IMG/VR virus record: IMGVR_UViG_3300025154_000061
Span: 28,260 to 92,259 of that record
Source: a virus
Length of the DNA stretch: 64,000 bases
Direction: 5' to 3' (one strand)
The notes beneath the pieces are model-generated. The model had not been told where the DNA came from and made no database searches. It worked only from the letters and a program-made list of their open reading frames with translations. Numbering within the stretch: position 1 is the stretch's first letter; every line of letters starts with the position of its first letter. This document shows, one piece after another, positions 1-64,000 of the stretch. Both the position numbers and the translations under genes were made by a program.

Positions 1-1
1 G

Positions 2-1501
2 CTTGACGTTGGCGAAATGGTGGCTTACGCTACCGGCCCGACGGGGTTAGATGAAAGGGGCGGGGATGAAGCGCAAGGTGATTCAGGGGAAGTGCGTCGA
101 GTGCGGCTCGCAGATCGAGATCGTGGGATACAATCGGTGTCACCTTTACGAGACGACGGGCCGGGGGTACTGCTCGGAAGTCTGCAAAAAGACTTGGATG
201 TCCCGCCGTTGGTCAGAAACGATGGCCCGCACGAATCGAGTTTACGCGTCGGCGAGGATGCGCAAGCACAACCCGATGCACGACCCCGAAGTGCGCGAGG
301 CCGTGACTGCGAAAGCTCGGGCTCGTGGTTGGCCTGTCGGCGTGCCGCGAGGGGGGAACGGGCACGGGCCGACGAGCGCGCAATCGACGTTGGCACTCGC
401 TCTTGGCTGGGCGATCGAAGTAGCTGTGCCGACGGGCAGGGGGGCTCGCGCGAAGGGATTCCCGCCTTGCTACAAGATCGACGTAGCGAATCCGGCCGCG
501 AAGATAGCCGTCGAGATCGATGGATCGGGGCACACCTCGACGCGCGTCAAGCTAGCCGACGAGCGCAAGGCCGCGTTCTTGCGTGGGCTCGGGTGGAAAG
601 TATTACGATTCAAGAATCAGGAAGTGATATCGGATCTTCCGACGGTGATTGCCTCGATTATGTCTACAATTTAGAAGTCGAGGGCGTGCATACATATACG
701 GCGAATGGCTTTGTCGTGCATAATTGCCACCACCTCTCGGGGCAGGGCGACGCGTGGCGCGCCGCCGCGAATGCGATCGAGGCCCGGCACCGCTTCGGGC
801 TGTCGGCAACGGTCGGGCTCGACCCCGTCGGCGAGAACGATGCAACCGACGTTTGGCTTCGCGCCGTCTGCGGCCCGATCGTCTACGAGGTTGCGATCTC
901 GACCTTGATCGAGGCGGGTTACCTCGTGCGGCCGACGATCCGCTTTTTGCGCCACGGGGCGCCCGATCTGCCTTACGACCGTTGGTCGACGCGCGCCTAC
1001 GCCGACGGGATCTCGAAGTGCGAGAAGCGCAACGAGAGGATCGTCGCCGAGGCTGCGCGCTACGCGGGGCGCGGGCTGCGCGTGCTCGTCGACGTCGCCC
1101 GCGTGGGGCACGCCCGAGCCCTCGCCAACGCCTGCGCAAAGGCCCTTCCGCCCGGCCGGGTCGCCCTACTGCTCGGCACCTCGTCGGGCGACGAGCGCGC
1201 GGCCGTCGTGGCGTCGTGGCGTCGTGGCGAAGTGCTCGTCGTGGTCGGGACGATCCTCGGCGAAGGCGTCGACATTCCCGAACTCTCGGTCGTGATCAAC
1301 GCCGAGGGGGGCAAGGCGAACGTCTCGGGGCTTCAACGCCTGCGCAACCTGACGCTCTCGCCCGGTAAGACCGAGGCGATCGTCGTCGAGTTTCTCGACA
1401 CGCATCACCCGCACCTCTGCGATTGGACGGCACGCCGCCTCGCGCTCTACAGGCGTGAACGCGCCTTCAAGATCGAGGCTGAACCGAAGGGGGCAACGTG
1501 A
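2..1501 (+). CDS. Superfamily II (DExH) helicase, 5'-truncated by window edge, intein-containing
   Basis: Frame open from base 2. After the intein end (VHN) it reads CHHL (second half of DExH motif II), GLSAT (motif III), GTILGEGVDIP (motif V) and a motif VI-like QRLR. Confidence 0.85.
   Translation, partial: LDVGEMVAYATGPTGLDERGGDEAQGDSGEVRRVRLADRDRGIQSVSPLRDDGPGVLLGSLQKDLDVPPLVRNDGPHESSLRVGEDAQAQPDARPRSARGRDCESSGSWLACRRAARGERARADERAIDVGTRSWLGDRSSCADGQGGSREGIPALLQDRRSESGREDSRRDRWIGAHLDARQASRRAQGRVLAWARVESITIQESGSDIGSSDGDCLDYVYNLEVEGVHTYTANGFVVHNCHHLSGQGDAWRAAANAIEARHRFGLSATVGLDPVGENDATDVWLRAVCGPIVYEVAISTLIEAGYLVRPTIRFLRHGAPDLPYDRWSTRAYADGISKCEKRNERIVAEAARYAGRGLRVLVDVARVGHARALANACAKALPPGRVALLLGTSSGDERAAVVASWRRGEVLVVVGTILGEGVDIPELSVVINAEGGKANVSGLQRLRNLTLSPGKTEAIVVEFLDTHHPHLCDWTARRLALYRRERAFKIEAEPKGAT
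3..31 (+). promoter_or_regulatory. Sigma70-like promoter for the nested endonuclease
   Basis: TTGACG-17bp-TACGCT, same hexamers and spacing as the promoter at 57836-57864. Confidence 0.6.
51..674 (+). CDS. DUF559/Vsr-like (PD-(D/E)xK) endonuclease with N-terminal Zn-binding segment, nested in +1 frame inside intein
   Basis: CVECG...YCSEVC, then YKIDVANPAAKIAVEIDGSGH...DERKAAFLRGLGWKVLRFKNQEV. ATG66 follows AAAGGGGCGGGG and may be the true start. Confidence 0.85.
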   Translation: MKGAGMKRKVIQGKCVECGSQIEIVGYNRCHLYETTGRGYCSEVCKKTWMSRRWSETMARTNRVYASARMRKHNPMHDPEVREAVTAKARARGWPVGVPRGGNGHGPTSAQSTLALALGWAIEVAVPTGRGARAKGFPPCYKIDVANPAAKIAVEIDGSGHTSTRVKLADERKAAFLRGLGWKVLRFKNQEVISDLPTVIASIMSTI

Positions 1502-1743
1502 AGAACCTTCTCGCTTGGTTGGGATTGAAGCCGAGGCCCGCGAACGGACACGCGACCAATCCTCGCGCGACGCTTCCGGGGGTGCCCGACGTAGATCCGG
1601 CGCTCGCGCACTTCCGCCGCGACGACTCGGGGCGCCGCCTCTGCGCCTGCGGGAACGTGGCGAAGGGCGGGCGGGCGCAGTGTGGGCCGTGCTCGCGCGG
1701 CGAGCGCTTCGTTCGCTTCGGGGGAGGCGAACCGAATTTCTAG
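1498..1743 (+). CDS. Small Cys-containing hypothetical protein
   Basis: GTGA overlap with helicase stop; CACG...CGPC. Confidence 0.6.
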   Translation: MKNLLAWLGLKPRPANGHATNPRATLPGVPDVDPALAHFRRDDSGRRLCACGNVAKGGRAQCGPCSRGERFVRFGGGEPNF

Positions 1744-1757
1744 GCTCGGGGGATCCA

Positions 1758-2513
1758 ATGCCGACGCGGGAAGAGATCGTCGCGGGTATCGATCAAGCTC
1801 GGGGCCTTACGCCGCCCCTCGAAGTGCTGCGCGCGTGCCGCCGACTGACGCTGTCGGGGGTGTCGAGCGTTCCGGCGCTCGTTGACGGGCGTTGGTTCGC
1901 GGTCGTGTCGACGGCGACCTCGACGTTTGCAATGCCGATCGCCGGGTCGACCTCGCGCGTCGGCCGCCTCTACGACCGGATCTTCCCGGTCGGGACGCGC
2001 TCGGTGCTCTTCGGGGTTCACCATTGGGCGTTGCACCCCGTGCTCGTCGCGCTGGCGTGGCGCAAGCTCTACGGGGCATGGCCGACGCCTCGCGAGGCCG
2101 CCTGTATCTTCGTTCACGATCTCGGCTACCTCGGGAAGCGCACGATCGACGGCGCCGACGGCAAGCGTCACCCGGTCGCCGGGGCGACGATCGCCGAGCG
2201 CCTCTTCGGCGCCGAGTGGGGGGCGCTCGTGCTCTTCCATTCGGGCGACTTCGCGAAGGCGAAGGGCGGCGCGATCTCGAAGCTCTACGCCCCCGACAAG
2301 CTCTCGTTCTCGCTCTACCCGCGCGCCCTCTATCTCGCCCTCGCCCGGTTGACGGGCGAGCTTCACGAGTATCGGGCGACGGCCGCGATCGCGGGGGTCG
2401 TCGACGAGCACCTTCCCGACGTCGTTTGGTTCGACGTGATCTCTGCGCGCATGGCGGCGAAGGCTTCAAGATCGGCCGCTGCGTTCAGGGCGGCAGGGGG
2501 CGACAGGGGTTGA
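1758..2513 (+). CDS. HD-like domain phage protein
   Basis: GVHHWALHP...FVHDLGY...HP...FHS...PDK; GGGGG RBS before ATG1758. Confidence 0.55.
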   Translation: MPTREEIVAGIDQARGLTPPLEVLRACRRLTLSGVSSVPALVDGRWFAVVSTATSTFAMPIAGSTSRVGRLYDRIFPVGTRSVLFGVHHWALHPVLVALAWRKLYGAWPTPREAACIFVHDLGYLGKRTIDGADGKRHPVAGATIAERLFGAEWGALVLFHSGDFAKAKGGAISKLYAPDKLSFSLYPRALYLALARLTGELHEYRATAAIAGVVDEHLPDVVWFDVISARMAAKASRSAAAFRAAGGDRG

Positions 2514-2673
2514 CGATGCGCGTCGATCGCTGCTACCTTCGAGCCCGCCTTCCGTTTCCTTCCCATTCGCTCGGGGTCGGCCGGGAGATCGCGCGGGCTG
2601 CCTCTCGCGTGATCGCCCACGGGGGCCGACCCTCGCCACGATTCGGCCGCACAACGTTACCGCAGGGCGCCGC

Positions 2674-3588
2674 ATGAAGCGCCCCGCCTTCTGCCCGCTC
2701 GACGCGCTGCGCGCCTACCTTGGCGCGATTGCGAGCGGGCTCGGGGGCGACGGGGCGATCGAGCAGATCGCGCGCGTGACGCAGTGTTCCCGGGCTGGCG
2801 TCTACCGCCTGCTCGACGATCTTCGCGGGGTGGGGCTCGTGAACGGCGATCGCCTCGTGCTCTTCGCAAAGGGGTTGACGGTTCATTCTCATGCGCCGGG
2901 CGAAGAGTGCGCGGGCGAGATCGTGCTGACGCTCGCCGAGTCGGCCGATATGCTCGCCTGCGCTGCCGCCGGGCCGCTGCCGTGCGCCAACCTTCCGCTT
3001 GCGCTGTTGCCCGAAGAGCGCGCCAAGCTCGCCGCCGAGCTTCGACAAGGGGCGGCCGAGATCTGCGTCGTGCGCGAGAGGCGCCGCGAGAAGATCACGC
3101 CCGACGACGAATACCTCTTTCGGCTCTACTCGGCCCGTCGCGTGCGGATCGACGTGGCGTGGTCGGGCGGTCGCTGCCCGAAGAAGATCGCCGACGCCCG
3201 GCGCCTGCTCGTGCGACACCACGTCGAGAAGCCGCAGTTCGCCGCCTATCTCGATTGGCTTTTCGAGAACTTCCCGAAGTGGTCGAAAGAGAAATTGCAC
3301 TACCCGCCGATCGGGATCGTGGCGTCGCAGTCGGTGATCGACTCGTTTGTCGCGACGCTCGGGGAACGCCCGTTGAACTGGCGACGCGCCGTCGAGATTC
3401 TCGCCGAGGGGGGCTTCGCCGACGTCAACGTCTTCGTCGCCCTCGACGTCGCCAAGATCGCTCGCGCCAAGAACCGCGACCCGCGCACGCTGCGCGGGCT
3501 CGACGGGCGCTACCCCGACGCGGTCGCCTACCTGCTCGAACGCTACGCCGAGATCGGGATCCTACCCACCGAAGAGGCCGCCCTATGA
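2674..3588 (+). CDS. HTH-containing protein, possible replication initiator or helicase loader
   Basis: IEQIARVTQCSRAGVYRLLDDLRGVGLV is wHTH-like; ATGA-coupled to the helicase gene. Confidence 0.5.
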   Translation: MKRPAFCPLDALRAYLGAIASGLGGDGAIEQIARVTQCSRAGVYRLLDDLRGVGLVNGDRLVLFAKGLTVHSHAPGEECAGEIVLTLAESADMLACAAAGPLPCANLPLALLPEERAKLAAELRQGAAEICVVRERRREKITPDDEYLFRLYSARRVRIDVAWSGGRCPKKIADARRLLVRHHVEKPQFAAYLDWLFENFPKWSKEKLHYPPIGIVASQSVIDSFVATLGERPLNWRRAVEILAEGGFADVNVFVALDVAKIARAKNRDPRTLRGLDGRYPDAVAYLLERYAEIGILPTEEAAL

Positions 3589-4910
3589 CCACGACGATCG
3601 ACGTAGAGTTCGAGCGAGACGTTGTCGCCTCGTGCCTGCGCGACGAAGACTTCGTGCGCGCTGCGCTGCCTACGCTCTCGCGGCACAATTTCTCGTCGAA
3701 GCCCCTCGCGTTCCTGTGGGATGCGATCTCGACGAACTTCGTCGGCTCGCGCGAGCTTGTGACGCCGCGCCTGCTCTTCGCCAGGATCGATCGCGACTTC
3801 GCCCGCGAGGAAGAGCGCGACTTCATGCTCGACGTCGTGCGCGGGCTCTACGCCCGCAAGCCTGCCGCGCCGCGATCGTCGCTCGACCAGATCCGCGAGT
3901 TCGTGCGCCTGACCTCGGCCCGCGACACCGTCGGCGAGATCCTCGAAGGGCTTGACTCGGGGGATCTCGCGCGGGCCGAGGCCGCCATGATTGCCGGGAT
4001 CGAGCGCGCGAGGAAGGTCGTCGACGACGACGAGCCCGTCGAGTGGGCGACGTCGGCCTCGGCCCGCCTCGATCGCTACCGCCGCGAGAAGTCGATCGCC
4101 TCGATCAAGACGCCGCTCGAATCGCTGAACCGCTTCCTCGGGGGCGGGATGCGCCCCGGGCACCTTGGCTTGATCGTGGCGACGACGAACGTCGGCAAGT
4201 CGTCGCTCGCGACTGACTTCGGCTACTGCGCCGCCTTCCATTCCGACGCCGCCGTGATTCACCTCACGACCGAAGAGCCCGAATTCGAGCAGTCGGCCCG
4301 CTACGACAGCCGCTTCACGGGGATCGAGCGTTCGAAGTTCTTGCGGGGGGATCTGAGCGAGGCCGAAGAGATCTTCTACCTCGACCGCTTCAAGAGGCGC
4401 GAGGCCGAGATCAACCGGATCGCCGTGAAGGAAATCGGGACCGGGGGAAGCGCCGTTGTCGTGCGCCTGCTCGCCGAGTGGGCGAGAAGGAAGCACCCGA
4501 CGCGGCCCCTGCTCGTGATCGTCGACACGCCCGATCAATTGAAGATGCCGGGCAAGAGCGAGTCGAAGCGCCTCGACGCGACCGACGTCTATCTCGGGCT
4601 GCGTGGCATGGCGTTAGACAAGTCTTTAGCCCCGATCGCGGTGTGGGCAGTCACCCACGCCCCGGCCGCGTTCGAGGGGAAGAGCTTGACCCCGAAGGCC
4701 GTCAGCGAGTCTTACGACAAGGCGCGCTGTGCCTCGGTCATGGTAGGCGCCGAGGAAAAGGGCGATCTGCCGTCGGGCAAGAAGACGATCGTCGTGCGAA
4801 TCGTGAAGAACCGTCTCGGCCCCGTGAAGCATTACCGGATTTACACCGAGGCAGACTTCGGGATCTGCAAGTTCGAAGAGGTCGCGGGATGCGAGGAAGA
4901 CGAGGAATAG
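3585..4910 (+). CDS. dnaB: DnaB-like replicative helicase
   Basis: LNRFLGGGMRPGHLGLIVATTNVGKS (Walker A), HLTTE, LVIVD, IVKNR; followed by primase. Confidence 0.8.
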   Translation: MTTTIDVEFERDVVASCLRDEDFVRAALPTLSRHNFSSKPLAFLWDAISTNFVGSRELVTPRLLFARIDRDFAREEERDFMLDVVRGLYARKPAAPRSSLDQIREFVRLTSARDTVGEILEGLDSGDLARAEAAMIAGIERARKVVDDDEPVEWATSASARLDRYRREKSIASIKTPLESLNRFLGGGMRPGHLGLIVATTNVGKSSLATDFGYCAAFHSDAAVIHLTTEEPEFEQSARYDSRFTGIERSKFLRGDLSEAEEIFYLDRFKRREAEINRIAVKEIGTGGSAVVVRLLAEWARRKHPTRPLLVIVDTPDQLKMPGKSESKRLDATDVYLGLRGMALDKSLAPIAVWAVTHAPAAFEGKSLTPKAVSESYDKARCASVMVGAEEKGDLPSGKKTIVVRIVKNRLGPVKHYRIYTEADFGICKFEEVAGCEEDEE

Positions 4911-5920
4911 CCCGCGCCTTCGACGTCGAGGGCTACGTCGATCGCGAGATCGGGGTCGTCTCTCGCTCGACCGGGAAGCACGGCGCCGAGTTGATCTGCG
5001 TCTGCCCGTTCTGCGGGCGCCCGAAGCTCTACGTCAACGTCGAGTCGGGGCTTTGGGTCTGCTACCGCTGCGCGCCGAAGGGCGGCACCGTGATCGACCT
5101 CGTCGCCAAGACGCAGGGGATCCCGCGATCGCAGGCTCGCGAGATCGTCGCCGACCCGAAGAGCGCCCCGGGCGAGTCGCTCGAACGGATCGCCGAGCGG
5201 GCCGCCGCCTCGCTCGACGAAGAGGCCCGGCACGAGCGGCGGATCGACGCCCCGCGCGTCTCGCTCGACGTGGGGCTGCCCGACGAGTTCGTGCCGATCT
5301 TCGACGCCGCCTCGGGGACGTGGCGGATCCCCGACTACTGCCGCGAGAGGGGCATTCGCGGCCGCACCGCCCGCGCCTACGGCCTCGGCTATTGCACGGG
5401 CGGCCGCTACGGCGGGCGGTTGATCTTCCCGGCGCACGTCTTCGGCGAGACGGTCACGTTCCAAGGGCGGATCATGCGCCCGCTGGCAGACGACGAGCAC
5501 GTTCCGAAGTATCTCGGCCCGTCGGTCGAGAAGAGCGTCGCCGTCTACGGGCTCGACGAGGCGATCGGGGTGCGCCGCGTGGCGCTCGTCGAGGGGCCGA
5601 TTGACGTCGTGAAGCTCTATCAATTCGGCGTGCCTGCGGTCGCCCTTATGGGCAAGTCGGCGAGCATGGGGCAGGCGACCACGCTTTCGCGAGCGGGGTT
5701 CAGGTCGATCGACCTACTGCTTGACGCCGACGATCCGGGGATAGAAGCTCGCGCCGACGCCGTCGCGGTCTTGGGTCTGACCTTCGACGTTAGACTTGCC
5801 TTTCTACCCTACGGGGTCGATCCGGGGTCTGCGACCCGCGACCAAGTCGAAGACGCTCTCGCCCTCGCCCGTGCCCCGAAACTTAGCGAAACGATTGGCC
5901 GATCTAGAAAAGCGACGTGA
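4889..5920 (+). CDS. dnaG: DNA primase (Zn finger + Toprim)
   Basis: CPFC...CYRC, GRLIFP, PKYL, LVEGPID, LLLDAD; start uncertain. Confidence 0.85.
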   Translation: MRGRRGIARAFDVEGYVDREIGVVSRSTGKHGAELICVCPFCGRPKLYVNVESGLWVCYRCAPKGGTVIDLVAKTQGIPRSQAREIVADPKSAPGESLERIAERAAASLDEEARHERRIDAPRVSLDVGLPDEFVPIFDAASGTWRIPDYCRERGIRGRTARAYGLGYCTGGRYGGRLIFPAHVFGETVTFQGRIMRPLADDEHVPKYLGPSVEKSVAVYGLDEAIGVRRVALVEGPIDVVKLYQFGVPAVALMGKSASMGQATTLSRAGFRSIDLLLDADDPGIEARADAVAVLGLTFDVRLAFLPYGVDPGSATRDQVEDALALARAPKLSETIGRSRKAT

Positions 5921-5926
5921 TCTTTT

Positions 5927-5964
5927 CAAAAAGTATTGACGTGCCTATCCTCCCCGACTATACC
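5927..5964 (+). promoter_or_regulatory. Sigma70-like promoter with A-tract
   Basis: CAAAAAGTA-TTGACG-17-TATACC; near-identical at 7027 and 53912. Confidence 0.75.
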
Positions 5965-6002
5965 TGTAGTCGACCGCCACGACGGCGGGGAAGGGGCACC
6001 CA

Positions 6003-6935
6003 ATGACGACCGAACGACCGACGCTGCGATTCGGGGTTGCGACCGTTGCAGTTCGTGACGACCTGACGCCTTACGACGAAGTCTTCGTTCCCGAGTGGGA
6101 CGAGAATTTCCAAGTCGACGACCGGCTCTTCGAGACGCTCGCCGTCTGCGCCGCCGACGATATCCCCGCGCTGCTCGTCGGCCCGGCCGGGTGTGGCAAG
6201 ACGCAGGGCGTCAGAATGATCGCCGCCCTTCTGAATCAGCCCGTGCGCAAGATCTCGCTGAACGCCGACGTGCGGTCGAGCGACTTCGTCGGGCAGAAGT
6301 CGATCGACGTCGACGAGGCGACGGGCACCTCGATCGTCACCTTCAAAGACGGGATCCTTCCCGACGCTATGCGGCGCGGTCATTGGTTGGTTCTCGACGA
6401 GTTCGACGCCACGCCCCCGGGGATCGCCTTCGTGCTGCAAAGCGTGCTCGAACCCGGTCACGTCTTGACGCTGCTCGACAACTACGGCGAAGTCGTGACC
6501 CCGCACCCGAGCTTCCGCCTCTTCGCCACGGGCAACACGATCGGCAAGGGCGACGAGTCGGGACTCTACACCGGAACGAACGTCATGAACGAGGCGACGC
6601 TTGATCGCTTCGTCACGATCGAATGCACCTACGTTGTCCCGTCGGTCGAGTGCGAGATCCTGACCTCGAAGACGGGCGTCGCCGCGCAGATCGCGAAGCG
6701 CCTCGTCGACGTGGCGACGCTCGTTCGGCAGGGGTTCGACAAGAACGAGTGTTTCTGCACCTTCTCGACGCGCCGCCTGCTCGCGTGGGCTGCCTTCACG
6801 ACCCGGTTCGGCGCCAACGACGCCGCCGTCGTGCGGGGCTACAAGCTCGCGGTCGCCTCGAAGCTCGGCCGCGAGGATCGGCTCTACGTCGCCGGGGTCG
6901 TTCAGCGTGTGATCGGCCTCGACGTCGCTCGCTAA
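6003..6935 (+). CDS. CobS/MoxR-like AAA+ ATPase
   Basis: GPAGCGKT, LVLDE, FRLFATGN, NEATLDRF, STRRL. Confidence 0.9.
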   Translation: MTTERPTLRFGVATVAVRDDLTPYDEVFVPEWDENFQVDDRLFETLAVCAADDIPALLVGPAGCGKTQGVRMIAALLNQPVRKISLNADVRSSDFVGQKSIDVDEATGTSIVTFKDGILPDAMRRGHWLVLDEFDATPPGIAFVLQSVLEPGHVLTLLDNYGEVVTPHPSFRLFATGNTIGKGDESGLYTGTNVMNEATLDRFVTIECTYVVPSVECEILTSKTGVAAQIAKRLVDVATLVRQGFDKNECFCTFSTRRLLAWAAFTTRFGANDAAVVRGYKLAVASKLGREDRLYVAGVVQRVIGLDVAR

Positions 6936-7026
6936 CCCCGCCCCGTCGGTGTGCATCATGAAGAAAATCGACCCTCGCCCCGGCCGCCCTCGGGGCGGGG
7001 CTGCGCCTCTCGTGTCGATTTCTAGT

Positions 7027-7064
7027 CAAAAAGTATTGACCCGTTGCGGCGCCCCGACTATACC
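7027..7064 (+). promoter_or_regulatory. Sigma70-like promoter with A-tract
   Basis: CAAAAAGTA-TTGACC-17-TATACC. Confidence 0.75.
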
Positions 7065-7100
7065 TGTGGGCGAGGGCACGACGCCCGAGGGGTTGACGAA

Positions 7101-9386
<2,286 letters not shown>

Positions 9387-9390
9387 GGTC

Positions 9391-10032
9391 ATGGGGCAGA
9401 TCGCGAAGGCAGTCGCGCTCGAAGTTCGTCAGTTCGCCCGCACGGCTACCCGGGCGATTCTCTTCCGGTTCCCGTGCGAGGCCGATCGGGAAGACCTCGA
9501 ACAAGAGGCGGCGATCGGGATCCTGCGCGCGCTCGGGAAGCTCGACGACGCGCGGCCCGAGGCCGAGCGCCGCTCGTTCTTGATCTGCGCGGGGCGTCGA
9601 GCCGCGATCGACGCGCTGCGGCACCGCAAGCGGCACGCGCGCGACGTTCTCGGGTTCGTGCCCGTAGAAGAGTCGGTCGATTGGAACGGCGCCGCCTTCG
9701 TGGGCTGCCGCGACGGCGTGCCGTCAACGGATCCGTGGGGCGAGTTCGCCTCGGCCGACGACCCCGACGGCGCGTTCGTGACCGCCGAGATCGCGGCGCG
9801 GATCGTTGACGTGCTCGAACTGGCCGAGTCGCGCATGACCCCGGGGCAGCGGGCGATCTTCCGCGCCCGCGTCTACGGCGAGATCGTGCCCGAGCAGTTC
9901 GCGCACGTCTCGCAGTCGGGGGTTCGGGATTTGGCGGCGCGTGCCCGTGCGTGCGTGAACGCGGCTTCGAGGGATCTAGGATGCGTCGATTTGATTGGTC
10001 CCGTCGAGTGCGTCGACTTGCTCGCGATCTAG
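9391..10032 (+). CDS. ECF-like RNA polymerase sigma factor
   Basis: Region 2-like DREDLEQEAAIGILRAL...SFLICAGRRAAIDALR; region 4-like MTPGQRAIFRAR...VSQSGVRDLAARAR. Confidence 0.75.
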   Translation: MGQIAKAVALEVRQFARTATRAILFRFPCEADREDLEQEAAIGILRALGKLDDARPEAERRSFLICAGRRAAIDALRHRKRHARDVLGFVPVEESVDWNGAAFVGCRDGVPSTDPWGEFASADDPDGAFVTAEIAARIVDVLELAESRMTPGQRAIFRARVYGEIVPEQFAHVSQSGVRDLAARARACVNAASRDLGCVDLIGPVECVDLLAI

Positions 10033-10754
10033 GCGACCGGCCCGAGTGCGTGGGGCACTACGAGGCGGGCAATCTAGAGTGCGACGGCTCGCCCTCGTGC
10101 GCGTGGCGCGCGCCGTGCCGTGCCTATCGCGATCACTGCGCGATCCGGGGGATCAACCCCGAGGTCGAGAAGGCCGCGACGCCGCCCGACGCGCTCAATG
10201 CGTTGATCTTCGCCGTGCTTCGGCAAGCCCCGCCCGAGGGTGGGTATGCCCGTGCCCACAATTCAACGCGGGGCTGGCGCCGCTTCCTCGACGCCTACGT
10301 CGACGCGCTGCCCGAGGGCGTGGTCGTGCAAGCGTCGCGCGACGTCGCCCTCGTTGGCGAACTCTACGTCGTGACGTGGGCAGGGCGCCGCGAGGGGCGC
10401 ATTCGCGCGGGCGGGATCCGGGTGCGAACGACGATGAAGGGGAACGAGATCCCGATCGTGCGTTACTGGCCGACGCGTTACGACCGCATGACGCCCGAGA
10501 TCGAGATTCGGGCAGATCTCGCACGCCTGCTCGAAGTCTTTCCGGCCGCCCGGGGGATCCCGTGGCGTTGGTCGGAAAAGCACGCGAACGGCGAGGCGAA
10601 ACGCCCGCTCGGCTCGCTTGCGTCGAAGGTGCCGTCGGAACGGATCGAGGATATCGCCCGGCTCGCCGCCCGCGCTCTCGGGGCAGGCTTGATCCGCGAC
10701 TGCCGCGTTCGCGGTTCGGGCGTCGAAGTCAAAGGGAAGGGGGAACGATCATGA
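9981..10754 (+). CDS. Hypothetical protein with N-terminal Cys cluster
   Basis: CVGHYEAGNLECDGSPSCAWRAPC; start uncertain; ATGA-coupled to next gene. Confidence 0.55.
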   Translation: MRRFDWSRRVRRLARDLGDRPECVGHYEAGNLECDGSPSCAWRAPCRAYRDHCAIRGINPEVEKAATPPDALNALIFAVLRQAPPEGGYARAHNSTRGWRRFLDAYVDALPEGVVVQASRDVALVGELYVVTWAGRREGRIRAGGIRVRTTMKGNEIPIVRYWPTRYDRMTPEIEIRADLARLLEVFPAARGIPWRWSEKHANGEAKRPLGSLASKVPSERIEDIARLAARALGAGLIRDCRVRGSGVEVKGKGERS

Positions 10755-11134
10755 CCAAGCTCGAAGACGCTCGCGCCCGGTTCGCCGCGAAGAACGGCGC
10801 CGCGAAGCCCGCGTCGACGCCGTCGCCCGAGCCCGCGCGCCCGAAGCAAAACGTCGCCGCCATGCTAGGCAAGGGGGGCGGTTCGACGGGGATCGACCCT
10901 GCCGCCATGCGCACCGCACGGGGGCGGGGTGGGCGGTTCACGCTCGACCGCGCCCACGACGACGCGACGATCGGCTTCGGCAAGTATTCGGGAACGCGCG
11001 TTTCGGTTCTCGCGAATGACGAGGAAGGGCGGGGGTATCTGCGTTGGATGCTCACCCAAGAGTTCCCCGAGGCGCTGCTCGAAATCGTGCGGCACGCTCT
11101 CGACTCGACGCCTGAACTCGGGGGCCGACGGTGA
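10751..11134 (+). CDS. Small protein with KLEDARARF leader and FGKY-G (DUF3820/ExoX C-terminal-like) domain
   Basis: MTKLEDARARF...IGFGKYSGTRVSVLANDEEGRGYLRWML. Confidence 0.65.
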   Translation: MTKLEDARARFAAKNGAAKPASTPSPEPARPKQNVAAMLGKGGGSTGIDPAAMRTARGRGGRFTLDRAHDDATIGFGKYSGTRVSVLANDEEGRGYLRWMLTQEFPEALLEIVRHALDSTPELGGRR

Positions 11135-11397
11135 TCGACGTCGCCCGTCTGCGCGCTCGACGCGAGGGCTCGATCCGCTTCCCGGTCGAGAACGCCGGGA
11201 GGCTCGACGTCGTGCTCGGCTTCGGCCCGTTCAAGGGCTACGCTGCGAGCGCGATCGCGCTGACGTCGAGGGGGCGCGCCTACCTGTCGCGCCTTTGGTG
11301 CGAGCACGGGCTACCGCACGCGGTCAAGAGCGCGATCGCGTGGCAACTAGAGTTCGCGCTCGACGAGCCCGACTCACTCTTCGGCGAGGTGTGCTGA
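11131..11397 (+). CDS. Small protein, probable paralog of the preceding FGKY-G domain
   Basis: LGFGPFKG...RGRAYLSRL; GTGA-coupled. Confidence 0.55.
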   Translation: MIDVARLRARREGSIRFPVENAGRLDVVLGFGPFKGYAASAIALTSRGRAYLSRLWCEHGLPHAVKSAIAWQLEFALDEPDSLFGEVC

Positions 11398-14300
11398 ATG
11401 CCCGAGAACTTCGTTCACTGCCACGTTCACACCCACGCGAGCGCCTTCGACGGGCTCGGCACCGCGAGCGACTTCTTCAAGCGGGCTGCCGAAATGGGGC
11501 AAGTCGCCCTCGCGACGACCGAACACGGCACGCTGCGCGGGCTCTACGAGGCGACGACGGCCGCGAAAGAGACGGGGGTCAAGTTCATCCCCGGGTGTGA
11601 GTTCTACCTCGCCGACGACGCCCTCGCGCGGGGGTTGACGAAGGAAGAGAAAGCCGCGATCGAAGGGGCGGCCGCCCGTGACGGCGGCGATCCGAAGGAA
11701 CTCGCCAAGGCGGCCGAGCGCCTGCGCCGCGAGCGCGATCACGTCACGGTTTGGGCGCTCGACGACGAGGGGCTCGGGAACTTGATCGCGCTCTCGTCGT
11801 GGTCGTGGCGAGAGGGCTTCTATTACAAGCCGCGCGTCGACGTCGCCCGGTTGACGTCCCGTTCGCGCGGGCTCGCGATCTCGACGGGCTGTCTCGGGGG
11901 CGTCGTTTCGGCGCCGCTGCGAGTCGGCGACGTGCGCGTCGCGTTCGACCGCCTCGACCGCCTCGTCGCTGCGTTCCCCGGGCGAGTCTACGTCGAGCTT
12001 CAACCGCACTGCCCGCCCGGGGCCGAGGGGCTCGCCGAGAAGCTCGCCCGGCTCGCGCGCGACTACGATTTACCCGTGATCGCGACGCAGGATGCGCACT
12101 ACCCCCGCCGCGACGACAGCGTCGCGCAAGAGGCCCTCTTGTGCGTGGGGACGCGCGACAAGATCGCGAACCCCGATCGCTTCCGCTTCGACTCTCGCGA
12201 GTATTGGCTTCGCTCGCGCGCTGAAATGGCCGAGGCGTTCGCCGCGAACTGCCCCGGGCTCTCGTCGCTCGTCGTCGAGAAGGCTCTCGACGAGACGGTC
12301 GCCTTCGCTGAACGGTGCTCGGCCCGGCTTGCCCTCCCCGGCGCGGGCGCCTACCTCGCCGCGCCCGCGTTGCCCGAGGGCGTGACGACCTACGATGCTT
12401 GGTTGCTCCACCTCTGCGCGATCGGTTCGATCGCGAGATATGGCAAGTCTATTTCCGATCTTCCGACCGAGCACCTCGCCCGGCTGCGCGCCGAACTCAC
12501 GACGATCAAGAGCCTCGGCTTCGCTGCTTACTTCGCAATGGTCTACGACCTGCGGGCGTGGGCTCGCGCGCAAGGGATCTTCGTCGGCCCGGGGCGTGGG
12601 TCGGCCGCAGGCTCGCTCGTTGCCTACCTCGCGAGGATCGTCGACGTCGACCCGATCCGACACGGGCTGTCGTTCGATCGCTTCCTCGCACCCGGCCGCG
12701 TCGACCTGCCCGATATCGATCTCGACTTTGAAGACGAGCGCCGCGACGAGGTGCTCGTCTACCTGCGCGAGCGCTACGGCGAAGACCGGGTCGCGCATAT
12801 CTCGACGGTGGGAACGATGCGGGGGAAGAGCCTCGCCCGCGACCTCGGCCGGATCTATGGCGTGCCCGATCGCGACGTCTCGGCCGTCGCCTCGGTGCTA
12901 CCCGACGCGACAGAAGACGTGCCTATGATCGAGGCCCTCGCCTCGACCGCGATCGGCCGCGAGTTTGCCGAGCGCTACCCCGACGTCGTCGACGTGGCGA
13001 CGCGCCTCGAAGGTCAAATGCGCGGGGTGGGGCTTCACCCCGCAGGCGTGGTCGTCTCGCGCGTTCCTGTCGCCACGATCGCCCCGGTCGAGACTCGCCC
13101 GCGCAAGGGCGGGGAACGGGTCGCCGCTGTCGCGTGGGATATGGTGGCGGTAGAGAAGGCGGGGTTCGTCAAGATCGACGTGCTCGGGCTGCGCGCGCTC
13201 TCGTTCTTGCGGCGCGCCTGCCTGCTCGCCGGGATCGCCGACCCGACGACGATCGAACTCGAAGACGCCGAGGCCCTCGACGCCTTCACTGCGCACCGCT
13301 TCGGCGGGATTTTCCAGTTCGACACGCCCTCGGCCCGCAAGGCTTGTCGGGGGTTCGTCTTCCGCCGCTTCGCCGATATCGCCGCCATGACCGCGCTCGA
13401 CCGCCCCGGCCCTATGCAGACCGGCATGGTTGCCGAGTTCGTGAAGCGCAGTGAAGATCCGTCGCTCGTGCCCGCGTTCAATCCCGTCTACGATAGGATC
13501 ACCGCCGAGACGTTCGGGGTCGTGGTCTACCAAGAGCAGATCGTCGCGCTGGCCCGCGAGCTTGCAGGCTTCACGCCCGAGGCCGCCGACAAGTTCCGCA
13601 AGGCGATCTCGAAGAAGAAGCGGGAAGAGGTCGATGCGATCCTGCCCGTCTTCGTGAAGGGCTGCGTCGACGTGGGCGGGATGGATCGGGGCGACGCCGA
13701 GAAGTTTGCAGAATCATTGGAGGGCTTCGCCGAGTATTGTTTCAACAAGGCGCACGCGATCTCGTATGCCGCGATCGCGCTTTGGTCAATGCACTTGAAG
13801 GTTCACTATCCCGAGGCGTTCTTCGCCGCGTTCTTGCAGACCGAGCCGAACGCCCAAGTTCAATTGAGAGTCGCCGCCGAGGCCCGGCACCTCGGGATCC
13901 CGGTCATGCCGCCCGACGTCAACGCCGCCGCCGAAGGGCTTACGCTTGCCTATTCCTCGACCGGGGCCGCGCAGATCGTGAACGGGATCGCCGAGATCAA
14001 GGGGATCGGCAAGCCGACCGCCGCCTCGATCGCGGCCCGCGCGCCGTTCAAGTCGCTTGTCGACTTCTACGATCGCACGGCTGGCGACGGGCTGCGCGTC
14101 ACGGTCGCGACGTTCGAGCTTCTCGCCCGCGCTACCGCCTTCCGCTCGCTCTTCCCGAGCGTGCGCTTCCTCGTCGAGAACGCCCGCGAGGTGTGGGATT
14201 GGTTGAAGGTGGGGGTCGAGCCCGTGCTCGACGTCGACTACGACTACGACGGCGACACGATCGCTCGAATCGCTGGCGAGGTGTGCCCGCTCTACGTCGA

Positions 14301-15000
14301 CGCGAAGGGGCGTTCTGCGTTCACGGTCGTCGAGCGCCTACTTCGAGAGGGGACACGCCGCGAGATCGCTACCGTGGGCGAAATCGCCGACGCTGGCGCC
14401 TACGTCGTGCTCGCCCGCGTCAGCGCCGCCCGGCTCTTCTCGGAAGACGGGGGCGGGAAGACGCTTCGAGTGCTGCTATCCGACAACGAGGGCGCCGAGG
14501 TCGCCGCGAAAGTCGATCAAGACGTGACCGAGGCGACGCTCGGGGTGCTCGACGATCCCGGTCGGCTCGTGCTCGTCGTGTTGCGCGTCTCGAATCGCGG
14601 GATGATCACGGTTGAAGTCGGGCTCGACGCGAACGCAGCGATCACCACGTCTTCGCCGCTCGCCGACGCGATCTTGCGCCCGAAGCGCACGAGCCCCCGC
14701 GACCCGGGCGCCGCCCTCGAACGCACCCCGCCCGACGCGTCGTTCGCTGCCGAGGGCGTGGTCGTGCGATCCTTGAAGCGCCGCGACAAGTCGGGGGGCA
14801 AGCTGCGCGTCGTGACCCTTGCCGGTTCGGCGGGCTTCGCGCGCTTCTTCGTCTTCGATCGTCGGCACCGCGCCGACGTCAAGGCGCTGACCGTCGGCGC
14901 TCGGGTGCGCGTCAAGTTGACGCGCCTCGAAGGCGACGCCGCCTGCCTCGCCGACGCGGCCGTCGAGGTGTGCGCGACGCTTGCGCCCGCCGTTTCGTAA
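11398..15000 (+). CDS. dnaE: DNA polymerase III alpha subunit (family C)
   Basis: PHP HCHVH, TEHG, GCEFY; GPGRGSAAGSL; PDIDLDF; KIDVLGL; YQEQI; FNKAHA; C-terminal OB-like folds. Confidence 0.97.
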   Translation: MPENFVHCHVHTHASAFDGLGTASDFFKRAAEMGQVALATTEHGTLRGLYEATTAAKETGVKFIPGCEFYLADDALARGLTKEEKAAIEGAAARDGGDPKELAKAAERLRRERDHVTVWALDDEGLGNLIALSSWSWREGFYYKPRVDVARLTSRSRGLAISTGCLGGVVSAPLRVGDVRVAFDRLDRLVAAFPGRVYVELQPHCPPGAEGLAEKLARLARDYDLPVIATQDAHYPRRDDSVAQEALLCVGTRDKIANPDRFRFDSREYWLRSRAEMAEAFAANCPGLSSLVVEKALDETVAFAERCSARLALPGAGAYLAAPALPEGVTTYDAWLLHLCAIGSIARYGKSISDLPTEHLARLRAELTTIKSLGFAAYFAMVYDLRAWARAQGIFVGPGRGSAAGSLVAYLARIVDVDPIRHGLSFDRFLAPGRVDLPDIDLDFEDERRDEVLVYLRERYGEDRVAHISTVGTMRGKSLARDLGRIYGVPDRDVSAVASVLPDATEDVPMIEALASTAIGREFAERYPDVVDVATRLEGQMRGVGLHPAGVVVSRVPVATIAPVETRPRKGGERVAAVAWDMVAVEKAGFVKIDVLGLRALSFLRRACLLAGIADPTTIELEDAEALDAFTAHRFGGIFQFDTPSARKACRGFVFRRFADIAAMTALDRPGPMQTGMVAEFVKRSEDPSLVPAFNPVYDRITAETFGVVVYQEQIVALARELAGFTPEAADKFRKAISKKKREEVDAILPVFVKGCVDVGGMDRGDAEKFAESLEGFAEYCFNKAHAISYAAIALWSMHLKVHYPEAFFAAFLQTEPNAQVQLRVAAEARHLGIPVMPPDVNAAAEGLTLAYSSTGAAQIVNGIAEIKGIGKPTAASIAARAPFKSLVDFYDRTAGDGLRVTVATFELLARATAFRSLFPSVRFLVENAREVWDWLKVGVEPVLDVDYDYDGDTIARIAGEVCPLYVDAKGRSAFTVVERLLREGTRREIATVGEIADAGAYVVLARVSAARLFSEDGGGKTLRVLLSDNEGAEVAAKVDQDVTEATLGVLDDPGRLVLVVLRVSNRGMITVEVGLDANAAITTSSPLADAILRPKRTSPRDPGAALERTPPDASFAAEGVVVRSLKRRDKSGGKLRVVTLAGSAGFARFFVFDRRHRADVKALTVGARVRVKLTRLEGDAACLADAAVEVCATLAPAVS
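14974..14999 (+). promoter_or_regulatory. GCGACG-N16-CGTA putative phage promoter
   Basis: Exact motif upstream of HU gene. Confidence 0.65.
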
Positions 15001-15026
15001 CACTGGCAGACCTGGGGGAACGAAGC

Positions 15027-15308
15027 ATGAAGAGCACGAACCAATCGACCCTTGCAGACGTCGCCCGCCGAGCGGGCGTCGACGCAGAGGTCGCCGAGAA
15101 GATCGTCGAAGCGCTGCTCGAAGAGGCGAAGCTCGGCCGCAAGGTTTGGATCCGCTCGCTTGGGATCTTCCGGGTGACGCATACCAAGGCCCGCGAGCAC
15201 GCGACGCCGCTCGTGCCCGGGGGGATCGCCAAGATTCCCGCGCGCTGCGTGCTGCGCTTCCGCAGTTCCGAGGCCGCGCAAGAGTTCTTGAATCGGGGGC
15301 AGGCGTGA
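15027..15308 (+). CDS. HU/IHF-like DNA-binding protein
   Basis: VWIRSLGIFRVTHTKAR...IPARCVLRFRSS; about 93 aa. Confidence 0.85.
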   Translation: MKSTNQSTLADVARRAGVDAEVAEKIVEALLEEAKLGRKVWIRSLGIFRVTHTKAREHATPLVPGGIAKIPARCVLRFRSSEAAQEFLNRGQA

Positions 15309-15913
15309 CGACGTCGCCCGCTGCCCGGCACAAGGCCGTCGGCCGCACGTTCACGCTCGACGGGGGCGAACGCGTGACGCTGCTCGTTGGGGATCTCTTC
15401 CCGGGCGAGGATCTCGACGAGGAAGCCGGTTGGTTGTCGTCGACGATCGGGCTCGTCGGGGAACTGCTCGGGCAGACGACGCACGCGCTCGAACGCGAAG
15501 ACGCCGCCTATCGACGTTGGCGCGCGGGGGCTTCGCGCGACGTGCTCGCCAGCGAGCCGAAGACCCCCGAATGGAAGATCAAGCACGAGGTCGAGAACGA
15601 CCCGAAGTTCGAGGCGTTCAAGAACCGGGTCGCCGCGCTCGAAGGCGACAGCGAGTTCTTGCGCGCCTATCACGACGCGCTGCGCACCAAGTCGAGCATG
15701 ATCCGCGCCCGGGTGGAACTGCGCGGGGGCGAGCGCCGCTCGCAGCACGAGCCCGACACGCGCGGGGACGAGGAACGAGGATCGGCCGGGGGTGTCACCC
15801 GGCCGCGCTTCTACGAGCCCGAGGTTCGCGAGCCGACCGCCGATCGTGCGGCCCGCGTGCGAGAGGCTCTCGCGAACGGCAGGAAATCACCGAAGGAAGG
15901 GGAACGGCAATGA
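15305..15913 (+). CDS. Helical protein, possible UvsY-like recombination mediator
   Basis: Coiled-coil character, EWKIKHEVENDPKF...ALRTKSSMI; located next to SSB and RecA. Confidence 0.5.
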   Translation: MTTSPAARHKAVGRTFTLDGGERVTLLVGDLFPGEDLDEEAGWLSSTIGLVGELLGQTTHALEREDAAYRRWRAGASRDVLASEPKTPEWKIKHEVENDPKFEAFKNRVAALEGDSEFLRAYHDALRTKSSMIRARVELRGGERRSQHEPDTRGDEERGSAGGVTRPRFYEPEVREPTADRAARVREALANGRKSPKEGERQ

Positions 15914-17202
15914 GTCTCGATCTTGGCAAGCTGCGCGATCGCCACGCGCAGGGGAAGCGTTTCGCTGGCGGCGACAAGGGGTCGTTCTTGAAGATCCCCG
16001 ACGGCCTCTCGACCTACTACCTCGTCGCGCCGACCGAGGCAATGGGGGGGATCCCGTTCGTCGAGTTCCTCGTTCACCGCGAGGTCGGCCCCGAAGGCAA
16101 GATGACCGTGTGTCTCGCCGACGAGAACGAGATCTTGCGCGACCCGAGCGTCGCGCCCGCGCTGCGCGAGAAGGGCGTCGACGTCGGTCGCTGCCCGGTC
16201 GACGACTTCCTCGCCGACGACGCGGCGGCCGCGTCGCTGCCCGAGGTGAAGCTCGCGAAGATGGTCGCGAAGCCGCAATATCTCTTCGCGGTCGTGCCGT
16301 GGGAAATCCAGAACGCGGCGGGCGAACTCGTGCCCCTGCCCGACGGCGATCGCGTGCCCCGCCCGCTCTTCTGCGGCCCGCAGATATGGGATGGGATCTG
16401 CGACGTGATCGAGGCCGAGGGCAACGTCACCGATCCGAACGCCGCGATCTTGATCCGCATCAAGAAGAGCGTCGTCAAGAAGCGCACGAGCTACAAGGTC
16501 GAGGTCGACACCCGCTGCATTCGCGAGCCGATTCGGATCTCGAAGTCGACCAAGGCCGCGATCGCCGCCGCCTGCGCCTCGACGGGCGACTGCAACCTCT
16601 TCCGCATCGTCGTCAACATGACGAAGAGCGCCGACGTCGTCGACGCCTTCCTGCGCGGCGACACGGTCGAGACGCGCACGACGACCACGGGCGACGCCAA
16701 GCCGCACTGTTACTCGAAGGATCACGACCACGACGACGACGAGTGTCGCGTCTGCGTCTACGAGGTCGACTGCGCGAAGGCGTGCGGCACCGCGCCGTTC
16801 AAGGGCGCCGACAAGCCCGCGCCGCGTGGCGCCGTGACCGCCGCGCCCGCCACGAAGCCCGCCCCGGCCGCTGCCGCCGTCAAGGCGCCCGCCGCCCGCG
16901 CGGCCGCCCGGCCCGCGACGCCGCCGCCCCCGCCGCCCGAAGAGGAAGAACCCGAGTTCGACGCCGACCCGCCCGCGCCCGAACCGCCCCCGCCGCCGCC
17001 GCCCGCGCGTCGTCGTGCGGCGACGCCCCCGCCGCCGCCCGAGCCCGAGAGCAGCGTCGACGACGCGTTCCCCGACGAGCCCGAGCCCGGCGACGAGCCC
17101 GAGCCCGCCGAGGCCCCCGCCGCCGCGCCCGTCGACGAGGATCCCCTCGCCGAGATCGACCGCGAACTCGAAGCCCGCCGCGCGCGCAAGGGCGCCCGTT
17201 AG
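15910..17202 (+). CDS. gp32-like single-stranded DNA-binding protein
   Basis: FLKIPDG, VHR...CL...CPVD, TDPNAA..IRIKK...TSYKV; Cys cluster; Pro/acidic tail; precedes RecA. Confidence 0.65.
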   Translation: MSLDLGKLRDRHAQGKRFAGGDKGSFLKIPDGLSTYYLVAPTEAMGGIPFVEFLVHREVGPEGKMTVCLADENEILRDPSVAPALREKGVDVGRCPVDDFLADDAAAASLPEVKLAKMVAKPQYLFAVVPWEIQNAAGELVPLPDGDRVPRPLFCGPQIWDGICDVIEAEGNVTDPNAAILIRIKKSVVKKRTSYKVEVDTRCIREPIRISKSTKAAIAAACASTGDCNLFRIVVNMTKSADVVDAFLRGDTVETRTTTTGDAKPHCYSKDHDHDDDECRVCVYEVDCAKACGTAPFKGADKPAPRGAVTAAPATKPAPAAAAVKAPAARAAARPATPPPPPPEEEEPEFDADPPAPEPPPPPPPARRRAATPPPPPEPESSVDDAFPDEPEPGDEPEPAEAPAAAPVDEDPLAEIDRELEARRARKGAR

Positions 17203-17237
17203 AACCTTCAACCCGGGAACTTGATCGAGGTCTTTCA

Positions 17238-18374
17238 ATGTCGCACCGTGGCGCGTTCAGCACGAAGAAGGCGAAGTCGATCGCGAGCGCCCTCGCCCGC
17301 GATAAGGCGTTCGCCGAGTTCGACGATATCGTCGCGACGCGACGACGCACGACCTCGATCTCGACGGGGTCGCCAACCCTCGATCTCGCAATCGGGATCG
17401 GGGGTTGGCCCCTCGCCCGGCTCTCGATCCTTCACGGGGGCGAGGCGACCGGCAAGACGACGATCGCTCTCGAAGCGGTCGCGCAGTGGCAGCGCGCCGG
17501 GGGCGTCGTGCTCTACGCCGACGTCGAGCACGCGCTCGATCTCGACTACCTCGCCCGCGTCGTGCCCGATCCCGAGGGGATCATTCTGACGCACCCGCCC
17601 TATATCGAGAAGGGCTTCGAGTTGTTCGCCGCCTTCATCGATCGGGCGCGTGCCGCGAGCGTCGACGCGCCGCTCTTGATCGTGCTCGACTCGTTGCAGG
17701 CGTGGCCCGCAATGCGCACGTTCAACGGCGAGTATGATCGCCAGGACTACGGCCCCGAGGCGAACGCCTATTCGCGCGTGCTGCGCAAGTTCACCCCCAA
17801 GCTCTCGACGAGCAACACCGCCATGATCGCGATCTCGCAAGTGCGAACCAAAATGGACGGGTGGGGGAACTCGAAAGAGAAGGTCGGCGTCGGTCAAGCG
17901 CCGCTCTTCTATGCCAGCGTGATCGCCGACGTGAAGTCGAAGACCTTGCGCGGCACGACCGCCGAGGGCGTGACCGGGAATCACCTTCGGGTTCGCGTCG
18001 TCAAGAACAAGGTCGCCCCGCCGTTCCGCACGGCCGAGTTCGAGATCATCTTCGGCAAGGGCTTCGACCGCGTGCGCGCGCTCGTCGACTGCGCCAAGAC
18101 GATCGGCGTCGCCCGTGCCTTGAAGGGGAAGATCCTTTGGACGATCGACGGCGCCAAGGCCGACGCCTCGGGGCGAGCCTACGAGTGGGCGGCCGACGAT
18201 CTGTCGAGTCTGCTCGTGAAGGCGCCCGACCTCTACGACGGGCTCTTCGATCACGTTCACGATCTGCTAGTCGCCCGGCCCGACTTGATCGCGGTCGAGG
18301 TCGACGCCAGCCCCGCCGAGATCGACCTCGACGCGCCGCCCGCCGACGCGCCCGAAGACGAGGGCGACGCGTGA
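17238..18374 (+). CDS. recA: RecA recombinase
   Basis: ISTGSPTLDLAIGIGGWP, GGEATGKTT, DVEHALD, IVLDS, ISQVR, VKNKVAPPFR. Confidence 0.95.
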   Translation: MSHRGAFSTKKAKSIASALARDKAFAEFDDIVATRRRTTSISTGSPTLDLAIGIGGWPLARLSILHGGEATGKTTIALEAVAQWQRAGGVVLYADVEHALDLDYLARVVPDPEGIILTHPPYIEKGFELFAAFIDRARAASVDAPLLIVLDSLQAWPAMRTFNGEYDRQDYGPEANAYSRVLRKFTPKLSTSNTAMIAISQVRTKMDGWGNSKEKVGVGQAPLFYASVIADVKSKTLRGTTAEGVTGNHLRVRVVKNKVAPPFRTAEFEIIFGKGFDRVRALVDCAKTIGVARALKGKILWTIDGAKADASGRAYEWAADDLSSLLVKAPDLYDGLFDHVHDLLVARPDLIAVEVDASPAEIDLDAPPADAPEDEGDA

Positions 18375-19180
18375 CGCTACCGCACGACAAGCCCAAGAAG
18401 CCCGCGAAGCGCAAGCGCCCGGCCCGGCCCGAGGTCTTCGCGCGGTCTGCGGGGATCACCGCGCCGCGCCGCGATTGGGAAGCCGTGGGGCTAGACGTGT
18501 CTATCAATCACGCCGGGGCGGTCAAGCTCGACGGCGTCGACGGGGAGCTTCTCGACTTCGCGTTCTTGACGCCCCTCGTCGGGCTCGCGAAGTCGAGCCG
18601 CTCGTTCGGCACGCGGATCCCCGCGTTCAAGCAGGCCGACGTCGAGCGGCACCAATCCGAGATCGACCGCCTGCGTTGGTTGCGCGAGTGGTTCGGCCGC
18701 CTCGCCGACCGCCTCTTCCCGCTCGACGGGGTCGACTACTTCGTCGCGATCGAAGACTACGCTCTCGACGCCGCCCGGGGGGCTCACCAAATGGGCGAGG
18801 TCGGGGGAGCGCTGCGGTTGGCGTTGTTCGACTTCGCCGCCCGGCACCCCGGCCGCTCGATCAACCTGCGCTTTTGGGAACCGGGTTCAGTCAAGATCTT
18901 CGCGACCGGCAACGGCAACGCCGAGAAGGAACTCGTCGGCGAGTGCGCTCGCGCCAAGTGGCGCACCGCGCCGCTATTCGGCGACGACGACGTCGACGGG
19001 GATCTCGCCGACGCGCACACCCTCGCCCGCATGGTTTGGCGCGAGTGCCGCGTTCGCCTCGGTCGCGACGCGCTCGCCGACCTGCCCGACGAAGAGCGCC
19101 GGATCTTCCTGCGCACCACGAAGAGCGAGCCCGTCGCGGTATGCGACAGGCCGTTCGCGAGCTACCATGCCCCCGCGTAA
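18371..19180 (+). CDS. RuvC-like Holliday junction resolvase
   Basis: VGLDVSINHAGAV, VAIEDY, VKIFATGNGNAEK, DLADA. Confidence 0.75.
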   Translation: MTLPHDKPKKPAKRKRPARPEVFARSAGITAPRRDWEAVGLDVSINHAGAVKLDGVDGELLDFAFLTPLVGLAKSSRSFGTRIPAFKQADVERHQSEIDRLRWLREWFGRLADRLFPLDGVDYFVAIEDYALDAARGAHQMGEVGGALRLALFDFAARHPGRSINLRFWEPGSVKIFATGNGNAEKELVGECARAKWRTAPLFGDDDVDGDLADAHTLARMVWRECRVRLGRDALADLPDEERRIFLRTTKSEPVAVCDRPFASYHAPA

Positions 19181-20036
19181 CCTTCGAGAACTCGGCGCCG
19201 AGTGGGCGACGTGCGCGCGTTGCCCGTTGCACGAGCGGCGCTCGTGCGTGATCGTGGGGGCTGCGGTCAAGAACGCGCCGACCGTCGACGATCCCCTTCT
19301 GCTCGTGATCGGCGAGGCGCCCGGCAGCGAGGAAGACGCCGAGGGCGTGCCGTTCGCCGGGAAGGCCGCCCGGGTCTTGCACGACGAGATCTTCGCGGGG
19401 GCTGGCGTTAGGCTTGCCTATGTCTCGAACTGCGTCGGCTGTCGCCCGCCCGGCAACCGCACCCCGGCACGCGCCGAGATCGAGGCGTGCGCGCCGCGTG
19501 TCGCTGCGTTGATCGAACTCACCGCGCCCGACGCGATCGTCGTGGTCGGCCCGGTCGCCGAGGAAGCCCTCGCCTCGGGGGTGTGGGGCGAGGGGGCCTC
19601 GACGCTGCCTTCCTGCGCGATCCTTCACCCGGCGACCCTTCTACACCGGGGGCACCCGACCGACGCAACGCGCCGGGCTTTGCGCGCCGAGGTCGCCAAG
19701 ATCTCGCGCCTGCTCGTGCGCCTCGGGGCGAAGAGGCCCGCCAAAGCCGAGCCCGTGCCCGAGGTCGCCGAGGTCGTCGCGCCCGAGTGCGCGCACGTCG
19801 GGGTTCCGCTCGGTCGGCTCGTCGCTCGCGACGGCCGCGAGGCGCCCCTCGTAGTTTGTCGCGAGTGCGGCGTCGCCCTCTCGGATCCCAAGGCGGCAGG
19901 ATTGACGCCAAGGCGTTCCGGCCGTCGAGGGGATACGACGTCAGGGGGCGCGCGCTCGAAACGCGCCACAATCGATCCTCGTGCGTCAGGCGACGAACGG
20001 GAGGGGGTAGACGATGCGACTCGCAACGATCGGTGA
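19167..20036 (+). CDS. udg: Uracil-DNA glycosylase, family 4-like
   Basis: CARCPL, IGEAPG, NCVGCRPPGNRTP, HPA. Confidence 0.9.
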   Translation: MPPRNLRELGAEWATCARCPLHERRSCVIVGAAVKNAPTVDDPLLLVIGEAPGSEEDAEGVPFAGKAARVLHDEIFAGAGVRLAYVSNCVGCRPPGNRTPARAEIEACAPRVAALIELTAPDAIVVVGPVAEEALASGVWGEGASTLPSCAILHPATLLHRGHPTDATRRALRAEVAKISRLLVRLGAKRPAKAEPVPEVAEVVAPECAHVGVPLGRLVARDGREAPLVVCRECGVALSDPKAAGLTPRRSGRRGDTTSGGARSKRATIDPRASGDEREGVDDATRNDR

Positions 20037-21264
20037 TCTTCACGTCGTCGACGGTGAACTCGACACGCAAGGCCCCGTGCTCGACGAGATCGCCGCAGGG
20101 GTCGAAGAGGCCCGGCCCGATCTCGTGCTCGTCGTGGGCGATCTGTCGGGACACCGCGTCCCGCACAAGGCGACGCCCCGCGAGCGAAACGCGCTCGTCG
20201 GCTTCTTCGCGAAGCTGGCGCAGTGTGCGCCCGTCGTGATCGTGCGGGGGAATCACGACTACCCGCGCGATTGGGAGTTCCTGAACGCGATCGGCGGGCA
20301 TTCGTTCTACTCGATCGGGTTCGTCGACGAGCCTTCGACGCTGACCGCTGGCAAGGCGGGGGCGCTCGCGCTCGTCGCGTGCTTCCCGTGGGTCGACCGT
20401 TCCCGGTTCGGTCCCGACGTCGACTACGGCGAGGCCGTGCGCACGCTCTACGACGCCGTCGTCGACGAGGCGCGCTCGACGATCGCCACGCTGCCCGACG
20501 ACGAGTTGCCGAACGCCGTGGTCGCCCTCGGTCACTGCGCGATCGCCGGGGGCATGATCGGGATCTTCGGTCAACCGTCGGTCCCGACCGCCGATCCCGT
20601 GGTCGCGATCGACGACGTCTGCCCGAGCGACGTCTTCGACGCGGGGTTCTTCGGGCACTACCACGCGCCGCAGGAACTACCCCGAGAGGGCGAGAGCGGG
20701 GGCGCCGCGTGCCGCTACGTGGGAAGCGCTTTCGTGTCGCAGCACGGCGAAGCGACCGCGAAGTCGTGGGGCGTGGTCGATATCTCGGGCGAGGGCAAGG
20801 CCCGAGCGCGAGAGATCCCGATCCCGCAGGCCCCGCGCGTGCTCTTGCGCGTCGACGGCGTCGCCCGTCGCATCGTCGAGATCGTGCCCGCCGCCCTTGT
20901 CGGGCTCTCGGCCGGGACGTTGATCGACGAGTGCAAGCCGATCGCCTTACCTCGGGGCGCGCCGAGCGCGAGCGTGAAGGTGCGGATCGAGGGGGCGATC
21001 TCGATCACCGAGGCGGCCCGCGCGTTCGATGAGATCGCCGCGTTGGTCGCCCCGGCTGCGCACTCGATCAAGCGCGAGTTCGCGATCGAGCGCGTCGCCC
21101 GTGCTCGCGAGGGCGCCGACGAGATCGCCAAGGCGACGACGACGGCCGACAAGCTCGCGCGCTACCTCGACACGATCAACCCCGCGCCGAGAGGCGTGAT
21201 CCGCAAGCGGGCGATCGCGTTGCTGGCCGAAATCGAAGCGACGCTCGACGCCCCGATCGCGTAG
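20014..21264 (+). CDS. sbcD: SbcD/Mre11-like nuclease
   Basis: GDLH, GD, RGNHD, GHYH, YVGS. Confidence 0.9.
   Translation: MRLATIGDLHVVDGELDTQGPVLDEIAAGVEEARPDLVLVVGDLSGHRVPHKATPRERNALVGFFAKLAQCAPVVIVRGNHDYPRDWEFLNAIGGHSFYSIGFVDEPSTLTAGKAGALALVACFPWVDRSRFGPDVDYGEAVRTLYDAVVDEARSTIATLPDDELPNAVVALGHCAIAGGMIGIFGQPSVPTADPVVAIDDVCPSDVFDAGFFGHYHAPQELPREGESGGAACRYVGSAFVSQHGEATAKSWGVVDISGEGKARAREIPIPQAPRVLLRVDGVARRIVEIVPAALVGLSAGTLIDECKPIALPRGAPSASVKVRIEGAISITEAARAFDEIAALVAPAAHSIKREFAIERVARAREGADEIAKATTTADKLARYLDTINPAPRGVIRKRAIALLAEIEATLDAPIA
21238..21263 (+). promoter_or_regulatory. GCGACG-N16-CGTA putative phage promoter
   Basis: Exact motif upstream of ORF 21298. Confidence 0.6.
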
Positions 21265-21297
21265 TTCGGGCGAGGCGCGCACACCACGGGGGCGATC

Positions 21298-21636
21298 ATG
21301 ACGACCGACGGCAAGCTCGACGTCACCAAGTCGACGAAGAAGCGGGGCGATCTCGCCCCGGGCGCAGCGAGTGAGGCCGTGCCGGTCCCCTCGGGGCTGG
21401 CGCCTTCGGCGCACGAGCCCGAACATAGGTTCGCGCGGATCCGCGTGAACAAGGGGGCGACGATCAACATTGGCCGAATGGAGTTCCTTCGCTGCGACGT
21501 CGCGGTCGAACTCCCGTGCAAGCCCGATCTCGCCTCGCTCGACCGGGCGATCGATATCGCCGATACGATCGCGAACGACCGCCTCGTCGCTGAGATCGAG
21601 AACGCCCGCAAGCAGTCGGGCGGGGGCGACAAGTGA
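21298..21636 (+). CDS. Hypothetical protein
   Basis: GGGGG RBS; GATINIGRMEFLRCDV; GTGA-coupled to next gene. Confidence 0.65.
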   Translation: MTTDGKLDVTKSTKKRGDLAPGAASEAVPVPSGLAPSAHEPEHRFARIRVNKGATINIGRMEFLRCDVAVELPCKPDLASLDRAIDIADTIANDRLVAEIENARKQSGGGDK

Positions 21637-23459
21637 AGACCTACCCCTCGCTCTTGCGCGCCGCGAAGATCGAAATGCACGGGGCCTTTCAGCCCCGCAA
21701 GATCGACGGGCTCTTCTCGGCCGACGACGTCGAGAAGATGCGCCAAGGCGGCCGCGACGCGGGCCGCCCCTCGGGGTGGGATCCCGCGCGCTACGAGCCG
21801 ATCAAGGTGTGGAACCCCGACAGCAACGACGCGACCTGCCCGGCCGCGCTGCGCGATCGCTTCGCCGAGTGGTTCGTGATCAAGGGCTTTCACCGCCTCG
21901 CGCTGGCGAGGGCGTGCGGGATCGAGTCGCTCGACGTGATCGTCTGCGCGGGCTCGTTCGACGAGGCGGTCGCCGCGAGCAAGCGCTCGAACTTCGAGAC
22001 GCGCGCGCTTCACCCGATCGACGAAGCCGCCGTCTATCGCGATCGCCTTGAAGCGGGCGACACGCCCGAGCAGATCTCGCGCGACCTCGACCGCCGCGCG
22101 CCCGCCTACTACCGCAAGCGGGCCGCCGTCGCCTACCTGTCGCCCTCGTTGATCGCCGACGTGCGCTCGGGGCTTCTGCGCCTCGACTACGCCGAGCACG
22201 TCGGCCGCGCCGCGCAAGTCGGGGCGAGCCCGGCCGCGCAGGTCGCGATCGCCTCGGTCGCTGCCCGAACTTCCATGCGCGCCGAGCTTTTCGGGCGTTA
22301 CGTCGACAAGGTGATCGCCGCAATTGCCGCCGCGAAACCGGGCGAAGACGTGGTCGACGTCGCCGCCCGCGAGGGGAAGACGCTTGATCTCTTCCCGCCG
22401 ACGTTCGACGCGGGGGTCGCTGCCGTCGAGTCGATCACGATCGGCGAGGCTCGACGCGAGAGCGTGCGCGACGGGTGGGCGTCGATCGGGCACGCCGCCC
22501 GAGCGCAGTTGAAGCGCCTCGAAACCGAGGGGGTTCCGCCCCCGCCCGCCCTTGGAAGGTTGATCGCCATGATCGATAAGCAGCGCGCAGGGGAAGACAG
22601 GGCGGTCGCCGCGAGCGTCGGGGCAACCGACACGCGCGAAGCGCTGCCGTTGATCAAGTGGGTCGGGTCGAAGCGCACCGAGGCCCCGACGCTCGCCGCG
22701 ATCATTCGCGCACGCCTGCGGCCCGGCGCCGAATACTTCGAGCCCTTCTTCGGATCGGGCTCGGTCTTCTTCGCCGTCGCCCCCGAAACCGCCGTGATCG
22801 GCGACGTGCTCGAACCCGTGGTAAACCTTTACAAGTCGACCCGAGACGACCCCCGCGCGGTCTTCGCCGCCATGCGGGCGATCGTCGAGAAGGGGCTCGA
22901 CAAGGCGTCGTTCCTCGCCGCCCGTGACGCCGACCCGCCCGCCGATCGCTTCGAGCGCGCGGGGTGGTTTCTCTACCTGAACCGCACGGGGTTCAACGGG
23001 CTGTGGCGCACGAACAAGTCGGGCAAGCTGAACGCCCCCTTCGGCACGCCGAAGACCGTCGCCGCCTTCCCGACGCTCGATCGCTTCGAGCGCTGCGCCG
23101 AGATTCTCTCGGGCGCCGTGCTCTACTGCGGCGACTACTCGAAGGGCGTCGCCCGCGCCAAGGCTGGCGACGTGGTCTTCGCCGACCCGCCCTACCCCGG
23201 CACGTTCAGCGACTACGCCAAGCGCACGGGGCCGATCGACTACGCCAAGCTCGCCGCCGACCTGCGCGCCGCGCACGATCGGGGGGCGCACGTCGTGACG
23301 ACCCTCGCCGCGAGCGAAGACCTCGACGCGCTCTTCTCGCCTTGGTGCTACCGCGTCGACCTTTCGCGCACCTCGAACGTCTCTTGCAAGGCGTCGACGA
23401 GGGGCGAGTTCAAGCAGGTCGTTTGGTGCTCGCACGAGCGAGAGGGGGCCGCCGAATGA
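21633..23459 (+). CDS. ParB-like domain fused to Dam-type (D12 class) DNA adenine methyltransferase
   Basis: N-terminal FQPR...VIKGFHRLALA...SN...LHPIDEA + HTH; C-terminal LIKWVGSKR, EPFFGSGSV, YLNRTGFNGL, DPPY. Confidence 0.85.
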   Translation: MKTYPSLLRAAKIEMHGAFQPRKIDGLFSADDVEKMRQGGRDAGRPSGWDPARYEPIKVWNPDSNDATCPAALRDRFAEWFVIKGFHRLALARACGIESLDVIVCAGSFDEAVAASKRSNFETRALHPIDEAAVYRDRLEAGDTPEQISRDLDRRAPAYYRKRAAVAYLSPSLIADVRSGLLRLDYAEHVGRAAQVGASPAAQVAIASVAARTSMRAELFGRYVDKVIAAIAAAKPGEDVVDVAAREGKTLDLFPPTFDAGVAAVESITIGEARRESVRDGWASIGHAARAQLKRLETEGVPPPPALGRLIAMIDKQRAGEDRAVAASVGATDTREALPLIKWVGSKRTEAPTLAAIIRARLRPGAEYFEPFFGSGSVFFAVAPETAVIGDVLEPVVNLYKSTRDDPRAVFAAMRAIVEKGLDKASFLAARDADPPADRFERAGWFLYLNRTGFNGLWRTNKSGKLNAPFGTPKTVAAFPTLDRFERCAEILSGAVLYCGDYSKGVARAKAGDVVFADPPYPGTFSDYAKRTGPIDYAKLAADLRAAHDRGAHVVTTLAASEDLDALFSPWCYRVDLSRTSNVSCKASTRGEFKQVVWCSHEREGAAE

Positions 23460-26356
23460 AGATCGAACGCGTGCGCCTCGACGGGATCACCCGCTACCGC
23501 AGGCCGATCGAACTCGCGCTTCCCGAGGGGGTCGTCGCGATCGTCGGGCCGAACGGGTGCCTACAGGGCGACGTAGAGATTTACGATCCAACGGACGGAT
23601 CGTCCGTCGCCGTTCGCGATCGTTACAATCGGGGCGTGCCGTTTCACGTATGGGCGTTAGGGCCGCATGGGGTCGTAACGACGGCCGCAATGCCCCCTTG
23701 CAAGTATCCGCCCGCTCAAATGCTGCGATTGCGGTTCGCGGACGGGAAGTCGATTACGGTGACTCCGGCGCACAAGTTTTGGAGCGGCGCCGAGTGGTTG
23801 ACAGCTTCCGCCATTTTTCAAGCCCTGCGAGAGAACGGGCGCGTCCGGCTGCCGTCCAGTTCGGCCGCTTACCTGTCAACTCATGCCGAAGATGATCTGC
23901 GTTGGTGCGAAATAATTCCAGATTCTCCGGGCGGTTGTCGGCGTGTTCCCCGTTGCGATGATGCACGACTTCTTCCGGCAGAAGTCGGCGCCCGAGAATC
24001 CGTTCCATTACGAGGCGATGCTCCCGAACTAGCCCTTTGCGATCTGCGTCGGGGTGATACGGAAGCCGTAGAAGAATGTAGCCGTCGGCGTCAATCACCC
24101 GACCGCCGCGCCACGACCCATTGCGAGCGCCCGGCGCTCCCCGGTCACGAATCGCTCCTCCGACGTTGCGGATTGCCTTCGCGATCCGGCTTTGATTCGA
24201 GTGCATTGACCGGGCGATCTCCGCGAGACTCGCCCCGCTCTCGTAGCGTGCAAGAGCTTCGCGCCTCCGCTCATCCGTCCAATTCTGACGCATCGACGCC
24301 CCCCGGGGTTATGGTTCCTTTCGAAACATACCCCGCGATTGACCCGTCGACAATCGAAATTGTCGCGGTTGGCGAGCTACCGTGCGAGCCTTACTACGAC
24401 TTCCACGTCCCGGTTCACCTAAACTATTGGGCCGCCGGGGTCTGGAATCACAACTCCGGCAAGACGACGCTTCTCGAATGCCTCGGCCCGGCCGTCTTCT
24501 TCCGCGAGTTGCCGACCCGCGAGCCCTCGGGAATCCAGAATTGGATCGGGCCGAAGGGCGGCCGGATCGAACTCGACTTCGTGCGGGGCTCGCGCCGCTA
24601 CGAAGCGATCGTCGAGATCGACGGGTCGGGCAGGCAAGCCGCGTTCCTGACGTGCGACGGGGTCAAGCTCGCGTCGGGCAAGGTGCGCGACTACGACGTC
24701 GAGATCGCGAAGGTGGTCGGCAACCGCGACGCCTTCTACGCCTCGGTCTTCGGGATGCAGGGCGGGGGCGGGCGCTTCGAGTCGCTCGAAGTCACCGACC
24801 GCAAGGCGATCTTTCGCTACTACCTCGGGCTCGACCGGGTCGACAAGGCGCACCGCGCCGCCCGCGCCCGCCTCGAAGCGCTCGACGTCTCGAAGATCGC
24901 CACGCTGCGCGCCGATCTCGAAGCCTGCGAGACGGCGATCGCCGAGGCCGAGGCCGACGTCAAGGCTGCGGTCTTCGCGGCCGACGCCGAGCGCGAGGTA
25001 AGTCGCAAGGCGCGCGCCAAGCTCGACGACCTGCTCGCGCTCTCGTCGACGGCCGAACTCGTCGACGCCTACGACACCGCTCTCGACGCGGCGGGCGAGG
25101 CGCAAGACGCGCTCACCGCCCTACCTGCCCGCCCGGCCGCCGCGCCTGCGCCGACGGGCGACAAGGGCGCCGCTACGATCGCCTTAGAGGCCGCGAGGAA
25201 GAAGAACGAGGGCTACCTCGTCAAGAGCGCCGAGATCGCCCGCGTCGGCTCTTCGCTGGCGACGGCGAACGCCGACCTCGTGCGGGCGAACAAGGCGACC
25301 GAGCGTCTCGCGCGCGTGCCGTGCAAGGGCGAGGGCGCCTTCGCCGGGTGCGAGTTGCTGCGCGACGCGATCGCCGCGCGCGAATCGATCGCTGCGCTGC
25401 GCGACGTGTGCGCCAAGGCCGAGCAGGCGCACGAGACGTTGAAGGTCGAGGTCGCCGCGCTCGTCGTGCCCCGCGAGAAGCTCGACGCACTGCGCGCCAA
25501 GGTCGCCGAGGCCGAGCGGGAACTTGAAGCGCACCGCCTCGGGGCCGAGCGCTGCCGCGCCTACGACGAGAAGCGCGATCGACTGAACCGTGCGCTCGCT
25601 GACGCGAAGAGGCAGGCCGCCGCGCTGCGTGCCCGGCTGCCGAAGGTGATCGACGACGTGCCGTCGCTGGCGCAGATCGACGCCGCTCGCGAGGCGAGCG
25701 CCGCCGCGAGTGCCGCCTACGAGAAGGCGATCCGCGAGCACGAGGCGGGCGTCGCTGCGTTCGGCGGCGCCCTCGATCGCAAGGCCGGGATCGAGAAGGC
25801 CCTCGCCGCCGAGGAAGCTCGCGCCGCCGACGCGCCCGCGCTCGAACTGCTCGCCCGCGCTCTCGGGGCGAACGGGATCCAAGCCTACGAGATCGACGCC
25901 GCAGGCCCCCGCGTCTCGGCCCTCGCGAACTCGCTCTTGCATGCCTGCTACGGGCCGCGCTTCGACGTCGAGGTGCGCACGACGAAGGCGTTGAAGAGTG
26001 GCAAGGGCGAGAAGGAAGACTTCGACGTCGTCGTCTACGACAACGACAGCGGGATCGAGAACACGATCGCCGGGCTGTCGGGGGGCGAGAAGGTGATCGT
26101 CGACGAGGCGCTTCGGCTGTCGCTCGTGATCTTCGCCGACGAGCGCCTCTCGGTTCCGTTCCGGGTGCTCTACCGCGACGAGACGATCGGCGGGCTCACC
26201 CGGGACAACCGCGCCGCCTATGCGCGAATGCTTCACCGCGCCCGCGATCTCGGCGACTTCGGGCAGATCTTCCAAGTGACCCACGACGAAGAGTCGAGCG
26301 AGAGCGCCGATGTCGTGATCGCGATCGACGAGTCGGGCAATGTCTCGGTCGCATGA
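23456..26356 (+). CDS. sbcC: SbcC/Rad50-like SMC ATPase, intein-containing
   Basis: GPNG/[intein]/SGKTT Walker A, Q-loop MQG, coiled coil, LSGGE, DE, QVTH. Confidence 0.92.
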   Translation: MKIERVRLDGITRYRRPIELALPEGVVAIVGPNGCLQGDVEIYDPTDGSSVAVRDRYNRGVPFHVWALGPHGVVTTAAMPPCKYPPAQMLRLRFADGKSITVTPAHKFWSGAEWLTASAIFQALRENGRVRLPSSSAAYLSTHAEDDLRWCEIIPDSPGGCRRVPRCDDARLLPAEVGARESVPLRGDAPELALCDLRRGDTEAVEECSRRRQSPDRRATTHCERPALPGHESLLRRCGLPSRSGFDSSALTGRSPRDSPRSRSVQELRASAHPSNSDASTPPGVMVPFETYPAIDPSTIEIVAVGELPCEPYYDFHVPVHLNYWAAGVWNHNSGKTTLLECLGPAVFFRELPTREPSGIQNWIGPKGGRIELDFVRGSRRYEAIVEIDGSGRQAAFLTCDGVKLASGKVRDYDVEIAKVVGNRDAFYASVFGMQGGGGRFESLEVTDRKAIFRYYLGLDRVDKAHRAARARLEALDVSKIATLRADLEACETAIAEAEADVKAAVFAADAEREVSRKARAKLDDLLALSSTAELVDAYDTALDAAGEAQDALTALPARPAAAPAPTGDKGAATIALEAARKKNEGYLVKSAEIARVGSSLATANADLVRANKATERLARVPCKGEGAFAGCELLRDAIAARESIAALRDVCAKAEQAHETLKVEVAALVVPREKLDALRAKVAEAERELEAHRLGAERCRAYDEKRDRLNRALADAKRQAAALRARLPKVIDDVPSLAQIDAAREASAAASAAYEKAIREHEAGVAAFGGALDRKAGIEKALAAEEARAADAPALELLARALGANGIQAYEIDAAGPRVSALANSLLHACYGPRFDVEVRTTKALKSGKGEKEDFDVVVYDNDSGIENTIAGLSGGEKVIVDEALRLSLVIFADERLSVPFRVLYRDETIGGLTRDNRAAYARMLHRARDLGDFGQIFQVTHDEESSESADVVIAIDESGNVSVA
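23754..24293 (-). CDS. HNH homing endonuclease with N-terminal HTH, antisense inside the SbcC intein
   Basis: WRGGRVIDADGYILLRLPYHP...VREHRLVMERILGRRLLPEEVVHHRNGEHADNRPENLELF; G-run RBS upstream of ATG. Confidence 0.88.
   Translation of the reverse strand: MRQNWTDERRREALARYESGASLAEIARSMHSNQSRIAKAIRNVGGAIRDRGAPGARNGSWRGGRVIDADGYILLRLPYHPDADRKGLVREHRLVMERILGRRLLPEEVVHHRNGEHADNRPENLELFRTNADHLRHELTGKRPNWTAAGRARSLAGLEKWRKLSTTRRRSKTCAPESP
24325..24353 (-). promoter_or_regulatory. Sigma70-like promoter for the antisense HNH gene
   Basis: Minus strand TTGTCG-17-TATGTT, about 30 nt upstream of ATG24293. Confidence 0.55.
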
Positions 26357-27359
26357 CCTCGCCGCCGCCAACGCCGAGAGCGCGAGGCGCTACGATTGGA
26401 CGCCTCGCGACTTCGGCGCGCTCGACTTCGACGACGTGCTCGCCGAGAAGGTGCGCGCGTTTCAGCGCGATCGCCTGCTCGACGAGACGGGCTTCGTCGA
26501 CGCCCGCACGTTCAAGGCGTTCCTGCAATGGCAGGTCGCCTACGACGACGGCTCGAAGGATCGCGAGCGCGAGGCGAACCCGCCGCCCGTCGCCGACGTC
26601 AGCGTCTATCCCGACAACGATCCGCGAGTGCTCGCGACGCGCGTCTTCCGCGCGTCGAACTGCGTCGTCTCGGCTCTCGATCCCGCGATCTGCGACGTGC
26701 TGACGGGCTGCGGAAAGAGGGCGAACGTGATCACCTCGCCCCGTGCGTGGGAAGGGGCCGCCCGCGCGTTCGAGGGCGCGCCCCTCGTCGACGTAGGGGC
26801 CGCGCTCTCGACCCGCATCCTAGACGAAGGTCGAGCGTCAGGCGCCAAGGGTTGCGCGTTCGCCGTCTTCGCCCTCTCGTCGGCCGACTTCGACACGAAC
26901 GAGCGCGCGCCGACGTGGGCGGGCGACACCGTCGCGCGAATCAAGGCGCTCGTCGGCGACGTGCCCGTCGGCGTGCTCACTGCGATCTGCGTGCGTGACG
27001 CCCGCCGCGTTGAACGTCGCCGCGCGTGGGCTCGGCTCGCCGCGTTCGACGCCGCGCTGCCCCTCGTGCCCGGCCCCTATACCGGGGTCGAGACTGCGAC
27101 GGGGCTCGCCTCGTTCGAGTGGGCGATCTATGGGCAGATCCGCGCGCCGTTTCAATTCCCCGTCTACGCTGGCCCCGCGAACGCCCCGATCGAGCAGCAA
27201 GAGCAAGAGCTTTTCCGTCTGCGCGATTGGCTTGCCCGGTGGGGGTTTCGGGGTTACGGTGCCCGGGTGTCGAGCGATAGGCTAGTCAAAGCCCTTGTCG
27301 GGGACGTCCCCCGCGAGGTGGTTCGGATCGACGTGCGCCGTGAAGGCGCCCAAGACTGA
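26340..27359 (+). CDS. Protein with N-terminal peptidoglycan-binding-like domain
   Basis: VRAFQRDRLLDETGFVDARTFKAF resembles PG_binding_1. Confidence 0.55.
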   Translation: MSRSHDLAAANAESARRYDWTPRDFGALDFDDVLAEKVRAFQRDRLLDETGFVDARTFKAFLQWQVAYDDGSKDREREANPPPVADVSVYPDNDPRVLATRVFRASNCVVSALDPAICDVLTGCGKRANVITSPRAWEGAARAFEGAPLVDVGAALSTRILDEGRASGAKGCAFAVFALSSADFDTNERAPTWAGDTVARIKALVGDVPVGVLTAICVRDARRVERRRAWARLAAFDAALPLVPGPYTGVETATGLASFEWAIYGQIRAPFQFPVYAGPANAPIEQQEQELFRLRDWLARWGFRGYGARVSSDRLVKALVGDVPREVVRIDVRREGAQD

Positions 27360-27369
27360 GGGGGATCCC

Positions 27370-27861
27370 ATGTTGGTATTCATGCAGCCCAACGTGATCG
27401 ACGCGATCAAGTCGTGCGTCGGGAAGGTGGTCGTGATCGAGACGGCCGAGGGTGTGACGCGCCGGGGCAAGCTGACGCAGATCCGCACGCGGGCGATCAA
27501 CGTCGGGGTGCGCACGGGCGAGCCCCGCGAGTTCGTGCCCGGCATTCGCGCGACTCGCTCGCGCGACTTCAACTTCCCGATCGAGTTCATCCTCGACGGC
27601 GACGCGGCCGATCCGATCCCGTTCGCGACCTGCTCGCGCTTCGACGTCGACGGGGTCGCCGAGAAGATCGACGTCGTCGCCGAACTCGCCGAGATCGAGA
27701 AGGCCGAGAAGAAGGGCGCCGAGCCCGCGAAGAAGCCCGCGCCCGAGGCGCCCGCCAAGGCCGAGCCCAAGACGTCGGCCGTCGACGACGCCTTCCCCGA
27801 TCCACCCCCGGCCGAGGGCAAGAAGGGCGTGGGCGCGACGCCCAAGGCGCCCAAGGCGTAG
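27370..27861 (+). CDS. Hypothetical protein with K/P/A-rich tail
   Basis: GAGGGGG RBS; typical codon usage. Confidence 0.65.
   Translation: MLVFMQPNVIDAIKSCVGKVVVIETAEGVTRRGKLTQIRTRAINVGVRTGEPREFVPGIRATRSRDFNFPIEFILDGDAADPIPFATCSRFDVDGVAEKIDVVAELAEIEKAEKKGAEPAKKPAPEAPAKAEPKTSAVDDAFPDPPPAEGKKGVGATPKAPKA
27835..27860 (+). promoter_or_regulatory. GCGACG-N16-CGTA putative phage promoter
   Basis: Exact motif followed by GAA. Confidence 0.7.
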
Positions 27862-27899
27862 AAGGGGCGAACGCACCAACGCAACGACAGGGGGCGAAC

Positions 27900-28445
27900 G
27901 TGGGCGAAGAGCAGAGGGCAACGCAGGCGGCGGGGCGCAAGCTCGTGATCGCGGATCTCGGGCTCGTGAACCGGGCGATCTCGGCCGCCTTCAAGGCGGG
28001 CAGCGACTACAAGCTGCTCGAAGTGGGCGCGCGCTTGCAGGAAGACAAGCGGCTTCCGCCGAAAGACGTGCTCTTGCAGCGCGCCATGAACCAAGCGGGG
28101 ATCCCGAACGGGCTGCCCGTCTTCGACGTGGCGTCGGGGGCCGACCCCGCGACGGTGGCGCTGCGCGTCAAGCACGAGGTCGCCGAGGGCGAGGGGCGCC
28201 CGACGCCCACGATCGGCGACTACCTGCGCCGGGCTCGCGCCGGGCGGCCGCAGGGCGAGATCGCCAAGGCGGCCGGGATCTCGGTCGAGACGCTCGCGCG
28301 CTACGAGAGCGACGGCGTCGCGCAGAAGGGCGAGATCCTGGCCAAGATCGGCGACGCCCTCGGGGTGCCGAAGGCGCACGCCGCCCTTTGGATCAAGCTC
28401 GCCGACGCGACCAAGGGCGCCAAGACCCCCGCTGCCGCCGCCTGA
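27900..28445 (+). CDS. XRE-family HTH protein
   Basis: IGDYLRRARAGRPQGEIAKAAGISVETLARYES...LAKIGDALGV. Confidence 0.75.
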   Translation: MGEEQRATQAAGRKLVIADLGLVNRAISAAFKAGSDYKLLEVGARLQEDKRLPPKDVLLQRAMNQAGIPNGLPVFDVASGADPATVALRVKHEVAEGEGRPTPTIGDYLRRARAGRPQGEIAKAAGISVETLARYESDGVAQKGEILAKIGDALGVPKAHAALWIKLADATKGAKTPAAAA

Positions 28446-28520
28446 CCCGTCCCCGGGGCTGCCTGCGTTGGGGCGGGCGCTCCGGGGGCTTGGGTCTTCG
28501 CCTCGTCGAAAGGCCCGCCT

Positions 28521-28997
28521 ATGACTTCGATTGTCGTTTCAATCCTCGCCGCCCTCGCGCTGCAACCGACGAGCAAGATCTCGAAGCCCGAGGCCGTCGC
28601 CTTCGCGATCGTGGCGCACGTCTGCGCCTGCCTTCATGACGTGCCGCCCGTCGAAGCGATCGCGAACGCCTACGTCGAGAGCCGCTTCGACAACGCCGCC
28701 GAGGCCGGGCACGGTCGGGGGCGCTTCCAAGTTCTCTGCGGCCCGGGTCGGCGTTGGTGCTCGCCGTTGGTTTGGGCGTTCAAGCTCGACGTGCGCGGCC
28801 CGATCCTGAACGCCTACGAAGGGGCGCGTCGCATGGGCGCGTTCTTGCACGACTGGCGCCCGGCCGTGCGCGCCCGCTACCTTTGCCACTACAACGCGGG
28901 CTCGCGCTGCGACGCCGACGGGCGCCGCCACGAAAGGCGCGTGAAGGCCGTTCTCGCGAGGCTCGCCGATCGCCTGCCCGATTCCCGCGCCTTCTGA
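28521..28997 (+). CDS. Lytic transglycosylase (SLT-like)
   Basis: Hydrophobic N-terminus; YVESRF, GRFQV, CHYNAG. Confidence 0.65.
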   Translation: MTSIVVSILAALALQPTSKISKPEAVAFAIVAHVCACLHDVPPVEAIANAYVESRFDNAAEAGHGRGRFQVLCGPGRRWCSPLVWAFKLDVRGPILNAYEGARRMGAFLHDWRPAVRARYLCHYNAGSRCDADGRRHERRVKAVLARLADRLPDSRAF

Positions 28998-29004
28998 CCT
29001 GCGA

Positions 29005-29030
29005 GCGACGCACGGGCACGCCGACGCGTA
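29005..29030 (+). promoter_or_regulatory. GCGACG-N16-CGTA putative phage promoter
   Basis: Exact motif. Confidence 0.7.
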
Positions 29031-29059
29031 GAACCGGGCGAACAAGCAAGGGGTCGAGA

Positions 29060-29914
29060 ATGTCGAAGCCCGTTCCGCCCGAATTCAAAGAGAGCGTGCT
29101 CGGTCTGCTCGTCGACCGGATCAAGGCGGCCCGGCCCGAGGTCGTGGTCGTGGGGGTCGTCGACGCGACCTACAAGTCGCCCGTCTGCTCGATCGTCTTC
29201 GACGCCGACCCGCTCGATCCCGAGGGCACGACCCGCAAGACGATCGCGCAGGCCGAACAAGACAACGCGCCCGGCCCGATCGCGTTCGACCTGGGCTTCG
29301 CCAAGCCCTACGGCAGCGACAAGACGAAGGTCACGCTTCATTCGCGCAAGTGGTCGTTCGGCGCCGACGAGTCGAAGACGTTGACGCAGAGGCGCGACGG
29401 CGACTTCAACCTCTCGCTCGGCGCGGTGTGGGTGCTCGACGTGCTCGACGACGTCAAGCGCTGCCGCCTCGCCAAGAAGAAGGCGGCCGAGGATCGCGCC
29501 GTGATCGTCGAGGCGGTCTTCGAGAAGCTCGGCTCGAAGTTCTGCGACCCCTCGACGGGCGCGCCCTTCGCCCGCCGCGAAGACGGCACGGCCCCGGGTT
29601 CCTACCGTATGAACGCCGCGAGCGATCGAACGCGCCTCGACGTCGTGCGCGTCGACCCTTCGGGCGTCGACATTCCCTGCGTCAAGATCGAGGCCGTGCT
29701 TCACGGGGTGCCCCTCGACGCCGCCGAGCGCATCTTGCGCCGCCTCGTGCTCGAAGGCTTCGTCGACGAGGCGCCGCGCTGCCCGCCGAACGAGGTCTTG
29801 CGCAAGGCGTTCGCGCACGCCGACGCGACCCACGAAGAGCGCCTCGCCGAGCACGACGCCGCGTTCCTGCCCGGGGTCGACGCGCGGCCCGACCTCACCG
29901 ACCCGCGCGAATAG
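29060..29914 (+). CDS. Hypothetical protein
   Basis: RBS, promoter motif, codon usage. Confidence 0.65.
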   Translation: MSKPVPPEFKESVLGLLVDRIKAARPEVVVVGVVDATYKSPVCSIVFDADPLDPEGTTRKTIAQAEQDNAPGPIAFDLGFAKPYGSDKTKVTLHSRKWSFGADESKTLTQRRDGDFNLSLGAVWVLDVLDDVKRCRLAKKKAAEDRAVIVEAVFEKLGSKFCDPSTGAPFARREDGTAPGSYRMNAASDRTRLDVVRVDPSGVDIPCVKIEAVLHGVPLDAAERILRRLVLEGFVDEAPRCPPNEVLRKAFAHADATHEERLAEHDAAFLPGVDARPDLTDPRE

Positions 29915-29923
29915 GGGCGACCC

Positions 29924-30463
29924 ATGACGACGACCACGACAGCGCCCGAGACGGGCGCCGAAGAAGCGCTCGGTTGGCTTGGCGGCGACGCCGCCCGCCT
30001 GACCGCGCTCGCGAAGCGCTGCGCCCGCATCGTCGACAAGCTCGCCCCGATCGGCGACGAACTGCGCACGCAAGACAACCTCGGCACGAGCGATCCCGTC
30101 TTCATCGTTCAGCAGAAGCGCCGGATCTATGGCGGCGACGAGGGCTACGGCGATCACGTTTGGGTCAACGACGGGTGCGAGGCCGACGAGGAAGATCACA
30201 AGCGCTTCGACGAACTCGACCGGAACTTCGACGAGATCCCCGAGGGGTGGTCGCGCCTCGACTACGTCGACGTCTTCGACTTCGTGCGTGCGTGCTTCAC
30301 CCGCAAGGCGGCCGAGCGCTACCTCGAAGAGAATCGCCACAACCTGACCGAGCCCCGGATCTGGACCGACACCGCCTATCGCAATCGCGAATGGATCGAA
30401 CTGCGGGCGCTCTTCGTCGAGTGCTCGCAGATCGTCGAGGAAGAGCGGGGCCGCCCGCTATGA
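29924..30463 (+). CDS. Ead/Ea22-like phage protein
   Basis: TQDNLGTSDPVFIV...ACFTRKAAERYLEENRHNL...RNREW; family recalled from memory. Confidence 0.55.
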   Translation: MTTTTTAPETGAEEALGWLGGDAARLTALAKRCARIVDKLAPIGDELRTQDNLGTSDPVFIVQQKRRIYGGDEGYGDHVWVNDGCEADEEDHKRFDELDRNFDEIPEGWSRLDYVDVFDFVRACFTRKAAERYLEENRHNLTEPRIWTDTAYRNREWIELRALFVECSQIVEEERGRPL

Positions 30464-30675
30464 CGCTCGCGACCTGCAACCCCGCGCTCGCGACGGCCGT
30501 CGGTGCGGCGGTAGGGCTGGCGCTCTTTCTCGCTGCGATCGGCCTCGGCGCGCTCGTGCGTGGGCTCGTGCGGGATCGTGAGTTCCGACGTTGGGCGCTG
30601 CGCGAGAGCGCCGAGATCGCAGCATGGATCGCCCTCACCCTATCCGCGCTCGCCCTTCTTCGGTCGTGCGCATGA
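30460..30675 (+). CDS. Small membrane protein (two predicted TM segments)
   Basis: Two hydrophobic stretches; ATGA-coupled. Confidence 0.55.
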   Translation: MTLATCNPALATAVGAAVGLALFLAAIGLGALVRGLVRDREFRRWALRESAEIAAWIALTLSALALLRSCA

Positions 30676-30935
30676 CGACCAAGGCCGAGGCCCGCGTAGG
30701 CGAGATCGTGGTTGCCGCCATGCGCGCGATCGCGGCCCGGGGCGACCGGGCGATCGTCTTCGTGACGCAGGGGCGCCGCGTCGAGAGCGATCTCGCGCCC
30801 GTCGTGGCGCGCGGGATCGACGACGTGCGCTTCGCCGAGGCCGTGCTCGTGCTGTCGGCGAACGGCTCGTCGATCGTCGTCGCCAAGAACAACCACGGGC
30901 GCCCCGAGGCGATCCCGCTCGACGAGCAATCGTGA
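30672..30935 (+). CDS. Hypothetical protein
   Basis: ATGA-coupled. Confidence 0.5.
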   Translation: MTTKAEARVGEIVVAAMRAIAARGDRAIVFVTQGRRVESDLAPVVARGIDDVRFAEAVLVLSANGSSIVVAKNNHGRPEAIPLDEQS

Positions 30936-31111
30936 ACCGCGCCGACGACCTCGCCCTCGTGCTCGAAGTCTTCGCCGTGCGTTGGGTCGGGCAGACCTGC
31001 GCCCGCCTCGCTGGCGCGCAGACGTGGGCCTACGACCTCGACGTTCGCGAAGTGGGCTACCTCGCCCGGGTCGTGACGTTGATCGCGACGCCTGCCCCGC
31101 CTGACGCGTAG
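30932..31111 (+). CDS. Hypothetical protein
   Basis: GTGA-coupled. Confidence 0.45.
   Translation: MNRADDLALVLEVFAVRWVGQTCARLAGAQTWAYDLDVREVGYLARVVTLIATPAPPDA
31085..31110 (+). promoter_or_regulatory. GCGACG-N16-CGTA putative phage promoter
   Basis: Exact motif. Confidence 0.7.
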
Positions 31112-31139
31112 AAGGGGCGAACGCTTCGAGGGGATCGCC

Positions 31140-31349
31140 GTGAAGCTCGCCGACGCCCGCCAACGCCACGACGAACGCACGCCGCGCGAGGTGCCGATCG
31201 TGCATTGGGCGGATCCCGCGCCTGACGCGCCGGGCTTTCGTTCGGTGCTCGCCGTCTGCGGGAACCTCGCGGGCTTCGCTGCGACGCACGCCTACGACAC
31301 GACCTGCCCCGAATGCCTCGCCCGGTTGCGCGAAAGGTCGGGGAAGTGA
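31140..31349 (+). CDS. KLADAR-leader protein with Cys/His motif
   Basis: MKLADARQRH...VH...CG...TCPEC. Confidence 0.65.
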   Translation: MKLADARQRHDERTPREVPIVHWADPAPDAPGFRSVLAVCGNLAGFAATHAYDTTCPECLARLRERSGK

Positions 31350-31759
31350 AGCTCGCCGACGCCCGCGATCGCTTCGTGCGTGGCGTCCCGACGTCGACGC
31401 CGCCCTTCACCGCTTCCGAACTGCTCGCCGCGTTGAAGGCGGCCCGCCTTCCGCTGACCGCTGGCGAGTTCGACGCAACGCACGAGTGGGCGATCCGCTA
31501 CGGGCTGCCGCTCGCAGACGTGGTCGAGCGCATGAAGAAGGCGACCGACGACAAGGCCCTCGAACGCGCACAACGCAAGCGCCTCGACGCCAGCGCTCGC
31601 GCGCAGATCGACGCCGCGTTCGAGGCCCGCGAGCATTCGCCCGAAGCGCACGAGAGCCGCACCGCTGCGGATCTCTACCGGGAGGGGCACACTGTAGCCG
31701 ACGCGGTCGCGATCGTCGTGGAATCGGCCGCCGCGTTCGCCAAGAGGGGCAGGCCGTGA
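31346..31759 (+). CDS. KLADAR-leader protein
   Basis: MKLADARDRFVRGVPTSTP; GTGA-coupled. Confidence 0.65.
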   Translation: MKLADARDRFVRGVPTSTPPFTASELLAALKAARLPLTAGEFDATHEWAIRYGLPLADVVERMKKATDDKALERAQRKRLDASARAQIDAAFEAREHSPEAHESRTAADLYREGHTVADAVAIVVESAAAFAKRGRP

Positions 31760-32484
31760 AGCTCGCCGACGTGCGCGCCCGCTTCGAGAAGGGGGTTCCG
31801 ACCTCGACGCCCGAGGTCGAGGCCGTGACCGAGCCCGCCGAGCGCCCCGAAGACTACGGGCCGCACCTCTTCTCGACCCGCGAGCAACTCGAAAAGCTCG
31901 CCGACGCGTTCAAGGCTGGCGCGGTGTCGGCGAGTGCCTTCGGCGAGGCGTTCGCCCGCGTGGGTCGTTCGTTCGCCCACGGCTTCGGCACGCCGCCGAC
32001 GTTCGTAATGTCGCTCGAACTGGCCGAGGCATACAAGAAGGCCGGGATCTCGGGCGTCAGCGTCGAGGGGCCGACGGTCGATCGCGTCGCCGGGATCAAG
32101 GTCGTGACGAGCCCGCACGTTCCAAAGGGGACCGTGCTAGTCGTCGGCGACGATCCATTCGCGGGGGTGAAGGGGATCTTCGACGACCCGCCCGCGCACC
32201 CCGCCTGTCGGTGCGGGATCGATCACGGCTTCATGGCCGAAGACGCGCTCGCGCTGTCGAGGATCTCGGCCGACCCGTGCGGCTTCGAGGCCCGCTTCCC
32301 GCGCCTCTTGAATCGCGACTTCAAGTTCGCCGCGCAGGCTCGCGCCGCAGGGCTCGCCGCCGCCGCGTGGGTCGTGCGCCTCTTCGCCTCGGTGGTCGGA
32401 GGCAGTCGACCGCCCGAACCCCGCGCCCGGTCGCCTACCTGCGCCCGGTTCGGGGCGCTTCTTGCGTGTCAACCGATAGGCTAG
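31756..32484 (+). CDS. KLADAR-leader protein
   Basis: MKLADVRARFEKGVPTSTP; GTGA-coupled. Confidence 0.6.
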   Translation: MKLADVRARFEKGVPTSTPEVEAVTEPAERPEDYGPHLFSTREQLEKLADAFKAGAVSASAFGEAFARVGRSFAHGFGTPPTFVMSLELAEAYKKAGISGVSVEGPTVDRVAGIKVVTSPHVPKGTVLVVGDDPFAGVKGIFDDPPAHPACRCGIDHGFMAEDALALSRISADPCGFEARFPRLLNRDFKFAAQARAAGLAAAAWVVRLFASVVGGSRPPEPRARSPTCARFGALLACQPIG

Positions 32485-32491
32485 CCTATCG
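32474..32491. promoter_or_regulatory. Perfect 18-bp palindrome, best copy of the dispersed WTAGRC-NN-GYCTAW motif
   Basis: CGATAGGCTAGCCTATCG. Confidence 0.6.
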
Positions 32492-32520
32492 CCAACCCCG
32501 CACGCCAAGCCGACCCGCGA

Positions 32521-32600
32521 ACAATCGACACAAGCCCTTCGCTTTTTTCTTGCGACGTTTACGCCCTAGACGTAAAAGGAAGGCGTCGGCAATGACGCCG
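32521..32600 (+). repeat. 80-bp promoter/leader cassette, copy 1
   Basis: One mismatch to 33989-34068; contains TTGCGA-17-TAAAAG and a leader hairpin. Confidence 0.9.
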
Positions 32601-32614
32601 CGCAGGGGTTGAAG

Positions 32615-32935
32615 ATGAACGCCGTTCAGACCGAGACGATTCGCCAGTTCGTGACCCTCACGCCCGAGAGCCTGCGCTCGAACGGCCGCACCTTCAAGCG
32701 CACGACGACGCTCTTCGGCGCCGGGACCGAGGTCGTCTTCGCGTGGGCGAGCAAGCGCAAGGGCGCCTTCTGCGCCGACAAGGTCGTCGCGACGGTCGCC
32801 TACGACCACGCGAGCGACACCTACGGGATCAAGGTCGTTCGGTTCGACGGCGTCACCTTCGCGACCGAGACGCTCGCCGACCTCGACGGCGCGACCTTCG
32901 AGGCGTTCGAGAACGTCGCCGCGATCGCGGCGTAG
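32615..32935 (+). CDS. Hypothetical protein
   Basis: AGGGG RBS after cassette. Confidence 0.7.
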   Translation: MNAVQTETIRQFVTLTPESLRSNGRTFKRTTTLFGAGTEVVFAWASKRKGAFCADKVVATVAYDHASDTYGIKVVRFDGVTFATETLADLDGATFEAFENVAAIAA

Positions 32936-32947
32936 GGGGGGGCGGCC

Positions 32948-33154
32948 ATGAAAGAGCACTGCGGGAACTGCGCGAAGACGCGCACCTTGTTCGACGTGAC
33001 CGGGGCGCTCGCCTCTCACACGACCTGCGGCGTCGAGGCCGTGATCGGCGAGGCGACCGATCAACCCCCGAAGCGCTGCGTCTGTCAGAACGTCTACGAC
33101 GAGACGAAGCCCGAGGGCTGCCCGGGTTGGGCGAAAGCGGCGGTGACGCGATGA
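32948..33154 (+). CDS. Small Cys-rich protein
   Basis: CGNC...C...CVC...CPGW. Confidence 0.6.
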   Translation: MKEHCGNCAKTRTLFDVTGALASHTTCGVEAVIGEATDQPPKRCVCQNVYDETKPEGCPGWAKAAVTR

Positions 33155-33366
33155 CCTGCGAGCGCCAGATCGACGGGCTGTATATGGTGCGTGGGCTCGG
33201 GGCGCCCTTCCTCATGGCCGACAAGCCCCGCAAGCTCGGGATGACCGACCCCGCCCGTAAGGGGTGGGCGTTCGCCCGTACCAACGGGCTGTCGTTCGGT
33301 TGGGGGCACAAGACCCGCAAGGCGTGCTTGGTCGAGATTGAACGCGTCATGAACCGCGACGCGTGA
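33151..33366 (+). CDS. Hypothetical protein
   Basis: ATGA-coupled. Confidence 0.55.
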   Translation: MTCERQIDGLYMVRGLGAPFLMADKPRKLGMTDPARKGWAFARTNGLSFGWGHKTRKACLVEIERVMNRDA

Positions 33367-33376
33367 GGGGGCAGCC

Positions 33377-33946
33377 GTGATCGAACGACACGAGATCTTG
33401 ATCGCCAGCGTGGCCGAGGGGGACGTCGTTACCTATTGGTCGAGGAAGAGAAAGCAAGTGCGCACGGGGCGCGTCGTGCTCGTGCGGCCGCGCAAGCATA
33501 CCTTGAAGGTCGAGCACGCGCGCGGCTTCAACGAAGAGATCGACCCCGCCGACGTGCGCCGCGTCGAGCGCGAGGGGCCGCCGCCGTTGACCGAGGCGCA
33601 GGCCGCCGCGTTGAAGCACACCCTCGACGGGATCGACGCCTGCCTCGATTTGCTCGCCAGCGACGAGAAGGCCCCGCCCGCCGTTCACCCGTTCAAGGCT
33701 GCGGTCGAAGCCGCCCTCTCGCGTGGCGGCGTCTTGAAGGGCGATCTCTGCGACGCCCTCGGGCGGGGCTCGCGCCCGGCTTGGTTCACCGAGATCATGG
33801 GACGGGTCGAGAGGGGCACGGCGACGATCGACGAGATCGGATCGATCGCTGTCGTCTGCGCCAAGCACGACCCCGAGGCGACTCGCCGCGCTCGCTACCT
33901 GCGGGATCTCGTGCTGCTCGCCTTCGACTTCGGCACCTACCAATAG
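33377..33946 (+). CDS. Hypothetical protein (SH3/KOW-like N-terminus)
   Basis: GDVVTYW...TGRVVLV; RBS. Confidence 0.55.
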   Translation: MIERHEILIASVAEGDVVTYWSRKRKQVRTGRVVLVRPRKHTLKVEHARGFNEEIDPADVRRVEREGPPPLTEAQAAALKHTLDGIDACLDLLASDEKAPPAVHPFKAAVEAALSRGGVLKGDLCDALGRGSRPAWFTEIMGRVERGTATIDEIGSIAVVCAKHDPEATRRARYLRDLVLLAFDFGTYQ

Positions 33947-33988
33947 ACAGCCCTATCGCTCGGCCTCGCCTGCCGTGCGGCCTTCCCG

Positions 33989-34068
33989 ACAATCGACACA
34001 AGCCCTTCGCTTTTTTCTTGCGACGCTTACGCCCTAGACGTAAAAGGAAGGCGTCGGCAATGACGCCG
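33989..34068 (+). repeat. 80-bp promoter/leader cassette, copy 2
   Basis: Matches 32521-32600. Confidence 0.9.
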
Positions 34069-34084
34069 AGGCGAGGGGCCGAAG

Positions 34085-34312
34085 ATGGAAATGGTTCAGG
34101 CGGTTCGTAGCGAGATCGTGAAAGACACGTTCCCCGGTTCGCGTCGCCCCTACGGCGTGCGCGTCTACCTGACCACGAACTACGGCACCGAGATCAAGGC
34201 CGTCGATACGTTCAACGGGGGCACGGGCTACAAGACGCGCCCCGAGGCCCTCACCGCCGCGCGCGGCTTCGTCGCCGCCTACGCGCCGCACGTCTCAAAG
34301 ACCGGGAACTAG
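34085..34312 (+). CDS. Hypothetical protein
   Basis: GAGGGG RBS. Confidence 0.65.
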   Translation: MEMVQAVRSEIVKDTFPGSRRPYGVRVYLTTNYGTEIKAVDTFNGGTGYKTRPEALTAARGFVAAYAPHVSKTGN

Positions 34313-34321
34313 GGGATCAAG

Positions 34322-34783
34322 ATGGATCAAGCGACCTTCGACACCCGCGCCGCCCTCTACGTCGACGTCGTCTCGCGGCTCCCCTTCGGCCGCGCCTTCC
34401 GCGCCCGGTTCGCTGGCGTCTCGCCCGTGACCGGGATCCGCTTCAACGTCGGCGACCCCTGCCGCATGATCGACGGCCTCGGCTGCGTGCCTGACGCCGA
34501 TATGGGAACCGAGCGCCTCTCGATTCGACAGGGCGACACCGTCGCCCGCGTGCTCGACCGCTGCAACCTGCCGACCGTCGAGCGGGCGAAGGCGTGGGCG
34601 ACCCGCGCCGACGTGCGCATCGTCGCGACGGTCAACGCGCAGGGGAAGGCGACGCCCTACGCGGCCGACGCGCAAGGTCGCTTCGGGCGCTCGGGTTGGG
34701 GCGGTCACGTCGAGCCCATGACCGACAAGCAGATCGCCGCCCGCATGAACGCCGCGACGCTGCTTGTCGCGTGGCCGAAGTAG
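34322..34783 (+). CDS. Hypothetical protein
   Basis: AGGGG RBS. Confidence 0.65.
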   Translation: MDQATFDTRAALYVDVVSRLPFGRAFRARFAGVSPVTGIRFNVGDPCRMIDGLGCVPDADMGTERLSIRQGDTVARVLDRCNLPTVERAKAWATRADVRIVATVNAQGKATPYAADAQGRFGRSGWGGHVEPMTDKQIAARMNAATLLVAWPK

Positions 34784-34838
34784 CACCTCCTGCACCTCCT
34801 GCCGATCTGCGTTGCGCCTGCACCTCCTGCCCCTTCCC

Positions 34839-34864
34839 GCGACGCCCGACCCCTTCCTCTCGTA
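34839..34864 (+). promoter_or_regulatory. GCGACG-N16-CGTA putative phage promoter
   Basis: Exact motif. Confidence 0.7.
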
Positions 34865-34896
34865 GAACTCGGCGAAGACACCCCGCAGGGGCTACC

Positions 34897-35163
34897 ATGA
34901 CCGACGCCGCGCCCGTCAGAACGATCCCGAAGCTGACCCCGGTCGACTCGTCGAACATCAAGGCGATCGGCTACGCCAAGGCCGCCCGCGAGTTGTTCGT
35001 CGAGTTCAACAAGGGCGGGCTCTACGTCTATCTCGACGTCCCGCCCGAAGAGGCGCTCGCCTTCGTGAAGGCCGAGAGCCTCGGCTCGCACCTCGCCAAG
35101 CGGATCAAGCCGACCTTCCGCTTCGAGAAGTGCCCGTCGCAGCCCGTCGAGGTGAGGCCGTGA
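34897..35163 (+). CDS. KTSC domain protein
   Basis: VDSSNIKAIGY...LFVEFNKGGLYVYLDVP...AESLGSHL. Confidence 0.9.
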   Translation: MTDAAPVRTIPKLTPVDSSNIKAIGYAKAARELFVEFNKGGLYVYLDVPPEEALAFVKAESLGSHLAKRIKPTFRFEKCPSQPVEVRP

Positions 35164-35384
35164 AGCGCCAGCGCTGCGACGCCGACACGGGCGGCCCCGG
35201 GAAGCCTTGGAAGCATTGCACGCGGCCCGCCGTCGTGAAGATCTGGACGAAGGGCGGCGTCGAGCTTTGCTACTGCGACGAGCACAAGGCGCGGGCTAAC
35301 GACACGACGGGCCGCTACCATTCCGGCGCCGCCTCGACGCTGTCGCTCGTGCTCGAACCTGCGGGGGTTAACGATGCACTTTGA
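35160..35384 (+). CDS. Small Zn-finger-like protein
   Basis: C...CTRPA...YCDEH. Confidence 0.5.
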   Translation: MKRQRCDADTGGPGKPWKHCTRPAVVKIWTKGGVELCYCDEHKARANDTTGRYHSGAASTLSLVLEPAGVNDAL

Positions 35385-36594
35385 GATCTGCCGCGAGACA
35401 CTCTCGGCCGCGCTGCGTTCGCTCTCGACGGGGATCGAGGTCGTGCGGCTTGAAGCCGACAAGACCCAACCGAAGCGGATCGCCCTCGTCGCGCGCCTGT
35501 CGGGCGTCGAGGTGACGACCTTCGTTCGCGCCTTCGGCGTGCGTTGGTCGGGGGCTTGCAGCCTGCCGCGCGCGGTGCTCGCGCGAGTCGTCGGCGCCAT
35601 GCCCGCCAATGCGATCGAGTTCGAGTCGGTCGCCGGGTGGCGCACGAGCCCCGCCTTGAGGTTCAAGCCCGATTCGCCATCGGCTTGCGAGGCGATCCCG
35701 GGTTGGAATGCGCGCCGGGGTGTGCTCGTCAGCGGCGGCACAATGGGGGCGATCCTCCACCAACGCGCGACCTACGACGCCGTCGAGGTGCCGACGCGCC
35801 CAACGACCCGCGCGACGGTGCCTGCCCGTGCGCTCGCCCGTGCGATCTCGCTGGCGCTCGACTACACCGAGAACGTCGCGAATCACCCCGAGTTTCTGCT
35901 CGTCAACGTCGAGGCGTTCGCCGATCCCGCCGCGCTGCGCGTCATGGCGACCGACGGCGCCCGCCTGACCTCGATCGACTTCGGCGACACGCGGGGCGAG
36001 GTCACGGGGCGCGCGCAGATCGACCGCGCAGGCGCCAACGTGATCGCCTCCGCTCTCGCTCGCCAGCCTGCCGAGGCGTGGGCGACGGTCGAGGTCGACA
36101 CCTCGCCGACCACGGGCAGGCACGGCGTCGAGGTGCTTTCGGTGCGCGCTGGCGACGCGGCGATCAAGGCCGTGACGAGCGATCAAGGCGCCGGGCAGTT
36201 CCCCGACTTTCGCCGCGTGCTGCGGCGCACCTACGCCGGGCGCGCCGTCGTCGAGAAAGGCGCCTTCAAGAGCGCCCTCGCCGGGCTCGGCGTGCTCGCC
36301 GAGAAGCGCCAAGGCTTCAACGTGAGGGCGATCGCCCGCGCGCTCGTGCTGTCGGTCGCGCATCCCGAGCGGGGCAGGGCCGAGCAGGCGCTCGCCGCCG
36401 AAACCTCGCTCGACGTGCTCGACACGATCGACGCGGGGCACTACAACCGCGCCTTTCTCGCCGCGATCGTCGACGCCTCGCCCGGCAAGACGATCGCCTT
36501 CGACCTGTCGAGCGTCGAGGGCGAGCCGTTGCGCTGCGCCTTCGACGTCGAGGGCGGGCGCGTCTCGATCCTCGTCGCCCCTATGCGCGCGTGA
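35374..36594 (+). CDS. dnaN: Divergent DNA polymerase III beta sliding clamp
   Basis: VMATDGARL, GQFPDFRRVL, YNRAFL, C-terminal ILVAPMR. Confidence 0.75.
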   Translation: MHFEICRETLSAALRSLSTGIEVVRLEADKTQPKRIALVARLSGVEVTTFVRAFGVRWSGACSLPRAVLARVVGAMPANAIEFESVAGWRTSPALRFKPDSPSACEAIPGWNARRGVLVSGGTMGAILHQRATYDAVEVPTRPTTRATVPARALARAISLALDYTENVANHPEFLLVNVEAFADPAALRVMATDGARLTSIDFGDTRGEVTGRAQIDRAGANVIASALARQPAEAWATVEVDTSPTTGRHGVEVLSVRAGDAAIKAVTSDQGAGQFPDFRRVLRRTYAGRAVVEKGAFKSALAGLGVLAEKRQGFNVRAIARALVLSVAHPERGRAEQALAAETSLDVLDTIDAGHYNRAFLAAIVDASPGKTIAFDLSSVEGEPLRCAFDVEGGRVSILVAPMRA

Positions 36595-36624
36595 ATAGGC
36601 AAGCCAATCGACAAGGGGGAAGCC

Positions 36625-37005
36625 TTGGAAGTCAGGAACGCCGCACAAGCTCGCGAGTGGTTGAACGCCTGGGGGAAGGGCGCGTTCGAGTTGAACCGCG
36701 CCGCCCGTCTCGCCGACGATATGGACGCCTGTCGGAACCTCTGCCCCGATTGTCGTGGCGAAGAGGCCCGGGGCTATGTCGAAGCCGCCGAGGTCTTGCG
36801 GAAAGCCGTGGCGGCGCACGAGGCGGCGCCGGAAGTGATCGTTGACGAAGCCGAGGTCGACCGGGTTCTCGCCTGCGTTGCGGCCGGTCGCTCGCCGTGC
36901 TGCGACGCGCCGCTCGATCAAAGTCGGGTGGTCCCGACCGGGCGTTACAAGGGGCACGGGCCGCGCCTGTGCTCGAAGTGCGGCGTCGAGGTCTTCCGGG
37001 TCTAG
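36625..37005 (+). CDS. Cys-rich hypothetical protein
   Basis: CPDC, CC...CSKCG; TTG start after AGGGGA. Confidence 0.55.
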   Translation: MEVRNAAQAREWLNAWGKGAFELNRAARLADDMDACRNLCPDCRGEEARGYVEAAEVLRKAVAAHEAAPEVIVDEAEVDRVLACVAAGRSPCCDAPLDQSRVVPTGRYKGHGPRLCSKCGVEVFRV

Positions 37006-37027
37006 TGCAAACCGCGAGGGGGCAGCC

Positions 37028-37495
37028 GTGAGTGATTGGAAGTGGGGCCGGGCGCCGTTTTCCTTTAGCGATCAACCCGTGCTGATTCACGGGGCGCACG
37101 AGGGGCACGTCTCGCCGGATTGGGACTACGACAACGGCGAAGCCGTTAGCACGGGGAAGTTCCGCGCCAACGTCACGACACGCGCCGACGGGCACAAGAC
37201 CCCCTATCGCGTGGGGGTCTGTGACACCGAGGAAGACGCGCGCCGGGCAATCGAGACGCTCTTCGAGGCGTGGGGCTTGCGCGCCAACGCCAACCCGAAC
37301 CATCCCGATCACCCCGACAACGCGGCCGACCACGCCAAGCTGATTCGGCTCGAACGCGGCGCCGACAAGTTGAAGTTCTACCATCCCGACTATCCAAAGC
37401 ACCGATTCTATTCGGAAATCGACACGATCCGTAACGCGCAGAAGCTCAGGGCCGAAGGGGGAAGGCGAGCCCCTCCCGCCCCTGAAACGTGCTAG
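37028..37495 (+). CDS. Hypothetical protein
   Basis: GAGGGGG RBS, GTG start. Confidence 0.55.
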   Translation: MSDWKWGRAPFSFSDQPVLIHGAHEGHVSPDWDYDNGEAVSTGKFRANVTTRADGHKTPYRVGVCDTEEDARRAIETLFEAWGLRANANPNHPDHPDNAADHAKLIRLERGADKLKFYHPDYPKHRFYSEIDTIRNAQKLRAEGGRRAPPAPETC

Positions 37496-37529
37496 ACTTC
37501 CGCCGCAACCGCGAGGGGGATCGCCCAAG

Positions 37530-37679
37530 ATGAACGAGACGACCCGAACCAAGACACAAGTACACTTCGACGCCGTGCTCGGGAAGGCGAAGGCCGCCGC
37601 CCCGCAAAAGCTCGTCGGCGAGGAAGCCCCGCCCGAGCGCACGAAGAAGCGCGCCCGTAAGAAGGGGCTGCCGTCATGA
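37530..37679 (+). CDS. 49-aa basic protein (not in ORF track)
   Basis: GAGGGGG RBS; ATGA overlap with next gene. Confidence 0.5.
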   Translation: MNETTRTKTQVHFDAVLGKAKAAAPQKLVGEEAPPERTKKRARKKGLPS

Positions 37680-38047
37680 AGCATCCCGACACGCTGACCG
37701 CCCGCCCGAACCCGCGCGCACGCCTGCCGCTCGTCGAGTGCCTGAACGACCCGGGCTTCCGCCGAGCCCGAGCCCCCGAGCCCGAGCGGCAGTATATCCC
37801 GTGCGTGACCAACGACGCCGAGGCGGCCGCCGCGCCTGTGATCGACTGGCCGAGCGAGCACCTCGCGCACTACCCCGAGACGGTGGTCATGGCCCCCGCC
37901 AAGCCCAAGCGCACGAGGAAGCCGCGCTCGACGTCGAGCGCCTTCGAGACGATGGGCGGCGCCCCGGGATTCCCCGACGCCCAAGCTGCCAAGCCCAAGA
38001 AGCCGCCACGCGCACGCAAGGGCACCAAGAAGAAGCCGACGACCTAG
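37676..38047 (+). CDS. Basic hypothetical protein
   Basis: K/R/P-rich C-terminus; coupled. Confidence 0.55.
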   Translation: MKHPDTLTARPNPRARLPLVECLNDPGFRRARAPEPERQYIPCVTNDAEAAAAPVIDWPSEHLAHYPETVVMAPAKPKRTRKPRSTSSAFETMGGAPGFPDAQAAKPKKPPRARKGTKKKPTT

Positions 38048-38102
38048 CCCCGCCCTCGACACCCCGCCCCGCACACCAAGACGCCTTCCCGCGCGCGCCC
38101 AA

Positions 38103-38128
38103 GCGACGCGCCCGACCTCGACGACGTA
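38103..38128 (+). promoter_or_regulatory. GCGACG-N16-CGTA putative phage promoter
   Basis: Exact motif. Confidence 0.7.
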
Positions 38129-38159
38129 GAAGGTGCGAACCACGACGAGGGGGCCGCCC

Positions 38160-38318
38160 GTGACGCGCTACGGTCAAACGATGCTCTGCGCCTTCTGCGC
38201 TGCCGTGTCCTATCTCGCGAGCACCAAGACGCCGAGTCTTCTCGCCGGGTCTGCCGTCGTGCTCGCCGCCGCTCTCGTCGGCTTCGTCATAGGGTCGACC
38301 GCCACGCCCAAGCGCTAG
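38160..38318 (+). CDS. Small membrane protein
   Basis: GAGGGGG RBS; two hydrophobic stretches. Confidence 0.55.
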   Translation: MTRYGQTMLCAFCAAVSYLASTKTPSLLAGSAVVLAAALVGFVIGSTATPKR

Positions 38319-38319
38319 C

Positions 38320-39598
38320 CTGCGACCTGCGAGCCTAACCTCACCCGCCCGCGCGTCTACCAATCCAACCCGACCCAACAACCGACCAAGAAACCGCAGG
38401 CGCAACCAACACAACGATCGACACCGCAGCGGAGAGGAACGCACACCCAACGCCCGCACTCGCACCCGCCCGTCACGCGCTGCGCCTGCTCGCCCTCCCC
38501 GGTGTGCAAGCCCACGGGGGACGCAAGCCCCAACCCGACCGAGGCCCGAGCGCCCGAGCCCGCACTCGTGGGGGGCTGGGGGGCCGGCAAGCGGTAGGGT
38601 GGGGCGCTCGCTCGGTAGGGCACACTCGCTCGCGCGAGCACGAGGGGGAAGGCAGGCACTCACCCCCGCAGGTAAGCCAACCCCGCAACCCCGCACCCCG
38701 GGCCGGTTTGCTGACGCGCGGGCCTAGTCGTATGGAAATGAGCTTGCGCCCGGGTGAGAGGGGGCAGGGACAATGGGTAAGCGGTAGGATGCACGGGCGC
38801 CCCCGGGGCCGCCCTGGGTGCGGGAATGCGAATGCAGGCAGGCCCGGAATGCAGGCAGGGGCACGCGGTCGGGCAAGCATGGGGGAAGGAAGGATCGCTC
38901 CAATAACCCCCTGCCCGACCAAAGCCCAAAAGATTACCATGACTTACGCTCGCGCTCCGCTTTCTCGGGCGCCCTTCCCGGTCTATCAATAGGGCTGTGT
39001 ATAGGTCGACCGGAAAGGGCGCGCCCAAGCACCCCCGGGGGCAGGCGCTCGACCCCGATCGTGCTACTGGCCCGACCCGCAAACTTGCCCGGTCGGAGCT
39101 ATCTCGGGAGGGGGCGATCCTATCAATAGGGCTGTGTATAGGTCCGAGGATCGAGGGGGATGATTCCCGCGCCCCCGGGGGTGGGGGACTGGCGATCGGA
39201 TCGGGGGTGGGGGAGGGGGTGTTTTAGCAGTGACCCGCCCGCGCGCTATGCGAAAAAGTGGCGAGGGGGTCTGCCCCCTGACCGGGTGCAAGGCGGCCCC
39301 CTGTGCGGGATTGGTTGTTTTCTTGGTGGCCGACCAATGCACGCCAGCACCGAGAGGGTCGTCGGTCCCGCGAGCCCCGAGGCGTGCGCCTGCCCCAAGT
39401 GCCCCGGCCGCTTTGCCAGTGGCCCCCGACCCCAATCGCTTGATATATGCACGCCCCCGCGCTCGAACCCGTCAGGGGAACGAGTGCGCTTTGTGAATAG
39501 CCCCAACCCCGCGCCCTGGGCTTGTGCGTTCAGGTTCGGGCCGATCCGGGGATCCCGGGTTCGTGCTTTCTTGATTTATAGGTGTCGCGTGGGGCGGG
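38320..39598. other. About 1.3-kb non-coding island between convergent gene blocks
   Basis: Atypical composition, strand-skewed tracts, 25-bp direct repeat at 38983-39007 and 39120-39144. Confidence 0.6.
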
Positions 39599-40132
39599 CT
39601 AGAGGTCGTCGGGCCAGCCTTCGCCGCCCCGAGGAACCCCGCCCGGCTCGTCTTCGTCGAACGCGGCAGGGGCGGGGCAGCGAGCCCACAACGTGCGCCC
39701 GACACTCGGGCTCGGGTCGGCCCGCTTGCCTGCGCTCGCTGCCGCTCGCGTGCGTGAGGCGGGCGCGGTTTCCGGGGTGGAATCACGGGCGCCCGGCGCG
39801 GGGGTGGGAACGCCGGGCGATGTCTTCGACGGGGCGCGTCCTATCTTGGGAAGCTCGGGCTCGCGTGCCGTGGTCGCCATAGGGGCGATCTCGTCGGTGT
39901 AGAAGGTGTGCGTCGCCCGCTTCGTCAGCGAGTCAACGAGGTTCCGCATTTCGACGAGGCGCTTCCGGTCGACCTTCCCGAGCCCGTCGCAGACGTAGCG
40001 CGAGACGACGTCGATCACGTCGCCGAGCGTGCCGACTCGCCCGGCGATCCCCTGCGCGGCGGCGGGGGCCTCGACCTTGACGGTCGCCGGGCGCTTGGCG
40101 TCGAACTTGGCGCGCACCCCGTCGAGCTTCAC
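39599..40132 (-). CDS. KLADAR-like leader protein
   Basis: MKLDGVRAKF; GTGA-coupled; C-terminal extent uncertain. Confidence 0.55.
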   Translation of the reverse strand: MKLDGVRAKFDAKRPATVKVEAPAAAQGIAGRVGTLGDVIDVVSRYVCDGLGKVDRKRLVEMRNLVDSLTKRATHTFYTDEIAPMATTAREPELPKIGRAPSKTSPGVPTPAPGARDSTPETAPASRTRAAASAGKRADPSPSVGRTLWARCPAPAAFDEDEPGGVPRGGEGWPDDL

Positions 40133-40908
40133 GACGGCGCCCCCTCGGCCGCCTTCGCCTTCTGCCGCTCGGTGTACCAAGGCAGGTCGCGCCCTTGGTA
40201 GTCGAGCCCCTGCTTTTCCTCGAAGCCGTGCGGCAGAAAGGGCATATAGACGCGGGGGTTGACCTGCTTGCGCCAGCACGCCGCGACGAGCGCGCGCAGG
40301 CCCTCGCCCGGCTTCCGGCGCATGATCTCGACGTCGAGCGGATCCGACACCCACGCGAAGACGAGATAGTCGGGCGCGCGGTTGACCGTGGTGTACGAGG
40401 GGTGGGGGTTCGGCGGATAGCTCTTGACGTCGATCTCGGTGCGCGTCAGGCCGCACGCGTGCGCCTCGATCTCGGCAAGCTCGGCGCGGGCCTTGGCATA
40501 GGCGCCCGCCCCAAACCCCTGCGTCGAGTAGGTCAAGCCCCAAGCCTCTTCGATCTTCACGCGCTCGCCGCCCGTGGCAGGCGACGCCAGCGGGATCCCC
40601 CGGGCTGCCTTGTCGAGCACGGCCTCGATCGTCTTCTTCCGCGCGTCGTGCTGCCGCGAGCGCTCGTCGTAGCGAGCTTGCAGCGGCAGGCGGATCGCCT
40701 CGACCGCTTCGGGGCCGAGCTTCCCGCAGACCTTCGCGCGCCAACCGTCGCCGACAAGGTCGAGCTTCGACTTCGGGAAGGCCGCCCGAAAGGCGGCGCG
40801 GTGCGCCTCGTCGAGTTCGACGTTCAGCGCGGCGCAGTCTTCGTCGTAGGCGGCGCGCTCTTCCCCGAGCAGATCGAACGCGCGCTTGAACGTCTCACGG
40901 TCGGTCAT
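40129..40908 (-). CDS. Hypothetical protein
   Basis: GGGGG RBS; typical codon usage. Confidence 0.7.
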   Translation of the reverse strand: MTDRETFKRAFDLLGEERAAYDEDCAALNVELDEAHRAAFRAAFPKSKLDLVGDGWRAKVCGKLGPEAVEAIRLPLQARYDERSRQHDARKKTIEAVLDKAARGIPLASPATGGERVKIEEAWGLTYSTQGFGAGAYAKARAELAEIEAHACGLTRTEIDVKSYPPNPHPSYTTVNRAPDYLVFAWVSDPLDVEIMRRKPGEGLRALVAACWRKQVNPRVYMPFLPHGFEEKQGLDYQGRDLPWYTERQKAKAAEGAPS

Positions 40909-41128
40909 GGCGAACCCCCGGGAAGTTGCGATAGGCGGCGCCGCGAGCGGCCGTGCCCGGCGAGCAGTTCGTCGCCGCCATGCGCCGCAGCGCGAAATCG
41001 TAGGCGGCCGGGTCGAGCACCTTCACGCCTTGCTTGCGAAAGGCTGCGAATAGGCGTGCCTTAGTATCGTCGGGGATGAACCGACCGGGGTCGGGATCGT
41101 GCGCGAGCCTCGCCTCGTAGAGCTTCAC
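40895..41128 (-). CDS. KLADAR-like leader protein
   Basis: MKLYEARLAH; GTGA-coupled. Confidence 0.5.
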   Translation of the reverse strand: MKLYEARLAHDPDPGRFIPDDTKARLFAAFRKQGVKVLDPAAYDFALRRMAATNCSPGTAARGAAYRNFPGVRHDRP

Positions 41129-42093
41129 CGCTTCGCCCCTGCGACGTGAACGTCGAACTTCTTCCCGAACGCCTCGAACGCCTCGCGGTCGCCGGGCCGC
41201 GCCTTCTCGAAGACGATCTCGATCCGGTAGGTCACGAGCGCCCCGCCCGTCACGGCGGGAACGAAGTCGATCTTCTTGATGCAGCGCGGGAACACCTCGA
41301 CGACGTGCGCCGCCGTCGCCTTGTTGGGCGCCGTCGTCGGGCGGCCGAAGCGCGTCGACTCGGCGCCGAGCGAGACGTCGACGAAGACCGCGACCGTGCT
41401 CTTCGTCTCGCTGCGCAGCGTCGCGGGGTGCCGCCCGTCGTGGAATAGCCCGGGGTTCGCGTCGCGGATCTGCCGCGCGAGGATCGAGTTGACGTGCCCG
41501 TCGTCGGGATCGTAGTCGGCCGCCGTCTTCACCGCAGGGGCGACCTCGGTAAAGACCGGCTTCGAGGGCGCCGGGGCGCACTCGTGAACGCCGAACTCGT
41601 GCCCGCAGTCGCGGCACTCGGTGAAGACCTCGCCGAACTCGTCGGTCCTCCCGATCGAGAGCGTGCCCGATCCGCACTTCGGGCAGGTCATTTCGGCGAG
41701 CGCACCCGGGAAGGTGTAGACGTCGCGCGCCCGCCTCGACTTCCCGACGAGCGTCATGGGCGACGGCTCTTCGTAGGGGTTGGCGAGCGGGATCGGCGCG
41801 CCGCCCCTGCGCCCGGCGACTCGGTCTAGGTCGTCGAGCGTCGGGAACGTCGCGCCTGCCGCACCGCCCGACGGCAAGGCCGCCGCCAACGGATCCCGCT
41901 CGATCGCCGCGATCGCCCGCTTCACCCGCGCAAGGGCATTGAAGTCGACCCGGCCCTCGGCGACGATCAAGGCCCGCACGCGCTCGAACGTCTCGTCGAC
42001 CGTGCTCGACGCGAGCCCCGCGACCGCGACCGGCGCCGGGGCTGGCGTGGCGACGGTGCGGGCGAAGCGTGCGCGAACGGCGTCTACCTTCAT
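41125..42093 (-). CDS. KLADAR-like leader protein with Zn ribbon
   Basis: MKVDAVRARF...CPKCG...CRDCG. Confidence 0.65.
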   Translation of the reverse strand: MKVDAVRARFARTVATPAPAPVAVAGLASSTVDETFERVRALIVAEGRVDFNALARVKRAIAAIERDPLAAALPSGGAAGATFPTLDDLDRVAGRRGGAPIPLANPYEEPSPMTLVGKSRRARDVYTFPGALAEMTCPKCGSGTLSIGRTDEFGEVFTECRDCGHEFGVHECAPAPSKPVFTEVAPAVKTAADYDPDDGHVNSILARQIRDANPGLFHDGRHPATLRSETKSTVAVFVDVSLGAESTRFGRPTTAPNKATAAHVVEVFPRCIKKIDFVPAVTGGALVTYRIEIVFEKARPGDREAFEAFGKKFDVHVAGAKR

Positions 42094-42101
42094 GCCCCAA
42101 C

Positions 42102-42383
42102 CTACGCGCCGGGCTCGGCGAGCGTCGCGACGCTGCGGTGCTTGTCGCAGAACTCGACCCGCCCCGATTGGTGCGCCTTGTCGCACGAGAACTCGGCGAG
42201 GCACGTCTCGCAAAGCCCCCGGTCAGGCTTCGGGCGGTGCGAGTGGCAGTCGATCACGGGCCGGGCGCCCGAGGTGCGCGCGAGCTTGCAGGCGGGCGCG
42301 TCAATGCACGAGGCGCAGAGGTCGACCGGCGCAGGCGGGCGCCTCACCTTCGAGAACTGCGCGCGGGCGTCGGCGAGCTTCAC
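42102..42383 (-). CDS. KLADAR-leader protein with duplicated Cys motif
   Basis: MKLADARAQF...LCASC..C..CHSH / LCETC..C..CDKH. Confidence 0.65.
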   Translation of the reverse strand: MKLADARAQFSKVRRPPAPVDLCASCIDAPACKLARTSGARPVIDCHSHRPKPDRGLCETCLAEFSCDKAHQSGRVEFCDKHRSVATLAEPGA

Positions 42384-43183
42384 GGGCGCGCCTTGACGAC
42401 GAGCACGGGGCACTTGAACCGCCCGCCGTTCCCGTCGCACCCCGCCGCCTTGGCGACGAGCGCTTGCAACCGCGCGACTTCGCCTTGCAACCGCGCGATC
42501 TCGTTCATGCTTTCAAGCCAAGCCTTCCGCGACTCGCCGCCGCAGTAGCGCACGTTCGCTTCGTCGCGTGCGTGCTTGGCGGCGCGCGCGACGTCGGCGC
42601 ACACCGAGGGCGGCACGCCAGCCCAACGGGCGATCCCCGCCTTCATGCCGCCCCGGTTCGCCCGGTCGTCGATCGCTTGTTGTGCCTCGTGCTCGAAGCC
42701 TTCGAGAACGCCGCGCAAGTAGAGCGCCTCGCCTTCGAGGTCGTCGCACTTGTTCTCGGCCGCCGCAGCCCGCGCCCCGAGTTCGCGATAGCCGTCTAGC
42801 TTCTCGTCGCAGGCGCGCTCTACCATGAAGCGGTAGTCGGCGAGAGCCTTGTCGCGGTCGGCGATCGCCTTGCGCACGAGGTCGAGCAGCGCGCCGATCT
42901 CGATCGTGCAAGGCTCGCCGAGCAGCGCGGCGACAACGATCGCGAAGCCTCGCGCGCTCTTCACTGCGGCGAGAACGTGGGGGCGCGGCGCCGACGCGTC
43001 GTTGACCGCGAGCGACGCGACTTGCTGTCGGAACTCGCGAAGCGTCGCGGTCGCGTCGGTGATCCCCTGAACGCAGGCACTCGCCCGCGACGGGTCGACC
43101 CGCCCGCCCTTGTAGAGCGGATCGAGCTTCCCGATCTGCCTGCCGACCGCGCGCCACGCTTCGAGTTCTTCGTCGATCGTCAT
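42380..43183 (-). CDS. Coiled-coil hypothetical protein
   Basis: First gene after the minus-strand promoter; GGGAGGG RBS. Confidence 0.65.
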   Translation of the reverse strand: MTIDEELEAWRAVGRQIGKLDPLYKGGRVDPSRASACVQGITDATATLREFRQQVASLAVNDASAPRPHVLAAVKSARGFAIVVAALLGEPCTIEIGALLDLVRKAIADRDKALADYRFMVERACDEKLDGYRELGARAAAAENKCDDLEGEALYLRGVLEGFEHEAQQAIDDRANRGGMKAGIARWAGVPPSVCADVARAAKHARDEANVRYCGGESRKAWLESMNEIARLQGEVARLQALVAKAAGCDGNGGRFKCPVLVVKARP

Positions 43184-43209
43184 GGGCTGCGCCCTCCCGG
43201 TTGCGCAAG

Positions 43210-43244
43210 TTCTACGCCGCGACGGTCGGCGGCGTCGCGTCGTA
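43210..43244. promoter_or_regulatory. Overlapping divergent GCGACG-N16-CGTAGAA promoter pair
   Basis: + copy 43219-43247 and - copy 43238-43210, at the divergence point of two gene blocks. Confidence 0.8.
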
Positions 43245-43268
43245 GAATGGGCGAACGAGGGGGCCGCC

Positions 43269-43514
43269 ATGAAGTCGATCGCCGTCGCGCTGCTCGCGCT
43301 GCTCGCCGCCTGCGCCGAGACCTCGGGGCCGTCGCTCGACTACCTGCCCGGGGTGTGCTTCGAGGGCGAGCGCGTCTCGTGCCCGAAGTGCGACTCGGGG
43401 TGGGGGACGTGCGTCGACTACCGGGGCGCGTGCGAGTGCAACGTCGAGCCCGTCGACTTCGACGACGTCACGCCCGACGAAACGACCGAAACCGAAGAAG
43501 GAATCAGCGAATGA
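43269..43514 (+). CDS. Small Cys-rich lipoprotein
   Basis: MKSIAVALLALLAAC lipobox. Confidence 0.7.
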   Translation: MKSIAVALLALLAACAETSGPSLDYLPGVCFEGERVSCPKCDSGWGTCVDYRGACECNVEPVDFDDVTPDETTETEEGISE

Positions 43515-44128
43515 AGAGGCTCGAAGGCCGCGTGCTCGACCTGCTTGCACTGCTCGAAGACGACGAGGCGATCTGCGAGGCGATCAACCGGGGTTACGTC
43601 GTGTCGCAGGGCGGGATCACCTCGACTCACAAGGGGCGGGCCGCGCTCGTCACCGCCCGTGCGATCAAGCAGTGGTTCGACGACGGCGCCAAACCGCCCA
43701 ACCCCGAGCCCATGCGGATCGAGTTCTACGATCCGATGTGGAAACGCGGGCGCTCGGCCGAGGTGTCGACGATCGAGGCGCGCGTCGTGGCGCTCGCGCA
43801 GGTCGACGACGAAGCGTTCGCGCTCGAACTCGCCCGCCGCCTGAACGCCATGCTCGCCGAGCCGGGCGGCGAGGCCGCGATCGACGTGCTCTTGAACCTC
43901 TCGGCGCCCGTGGCGCCCGAGTTCGCGGCGACGATGCAGCGCGAGCCCCCGGGCGACCGTCTCGGCGTCTTCGCGTTGATCGCCTGCCTGTCGGGGCTGC
44001 CGTCGCACTTCGCCGCAGTGGCGGGGGCGCGTGAGTGGGACGCGACCGAGATCCCCTTCAAGGGCTTCTGCCTCGTCGGCTTGAAGAAGCCGCAGCCCGC
44101 GCCCAAGCCCGAAGAGGTGCCCGAATGA
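43511..44128 (+). CDS. Hypothetical protein
   Basis: ATGA-coupled. Confidence 0.6.
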   Translation: MKRLEGRVLDLLALLEDDEAICEAINRGYVVSQGGITSTHKGRAALVTARAIKQWFDDGAKPPNPEPMRIEFYDPMWKRGRSAEVSTIEARVVALAQVDDEAFALELARRLNAMLAEPGGEAAIDVLLNLSAPVAPEFAATMQREPPGDRLGVFALIACLSGLPSHFAAVAGAREWDATEIPFKGFCLVGLKKPQPAPKPEEVPE

Positions 44129-44529
44129 AACGCGCCGCATTGCAGGCTCGCAAGCTCACCCGCGCGATCTTCAACCTGCACTTGAAGTGGCCCGCTTGGT
44201 GGTGGCGCCGTCGCGTCGCCTTCTTCGCCCGCGTGGCCCGCGAGCGCGACGAACGCGACGGCACAACGCGGCACACCGAGCGCTTTCGCAAGGTCTTGTC
44301 GCGCGAGCGCCCGTGGTCGACGTGGCGCGCCTTCCGATGGGTCGCGGGCTTCGCGACGATGATCGCGCTCGGGGTGATCCCCCTGTTGCTGGCGATCGTC
44401 GGCGCGGTCTTCGAGAAGTTCTTCGAGATCACCGCGCCAAAAATCGAGAAGGCCGTCGAGGTGATTCGGGGAAACTACCCCGATCGCCGCGCGCCTGTCG
44501 ACGTCAAGTTCGGGAGGGCCGACGAATGA
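44125..44529 (+). CDS. Membrane protein
   Basis: One long hydrophobic segment; coupled. Confidence 0.6.
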   Translation: MKRAALQARKLTRAIFNLHLKWPAWWWRRRVAFFARVARERDERDGTTRHTERFRKVLSRERPWSTWRAFRWVAGFATMIALGVIPLLLAIVGAVFEKFFEITAPKIEKAVEVIRGNYPDRRAPVDVKFGRADE

Positions 44530-44921
44530 AGCGCGCCCTACGAAGCAACGGCGCTGCGCTGCAAGAGGCGGCGGGCCAGATCCTAGCGCTCGTGCGCGCG
44601 TCGTGGTGTGCGACCCCGCTCGACGCCGCGATCTCGCGTGAGTTCGGCGAGGGCTCGGCGGCCCGCGTGCGCGAGGCCCTCGCCTACCTGCTCGACGGCC
44701 CGCTTCAAGACGTCTGCGACGGGCGCCCCGTGCTCGTCGCGCTGACGCCGCTCGAAGCGCGCACGCTGTCGAGCGCGGCCGGGCAGACCACCGGGGATCC
44801 TGACGCGATCAAAGGTTGGTTCAGCGGGCCGGACGAACGCGCCGCTGTCTTGTCGGCGCACTGTCGCCTTGATCGCGCGGCGTCGCGCGCCCTCACCTAC
44901 CGGAAGGGATCCCGTCCATGA
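44526..44921 (+). CDS. Hypothetical protein
   Basis: ATGA-coupled. Confidence 0.55.
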   Translation: MKRALRSNGAALQEAAGQILALVRASWCATPLDAAISREFGEGSAARVREALAYLLDGPLQDVCDGRPVLVALTPLEARTLSSAAGQTTGDPDAIKGWFSGPDERAAVLSAHCRLDRAASRALTYRKGSRP

Positions 44922-45313
44922 AGCGCGAGGAACTCACGACGATCCGGTTGAAGGTCGAGACGCTCGGCCGCCCGCTGCGCGTCTTCATTGCCAGCCCTTA
45001 CGCGGGCGAGGTCGAGCGCAACGTCAGGCGCGCGAAGCGTCTCGTCGTCGACGCGCTCGCGCTTCACTGCGCGCCCTACGCGCCGCACTTGCTCTATGTG
45101 AACCACCTCGACGACAACAACCCCGTCGAACGCCAGCGCGGGATCGACGCGGGGCTCGCGTGGTTGGAAGCCTGCGACGAGGTTTGGTCGTGGGGCTTGA
45201 TCTCTCCCGGGATGCTTCGCGAGATCGAGCACGCGAACTCGCTCGGGATCAAGGTGCGCTTCCCGTGGGGGCTCGACCCTTCGTGCGTCGCGCTCGTCAG
45301 GGGGTGCGCATGA
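44918..45313 (+). CDS. Nucleoside 2-deoxyribosyltransferase-like (DUF4406-type) protein
   Basis: VFIASPYAG, APHLLY, WLEACDEVW, SPGMLREI. Confidence 0.75.
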   Translation: MKREELTTIRLKVETLGRPLRVFIASPYAGEVERNVRRAKRLVVDALALHCAPYAPHLLYVNHLDDNNPVERQRGIDAGLAWLEACDEVWSWGLISPGMLREIEHANSLGIKVRFPWGLDPSCVALVRGCA

Positions 45314-45639
45314 AGACCGAGATCGAGATCCGTAAGATAATCGACGAGTTGCGCTTGTCGATCGCGCTCGCGCGCGATCCCGACTGGCGCAGCGACGACA
45401 GCCCGCCCCGATTGAACGTGCTCGTCGACGAACTCGAAGCACTGCTCGACGAACTGTGCGCGAGCGACGGCAGGTTGCCCGGTCGCCTCGACGGCACGGG
45501 CCGCCTGTGCCTCGCGCTCTACGGGCGCCAAGCTCGCCCCCGCGACTACCTCGGGGGCAGCGAAGCGAGGATGCTTCACGACGCGGCCGACAAGCTCGAA
45601 GCCGCCAACACGAGAGGGGGTGCGCCTTGTGGGTCATAA
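45310..45639 (+). CDS. Hypothetical protein
   Basis: ATGA-coupled. Confidence 0.5.
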   Translation: MKTEIEIRKIIDELRLSIALARDPDWRSDDSPPRLNVLVDELEALLDELCASDGRLPGRLDGTGRLCLALYGRQARPRDYLGGSEARMLHDAADKLEAANTRGGAPCGS

Positions 45640-45989
45640 CGCGTGAGGGGTTCTTCTCGGTGTGCCGCCGCGACGGGGATCGCCCCGGGCACCTTCGGAT
45701 CCGCGCCCGGGTGCGCGCCGACTTCGGCAAGCTCGCGGGCTTCGTCGACCTCGTCGACGTCGAGCACAAGCCGCACGCCGATTACAAGTGGCACGCGCAG
45801 ATCGAAGAGGGCGCGCTCGGGCGCTACTTGGCGCAGGCCGTCGCCCGGATTGACTATGCCGACGTGAAAGACAAGATCACGCGAGGCAACCACGCCCGGC
45901 ACCGTACCTACATGAACGTTTGGGGCGCGCTGCTCGCAATCGAAGACGAAGAGGGGGCGCGCGGTGTCGCAACTTCCAAGCGTCGTTGA
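45627..45989 (+). CDS. Hypothetical phage protein
   Basis: TTG start after GAGGGGG; WVITREGFFSV...RAR...ADY...IDY. Confidence 0.6.
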   Translation: MWVITREGFFSVCRRDGDRPGHLRIRARVRADFGKLAGFVDLVDVEHKPHADYKWHAQIEEGALGRYLAQAVARIDYADVKDKITRGNHARHRTYMNVWGALLAIEDEEGARGVATSKRR

Positions 45990-46263
45990 CGTCGTCGACG
46001 GCTTCGAGATCCTCGGGGCGCCTATGCCCTCACCGAAAGGCAGGTCTAAATTGACGATTCGCGCTCGCTGCTCGAAGTGCGGGGCGGGCCTCACCGCCAA
46101 GATCGAGATCAAGCTCGCGACGGGCGGCGAGGATCCCGCCGTCGAGATCAAGGCCGAGCCGTGCCGCGCCTGCCTCGACGCCGCCTACGAGTCGGGGACG
46201 CTCGACGAGCGCGCTCTTCACGGCTGCGCGGCGAACGCCGACCCGGCGCGGCCGAGGGGGTGA
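45964..46263 (+). CDS. Zn-ribbon hypothetical protein
   Basis: CSKCG...PCRAC. Confidence 0.5.
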   Translation: MSQLPSVVDVVDGFEILGAPMPSPKGRSKLTIRARCSKCGAGLTAKIEIKLATGGEDPAVEIKAEPCRACLDAAYESGTLDERALHGCAANADPARPRG

Positions 46264-46267
46264 CGCC

Positions 46268-46966
46268 GTGCCCCGCTTCTTCTCGCTCGGCCCCGACTGC
46301 CAGTGTGCGCACCAATTGAAGGCGCACGGCCTACGGCGTGAAGCCGGGCCGTTCGATTGGCTTCTCGTGCCGCGCCTCGCCGACGCCTTCGTGCCCGTGC
46401 TCTCGGGCGAGGTCGACCTCTTCGACGGGCTGCGCAAGAACGAGCGCGCCCACGACGAGAACTCGCTCGCGATCGAGTTCACCCACCACGAAGCAACAAT
46501 CCCCGAGGTGCGCGCCGCGCTCTACCGACGCCTCGATCGCCTACGCGCCGCGCTCACCGATCCCGACGTGCTGCTCTTGCAGCGCTTCAACGTCTTCGAC
46601 GTTGACCCGCGCGCGATCGACGTCGTGACCGCCAACGTGCGCGCGCTGCGTACCTACCTCGACGGCGTAGGCGCTCGGGCGCGGATCCTCACGGCGATCC
46701 GCGTGCCGCAGCGTAGCGGCGTCTCGAACGGGGCGCTCGACTCGATCGCGCTCTCGGCCGTCGCCTGCGCGGCGAAAGGCCCTGACGCCGCCTTCGTCGT
46801 CTTCGCCCCTGGAATAGTCGGCTTCGATCCGCCCGAAGCGTGGTCGTTCCTCTCGCACTTCAAGCCCCGCCAGAACTTGACGCCCCCCCTGCCCGATCGG
46901 ACACTACGGCCTGAACGGATCCCGGGGCGGGAATGCCGCAGAGCGCCGACAGATTGCACCTCGTGA
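46268..46966 (+). CDS. DUF1796-like putative papain-like peptidase
   Basis: FSLGPDC...GLRREAGPFDW...FTHH...YRRLDRL. Confidence 0.7.
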   Translation: MPRFFSLGPDCQCAHQLKAHGLRREAGPFDWLLVPRLADAFVPVLSGEVDLFDGLRKNERAHDENSLAIEFTHHEATIPEVRAALYRRLDRLRAALTDPDVLLLQRFNVFDVDPRAIDVVTANVRALRTYLDGVGARARILTAIRVPQRSGVSNGALDSIALSAVACAAKGPDAAFVVFAPGIVGFDPPEAWSFLSHFKPRQNLTPPLPDRTLRPERIPGRECRRAPTDCTS

Positions 46967-47511
46967 CCCTCGTCGGGACCGGCGAAGGCGTTTGGATCGC
47001 CCCGCAAGCATATTTGGATATGTCCCAAACGTGGTCGTCGAAGCTAATAGAAATGGACGATTACGCGGTTATAACATACGGGGCGGTTGTGCTAGTTCAC
47101 GAAATGGTATACCAGTCTGATATTATAAGTCACTACGGGCGCGTTCGTATGGAAAAATTTTCGACAATCAGAGTCAATGCGTTTGTCGGTCCTGGCGTGC
47201 ATATTGGCCTCGGATCGATCGTTGCCGTTGGGGCTGTGCTAACGGGGCCTTGCGTGATCCCGCCAATGGAAATATGGGGCGGTGTCCCGGCCCGACGCAT
47301 CGGTAGCGTCTACGATATGCTCGCGAAGCGCCGGGCACTTGTCGTTGAAGGTGCGCAACGAGGCTATGAAGCAATAAAGGCGATACCGCTAGGGCAACGT
47401 CTGACGATACAATATAGACCGAATGCAATCCGCAACACCGCTATATTGAACGGCGAATTGAGGAAAATAGGTATGCCGGAAGTGCCCATGCCCCCCGAGG
47501 TGCGCCCATGA
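46933..47511 (+). CDS. Hexapeptide-repeat (LbH) O-acyltransferase, low GC
   Basis: FVGPGVHIGLGSIVAVGAVL...IWGGVPARRI. Confidence 0.8.
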   Translation: MPQSADRLHLVTLVGTGEGVWIAPQAYLDMSQTWSSKLIEMDDYAVITYGAVVLVHEMVYQSDIISHYGRVRMEKFSTIRVNAFVGPGVHIGLGSIVAVGAVLTGPCVIPPMEIWGGVPARRIGSVYDMLAKRRALVVEGAQRGYEAIKAIPLGQRLTIQYRPNAIRNTAILNGELRKIGMPEVPMPPEVRP

Positions 47512-48200
47512 TCGGATTACAAACGACCGCAGTTCTCGACCTGCCCGGTCGGCACTTCGTGATCCGCTGTCACGAGGGCGACCACGTCACGAACCGGATC
47601 GAAGCCGACGGGGGCTACGAGCGCGAGCTTCTCGCACGCGTGCTCGCGCTGAACCCCTCGATCCCCGCCGACCGCGTCTTCGTCGACGCAGGCGCCAATA
47701 TCGGCACTCACTCGATCTTCTTCGCCGTCGTCTGCAAGCGGCGCGTCGTCGCGTTCGAGCCGCAGATCAACAACTACGCGCTCTTGGCAACGAACGTCAC
47801 GTCGAACGGGCTGCCCGTCGAGACGCACTTCGCCGCCCTCGGCGACGCGCACGGCGTCGGGCACGTCGTCGTCGAAGACCCCGCGAACATGGGGCGTTGT
47901 CGGTTCGTCCCGGGCGGCGGGGGCGTCAGCGTCCCCGTGCTGCCGCTCGACGCCGTGCGGTCGTTCGACCGCGTCGCCGTGGGGCTCTTGAAGGTCGACG
48001 TCGAAGGAATGGACGCGGCAGTTCTGCGCGGCGCCGCTCGCCTGCTCGCCCGTGATCGCCCGGTCGTGATCGCCGAGGCGCACGAGCCCGCCGACCTCGC
48101 CGCGATCGAAGCTGCGCTCGGCCCCGACTACGTGCGCGACCCCGAGCCCTACTGCGCGACGCCTACCTTCGTTTGGCTTCCGCGCGAGCCCCGCCCGTGA
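47508..48200 (+). CDS. FkbM-family SAM methyltransferase
   Basis: FVDAGANIGTHS, AFEP, LKVDVEG. Confidence 0.9.
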   Translation: MIGLQTTAVLDLPGRHFVIRCHEGDHVTNRIEADGGYERELLARVLALNPSIPADRVFVDAGANIGTHSIFFAVVCKRRVVAFEPQINNYALLATNVTSNGLPVETHFAALGDAHGVGHVVVEDPANMGRCRFVPGGGGVSVPVLPLDAVRSFDRVAVGLLKVDVEGMDAAVLRGAARLLARDRPVVIAEAHEPADLAAIEAALGPDYVRDPEPYCATPTFVWLPREPRP

Positions 48201-48406
48201 AGCTCACCGACGCCCGGGATCGCTTCGCTCACGCCGAGGCCCCGCCGCCAGTAGAGCCGACGACGCTCGCCCTTCGCGGCGCGCAGTTCGACGAGATCTG
48301 CGCGGCCGTGCGTGCCCGCCGCATGACCTTCGCCGACGTCGAGCGCCTTCACTCGCCCGACGTGCGGCGCGCCGTCGAGGCTCTCGTCGGGCCGTCGAAG
48401 CGATAG
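48197..48406 (+). CDS. KLADAR-leader protein
   Basis: MKLTDARDRF; GTGA-coupled. Confidence 0.6.
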   Translation: MKLTDARDRFAHAEAPPPVEPTTLALRGAQFDEICAAVRARRMTFADVERLHSPDVRRAVEALVGPSKR

Positions 48407-48438
48407 GCAAGCCTAAAGGCAATCGAGCCGGGCGATAG

Positions 48439-48467
48439 TTGACGCCCCGCCGCTCTTGGGGCACTCT
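48439..48467 (+). promoter_or_regulatory. Sigma70-like promoter
   Basis: TTGACG-17-CACTCT. Confidence 0.45.
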
Positions 48468-48522
48468 CGGCCCGTAACCTGCGGCGACTACGCCGCGAGA
48501 CTTCCAAGGGGAGGATCGAACG

Positions 48523-49140
48523 ATGCGAAGAGGATCCGTGTTCGTCGTGCTGCTCGCCTGTGCCGCGCTCTTCGGGCTCGTCGCCTGCGACCCGCAGGCC
48601 CCGCCCGACAACCCCGTCGCCACGATCGGCGCCCCGCCCGCCGACGTGGTCGCCGCCGAACCCGCCGTCGCCGAGAAGGTGGTCGCCGCGCCCGTCATGA
48701 CCGCGATCGAAGTCGCGTTCGTCGAATGCAAGGCCGCGCTCGCCGAATGCAACGGGGCCGCCCCGGCGCCCTCGGTGATCGCCGACGACGCCGCGAAGGC
48801 TCACTCGCTGCCGCCCTCGATCACGCTCTACGTCACGAACGAGACGGGCAACCCCGACACCCCCGCCGACTACTTCATGCTCGACACGGGGATCTTGAAC
48901 GAGCACGCGGGCCGGGTGATCGCCGCCTTCTACAACGAGGTCGCGGCGCACTCGCTCTACCAAGCCAACGCCCCCGGCGCCGTTCCCGCGATCACCCTCT
49001 CGAAGATGCAGGGCGCGATCGTCGTCTTCACGTCGCCGGGCGGGCAGGGGTATTCGCCGTGCTCCGGTTGCACGCTGGCGACGCTGCTCTCGACCTACTC
49101 GGGCACCGCGATCGAGCAGTGGTCTTCCGACGACGCCTGA
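48523..49140 (+). CDS. Lipoprotein
   Basis: Signal peptide ending LVAC; GGGGAGG RBS. Confidence 0.7.
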   Translation: MRRGSVFVVLLACAALFGLVACDPQAPPDNPVATIGAPPADVVAAEPAVAEKVVAAPVMTAIEVAFVECKAALAECNGAAPAPSVIADDAAKAHSLPPSITLYVTNETGNPDTPADYFMLDTGILNEHAGRVIAAFYNEVAAHSLYQANAPGAVPAITLSKMQGAIVVFTSPGGQGYSPCSGCTLATLLSTYSGTAIEQWSSDDA

Positions 49141-49171
49141 CCCCCTTCCCGCCTCACTCCCCGCCCGCACC

Positions 49172-49197
49172 GCGACGCCCGACCCCTCCCCGACGTA
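49172..49197 (+). promoter_or_regulatory. GCGACG-N16-CGTA putative phage promoter
   Basis: Exact motif. Confidence 0.65.
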
Positions 49198-49227
49198 AAC
49201 TCGGGCGACTACAACGAGGGGGCCGAA

Positions 49228-49836
49228 GTGCTCGACGAGTTCAAGGTCGACGTTCCCGAAGGCAAGAGCGGCGAGGTCGAGATCAAGCGCTTCGTCGTCG
49301 ACGCGGCCGGTTCCGCGTTTACGAAGATGCGGGCCGCCATGAAGGGGCGGGGCTACGTCCCCGAGGGCACCTACACCGAGATCCGGCGCGCTGGCGTGCT
49401 TTGGATGAGCGACACGCCCGACGAGATCCGCGATCACCTCGGCTTCATTGGTCGGGCCTCGGGGCGCGTGCTCGTGACCGGGCTCGGCCTCGGAATGGTC
49501 GCGGCCGCCTGCCTGCGCAAGCCCGAGGTCGAGAAGGTCGTCGTCGTCGAGATCGACCCCGACGTCGTCGCGCTCGTCGCCCCGCACCTCGTCGAGCAGT
49601 TCGGGGATCGCGTCGACGTCGTGCTCGCCGACGCCTACAAGTGGAAACCCGCCGAGGGCTCGCGGGTCTTCGACTGTGCGTGGCATGACGTTTGGCCCGA
49701 TATCTGCGGCAGCAACGCGCGCAAGATGCGGGCGATCGTGAAGCATTACGCGCCCTTCATGACGGCGCCGGGCTTCTTCGCACGGCAGGCTTGTTGGTGC
49801 GAGCGCGAGACGGCGCGCGAGAACCGCCGTCGGTGA
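49228..49836 (+). CDS. Class I SAM-dependent methyltransferase (spermidine-synthase-like)
   Basis: WMSDTP, VLVTGLGLG, VVEIDPDV, ADA, WHDVW. Confidence 0.8.
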   Translation: MLDEFKVDVPEGKSGEVEIKRFVVDAAGSAFTKMRAAMKGRGYVPEGTYTEIRRAGVLWMSDTPDEIRDHLGFIGRASGRVLVTGLGLGMVAAACLRKPEVEKVVVVEIDPDVVALVAPHLVEQFGDRVDVVLADAYKWKPAEGSRVFDCAWHDVWPDICGSNARKMRAIVKHYAPFMTAPGFFARQACWCERETARENRRR

Positions 49837-49844
49837 CGCCGAAC

Positions 49845-49873
49845 TTGACGGCGTATCCCCTGCGGGTGACACT
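49845..49873 (+). promoter_or_regulatory. Sigma70-like promoter
   Basis: TTGACG-17-GACACT; shares AACTTGACGGCGTATCCC with 57833. Confidence 0.55.
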
Positions 49874-49896
49874 ACCGGCAACCGAGGGGGGAAGCC

Positions 49897-51549
49897 GTGA
49901 AGTCGATCGCCGTGATCATCCCCGCCTTCAAGGCCGAGGCGTTCCTCGGCGAGTCACTCGACTCGGTGCTCTCGCAGAAGACCCCCGAGGGGATCGTCGT
50001 CGAGGTGCTCGTCGGGATCGACGCCTGCCCCTCGTCGCGTGACGCCGCCCTCGCCTACGTCGCCGCCTGTCACGATCGCCGCCTGCGCCTCTTCTACGCG
50101 GCCGAGAACGTGGGCGCCTACGTCGTGCGAAACGCGTTGGCGCGCAAGACGACGGCCGACGTGCTCGTCTTTCACGACGCCGACGACGTCATGCTTCCCG
50201 GGCACCTCGCCGAGATCGCCGAGGGGTTCGAGAGGCTCCCCGCGATCGACGTCGTGCGCAACCGTTGGCTTTTAGACGGGCCTAATCCCCGGATCGTCCC
50301 GGGCTTCGGCGAGGGGCACTTCGCGATCTCGCGCGCCTCGTTCGAACTCGCAGGCGGCTTCGCCCCGTGGCGCGTGGCGGGCGACACCGAGTTCCGCCTT
50401 CGTGGGAACGCCTTCGGCTTCTCGACGCTGCAACTCGCGACCCCGGGCTTCGTCTACCGTCAGCACGCCGCGCAGGCGACACGCGCGATCCCCGGCGCCA
50501 AGGGCGACGAGCGCGCCCGCCGCCGCGCCGAGATCAAAGAGCGGGCCGAGAAGTGGGAAGGCGGCGAGGTCGTCGAGCCCGAGAGCTTCGCCGTCGTCGA
50601 CCTCGATCCGCTCGAATGGGCGTGGTCGTCGCTTGCCCCGGTTCACGTCTGCCTGTGCTCGTTCCCGCCGCGCGCCGCGAGCCTGCGCGAGACGCTGCGA
50701 TCGCTGCTCGCGCAGTTGCCGTCGAACGGGTGCGTTCACGTCTACCTGAACGACTACGCCGACGGCGAGATCCCGCCCGAGTGCTTCGACCCGCGCGTCG
50801 ACTGCGTGCGCTCGCAAGACGCCGTCGGCGACTTGGGCGACGTCGGGAAGTTCTACTTCGTCGGGCACGTCGAGGGCTACTACCTCACCGTCGACGACGA
50901 CTTCGTCTACCCTCGCGACTACGTCGAGCGCGTCGTCGAGGCGATCGAGGCCCGAGGGCGGCGCGCTGCGGTCGGCTTTCACGGCGTCGTCTTCAACCCC
51001 GAAGGCACGACGACCCACGGGCAGCGCGACAAGTTCTACCCCGTGCTCTCGAACCAACCCGCGCCGCAGTGGGTCAACATGCTCGGCACGGGCGTTCTCG
51101 GCTTTCACACCTCGGCGATCTTGCTATCGCTCGAAGCCTTCCCCGTGCGCAACATGGCCGACGTTTGGTTCGCCCTCACGGCGAAGCGCCAAGGCGTTCC
51201 GCTGTGCTGCCTCGCCCACGTCAAGACGTGGTTGACGCTTTGTCCGTCGTGCGATCAAGCCGTCTCGATCTGGCAGTCGAGCGCCAAGCGCGACGGCACG
51301 CCGCGCAACACCGCGCAAGTTCAGATCGAAACGATCGCCGCCTGCGCCCCGTGGCCCGTGATCGGGACGAACGAACGGGGCGAGACGTTCGTCGTCTACC
51401 GCGTCGACCGTCGAGATCCTGCGGCGCCCAAGACGGCCGCAACGCCCGCGCCCGAGGCCCCGCCCGCCACGACCAAGACGGGCGCGCCCGCCGCCCGCCT
51501 GCCGCGCTTCTCACTGCGCGTCGGCGGCGAACGTGCCCGGGGGCAATAG
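49897..51549 (+). CDS. Two-domain GT-A (GT2-like) glycosyltransferase
   Basis: VIIPAF...NVGAYVVRN...FHDADD; second domain SFPPR...KFYF...LTVDDDFVYP...LGTG. Confidence 0.85.
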   Translation: MKSIAVIIPAFKAEAFLGESLDSVLSQKTPEGIVVEVLVGIDACPSSRDAALAYVAACHDRRLRLFYAAENVGAYVVRNALARKTTADVLVFHDADDVMLPGHLAEIAEGFERLPAIDVVRNRWLLDGPNPRIVPGFGEGHFAISRASFELAGGFAPWRVAGDTEFRLRGNAFGFSTLQLATPGFVYRQHAAQATRAIPGAKGDERARRRAEIKERAEKWEGGEVVEPESFAVVDLDPLEWAWSSLAPVHVCLCSFPPRAASLRETLRSLLAQLPSNGCVHVYLNDYADGEIPPECFDPRVDCVRSQDAVGDLGDVGKFYFVGHVEGYYLTVDDDFVYPRDYVERVVEAIEARGRRAAVGFHGVVFNPEGTTTHGQRDKFYPVLSNQPAPQWVNMLGTGVLGFHTSAILLSLEAFPVRNMADVWFALTAKRQGVPLCCLAHVKTWLTLCPSCDQAVSIWQSSAKRDGTPRNTAQVQIETIAACAPWPVIGTNERGETFVVYRVDRRDPAAPKTAATPAPEAPPATTKTGAPAARLPRFSLRVGGERARGQ

Positions 51550-51605
51550 ACGATCCCGACTTCTCGTGCTAGGCTTCCCGCCGTGACACGGTCCCGAGGA
51601 ACACC

Positions 51606-51986
51606 TTGACCACCAACGAGATCGCGGAAGAACTGACCCGGCTCGAACCGCTCGTCGCCGGGCTCGCGAAGAAGGTCGATCGCGCGACCGCCCGGGGCGT
51701 GGGCGAGGCGTTGCTCGAACTGCGCAAGAGCGCGGGGGCCGACGAGCAGATCTCGAAGTTGATCGACTCGCTCTTCGCTTCCGCGCTGGCGTGCTCGAAG
51801 GCGGCGTCGGCGTCGCGGCCCGGCATGGCGGCGTCGCACGCGACGGCGCTCGCCCGTCTGCTCGCGAGCACGCTCGAAGTCGTGCGGGGGCAGGCAAGGT
51901 CGACGCAAACGTCGCCGCCTGCGGCCGACGTCGTAGCGGCGTGGCCCTCTCGCTTCGACGGGCAAGTGCTCGTCGTGAAGGGGTAG
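51606..51986 (+). CDS. Hypothetical protein
   Basis: GAGGA RBS, TTG start; upstream TAGACG-17-TAGGCT. Confidence 0.55.
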   Translation: MTTNEIAEELTRLEPLVAGLAKKVDRATARGVGEALLELRKSAGADEQISKLIDSLFASALACSKAASASRPGMAASHATALARLLASTLEVVRGQARSTQTSPPAADVVAAWPSRFDGQVLVVKG

Positions 51987-51989
51987 AGC

Positions 51990-52946
51990 ATGGGCGACCA
52001 GATCGAGCGACTCACCGCCGAAGACCTCGCCGGATCCGGCGCCGCACGCGAGCACGTTCCCGCGCTGCTCGAACGATTGAACCTGCTCGTCGACCGCGCC
52101 AACGCTGGCGGCGACTCGGGGCTCACCTTCGAGACGATCGCCGCGCTGCGCGCGCAGTCAACCGAGGGCTTCCTATCCGGCCGTGCCGCGATCGTGAAGG
52201 CGGCGCAGATCGGCGGCGAAGGCCCGGCCGTCGCGGTCGAGTTCCTCTTCGCCGCGACGGTCGACGCGACGCTCTTCGCCGCCACCGACGAGGCGCGCGC
52301 CGAGGCCGAGGCGGCGCTCGTCGTGATCCCCAACGCGATCTGGCAAACGACGAAGGTCGGCGCGTGGTTGGGGGCGCTTCCCGCTGCCTACAACGGGGGC
52401 GGCGACACGGTCTCTTCGACGGGCAAGCTCGACGAGGCGATCTTCTCGGGGCACGTCTACTTCGGCGGCGAGACGGGCGGCGCGCCTGCCGAGCCGATCC
52501 TTCCGATCGACGAGTTCGTCGCCCCGTTTGCGTTCAATCCCGACCGCATTCGCGATCAAGACGGCGTCTACCTAGACGCGTTCCTGTCGGCGGCCGGGAA
52601 CGGCGCGGGGGCGGAGGGCAACGCCGACTTCCCGAACACGACGCGGCACGTATTCGCGCAGACCCTACGCTTCAAGGTGCGCCTGTGGGCGCTCCGCAAC
52701 GACGAGTTCGTCGCGCACGACGTCTCGCCCGCGATCGAGATCTCGCCCGTTCAACCGCAGGGGCGTTGGTCGCTGGCGCGCGTGTCGTGGCAGATCACGA
52801 AGCAAGACCTGACCCCGCCCGAGGGGTTCTCGGTCGTGGCGTGGGGGCTACAGGGCTACTGCGCCGGGTTGAACGCCGCGATCGTCCCGCACGTCGTTCT
52901 GACGATCTCGAACACCCCGGGCGGGCCGCCGTGGGTGAAGCTGTAG
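51990..52946 (+). CDS. Hypothetical protein (possibly virion-associated)
   Basis: Beta-rich C-terminus; AAGGGG RBS. Confidence 0.6.
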   Translation: MGDQIERLTAEDLAGSGAAREHVPALLERLNLLVDRANAGGDSGLTFETIAALRAQSTEGFLSGRAAIVKAAQIGGEGPAVAVEFLFAATVDATLFAATDEARAEAEAALVVIPNAIWQTTKVGAWLGALPAAYNGGGDTVSSTGKLDEAIFSGHVYFGGETGGAPAEPILPIDEFVAPFAFNPDRIRDQDGVYLDAFLSAAGNGAGAEGNADFPNTTRHVFAQTLRFKVRLWALRNDEFVAHDVSPAIEISPVQPQGRWSLARVSWQITKQDLTPPEGFSVVAWGLQGYCAGLNAAIVPHVVLTISNTPGGPPWVKL

Positions 52947-52971
52947 CGACGCGGGGCGCCCCGTCTTCGTA
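52946..52971 (+). promoter_or_regulatory. GCGACG-N16-CGTA putative phage promoter
   Basis: Exact motif. Confidence 0.7.
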
Positions 52972-52993
52972 GAAGATCGCGAAGGTGGTAGAC

Positions 52994-53338
52994 GTGAAGC
53001 TCGCCGACGCCCGCAAGCGGTTCGACAAGACCGAGAGCGCCCCTGCGCCAACGCCCGCCCCGGCGCCCGCGTCGCCGAACCCGTTCACTCTCACGACCTC
53101 GACGACGACCCCGGGCGAAGGCGGCACGACCTCGGTCGTGTTGCTCTTCCGCTGCTCGTCGAAGCTCGTCACGCTCGCCAAGAACGACGCCAAGCTCGGC
53201 GACGCCCTTCGCGCCTCGCTGCAAGTCGCGACGGCCGAGGCGCACCCGGGCGCCGAGGTGATCTCGTTCGCTTGGGCTCTTCGCCCGCAAGACCGCGATC
53301 TCGACTTCGAGGTGCGGGCGATCGTTCGCCCGTTCTAG
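52994..53338 (+). CDS. KLADAR-leader protein
   Basis: MKLADARKRF followed by a P/A/T linker. Confidence 0.65.
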   Translation: MKLADARKRFDKTESAPAPTPAPAPASPNPFTLTTSTTTPGEGGTTSVVLLFRCSSKLVTLAKNDAKLGDALRASLQVATAEAHPGAEVISFAWALRPQDRDLDFEVRAIVRPF

Positions 53339-53574
53339 GTGCGCCTCGTGCGGTGGTCGACGATCGTCAACCGCTTCGTGCGGATCCGCGTGATCGCGGC
53401 TTCGCCCATTACTTCGAGCGCGAGCAGCGCGAGCGAACCCGCGACCCTTACGAACTCGCCAGCGACGGCGCCCGTCGAGCCCGCGAAGCTCGCGATCGCC
53501 TCGCCCGTTGCCTTCGCCGTGACGACAGCGCCTCGGGCCGTGTCGATCGCTAGCGCGACGCCCGCGCGGTTCAC
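53335..53574 (-). CDS. Small hydrophobic protein
   Basis: GTGA-coupled to the lipoprotein gene. Confidence 0.5.
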   Translation of the reverse strand: MNRAGVALAIDTARGAVVTAKATGEAIASFAGSTGAVAGEFVRVAGSLALLALEVMGEAAITRIRTKRLTIVDHRTRRT

Positions 53575-53831
53575 TTCGGCACCTCGGCGGGCTCGGGCTC
53601 GGGCGCGACGGGGACGGGCGACGCGTCGCAGGGGCACGACGAGCAGAGGTCGAACTCGTCGGTCTGCCATTCGACGAGGATCACCTCACTCTTCGGCCCG
53701 ACACACTTCGCGACGACCTTCGTCGTGCCCGGCTCGTCGCCGTCGTAGAGGTCGAGCCTCGTCTTCGGGCACACCGTCGCGCACGACACGAGCAGCGCGA
53801 GCGCGAAGAAACCGAACGCGATCCGCTTCAT
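53571..53831 (-). CDS. Small Cys-rich lipoprotein
   Basis: MKRIAFGFFALALLVSC lipobox; G-run RBS. Confidence 0.7.
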   Translation of the reverse strand: MKRIAFGFFALALLVSCATVCPKTRLDLYDGDEPGTTKVVAKCVGPKSEVILVEWQTDEFDLCSSCPCDASPVPVAPEPEPAEVPK

Positions 53832-53859
53832 GGAATCCCCCCGGGGAAGTTGCGGGGCG

Positions 53860-53949
53860 AGTCTCGCGCGCCCGCGTTCCCGCGTCAAGTGCGGCCCGTG
53901 TCGCTTTTCTGCAAAAAGTATTGACGCGGGGATTAGGCGAGCCCATACT
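53860..53949. promoter_or_regulatory. Divergent sigma70-like promoters
   Basis: Minus TTGACG-17-GAGACT (53888-53860); plus CAAAAAGTA-TTGACG-17-CATACT (53912-53949). Confidence 0.65.
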
Positions 53950-53990
53950 TTGCGTCAAGGCGGGCATGACGCCCGGCGAAGGGAATCAAG

Positions 53991-54230
53991 ATGCACGGTA
54001 ACGACGGACACATTCTGGAAACGTTGGTCGGCGGGCAGACGCGCGAGGAGTTCCTCGCCAATAGCACCGAGGGCACCTACGAGGAAATGGTCGACGCCTA
54101 CCTGCTGACGCCGTGGCTCGTCGAGGCGCTCGCCGACACCGAGAACCCCGCGAGCGAGTGCTACGACCCCGACATCAAGCCGGGCGACGTGCGGCGCGTG
54201 CTGCTCACTTGGCTGCGCGGCGCCGAGTAG
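53991..54230 (+). CDS. Small acidic protein
   Basis: First gene after A-tract promoter; AAGGGA RBS. Confidence 0.65.
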   Translation: MHGNDGHILETLVGGQTREEFLANSTEGTYEEMVDAYLLTPWLVEALADTENPASECYDPDIKPGDVRRVLLTWLRGAE

Positions 54231-54312
54231 CGCCAACGCCCCGGTTCGCCGGGCACGCGATCGCACGGGCGGCGCGTCGCTTCGCGCCCGCAACGTCTAG
54301 GAAGGTGCCGCC

Positions 54313-54564
54313 ATGACGACCACGACGCCCGCCCCCTACCTCGCAGCCCTCGACCCCGAGACGCGCGCCTTCGTGCTGCGCGAGTTCGTCGACCTGCTCG
54401 ACCTCGGGGTGCGGGTGTGGCGCGGCCCCCTCGCCGAACTGCTCGCCAGCAACGAGGAACTCGTTGACGAGCTTCCCGCCCTCGTGCGCGACGGCCGCGC
54501 GATCGTCGGCGGCGGCGCCTCGCCCCTCTACGAGATCGCGATCTCGACCGCCCTCCCGAACTGA
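54313..54564 (+). CDS. Hypothetical protein
   Basis: GGAAGG RBS. Confidence 0.6.
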   Translation: MTTTTPAPYLAALDPETRAFVLREFVDLLDLGVRVWRGPLAELLASNEELVDELPALVRDGRAIVGGGASPLYEIAISTALPN

Positions 54565-54568
54565 CCCC

Positions 54569-54594
54569 GCGACGCCAGCCCCCGCCACGACGTA
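54569..54594 (+). promoter_or_regulatory. GCGACG-N16-CGTA putative phage promoter
   Basis: Exact motif. Confidence 0.7.
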
Positions 54595-54624
54595 GAAGGG
54601 CCGAAGCCCCGAGAGGCGCCCGCC

Positions 54625-54942
54625 ATGCTCTACACCGTCGCCCCGCGTTGCATCGTCGAGGATCTCGCCGCCCGTGGCGAGCGCGTCTTCAAGGCGTATC
54701 AAGGCGTCGTCTTCGAGCACCGCGACGACGCCGAGCGCGTGCTCGCCCTCGGCTCGGGCCGGGTGCGTGTCGACGTCTCGGGGATCGAGCGCGCCTGCGT
54801 CGAAGCCCGCGTCTACGAGGTCAACGCCACGCTCGCCGACACGACGACCCCCGTCTCGCCCGAGCACGCCGAACGGCGCTTGAAGGCGCGCGCCGAGATC
54901 GTCGTCGACGTTCCCAAGCAGGAAGCCCCGCCCGACGCGTGA
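54625..54942 (+). CDS. Hypothetical protein
   Basis: GAGG RBS after promoter motif. Confidence 0.6.
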   Translation: MLYTVAPRCIVEDLAARGERVFKAYQGVVFEHRDDAERVLALGSGRVRVDVSGIERACVEARVYEVNATLADTTTPVSPEHAERRLKARAEIVVDVPKQEAPPDA

Positions 54943-55034
54943 CGTTCAACGCTGGCGCGTTTCTACGCGTCGACCCGCCTCTTCGTAGCCCCCGCGATCC
55001 CCGAACGCATCCTAGACGATCCTCGCGCGTCACG

Positions 55035-55060
55035 GCGACGACGGCGCCCCCGCAGGCGTA
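55035..55060 (+). promoter_or_regulatory. GCGACG-N16-CGTA putative phage promoter
   Basis: Exact motif. Confidence 0.7.
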
Positions 55061-55092
55061 GAAGGGGCGAGAACCGCAAGCGAGGCGCGATC

Positions 55093-55512
55093 ATGGCCGA
55101 GAAGTTGTCGATCGGGATCGTGGGATCCCGTTGGGGGATGAACGTCGCGCAGGGGCTCGCGCTCGACGCGCTCTTCGCCCGCTACACCCCCGCCCGGGTC
55201 GTTCACCACGATCGGCACGGGGCGGGGTGTCAAGCGCACTACAAGGCGCTCGCTTGCAAGATCCCGACCCTCGTCTTCCCGGTCGATCCGCCGCACGAGC
55301 GCGCCTTCGTGCGGGACGCGACGCGCACCTACAGGCCGATCCCGTGGGATGCGGCGTTGCGCGCGGTTGTTGACAGTTCCGATCTTCTCGTGACGATCCC
55401 TTGTAGTGAGACGCAGGCGCACGACGAGCTTTGGATCGCCGTCGACTACGCGCGCGAGGCGGGCGTTCCCGTCGTCGTGGTAGAGCCCGACGGCACAACC
55501 CGCAGGGGGTGA
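55093..55512 (+). CDS. SLOG-family (YspA/DprA-like) protein
   Basis: IGIVGSR...VVDSSDLLV...AVDYAREAGVPVVVV. Confidence 0.55.
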   Translation: MAEKLSIGIVGSRWGMNVAQGLALDALFARYTPARVVHHDRHGAGCQAHYKALACKIPTLVFPVDPPHERAFVRDATRTYRPIPWDAALRAVVDSSDLLVTIPCSETQAHDELWIAVDYAREAGVPVVVVEPDGTTRRG

Positions 55513-55514
55513 CG

Positions 55515-55793
55515 ATGATCAACGCGAAAGACCGCTACAAGCGCCTCGGGGGTGTGATCGCGAGCGACCTCGACGCCGACGTCGAGCGTTGGCTTCTGAC
55601 CGCCGAACCCGTCGAAATCGACGCCGACGATCCGAACCCGCTCGCCCTCGTGCTCGACAACCTGCGCAGGCGTAGGGCGCTCGGGCAGCAAGGCTCGTTC
55701 GTCGTGCTCTACGACGTCGCCGAAGAGCTTCTCGTCGAGGTCACGAACGAAAGCGTCGAGCGCGCACGCGTGGCGAAAGGGGCCGGGGCATGA
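55515..55793 (+). CDS. Hypothetical protein
   Basis: AGGGGG RBS. Confidence 0.55.
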   Translation: MINAKDRYKRLGGVIASDLDADVERWLLTAEPVEIDADDPNPLALVLDNLRRRRALGQQGSFVVLYDVAEELLVEVTNESVERARVAKGAGA

Positions 55794-56101
55794 AAGAGAA
55801 GATCACCGTCGCCGTCGACGGCTTCGGCGTCTACAAGGGGCACCGCCGCGAAGGGCGCGTCGTCGCGCTGCGCAGCGCCGAGGCGCTCGTCGCGATCCCC
55901 TTCTTCGATCCCGACGAGGTGAAGCTCGTTCGGCCCCGCGTCCGCGAGCACGTCGAGGCGTTCCGGCTCACCGACGGGATCGGCGAGTTCGACTGCGAGA
56001 TCTTCGTCGGCCTCGACGACGGGACGCACGATCTCGTTCATTCCGGTTTTCGCCTCGCCCCCGCCGATCTCGACCGCCTGCGCGCCGCCCTTACCGCCTA
56101 G
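55790..56101 (+). CDS. Hypothetical protein
   Basis: ATGA-coupled. Confidence 0.6.
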   Translation: MKEKITVAVDGFGVYKGHRREGRVVALRSAEALVAIPFFDPDEVKLVRPRVREHVEAFRLTDGIGEFDCEIFVGLDDGTHDLVHSGFRLAPADLDRLRAALTA

Positions 56102-56194
56102 TCCCGACGATCACAAAACCTAGATTGAGCGATAGCTGATTCGCGCGCACGCGCGAGGGCGCGCGATCGCCCTTGCGTTTCATGGGCGCCGCAG

Positions 56195-56286
56195 TCTATC
56201 TATAGGCTTACCTAGATACAGACACGCAAGGCCCCCAAAATCTATCTCTAGGCTTGCCTAGAGATAGGCACGCAAAGCCCCCGAAA
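56195..56286. repeat. Two imperfect 46-bp tandem units with palindromic cores
   Basis: Units start at 56195 and 56241; CTATCTCTAGGC-TT-GCCTAGAGATAG at 56242-56267. Confidence 0.8.
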
Positions 56287-56530
56287 TGCCCCGTTTCCGG
56301 CGTGCGAAAATCGCTAAATTGTGGTGAATGCGTCTCAGGATCGGGATTTTGAGACTGCTCCTTCGATCTTTCGCACTTTGCGCTCGCGGATCTCGGCGCA
56401 GTCATTCAAGAACACGACCGGGCGCGGATCGGCTCGGATCGTTGCTGGGATATTCCTTATAAGATCCTGATCTGTTATCTCTAACCAGCAACGATCCGAG
56501 CCGGGGAAATTGGGGCGTTCGGCGGGCATG

Positions 56531-56559
56531 AAAAAGCCCGGCCGAGGGGCCGAGCTTTT
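56531..56559 (-). terminator. Intrinsic terminator, possibly bidirectional
   Basis: AAAAA-GCCCGGCC-GAGG-GGCCGAGC-TTTT just downstream of the minus-strand gene. Confidence 0.7.
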
Positions 56560-56578
56560 GGAACCCCTCGGGCGGGGG

Positions 56579-57340
56579 TTACGCGGGGGTCTTCGTGCTG
56601 AACTTTTCGCGCACTTCGGCGAGCGACTTTTTCGCCTTCTTGGGGGTCGCGGGCTTGACGGTCGGCACGGGCTCGGCCGGGTAGTTCTCGGCGGGCGTGT
56701 CGTTCTCGACGACCGGCTCGGCCGCTTCGGGCTCGGGCGCGAAGGTGGGCTCGCTGGCGAAGACGGGCGCCTCGACCGGGGTCGCCTCGTCGCGGCCGTA
56801 GAAGTGTTCGACGATCTTCGTCACGAGGGCGGGCTTCGTCTCGTAGGCGCGCAGCGTAACGCCGTTGTCGCTAGCGAAGGCGCGAAGGTTCTTCACCGTG
56901 CGGCGGGCGAGATATTCGACGGCACGGGCGCGCTTCATCTTCGGGATCGAGTCGCCGATAATCTCGTCGTCGCGCTCGACCGGGGCGGCCGCGACGACGA
57001 TCTTCGGGGCCTTGACGGTGACGATCTCGGGGTTGTCGCTGCCGCCTTCGAGCACGGCGAGCGCCTCGCGAACCTGCGTCAAGGCGCGCTTCAACGACGC
57101 CTTCAAGTAGGCGAGCCCCTTCGCCGAGTTCGCGATCGACTTGTAGGAATGCGAGAAGCCCTTGCCCCGGCCGAGGCCGATCGCCTCGATCACTTCGAGC
57201 GGGTAGGTGCCCGCCGCGTCGAACGCGGGGCGGTGCGCGGTGCGGCCGCAGCACGGGCAGCGCACTTGAACGTTCGCGGTCTTCTTCGTGGTCGTGGCGG
57301 GCGCGGTCGTCGTCGTGGTCGTTTCGGGCGTGGTCGTCAT
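56579..57340 (-). CDS. Protein with Thr-rich N-terminus, CPCC motif and Rho-N/HeH-like segment
   Basis: GAAGGA RBS; TVKNLRAFASDNGVTLRAYETKPALVTKI; own promoter-like TTGCCT..TATTAT and terminator. Confidence 0.65.
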   Translation of the reverse strand: MTTTPETTTTTTAPATTTKKTANVQVRCPCCGRTAHRPAFDAAGTYPLEVIEAIGLGRGKGFSHSYKSIANSAKGLAYLKASLKRALTQVREALAVLEGGSDNPEIVTVKAPKIVVAAAPVERDDEIIGDSIPKMKRARAVEYLARRTVKNLRAFASDNGVTLRAYETKPALVTKIVEHFYGRDEATPVEAPVFASEPTFAPEPEAAEPVVENDTPAENYPAEPVPTVKPATPKKAKKSLAEVREKFSTKTPA

Positions 57341-57485
57341 GGCCGGGTTCCTTCGTTGTGCGTCATGCACGACCCCATAATAGGCGGGCCTAAAGGCAAG
57401 GCAACAAAAAAACGCACGGGAATTTTCTTCGTTTGTAATCCGACGGGATTACAGGCGAATCGGTGTGCTGATTTTCTCGTGCCGT

Positions 57486-57511
57486 GCGACGATCTGCCGT
57501 CGTTGCGCGTA
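57486..57511 (+). promoter_or_regulatory. GCGACG-N16-CGTA putative phage promoter
   Basis: Exact motif. Confidence 0.7.
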
Positions 57512-57543
57512 GAATCGCCCAAGAATCGGGGGCGGGGTGGGGC

Positions 57544-57888
57544 ATGGCGCGACGCAGGAAGAGCGAGGATCGGCTTCGTAGCGTGAACGTCGACGGCGTC
57601 GGCGCGAACGCGGTCGTGATCCTGCGAGTTCTGCTTGCCCGTGGTCACGAGAAGCGCACGGCCTCGCAGGTCGCCGCCGAAACGGGGATCGTGGTCTTCC
57701 GGGTGCGCGAGAGCTTCAAGGCGCTTGCCTCTCGGGGCGTGGTCGACCTCGATGAGCAGGGGCGCGCGTCGGCTGGCGCTGTCGCCGCGTTCGCGCTGCG
57801 CGAGATCGAGCACTCGTCGCCCGCCGTCGCGAAACTTGACGGCGTATCCCGCCCGGCTTACGCTGGCAACCGAACGAACCGCCCTTGA
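57544..57888 (+). CDS. Winged-HTH protein
   Basis: TASQVAAETGIVVFRVRESFKALASRGVV. Confidence 0.65.
   Translation: MARRRKSEDRLRSVNVDGVGANAVVILRVLLARGHEKRTASQVAAETGIVVFRVRESFKALASRGVVDLDEQGRASAGAVAAFALREIEHSSPAVAKLDGVSRPAYAGNRTNRP
57836..57864 (+). promoter_or_regulatory. Sigma70-like promoter
   Basis: TTGACG-17-TACGCT. Confidence 0.6.
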
Positions 57889-57899
57889 CGGGGATCCCC

Positions 57900-58064
57900 A
57901 TGACGAGAGCCCGGCGCTACCAGATCGCGAAGGCGTGCTCGCACGCCGCTACGACCCCGAAGAAGCCCCTCTCGCTGCGGGACGTGGGCGAGCGTCTCGG
58001 CGGCGCTGTCTTCGTGCTCGGTGTCGTCGCGCTGCTCGTCGGCGGGCTTGCCGTTGCAAGCTGA
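57900..58064 (+). CDS. 54-aa single-TM protein (not in ORF track)
   Basis: GGGGA RBS; basic N-terminus then GAVFVLGVVALLVGGLAVAS. Confidence 0.5.
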   Translation: MTRARRYQIAKACSHAATTPKKPLSLRDVGERLGGAVFVLGVVALLVGGLAVAS

Positions 58065-58362
58065 CGCCCCGACCCTTCACGACCGAATCGGCGCGCGCCT
58101 CGAAGCTCGCTTCGCGACGTTCGCCGATCTCGCCCGAGCGCTCGGCCTCACGAGGCAATCGTTTTGGAAAAAGCTCGTCAGGCGCCCCGACGACCTGCGG
58201 TTGCGCGAGATCCGCGCGATCGCGGCGTTCCTCGCCGTCCCGCCCGGGTGGTTGTTCGACGCCGACCCGCTGACGCGCGAGGATCGTCTAGGATGCGTTT
58301 CGGGCGACGGGGCGTCGACGGGTGGGGGCGACGCGACCGTCGCGACGCACGGGGGCGCCTAG
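58054..58362 (+). CDS. Cro/XRE-like HTH protein
   Basis: FADLARALGLTRQSFWKKL...IRAIAAFLAVPPGWLF; start uncertain. Confidence 0.65.
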   Translation: MQADAPTLHDRIGARLEARFATFADLARALGLTRQSFWKKLVRRPDDLRLREIRAIAAFLAVPPGWLFDADPLTREDRLGCVSGDGASTGGGDATVATHGGA

Positions 58363-58401
58363 CTCTTCGGGGAGGCCGTTTCACGGCGATCGGGGGATAG
58401 C

Positions 58402-59100
58402 GTGACGACGAAGCCGAGCGGCGACGACAAGACGATCGTTCGAGCCTTGATCGCAGACGGCAAGACGATCGTCGAGGTCGCCGACGATCTCGGGGGGGAA
58501 CCGCAGCGCGTCGTCGACGCGTGGGAATCGGTCGTCACCGACGAAGAGCAACACCTCGTCGGGCGGCGAAGCGAAGAGGTTTACGTCGCCTACGTCACCC
58601 GCACGAACTCGAACATTCGCAAGCTCGACGAGGCGATCGTCGAGTTGAAGGGCTCGAAGCAAGGCTCGGCGATCGTCGGCGCTATCAAGGCGCGACAAGA
58701 ACTCTTCGATCGGATCATCGATCGCGGGCAGGAACTCGGCTTCGTGGCGAAGAAGGCCGAGCGCCGCGAGGTCGTGCTCGCGCGCCTCGACGACGCCGCC
58801 TTGCAGGAAATGCTCTTCTCGGAAATGAACCGACTGCGCGAGTCAATGCGGGCAGCGGGCGACGTGCGGCTTCTCGAAGTCGCGGCCCCTGCGCTTCCCG
58901 CGCTGTCGGGCGACGTGGTAATCGAGGCGAGGCCCGGCGTGCCTGTCGTGGCGCGAACCCCCTACGTGTCGCCGAAGCCCCCGAGCGAGTTCCGCGCGCC
59001 GCCGATCCCGGGACGTGCCCCGGTCGACCCCGGGCCGCCGACCGCGAGTCTCGGCGGGATCGTGCGCAGGAAGGCCGTCGCGCCCACGGGAAAGGGCTAG
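58402..59100 (+). CDS. terS: Terminase small subunit (putative)
   Basis: N-terminal HTH-like segment, helical body, directly upstream of TerL. Confidence 0.6.
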   Translation: MTTKPSGDDKTIVRALIADGKTIVEVADDLGGEPQRVVDAWESVVTDEEQHLVGRRSEEVYVAYVTRTNSNIRKLDEAIVELKGSKQGSAIVGAIKARQELFDRIIDRGQELGFVAKKAERREVVLARLDDAALQEMLFSEMNRLRESMRAAGDVRLLEVAAPALPALSGDVVIEARPGVPVVARTPYVSPKPPSEFRAPPIPGRAPVDPGPPTASLGGIVRRKAVAPTGKG

Positions 59101-59103
59101 CCT

Positions 59104-60540
59104 ATGGCCCCGCGTGCGACTCGCGCCTCGTTGCACGATCGCCGGGCGGTGATCAAGAAACTCGAAGAGATCCGCGAGACTCGGCGCGATTGGTTGCGGC
59201 GCCAGATCCTAGAGAAAGACCGGATCGACCTGCTCGCGACCGAGGTTCTCGGCTTGCAGGTCGAGCCGCATCATTTCGCCATGATCGCGCACCAACACCG
59301 CTACTCGCCCGACCCCGGCTGCATGATCCTGTGCTGGCGTGGCGCGGGGAAGACGAGTATCACGAGCGTAGCCCGAACGGTCTTCAAGCTCTTGAAGAAC
59401 CCCGACGAGCGGATCCTCTTGGCGTCGAAGTCGGGCACGAACGCGGTCGGGATCCTGTCGGAAGTGAAGCGGCGTCTCGTGCTGCCCGAGGTCGAAGAGA
59501 TCTTCGGGCCGCAGATCGGCGACAAGTGGGACGACGTCGAGATCAACGTCGCGGGCCGCAAGTCGGCGTCGAAAGAGTCGAACGTCACCGCGATCGGCGC
59601 CGAGTCGGCCGTCGTCTCGCGGCACTACGACGCGATCAACGCCGACGACCTCGTCGACGAGAAGAACTCGCGAACGCGCTACATGCGCGACCAGATCAAG
59701 ACGTTCCTCTACAAAACGCTCTTGCCGACGCTCGAACCCGGGGGCGAGTTCTCGGTTCAGGGCACGCGCTACCACGATCAAGACCTCTACGGGCACCTCG
59801 TCGAGAACGAACTCGCGGGGCGCGTGCTCGTGATCCCGGCCCTCGTCGGCAGCGAGGAACACGGCTACCGCTCGAACTGGCCCGCGAAGTTCCCGGTCGA
59901 GTGGTTGTTGCAGCGTCGCGCGAGCATGGGCTCGATCCTCTTCGACGGGCAATATCGCTGCGATACCGCGAAGATGAAGGGCGGCGGGGTCTTCGATATC
60001 GACGACGTCGACACGATCGCGCTCTCGCAAGTTCCGGCCGGGCTGCCGCGCTACCTCGGCGTCGACCTCGCGATCTCGCAGAAGGCGAAGGCCGACCGCT
60101 TCTTCGCGGTCGTGATCGCCTACGACGCCGCGACCGATACCGTCTATGTCGTCGACAACGTCTACGGGCGCTTCTCGTTCGTCAAGCAGCGCGAGATCGT
60201 GATCGACCTGTGCGACCGTCACTCGATCGTCAGGGGCGCGATCGAAGCGCAGTTCTATCAAGCCGCCTTGTGGCAGGAAGTGAAGCGCGAGCGGCCCGAC
60301 CTGCCGATCGTGGCGTGGCAACAACGCGTCGACAAGTTGACGAGGGCGCAGCGCTTCTCGGCCCGGTTCGAGGGCGGGAAGGTGCATTTCGTTCACGGGC
60401 TAGACACCCTCGTCGAAGAACTGATAGCATTCCCCGACGGGGAGCACGACGACGGCTTCGACGGCCTCGATCTCGCCGTCGCCGCGACGCGAGCCCGTTC
60501 TCGCAAACCGGCCCGCGATCGCGAGCCGGGCGTTTTCTGA
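59104..60540 (+). CDS. terL: Terminase large subunit
   Basis: WRGAGKT, INADD, GTRYH, LGVDLA, HDDGFD. Confidence 0.92.
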   Translation: MAPRATRASLHDRRAVIKKLEEIRETRRDWLRRQILEKDRIDLLATEVLGLQVEPHHFAMIAHQHRYSPDPGCMILCWRGAGKTSITSVARTVFKLLKNPDERILLASKSGTNAVGILSEVKRRLVLPEVEEIFGPQIGDKWDDVEINVAGRKSASKESNVTAIGAESAVVSRHYDAINADDLVDEKNSRTRYMRDQIKTFLYKTLLPTLEPGGEFSVQGTRYHDQDLYGHLVENELAGRVLVIPALVGSEEHGYRSNWPAKFPVEWLLQRRASMGSILFDGQYRCDTAKMKGGGVFDIDDVDTIALSQVPAGLPRYLGVDLAISQKAKADRFFAVVIAYDAATDTVYVVDNVYGRFSFVKQREIVIDLCDRHSIVRGAIEAQFYQAALWQEVKRERPDLPIVAWQQRVDKLTRAQRFSARFEGGKVHFVHGLDTLVEELIAFPDGEHDDGFDGLDLAVAATRARSRKPARDREPGVF

Positions 60541-60556
60541 CGGGGAGGGGGCGATC

Positions 60557-62335
60557 ATGGCCGACGAGTTGACGAAGAAGGTCGCGGACGCAGCCCGCGC
60601 CGTTCGCTCGCTGACCGCCCGAATCTTCCCCGACTCGTCGCGAATCATGAAGGCCGCCGCGTCTGACTCGACGACGCCAGCCTCGAAGGCGATCTCGACC
60701 GACGACCTCTTCGCGTCGGTGAGTGGGCGGATCGTCGACCCGCCCTACGATCCCGCCGTGCTTGTCGAACTCGCGACGCAGTCGAGCGAACTCGGGCAGG
60801 CCGTCGAGGCAATGGAAACGAATATCGCGGGCTTCGGCTGGCGCATCGTCCCGACCCACGTCCTACCGAAAGACGCGCCCGCCGACGTCGTCAAGCGGGC
60901 GTCGTGGGAAAAGACCTTCGTCAAGAATTTCTTCGACTACTGCTCGATCGGGCAGCGCTTGTCGTTCACGGCGCTACGTCGCCGCGTGCGCAAAGACGCC
61001 GAGATCGTGGGCTACGCCTTCGTCGAGATCGTGTGCAACCTGAACGGGCGGATCGTCGAGTTCCGGCACCTCCCGGCGCATACCGTCAGGCTCGGGAAAG
61101 AGTCGACCGACCTCGTCGAGTTCAACGAGCCCGTCTTGACGCAGGGCGAAGACGGCTCGGTTGTCTACGAGATTCGGTTGATCCTGCGTCGGGCGCGCCT
61201 CTTCGCGCAGGGCGGGGGATCGACGTCAAAGGTGCGTTGGTTCAAAGAGGTCGGCGACGCCCGCGTGATCGACAACGAGACGGGCGAGGTCGTGCCGCCT
61301 GAGCAGGTCGCGTCGTTCGGGAACACCAACGAGCCCATGCCCGAGAGCCGCAAGGCGGGCGAACTGCTTTACTTTTCGCTCTACTTCCCGGGAACCCCCT
61401 ACGGCGTGCCGCGTTGGATCGGCAACACGACGGCGGTTCTCGGGGTGCGTCAGGCCGAAGAGACGTCGTATCATACGATGAAAAACAACATGATCCCTTC
61501 GGCTTTCATTACGGTTTCCGACGGTCGGTTGACCCCGACGTCGATTGACCGGATCTCGCAGTTCGTCGACGAGTCGATCAAGGGCGAGTCGAACTATTCG
61601 CGCTTCGTGTTGCTCGAAGCCGAAGCCGAGTTCGAGGGCGACACCCCGGGCGCCCCGAAGATCGACGTCAAGCCCATGACCGATATGCAGCGCACCGAAG
61701 GGCTTTTCCCCAATTATATCGAGCTTTCCAAAGACTCGATCCGCCGCTCGTTCCGCCTGCCCGGGATCTTCGTGGGCTCGGTAAAAGACGTCAACAAGTC
61801 GAACCTCGACGGATCGCGCGCGCTCGCCGACGAGCAGGTCTTCGCCCCCGAGCGCACCGAAGAGGATTGGACTTGGAACGTCGTCGTCTTGGCGCGCCTC
61901 GGGATCCTGCACTACCGGATCGCGAGCCGCACGCCGAACGTCACCGACAACCAAGAGTTGATCTCCATGCTCTCGGTCGTCGAGCGCACGGGCGGGCTCA
62001 CCCCGAGGATTGCGCGAAGCGTCGTCGAAGACGTCTTCCCGAGCGCGGCCGAGGCGCCGCCGCTCGACTCGGAGAAGTTCGATCCCGACGTGCCGTTCTC
62101 GCTGACGTTGGCCGAGCGCATGAAGAACCTTGCCGACCCGACCGAACCAAACCAAACGACCGCCCCGGTCATGGGCGCGCGAGGCGACGCCGTCACGCAG
62201 CGCGCCGACCCCGAGCCGAAGGCCGACGAGGGCGATCTCTTCGGGGTTCACCTTCGCCGGTTGATCGACGTCTCGGGGCGCGCCAATGCCGAATTGAAGA
62301 GGGCGATCGGTGTGCCTTCCCACGACCCCGACTGA
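60557..62335 (+). CDS. Portal protein (PBSX-like)
   Basis: GYAFVEI, HLPAHTVR, YGVPRW, NNMIP, SFRLP; follows TerL. Confidence 0.88.
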   Translation: MADELTKKVADAARAVRSLTARIFPDSSRIMKAAASDSTTPASKAISTDDLFASVSGRIVDPPYDPAVLVELATQSSELGQAVEAMETNIAGFGWRIVPTHVLPKDAPADVVKRASWEKTFVKNFFDYCSIGQRLSFTALRRRVRKDAEIVGYAFVEIVCNLNGRIVEFRHLPAHTVRLGKESTDLVEFNEPVLTQGEDGSVVYEIRLILRRARLFAQGGGSTSKVRWFKEVGDARVIDNETGEVVPPEQVASFGNTNEPMPESRKAGELLYFSLYFPGTPYGVPRWIGNTTAVLGVRQAEETSYHTMKNNMIPSAFITVSDGRLTPTSIDRISQFVDESIKGESNYSRFVLLEAEAEFEGDTPGAPKIDVKPMTDMQRTEGLFPNYIELSKDSIRRSFRLPGIFVGSVKDVNKSNLDGSRALADEQVFAPERTEEDWTWNVVVLARLGILHYRIASRTPNVTDNQELISMLSVVERTGGLTPRIARSVVEDVFPSAAEAPPLDSEKFDPDVPFSLTLAERMKNLADPTEPNQTTAPVMGARGDAVTQRADPEPKADEGDLFGVHLRRLIDVSGRANAELKRAIGVPSHDPD

Positions 62336-63419
62336 CCTTGCCCTCGCGAGGATCTATGCCGCGACGTCGCTTGCTGCGCTCGCCAAGGCGAGCCCGGCCC
62401 TTCGCGACTTCGTCGCCGCCGAGTCGGCCCTCGAAGCCGCCCTCTTCGACGCCAACGAGCAGGCCGCGAAGGTCGCGATCGCTGCGTCGCTGCGCGCGCT
62501 GAATGCGGGCGCGAGCCCCGACGAGATCGGGGCCGTCGCTGGCGCCGCCTTCTCGCCCGCCTTCGCGCCCCTCGCCTCGCGGGCGATTGACGCCGCGACG
62601 CCGCTCTTCTACGTGATCGGCAAGGCCGACGGCTACGCCCGCGCCACGGGGAAGAGCGTAGGCGTCGCGACCGTCAACACGCCGCAGATCGCGAAGGTCG
62701 ATCCCGCCAAGCTCGCGGCAGGCTTCAACGTCGATTGGAACCTCGCCGACAACGAGGCGATCGCCGCGTTGAAGACGCACCGCACCTTTTGGGTGAACGG
62801 CGCCGACGAGGTGCTCTATACGGGCATGGCGACGGCAAGCGTCGCCCGCGACGTCATGGTTCGCGACGGGCTCTCGGGCTTCGAGGCCGCGAAGGCGCTC
62901 GAAGCTCGATTGAAGGTTCTCTCGGGCGGGGTCGATCCCGACGTCCCCGGGCATTGGTTGGGCGCCTCGGGGCGCGCTTCCTACTTCCGGGGCGTCGCGA
63001 CGAATGCCGCGACGGTCGGGCGCACGCTTGGGTCGGTGAAGGCGATCGGCGACGCTGGCGTTCAAGAAATCCAGATCAACGCCGTGCTCGACGAGCGAAC
63101 GTGCTCGCGCTGCCGAATGATGGACGGCCGCAGGATCGCGATCGGCGACGCGCTCGCCGCACGTTCGGCGCTGCTCACCTCGAAGAGCAGGGTCGACGTT
63201 CAGACCGCGCACCCGTGGCGCGGTGAAAAGTGGTTCGGCGCGAACGTCGGACACGGCGACGAGTCGCGCGAGAAGCTCGACCCCGCCTTCTCGGCGAAGT
63301 TACGGGCGGCCGGTGTCGCTATTCCGCCTTGGCATATGTTTTGCAGATGCGCCGCCGACGTGCCTATAAACGCGCGCCTCGCGCCCCCGGGGCGGCCGCG
63401 TGCTCTCGGTCGAGCCTGA
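62310..63419 (+). CDS. Head morphogenesis protein (SPP1 gp7/Mu F-like)
   Basis: AVLDERTCSRCRMMDGR...PPWHMFCRC. Confidence 0.85.
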   Translation: MCLPTTPTDLALARIYAATSLAALAKASPALRDFVAAESALEAALFDANEQAAKVAIAASLRALNAGASPDEIGAVAGAAFSPAFAPLASRAIDAATPLFYVIGKADGYARATGKSVGVATVNTPQIAKVDPAKLAAGFNVDWNLADNEAIAALKTHRTFWVNGADEVLYTGMATASVARDVMVRDGLSGFEAAKALEARLKVLSGGVDPDVPGHWLGASGRASYFRGVATNAATVGRTLGSVKAIGDAGVQEIQINAVLDERTCSRCRMMDGRRIAIGDALAARSALLTSKSRVDVQTAHPWRGEKWFGANVGHGDESREKLDPAFSAKLRAAGVAIPPWHMFCRCAADVPINARLAPPGRPRALGRA

Positions 63420-63951
63420 CGGCGACGATCTCGTCGTGAAGCTCGAACGCGACGAGACGATCCTCGCGCTGACGCTCTCGCCGCTCTACCCCGACGACTT
63501 CGCCGCGTTCGACGACGCCGCCGCGCAAGACGTCGCGACGCGCTCGCCCGAGGCCGCCCCCGGCAGGCAGACCGTCGCGAGCGCCGCCGCCATGCGCGAC
63601 GAGCCCACGCCCCCGGCCGCCGCCTCGCACCCGTTCAGCGCGATCGAGGTCGGCGTCAGGCTGCCCGACGGGACGCAGATCCCGATCGCCGCGATCGCCT
63701 ACGACGGGAAGACCTGCGACGCCGCCGTTGCCTACGGCTTCGACTTCGCCGCCGCCCGCGTGGTTGGGTGGGTGCAATGCGTCGCGCAGGGGTCGGCGAC
63801 CGTGCCCGAATTGCTCGAACGGATCGCCGAGCAGGGGGCGCAGGCCGCCGAGACGTTCAGCGCGCCCGCGAAGCTCTCGGCCCCGACGGCGCGCGCCGCC
63901 GCGATCGATCGCCTCGTCGCCTCTCTCGTCGCCGCGAAGCTCCCGGCTTGA
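63400..63951 (+). CDS. Hypothetical protein in head module
   Basis: Codon usage and position. Confidence 0.55.
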   Translation: MLSVEPDGDDLVVKLERDETILALTLSPLYPDDFAAFDDAAAQDVATRSPEAAPGRQTVASAAAMRDEPTPPAAASHPFSAIEVGVRLPDGTQIPIAAIAYDGKTCDAAVAYGFDFAAARVVGWVQCVAQGSATVPELLERIAEQGAQAAETFSAPAKLSAPTARAAAIDRLVASLVAAKLPA

Positions 63952-63958
63952 CCCCTCG

Positions 63959-63987
63959 TTGACGCTTTTCGTGCTCTAGGCTAGTCT
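63959..63987 (+). promoter_or_regulatory. Sigma70-like promoter
   Basis: TTGACG-17-TAGTCT. Confidence 0.55.
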
Positions 63988-64000
63988 TTCCCCCGAAGAC

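Follow-up and report, generated by a model that had tools for sequence, protein, structure and literature searches.

The SbcC/Rad50-like ATPase gene studied here is interrupted within its P-loop by an insert that is open on both strands. The gene lies in a window of 64,000 nucleotides (positions 28,260 to 92,259 of IMG/VR virus record IMGVR_UViG_3300025154_000061), and all coordinates below count from the first letter of that window. The source of this repair gene is a groundwater phage, and its ATG overlaps the stop codon of the upstream ParB-methyltransferase gene as ATGA.

An intein in the SbcC-like gene

The features of the plus strand are as follows.

23456..26356, plus strand: SbcC/Rad50-like ATPase gene, 965 codons with the intein counted (phrog_77 SbcC-like, 124 bits; Pfam SMC_N)
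23456..23557, plus strand: N-extein, 34 residues, ending with the first Walker A half (VAIVGPNG)
23558..24454, plus strand: class-1 intein, 299 residues (Cys1; block B T69..H72; C-terminal H298-N299; +1 Ser)
23558..23857, plus strand: N-terminal part of the HINT domain, intein residues 1-100 (AlphaFold2 pLDDT 84-98)
23858..24340, plus strand: sense-frame linker, residues 101-261 (161 residues), stop-free, the "shadow" of the HNH gene
24341..24454, plus strand: C-terminal part of the HINT domain, residues 262-299 with blocks F and G (YYDFHVP...VWNHN; pLDDT 81-98; conserved columns)
24455..26356, plus strand: C-extein, beginning with SGKTTLLE, the second Walker A half

From the ATG at 23456, the plus-strand reading frame runs from MKIERV...VAIVGPNG into the 299 residues CLQGDVEI...GVWNHN and on into SGKTTLLE. 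Since the frame reads across both junctions, the insert occupies exactly 23558-24454 and splits GPNG from SGKT, which bears out the 299-residue P-loop intein proposed by the first-pass annotation. A single in-phase frame is open from 23456 to 26356, and the host gene is not divided into two separately translated pieces. The intein-less homologue P0126 reads AIAGPNGSGKTTLLES at the N-extein and Walker A region, and joining GPNG to SGKT yields its Walker A motif, GPNGSGKT. Homologues of the host gene carry the name "exonuclease SbcC". The GC content of the intein is 58-62%, compared with 70% in the exteins. The gene caller had broken the locus, and the collection protein P0124 (681 residues) begins at Met252 of the intein, position 24311.

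Residues expected of a splicing intein were intact. Cys1 is encoded at 23558-23560 and, together with H72, D281, and N299, was invariant among 45 aligned inteins; block B reads T69-P-A-H72, with T69 conserved at 90% or more in the same alignment, and the C-terminal H298-N299 is followed by the +1 Ser of SGKT. AlphaFold2 modelled residues 1-100 and 262-299 as one HINT splicing domain with pLDDT of about 95-98. The top Foldseek matches of this model were all inteins (Mtu RecA, Ssp DnaB, Npu DnaB, and Ssp DnaE), with E values down to 1e-6 and a TM score on the target of up to 0.83 against intein splicing domains. The Pfam Intein_splicing match fell under its cut-off (16.2 versus 35.8 bits). On the basis of these motifs and the model, the 299-residue intein is predicted to undergo protein splicing.

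The middle of the intein was of a different nature. Residues 101-261 were modelled with pLDDT below 50 and without secondary structure, and the profile search returned no family match for the sense-frame insert. A folded domain in this region, which the first-pass annotation had held up as evidence against its own reading, was thus not found. At third codon positions, the GC content of the sense frame was about 0.9 in the exteins and fell to 0.33-0.57 in the insert.

SbcC homologues at 40-44% identity differed in the occupancy of this site. P0126, P0128, and P0131 lack an intein, P0127 carries the same intein, and P0125 carries a different one at the same position, with an HNH domain in frame. 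Inteins are thus sporadically distributed among these homologues, in the manner of homing endonuclease genes. This one SbcC site occurs in three states, empty, occupied by an antisense HNH intein, or occupied by an in-frame one, a pattern that supports the view of "splicing first, nuclease invades later". The window's intein is unlikely to have arisen by simple inversion of the in-frame HNH intein of P0125, because the two differ in orientation and yet share one order of domains along the DNA, with HNH before HTH. No intein-less allele of the window's own phage was found in four DNA metagenome runs from other studies, which gave only short identical pieces and no joints, gaps in their cover carrying no meaning. 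A search of viral contigs with the C-extein found no relative.

The HTH-HNH gene on the minus strand

A complete open reading frame lies within the intein bounds on the other strand, with the following features.

23754..24293, minus strand: free-standing HTH-HNH endonuclease gene (product P0002), 179 residues plus stop, ATG to TGA
24156..24293, minus strand: HTH DNA-binding domain, residues 1-46, with three helices (7-18, 23-29, and 34-43) in the AlphaFold2 model
23868..24119, minus strand: HNH catalytic core, probably of beta-beta-alpha-metal fold, residues 59-142, column conservation 0.6-0.8
23804..23857, both strands: true dual-coding stretch, about 54 nucleotides
24299..24304, minus strand: candidate ribosome-binding site GGGGGG, a plain G-run
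24325..24353, minus strand: candidate promoter TTGTCG-17-TATGTT, weak, 8/12 consensus matches

P0002 matched Pfam HNH_3 (PF13392) with 33.1 bits over a cut-off of 24.8 and the PHROG HNH endonuclease family (phrog_20891) with 95.5 bits, and the gene scored 35.5 bits in a six-frame search of the genome. The search for homologues returned 1935. Every residue invariant in the family alignment (A1) is present in P0002, namely H112, N114, D119, N120, R121, N124, N131, and H134, among them the catalytic His/Asn/His set of H112, N114, N120, N124, and H134. The AlphaFold2 model of P0002 had a mean pLDDT of 87.9. Its HNH core found its best structural match in I-HmuI (PDB 1u3e) with a VIA-align Z of 7.2 and an rmsd of 3.1 over 77 residues, a Z below 8 being common by chance. 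Foldseek with the HNH model gave an E value of 0.22 at a probability of 0.97, and nothing in the PDB at E of 0.001 or less. HTH-like matches covered residues 2-33, and a profile search of solved structures returned HTH repeats only. The HTH domain was matched to the GcrA DNA-binding domain with a VIA-align Z of 7.0, other HTH proteins being matched likewise. The assignment of an HTH plus an HNH domain to minus-strand positions 24293-23754 therefore stands, and P0002 would be expected, from its sequence and model, to nick or cut DNA.

Selection acts on both strands of this DNA. Across the HNH reading frame, the host frame contains no stop codon, as compared with 6 and 7 in the two remaining frames antisense to the gene. 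Shuffling of synonymous codons gave a mean of 3.3 stops, and a count of zero had a probability of 0.009-0.016. Columns of the HNH frame were conserved at 0.6-0.8, whereas conservation of the sense frame was confined to the HINT ends, and pairwise identity over the same nucleotides was 46% in the HNH frame versus 19.5% in the sense frame. The first-pass annotation had held that an antisense location cannot come from a frameshift error, and fold, family, selection, and comparative evidence all support a gene over such an artefact. The locus provides a clean example from nature of long-range coding on both strands, with selection that can be measured; one strand needs its protein sequence and the other only an open frame.

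In the dual-coding stretch, intein helix 83-93 and strand 96-100 face the conserved ...WTxxGRAR... tail of the HNH protein (residues 147-164). The final HNH codons do lie opposite block B of the intein (TPAH, 23762-23773). The overlap noted earlier between the 3' end of the gene and block B is thus physically real, although about 20 codons at the end of the HNH gene form an unconserved run-on.

The candidate G-run ribosome-binding site is where it had been proposed, at 24304-24299, 5 nucleotides before the ATG. The proposed promoter, TTGTCG-17-TATGTT, is likewise present at 24353-24325 on the minus strand, but with 8/12 matches it falls under the 9/12 scan threshold, and the scan found no sigma-70-like site at 9/12 or better in 23300-24800. 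In the family as a whole, 49% of HNH starts had a sigma-70-like site of 9/12 or better upstream, versus 14% in shuffles, and 63% had a Shine-Dalgarno-like motif, versus 15% in phase-preserving shuffles. Expression signals are thus enriched before HNH starts throughout the family. The HNH gene of the window probably has its own promoter and would be transcribed from the minus strand.

Recurrence in other P-loop genes

The layout is not confined to the window, which holds one member of a large conserved family that had escaped the first-pass annotation. Among 160 loci with HNH relatives, 88 have a long antisense open frame (at least 1500 nucleotides) opposite the HNH gene, and in all 88 the two frames are in the pos1:pos1 codon phase. 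Because these 88 were chosen for the open antisense frame, the absence of stops in them tests nothing independently; independent evidence comes from the proportion of 88 in 160, the intein motifs, and the single phase. Intein boundaries of the form G..G/C[LIV]xGxT ... HN/[STC]GK[ST] (junctions marked by slashes), or close variants, were present in 83 rows including that of the window, and these represent at least 70 distinct insertion sites. The host P-loops belong to TerL, AAA and AAA+ ATPases, clamp loaders, SNF2/ResIII helicases, and others.

We considered whether the single codon phase is imposed by the genetic code and rejected this, as synonymous recoding is able to clear stops from each of the three antisense phases. 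For the same reason, the single phase points to common descent. The similarities of the HINT and HNH parts co-vary (Spearman 0.28, a value reached by none of 500 permutations), although this Mantel-type correlation is modest and inflated by related sequences. The same relatives are closest to the window in HINT and in HNH, and at least one of them resides in another host family, at the AAA-type P-loop LVGIPG/CGKT (locus L001). The reconstructed insertion sites are enriched for GGC AAR.

One further reading is that the HINT domain and its antisense HNH gene form a mobile cassette of single origin that hops between P-loops, the HNH protein recognising the DNA for the Gly-Lys-Ser/Thr core of Walker A. 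This is a tentative proposal that we place at somewhat below even chance. If it is true, the cassette could jump from one ATPase gene to another without the two being related (terminase, SbcC, clamp loader, helicase, and AAA+), and separate overlapping nucleases would be a common and overlooked route by which phage inteins gain or exchange mobility genes.

The layout is also present in cultured Pectobacterium phages, such as Koroua, Amona, Sabo, Taid, Pappous, Ymer, and Abuela. The annotation of Koroua gives its terminase as "hypothetical protein" and leaves out the HNH gene. With 88 cases in many ATPase families and its presence in cultured phages, the layout is not a curiosity. Gene callers break antisense-HNH loci, and as a consequence host genes are cut short and either the nuclease or the intein goes unrecognised.

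Explanations for the element and relation to known systems

The explanation we favor, and hold to be likely, is a composite selfish element in which a P-loop intein and a trans-acting antisense HTH-HNH gene home together. The class-1 intein would be translated within the SbcC-like ATPase and then remove itself by protein splicing, restoring GPNG-SGKT and rendering the insertion harmless to the host gene. The splicing domain would be built from the two ends of the intein only, the 161 residues between them serving as a stop-free, unstructured tether. The minus strand of the tether DNA supplies a complete, I-HmuI-like HTH-HNH gene of HNH_3 type that has a start codon and a candidate ribosome-binding site to itself. 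Its separately made product is predicted to bind intein-less P-loop-coding DNA and nick or cut it, and repair from the intein-bearing copy would then carry both intein and HNH gene into the empty site, that is, homing with a trans-acting nuclease.

The foremost competing explanation grants the intein but makes the antisense HNH gene a silent or decaying passenger, the whole being passed on vertically as what is in effect a mini-intein whose long linker is junk. The weak promoter in the window, the lack of an empty allele among the short metagenomic pieces, and an apparent Gly at the +1 position of at least one related locus (L002), which suggests that decaying copies may exist, are all in keeping with it. 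Yet the HNH frame is intact from ATG to stop with every family-invariant catalytic residue kept, its product is confidently modelled, and it, rather than the sense frame, is the one conserved. As nothing else protects the HNH frame, an unexpressed antisense frame would soon gather stops, and we regard the passenger explanation as unlikely. More speculatively, and in line with the suggestion of the first-pass annotation that convergent transcription could also modulate SbcC expression, the antisense gene could be mainly regulatory, with convergent transcription or antisense RNA tuning SbcC expression and homing secondary. The geometry permits this, as an HNH transcript would be fully complementary to the sbcC mRNA, but terminases, helicases, clamp loaders, and AAA ATPases all host this cassette and have no regulatory need in common, and what is conserved is the HNH protein sequence and not merely transcription. 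A mainly regulatory role is accordingly very improbable.

It is a shade less probable still that the insert is something other than a contiguous intein, whether a group I or group II intron with an endonuclease gene, a split intein of the "fractured gene" type, or an insertion that kills sbcC. The splitting of the locus by the gene caller at Met252 might suggest as much. However, the frame is open and in phase throughout under selection against stops, the same continuity is seen in the 88 loci, the HINT fold is built from both ends, and no ribozyme core was matched by Rfam at E of 1 or less in 23200-24800. Frame continuity and the HINT fold account for the insert in place of a group I or II intron. 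As for the minus-strand frame being a chance shadow of GC-rich coding, with the real endonuclease in the sense-frame insert, long antisense frames are indeed common in a window of 68% GC. This reading is already refuted by the Pfam and PHROG matches, the homologues, and the confident model of the HNH protein, probably of beta-beta-alpha-metal fold, and by a sense insert that has neither a family match nor predicted structure, with its GC3 of 0.33-0.57.

Inteins with an antisense or out-of-frame endonuclease frame include Synechocystis DnaX and a Chloroflexus SpoVR-like protein (Gorbalenya 1998 and Gogarten 2002, as cited in bioRxiv 10.1101/2025.01.02.630785), although two citing preprints differ on whether the Gorbalenya 1998 case is antisense or in an alternate frame (bioRxiv 10.1101/2025.01.02.630785; 10.64898/2026.09.14.751524). 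Actinophage inteins carry antisense LAGLIDADG or VSR-like frames (bioRxiv 10.1101/2025.01.02.630785), and cyanobacterial dnaX inteins carry LAGLIDADG in the +2 frame (bioRxiv 10.64898/2026.09.14.751524). The present intein shares with these non-canonical inteins a separate, overlapping endonuclease frame and an in-frame middle lacking recognisable structure; in both, splicing domain and nuclease seem to travel together, and annotation pipelines miss the loci. It differs in that the nuclease is HTH-HNH_3 instead of LAGLIDADG or VSR-like, an SbcC-like ATPase is interrupted in its Walker A loop, and the family is large (at least 70 distinct loci sampled) with one fixed codon phase. In the literature on non-canonical inteins covered here, HNH is given solely as an in-frame domain (bioRxiv 10.1101/2025.01.02.630785), and the antisense HNH intein is therefore an undescribed version of a rare architecture, which it extends to the HNH family.

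In-frame HNH inteins, such as P0125 at the same SbcC site and P0224 in an SNF2 helicase, likewise have an HNH nuclease breaking up the HINT domain where endonucleases are usually inserted. In them the nuclease belongs to the intein polypeptide itself, whereas here it is a separate protein of the opposite strand and the intein carries only a disordered tether. Like I-HmuI of phage group I introns (PDB 1u3e), P0002 combines an HNH core with a separate DNA-binding module, and is encoded within a self-splicing element for production as a free-standing protein. Unlike I-HmuI, it has its HTH at the N terminus, and its carrier is an intein instead of an intron, which obliges the DNA to remain translatable from the opposite strand too. 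Split inteins of "fractured genes" (Dassa et al. 2009, as cited in bioRxiv 10.1101/2025.01.02.630785) similarly have a separate nuclease gene between the N- and C-terminal splicing parts, but the host gene here is unsplit, its frame running through the antisense strand of the nuclease gene. The unconstrained tether of antisense-HNH inteins marks a region that tolerates arbitrary sequence, which may be useful for intein engineering. A second intein in the window's phage has a same-strand, out-of-frame DUF559 nuclease.

An intein in an SbcC-like gene and the HNH gene opposite it

The IMG/VR virus record comprises 92,259 bp, is approximately 90% complete and derives from groundwater metagenomes; the GC content of the window is 68%. 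The genes surrounding the intein lie on the + strand throughout, and an HNH gene lies antisense to the intein:

20014-21264, + strand: SbcD-like phosphoesterase
between the SbcD-like gene and the following fusion gene, + strand: small ORF
21633-23459, + strand: ParB-DNA-methyltransferase fusion
from ATG 23456, + strand: SbcC-like ATPase
24293-23754, - strand: P0002, a 179-aa HNH ORF (Pfam HNH_3, 33.1 bits against a cut-off of 24.8; strong PHROG HNH-endonuclease match)

The start codon of the SbcC-like gene and the TGA of the ParB-methyltransferase gene share bases at 23456-23459 (ATGA), an overlap that suggests translational coupling in a putative sbcD ... methyltransferase-sbcC operon. Short contigs identical to the window at 22800-25300 were found in groundwater and soil metagenome runs of several different studies, and the phage or near-identical relatives therefore recur in several samples.

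The SbcC-like protein reads ...VAIVGPNG/CLQGDVEI...GVWNHN/SGKTTLLE..., where slashes mark the intein boundaries, which places a 299-codon insert within the Walker A motif at exactly 23558-24454. The first-pass annotation had described this intein dividing GPNG/SGKT with the right coordinates and sequence details. Its marks are Cys1, block B (T69..H72), blocks F and G (YYDFHVP...VWNHN) and the +1 Ser, and none of C1, H72, D281 and N299 varied when 45 related inserts were aligned. When AlphaFold2 was run on that alignment, residues 1-100 and 262-299 were modeled with pLDDT of 95-98, and residues 101-261 with pLDDT below 50 and without secondary structure. The best Foldseek matches in the PDB were intein splicing domains, including those of Mtu RecA, Ssp DnaB, Npu DnaB and Ssp DnaE (E down to 1e-6). 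The + strand insert is an intein whose middle is, by this model, only a tether. The GC3 of this sense-frame middle is 0.33-0.57 versus approximately 0.9 in the exteins, and by its composition the middle is seemingly unlike normal coding sequence. A genuine folded domain in the sense frame, which the first-pass annotation itself had named as speaking against its reading, was looked for and not found, given the low pLDDT, the abnormal GC3, and the lack of any family match to the middle or of any Rfam family matching the intein region. The collection's own protein for the locus (P0124, 681 aa; 24311-26356, + strand) starts at Met252 within the intein; automatic gene calling had therefore truncated SbcC, which lost its N-extein along with the N-terminal splicing domain.

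The minus-strand ORF was likewise as first described, and 1935 homologues of P0002 were retrieved at E≤1e-3. HNH_3 is present in every one of the closest, which share 45-65% identity with P0002 and range from 170 to 290 aa. In a 24-sequence HNH alignment, H112, N114, D119, N120, R121, N124, N131 and H134 were invariant, with further invariant residues reaching W146 and G150, and P0002 keeps them all. AlphaFold2 (mean pLDDT 87.9) predicted a beta-beta-alpha core, preceded by three helices that form the N-terminal domain and followed by a long helix at the C-terminus. The best structural match of the core was the phage homing nickase I-HmuI (Z 7.2, rmsd 3.1 over 77 residues), and the N-terminal domain resembled HTH DNA-binding domains (Z approximately 6-7), to which its sequence matches were weak. 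As these Z values are middling, assignment to the HNH family is mainly from the profile matches. Judged by its sequence and predicted fold, the minus-strand ORF is a real gene.

Selection and expression signals on the two strands

Across the HNH ORF the host frame holds no stops, and the other two antisense frames hold 6 and 7. Synonymous-codon shuffling within the HNH gene gave a mean of 3.3 host-frame stops, with a probability of 0.009 for none; with codons drawn from host-gene usage, this probability was 0.016. In a set of 73 non-redundant members of the family, the HNH frame had a column conservation of 0.6-0.8 over 24113-23843, and the sense frame was highly conserved only at 23558-23797 and 24368-24454. 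Over the same nucleotides, pairwise identity was 46% in the HNH frame versus 19.5% in the sense frame. Selection acts on both strands, differently on each. The ORF does physically reach block B, as had been claimed, but its last ~20 codons are an unconserved run-on, and both products are structured over only ~54 nt (23804-23857).

The promoter proposed for the HNH gene is present as given, but matches the consensus at 8 of 12 positions, and a promoter scan reported none; the candidate RBS is a G-run. Family-wide, with starts chosen heuristically, SD-like motifs preceded 63% of HNH starts versus 15% in phase-preserving shuffles (motifs of at least 5 nt, 36% versus 2%), and sigma-70-like sites of at least 9/12 lay within 150 nt upstream in 49% versus 14%. 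From these signals we infer transcription of the HNH strand; the further suggestion of the first-pass annotation, that convergent transcription could tune SbcC, is speculative.

A family of P-loop inteins

We retrieved 160 loci with the HNH alignment, 80 each from genomes and viral contigs. In 88 of these, an open frame measuring 1500 nt or more spanned the HNH match on the opposite strand, without exception with position 1 of the host codons facing position 1 of the HNH codons. Since synonymous recoding could reach a stop-free state in all three antisense phases, a constraint of the genetic code was rejected as the cause of the single phase, which points to common descent of the antisense HNH-intein arrangement. 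More distant HNH_3 relatives, matching in the core only, are encoded by ordinary stand-alone genes that have no antisense frame.

Simple motif rules located intein boundaries in 83 rows, the window included, nearly always in the form G..G/C[LIV]xGxT ... HN/[STC]GK[ST], a few being one step later (GK/C...HN/T). There were 70 distinct reconstructed insertion sites. The C-exteins were mostly terminase large subunits (35 Pfam matches among 62), with AAA ATPases, DNA polymerase III clamp-loader subunits, SNF2/ResIII helicases, AAA_34 and further families. Similarity in the splicing (HINT) ends correlated with that in HNH (Spearman 0.28, reached by 0 of 500 permutations), although relatedness inflates such tests, and the co-variation is for that reason taken as at most consistent with the two travelling as a unit. 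The same loci, L001, L082 and L083, are the nearest relatives of the window in both parts, and at least L001 occupies a different, AAA-type P-loop.

One locus from a Mycobacterium sp. MAG (L002) has an apparent Gly after the intein (HHN/GGKS) instead of Cys, Ser or Thr; the copy would be dead for splicing, or else the motif rule displaced its boundary. In 46 of the 70 sites reconstructed from L001-L160, GGC encodes the glycine of the Walker A Gly-Lys pair just downstream of the insertion point (core GGC AAR WCN), a bias that could reflect the nuclease target or simply codon usage.

Mobility at the SbcC site is indicated by the closest SbcC homologues, 40-44% identical in the extein, and by base composition, the GC content being 58-62% in the intein versus 70% in the exteins. 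Intein-less homologues include P0126 (AIAGPNGSGKT) and P0128 and P0131 (both GPNGAGKT). P0127 carries the intein of the window in this position, 42% identical across its full length and far more so in the HINT ends. At that GPNG/SGKT site, P0125 (1001 aa) has a different intein, in which an HNH-like motif, EHRVV...HAHHEDHNSLNNDPANV, lies in frame ahead of an HTH, and the SNF2-helicase protein P0224 (840 aa) carries a related HNH_3 in frame within its intein. Inteins with sense and with antisense HNH therefore coexist in related hosts.

Related arrangements and cultured phages

A 2025 preprint on actinophage inteins described four non-canonical endonuclease arrangements and predicted that such inteins are under-reported (10.1101/2025.01.02.630785), and a 2026 preprint reported an out-of-frame LAGLIDADG in a cyanobacterial dnaX intein (10.64898/2026.09.14.751524). 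A 2016 survey of mycobacteriophage inteins made no mention of antisense nucleases, and our full-text literature search found no description of an antisense HNH within an intein. Because non-canonical arrangements are known and the antisense HNH is undescribed in the literature searched, we rate it as a probable novel variation on an already known architecture. The reading as a P-loop intein with a separate opposite-strand HNH gene is supported. Given this architecture and the observed selection, its most likely mode would be that of an intein with a trans-acting, presumably active HNH homing nuclease.

A second intein of this phage interrupts the DExH motif (motif II) of a ResIII/DEAD helicase (FIDE/CFPAG...VVHN/CHHL, slashes marking the boundaries) and has an ORF in its middle on the host strand in a different frame:

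1-724, plus ~200 nt upstream of the window start, + strand: second intein (Pfam Intein_splicing, 37 bits)
51-674 (L162:1751-2374), + strand: DUF559 (Vsr-like) endonuclease, 207 aa (PF04480, 46 bits)

The actinophage list has antisense VSR-like and same-strand EndoVII-like arrangements, whereas a same-strand, out-of-frame DUF559 is absent from it (10.1101/2025.01.02.630785).

In the cultured Pectobacterium phage Koroua (L165, PQ008972.1, record positions 2451-4715), an unannotated HNH 44% identical to P0002 lies antisense within a 754-aa protein that is annotated as "hypothetical protein" and adjoins the portal gene. This protein reads ...VAGFG/CVHPHTKV...HIHHN/TGKS..., slashes again marking boundaries, and is therefore a terminase-like P-loop intein. 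Seven relatives of Koroua among Pectobacterium and Dickeya phages also match, and the cultured Pectobacterium phages offer a testable system for the antisense-HNH intein.
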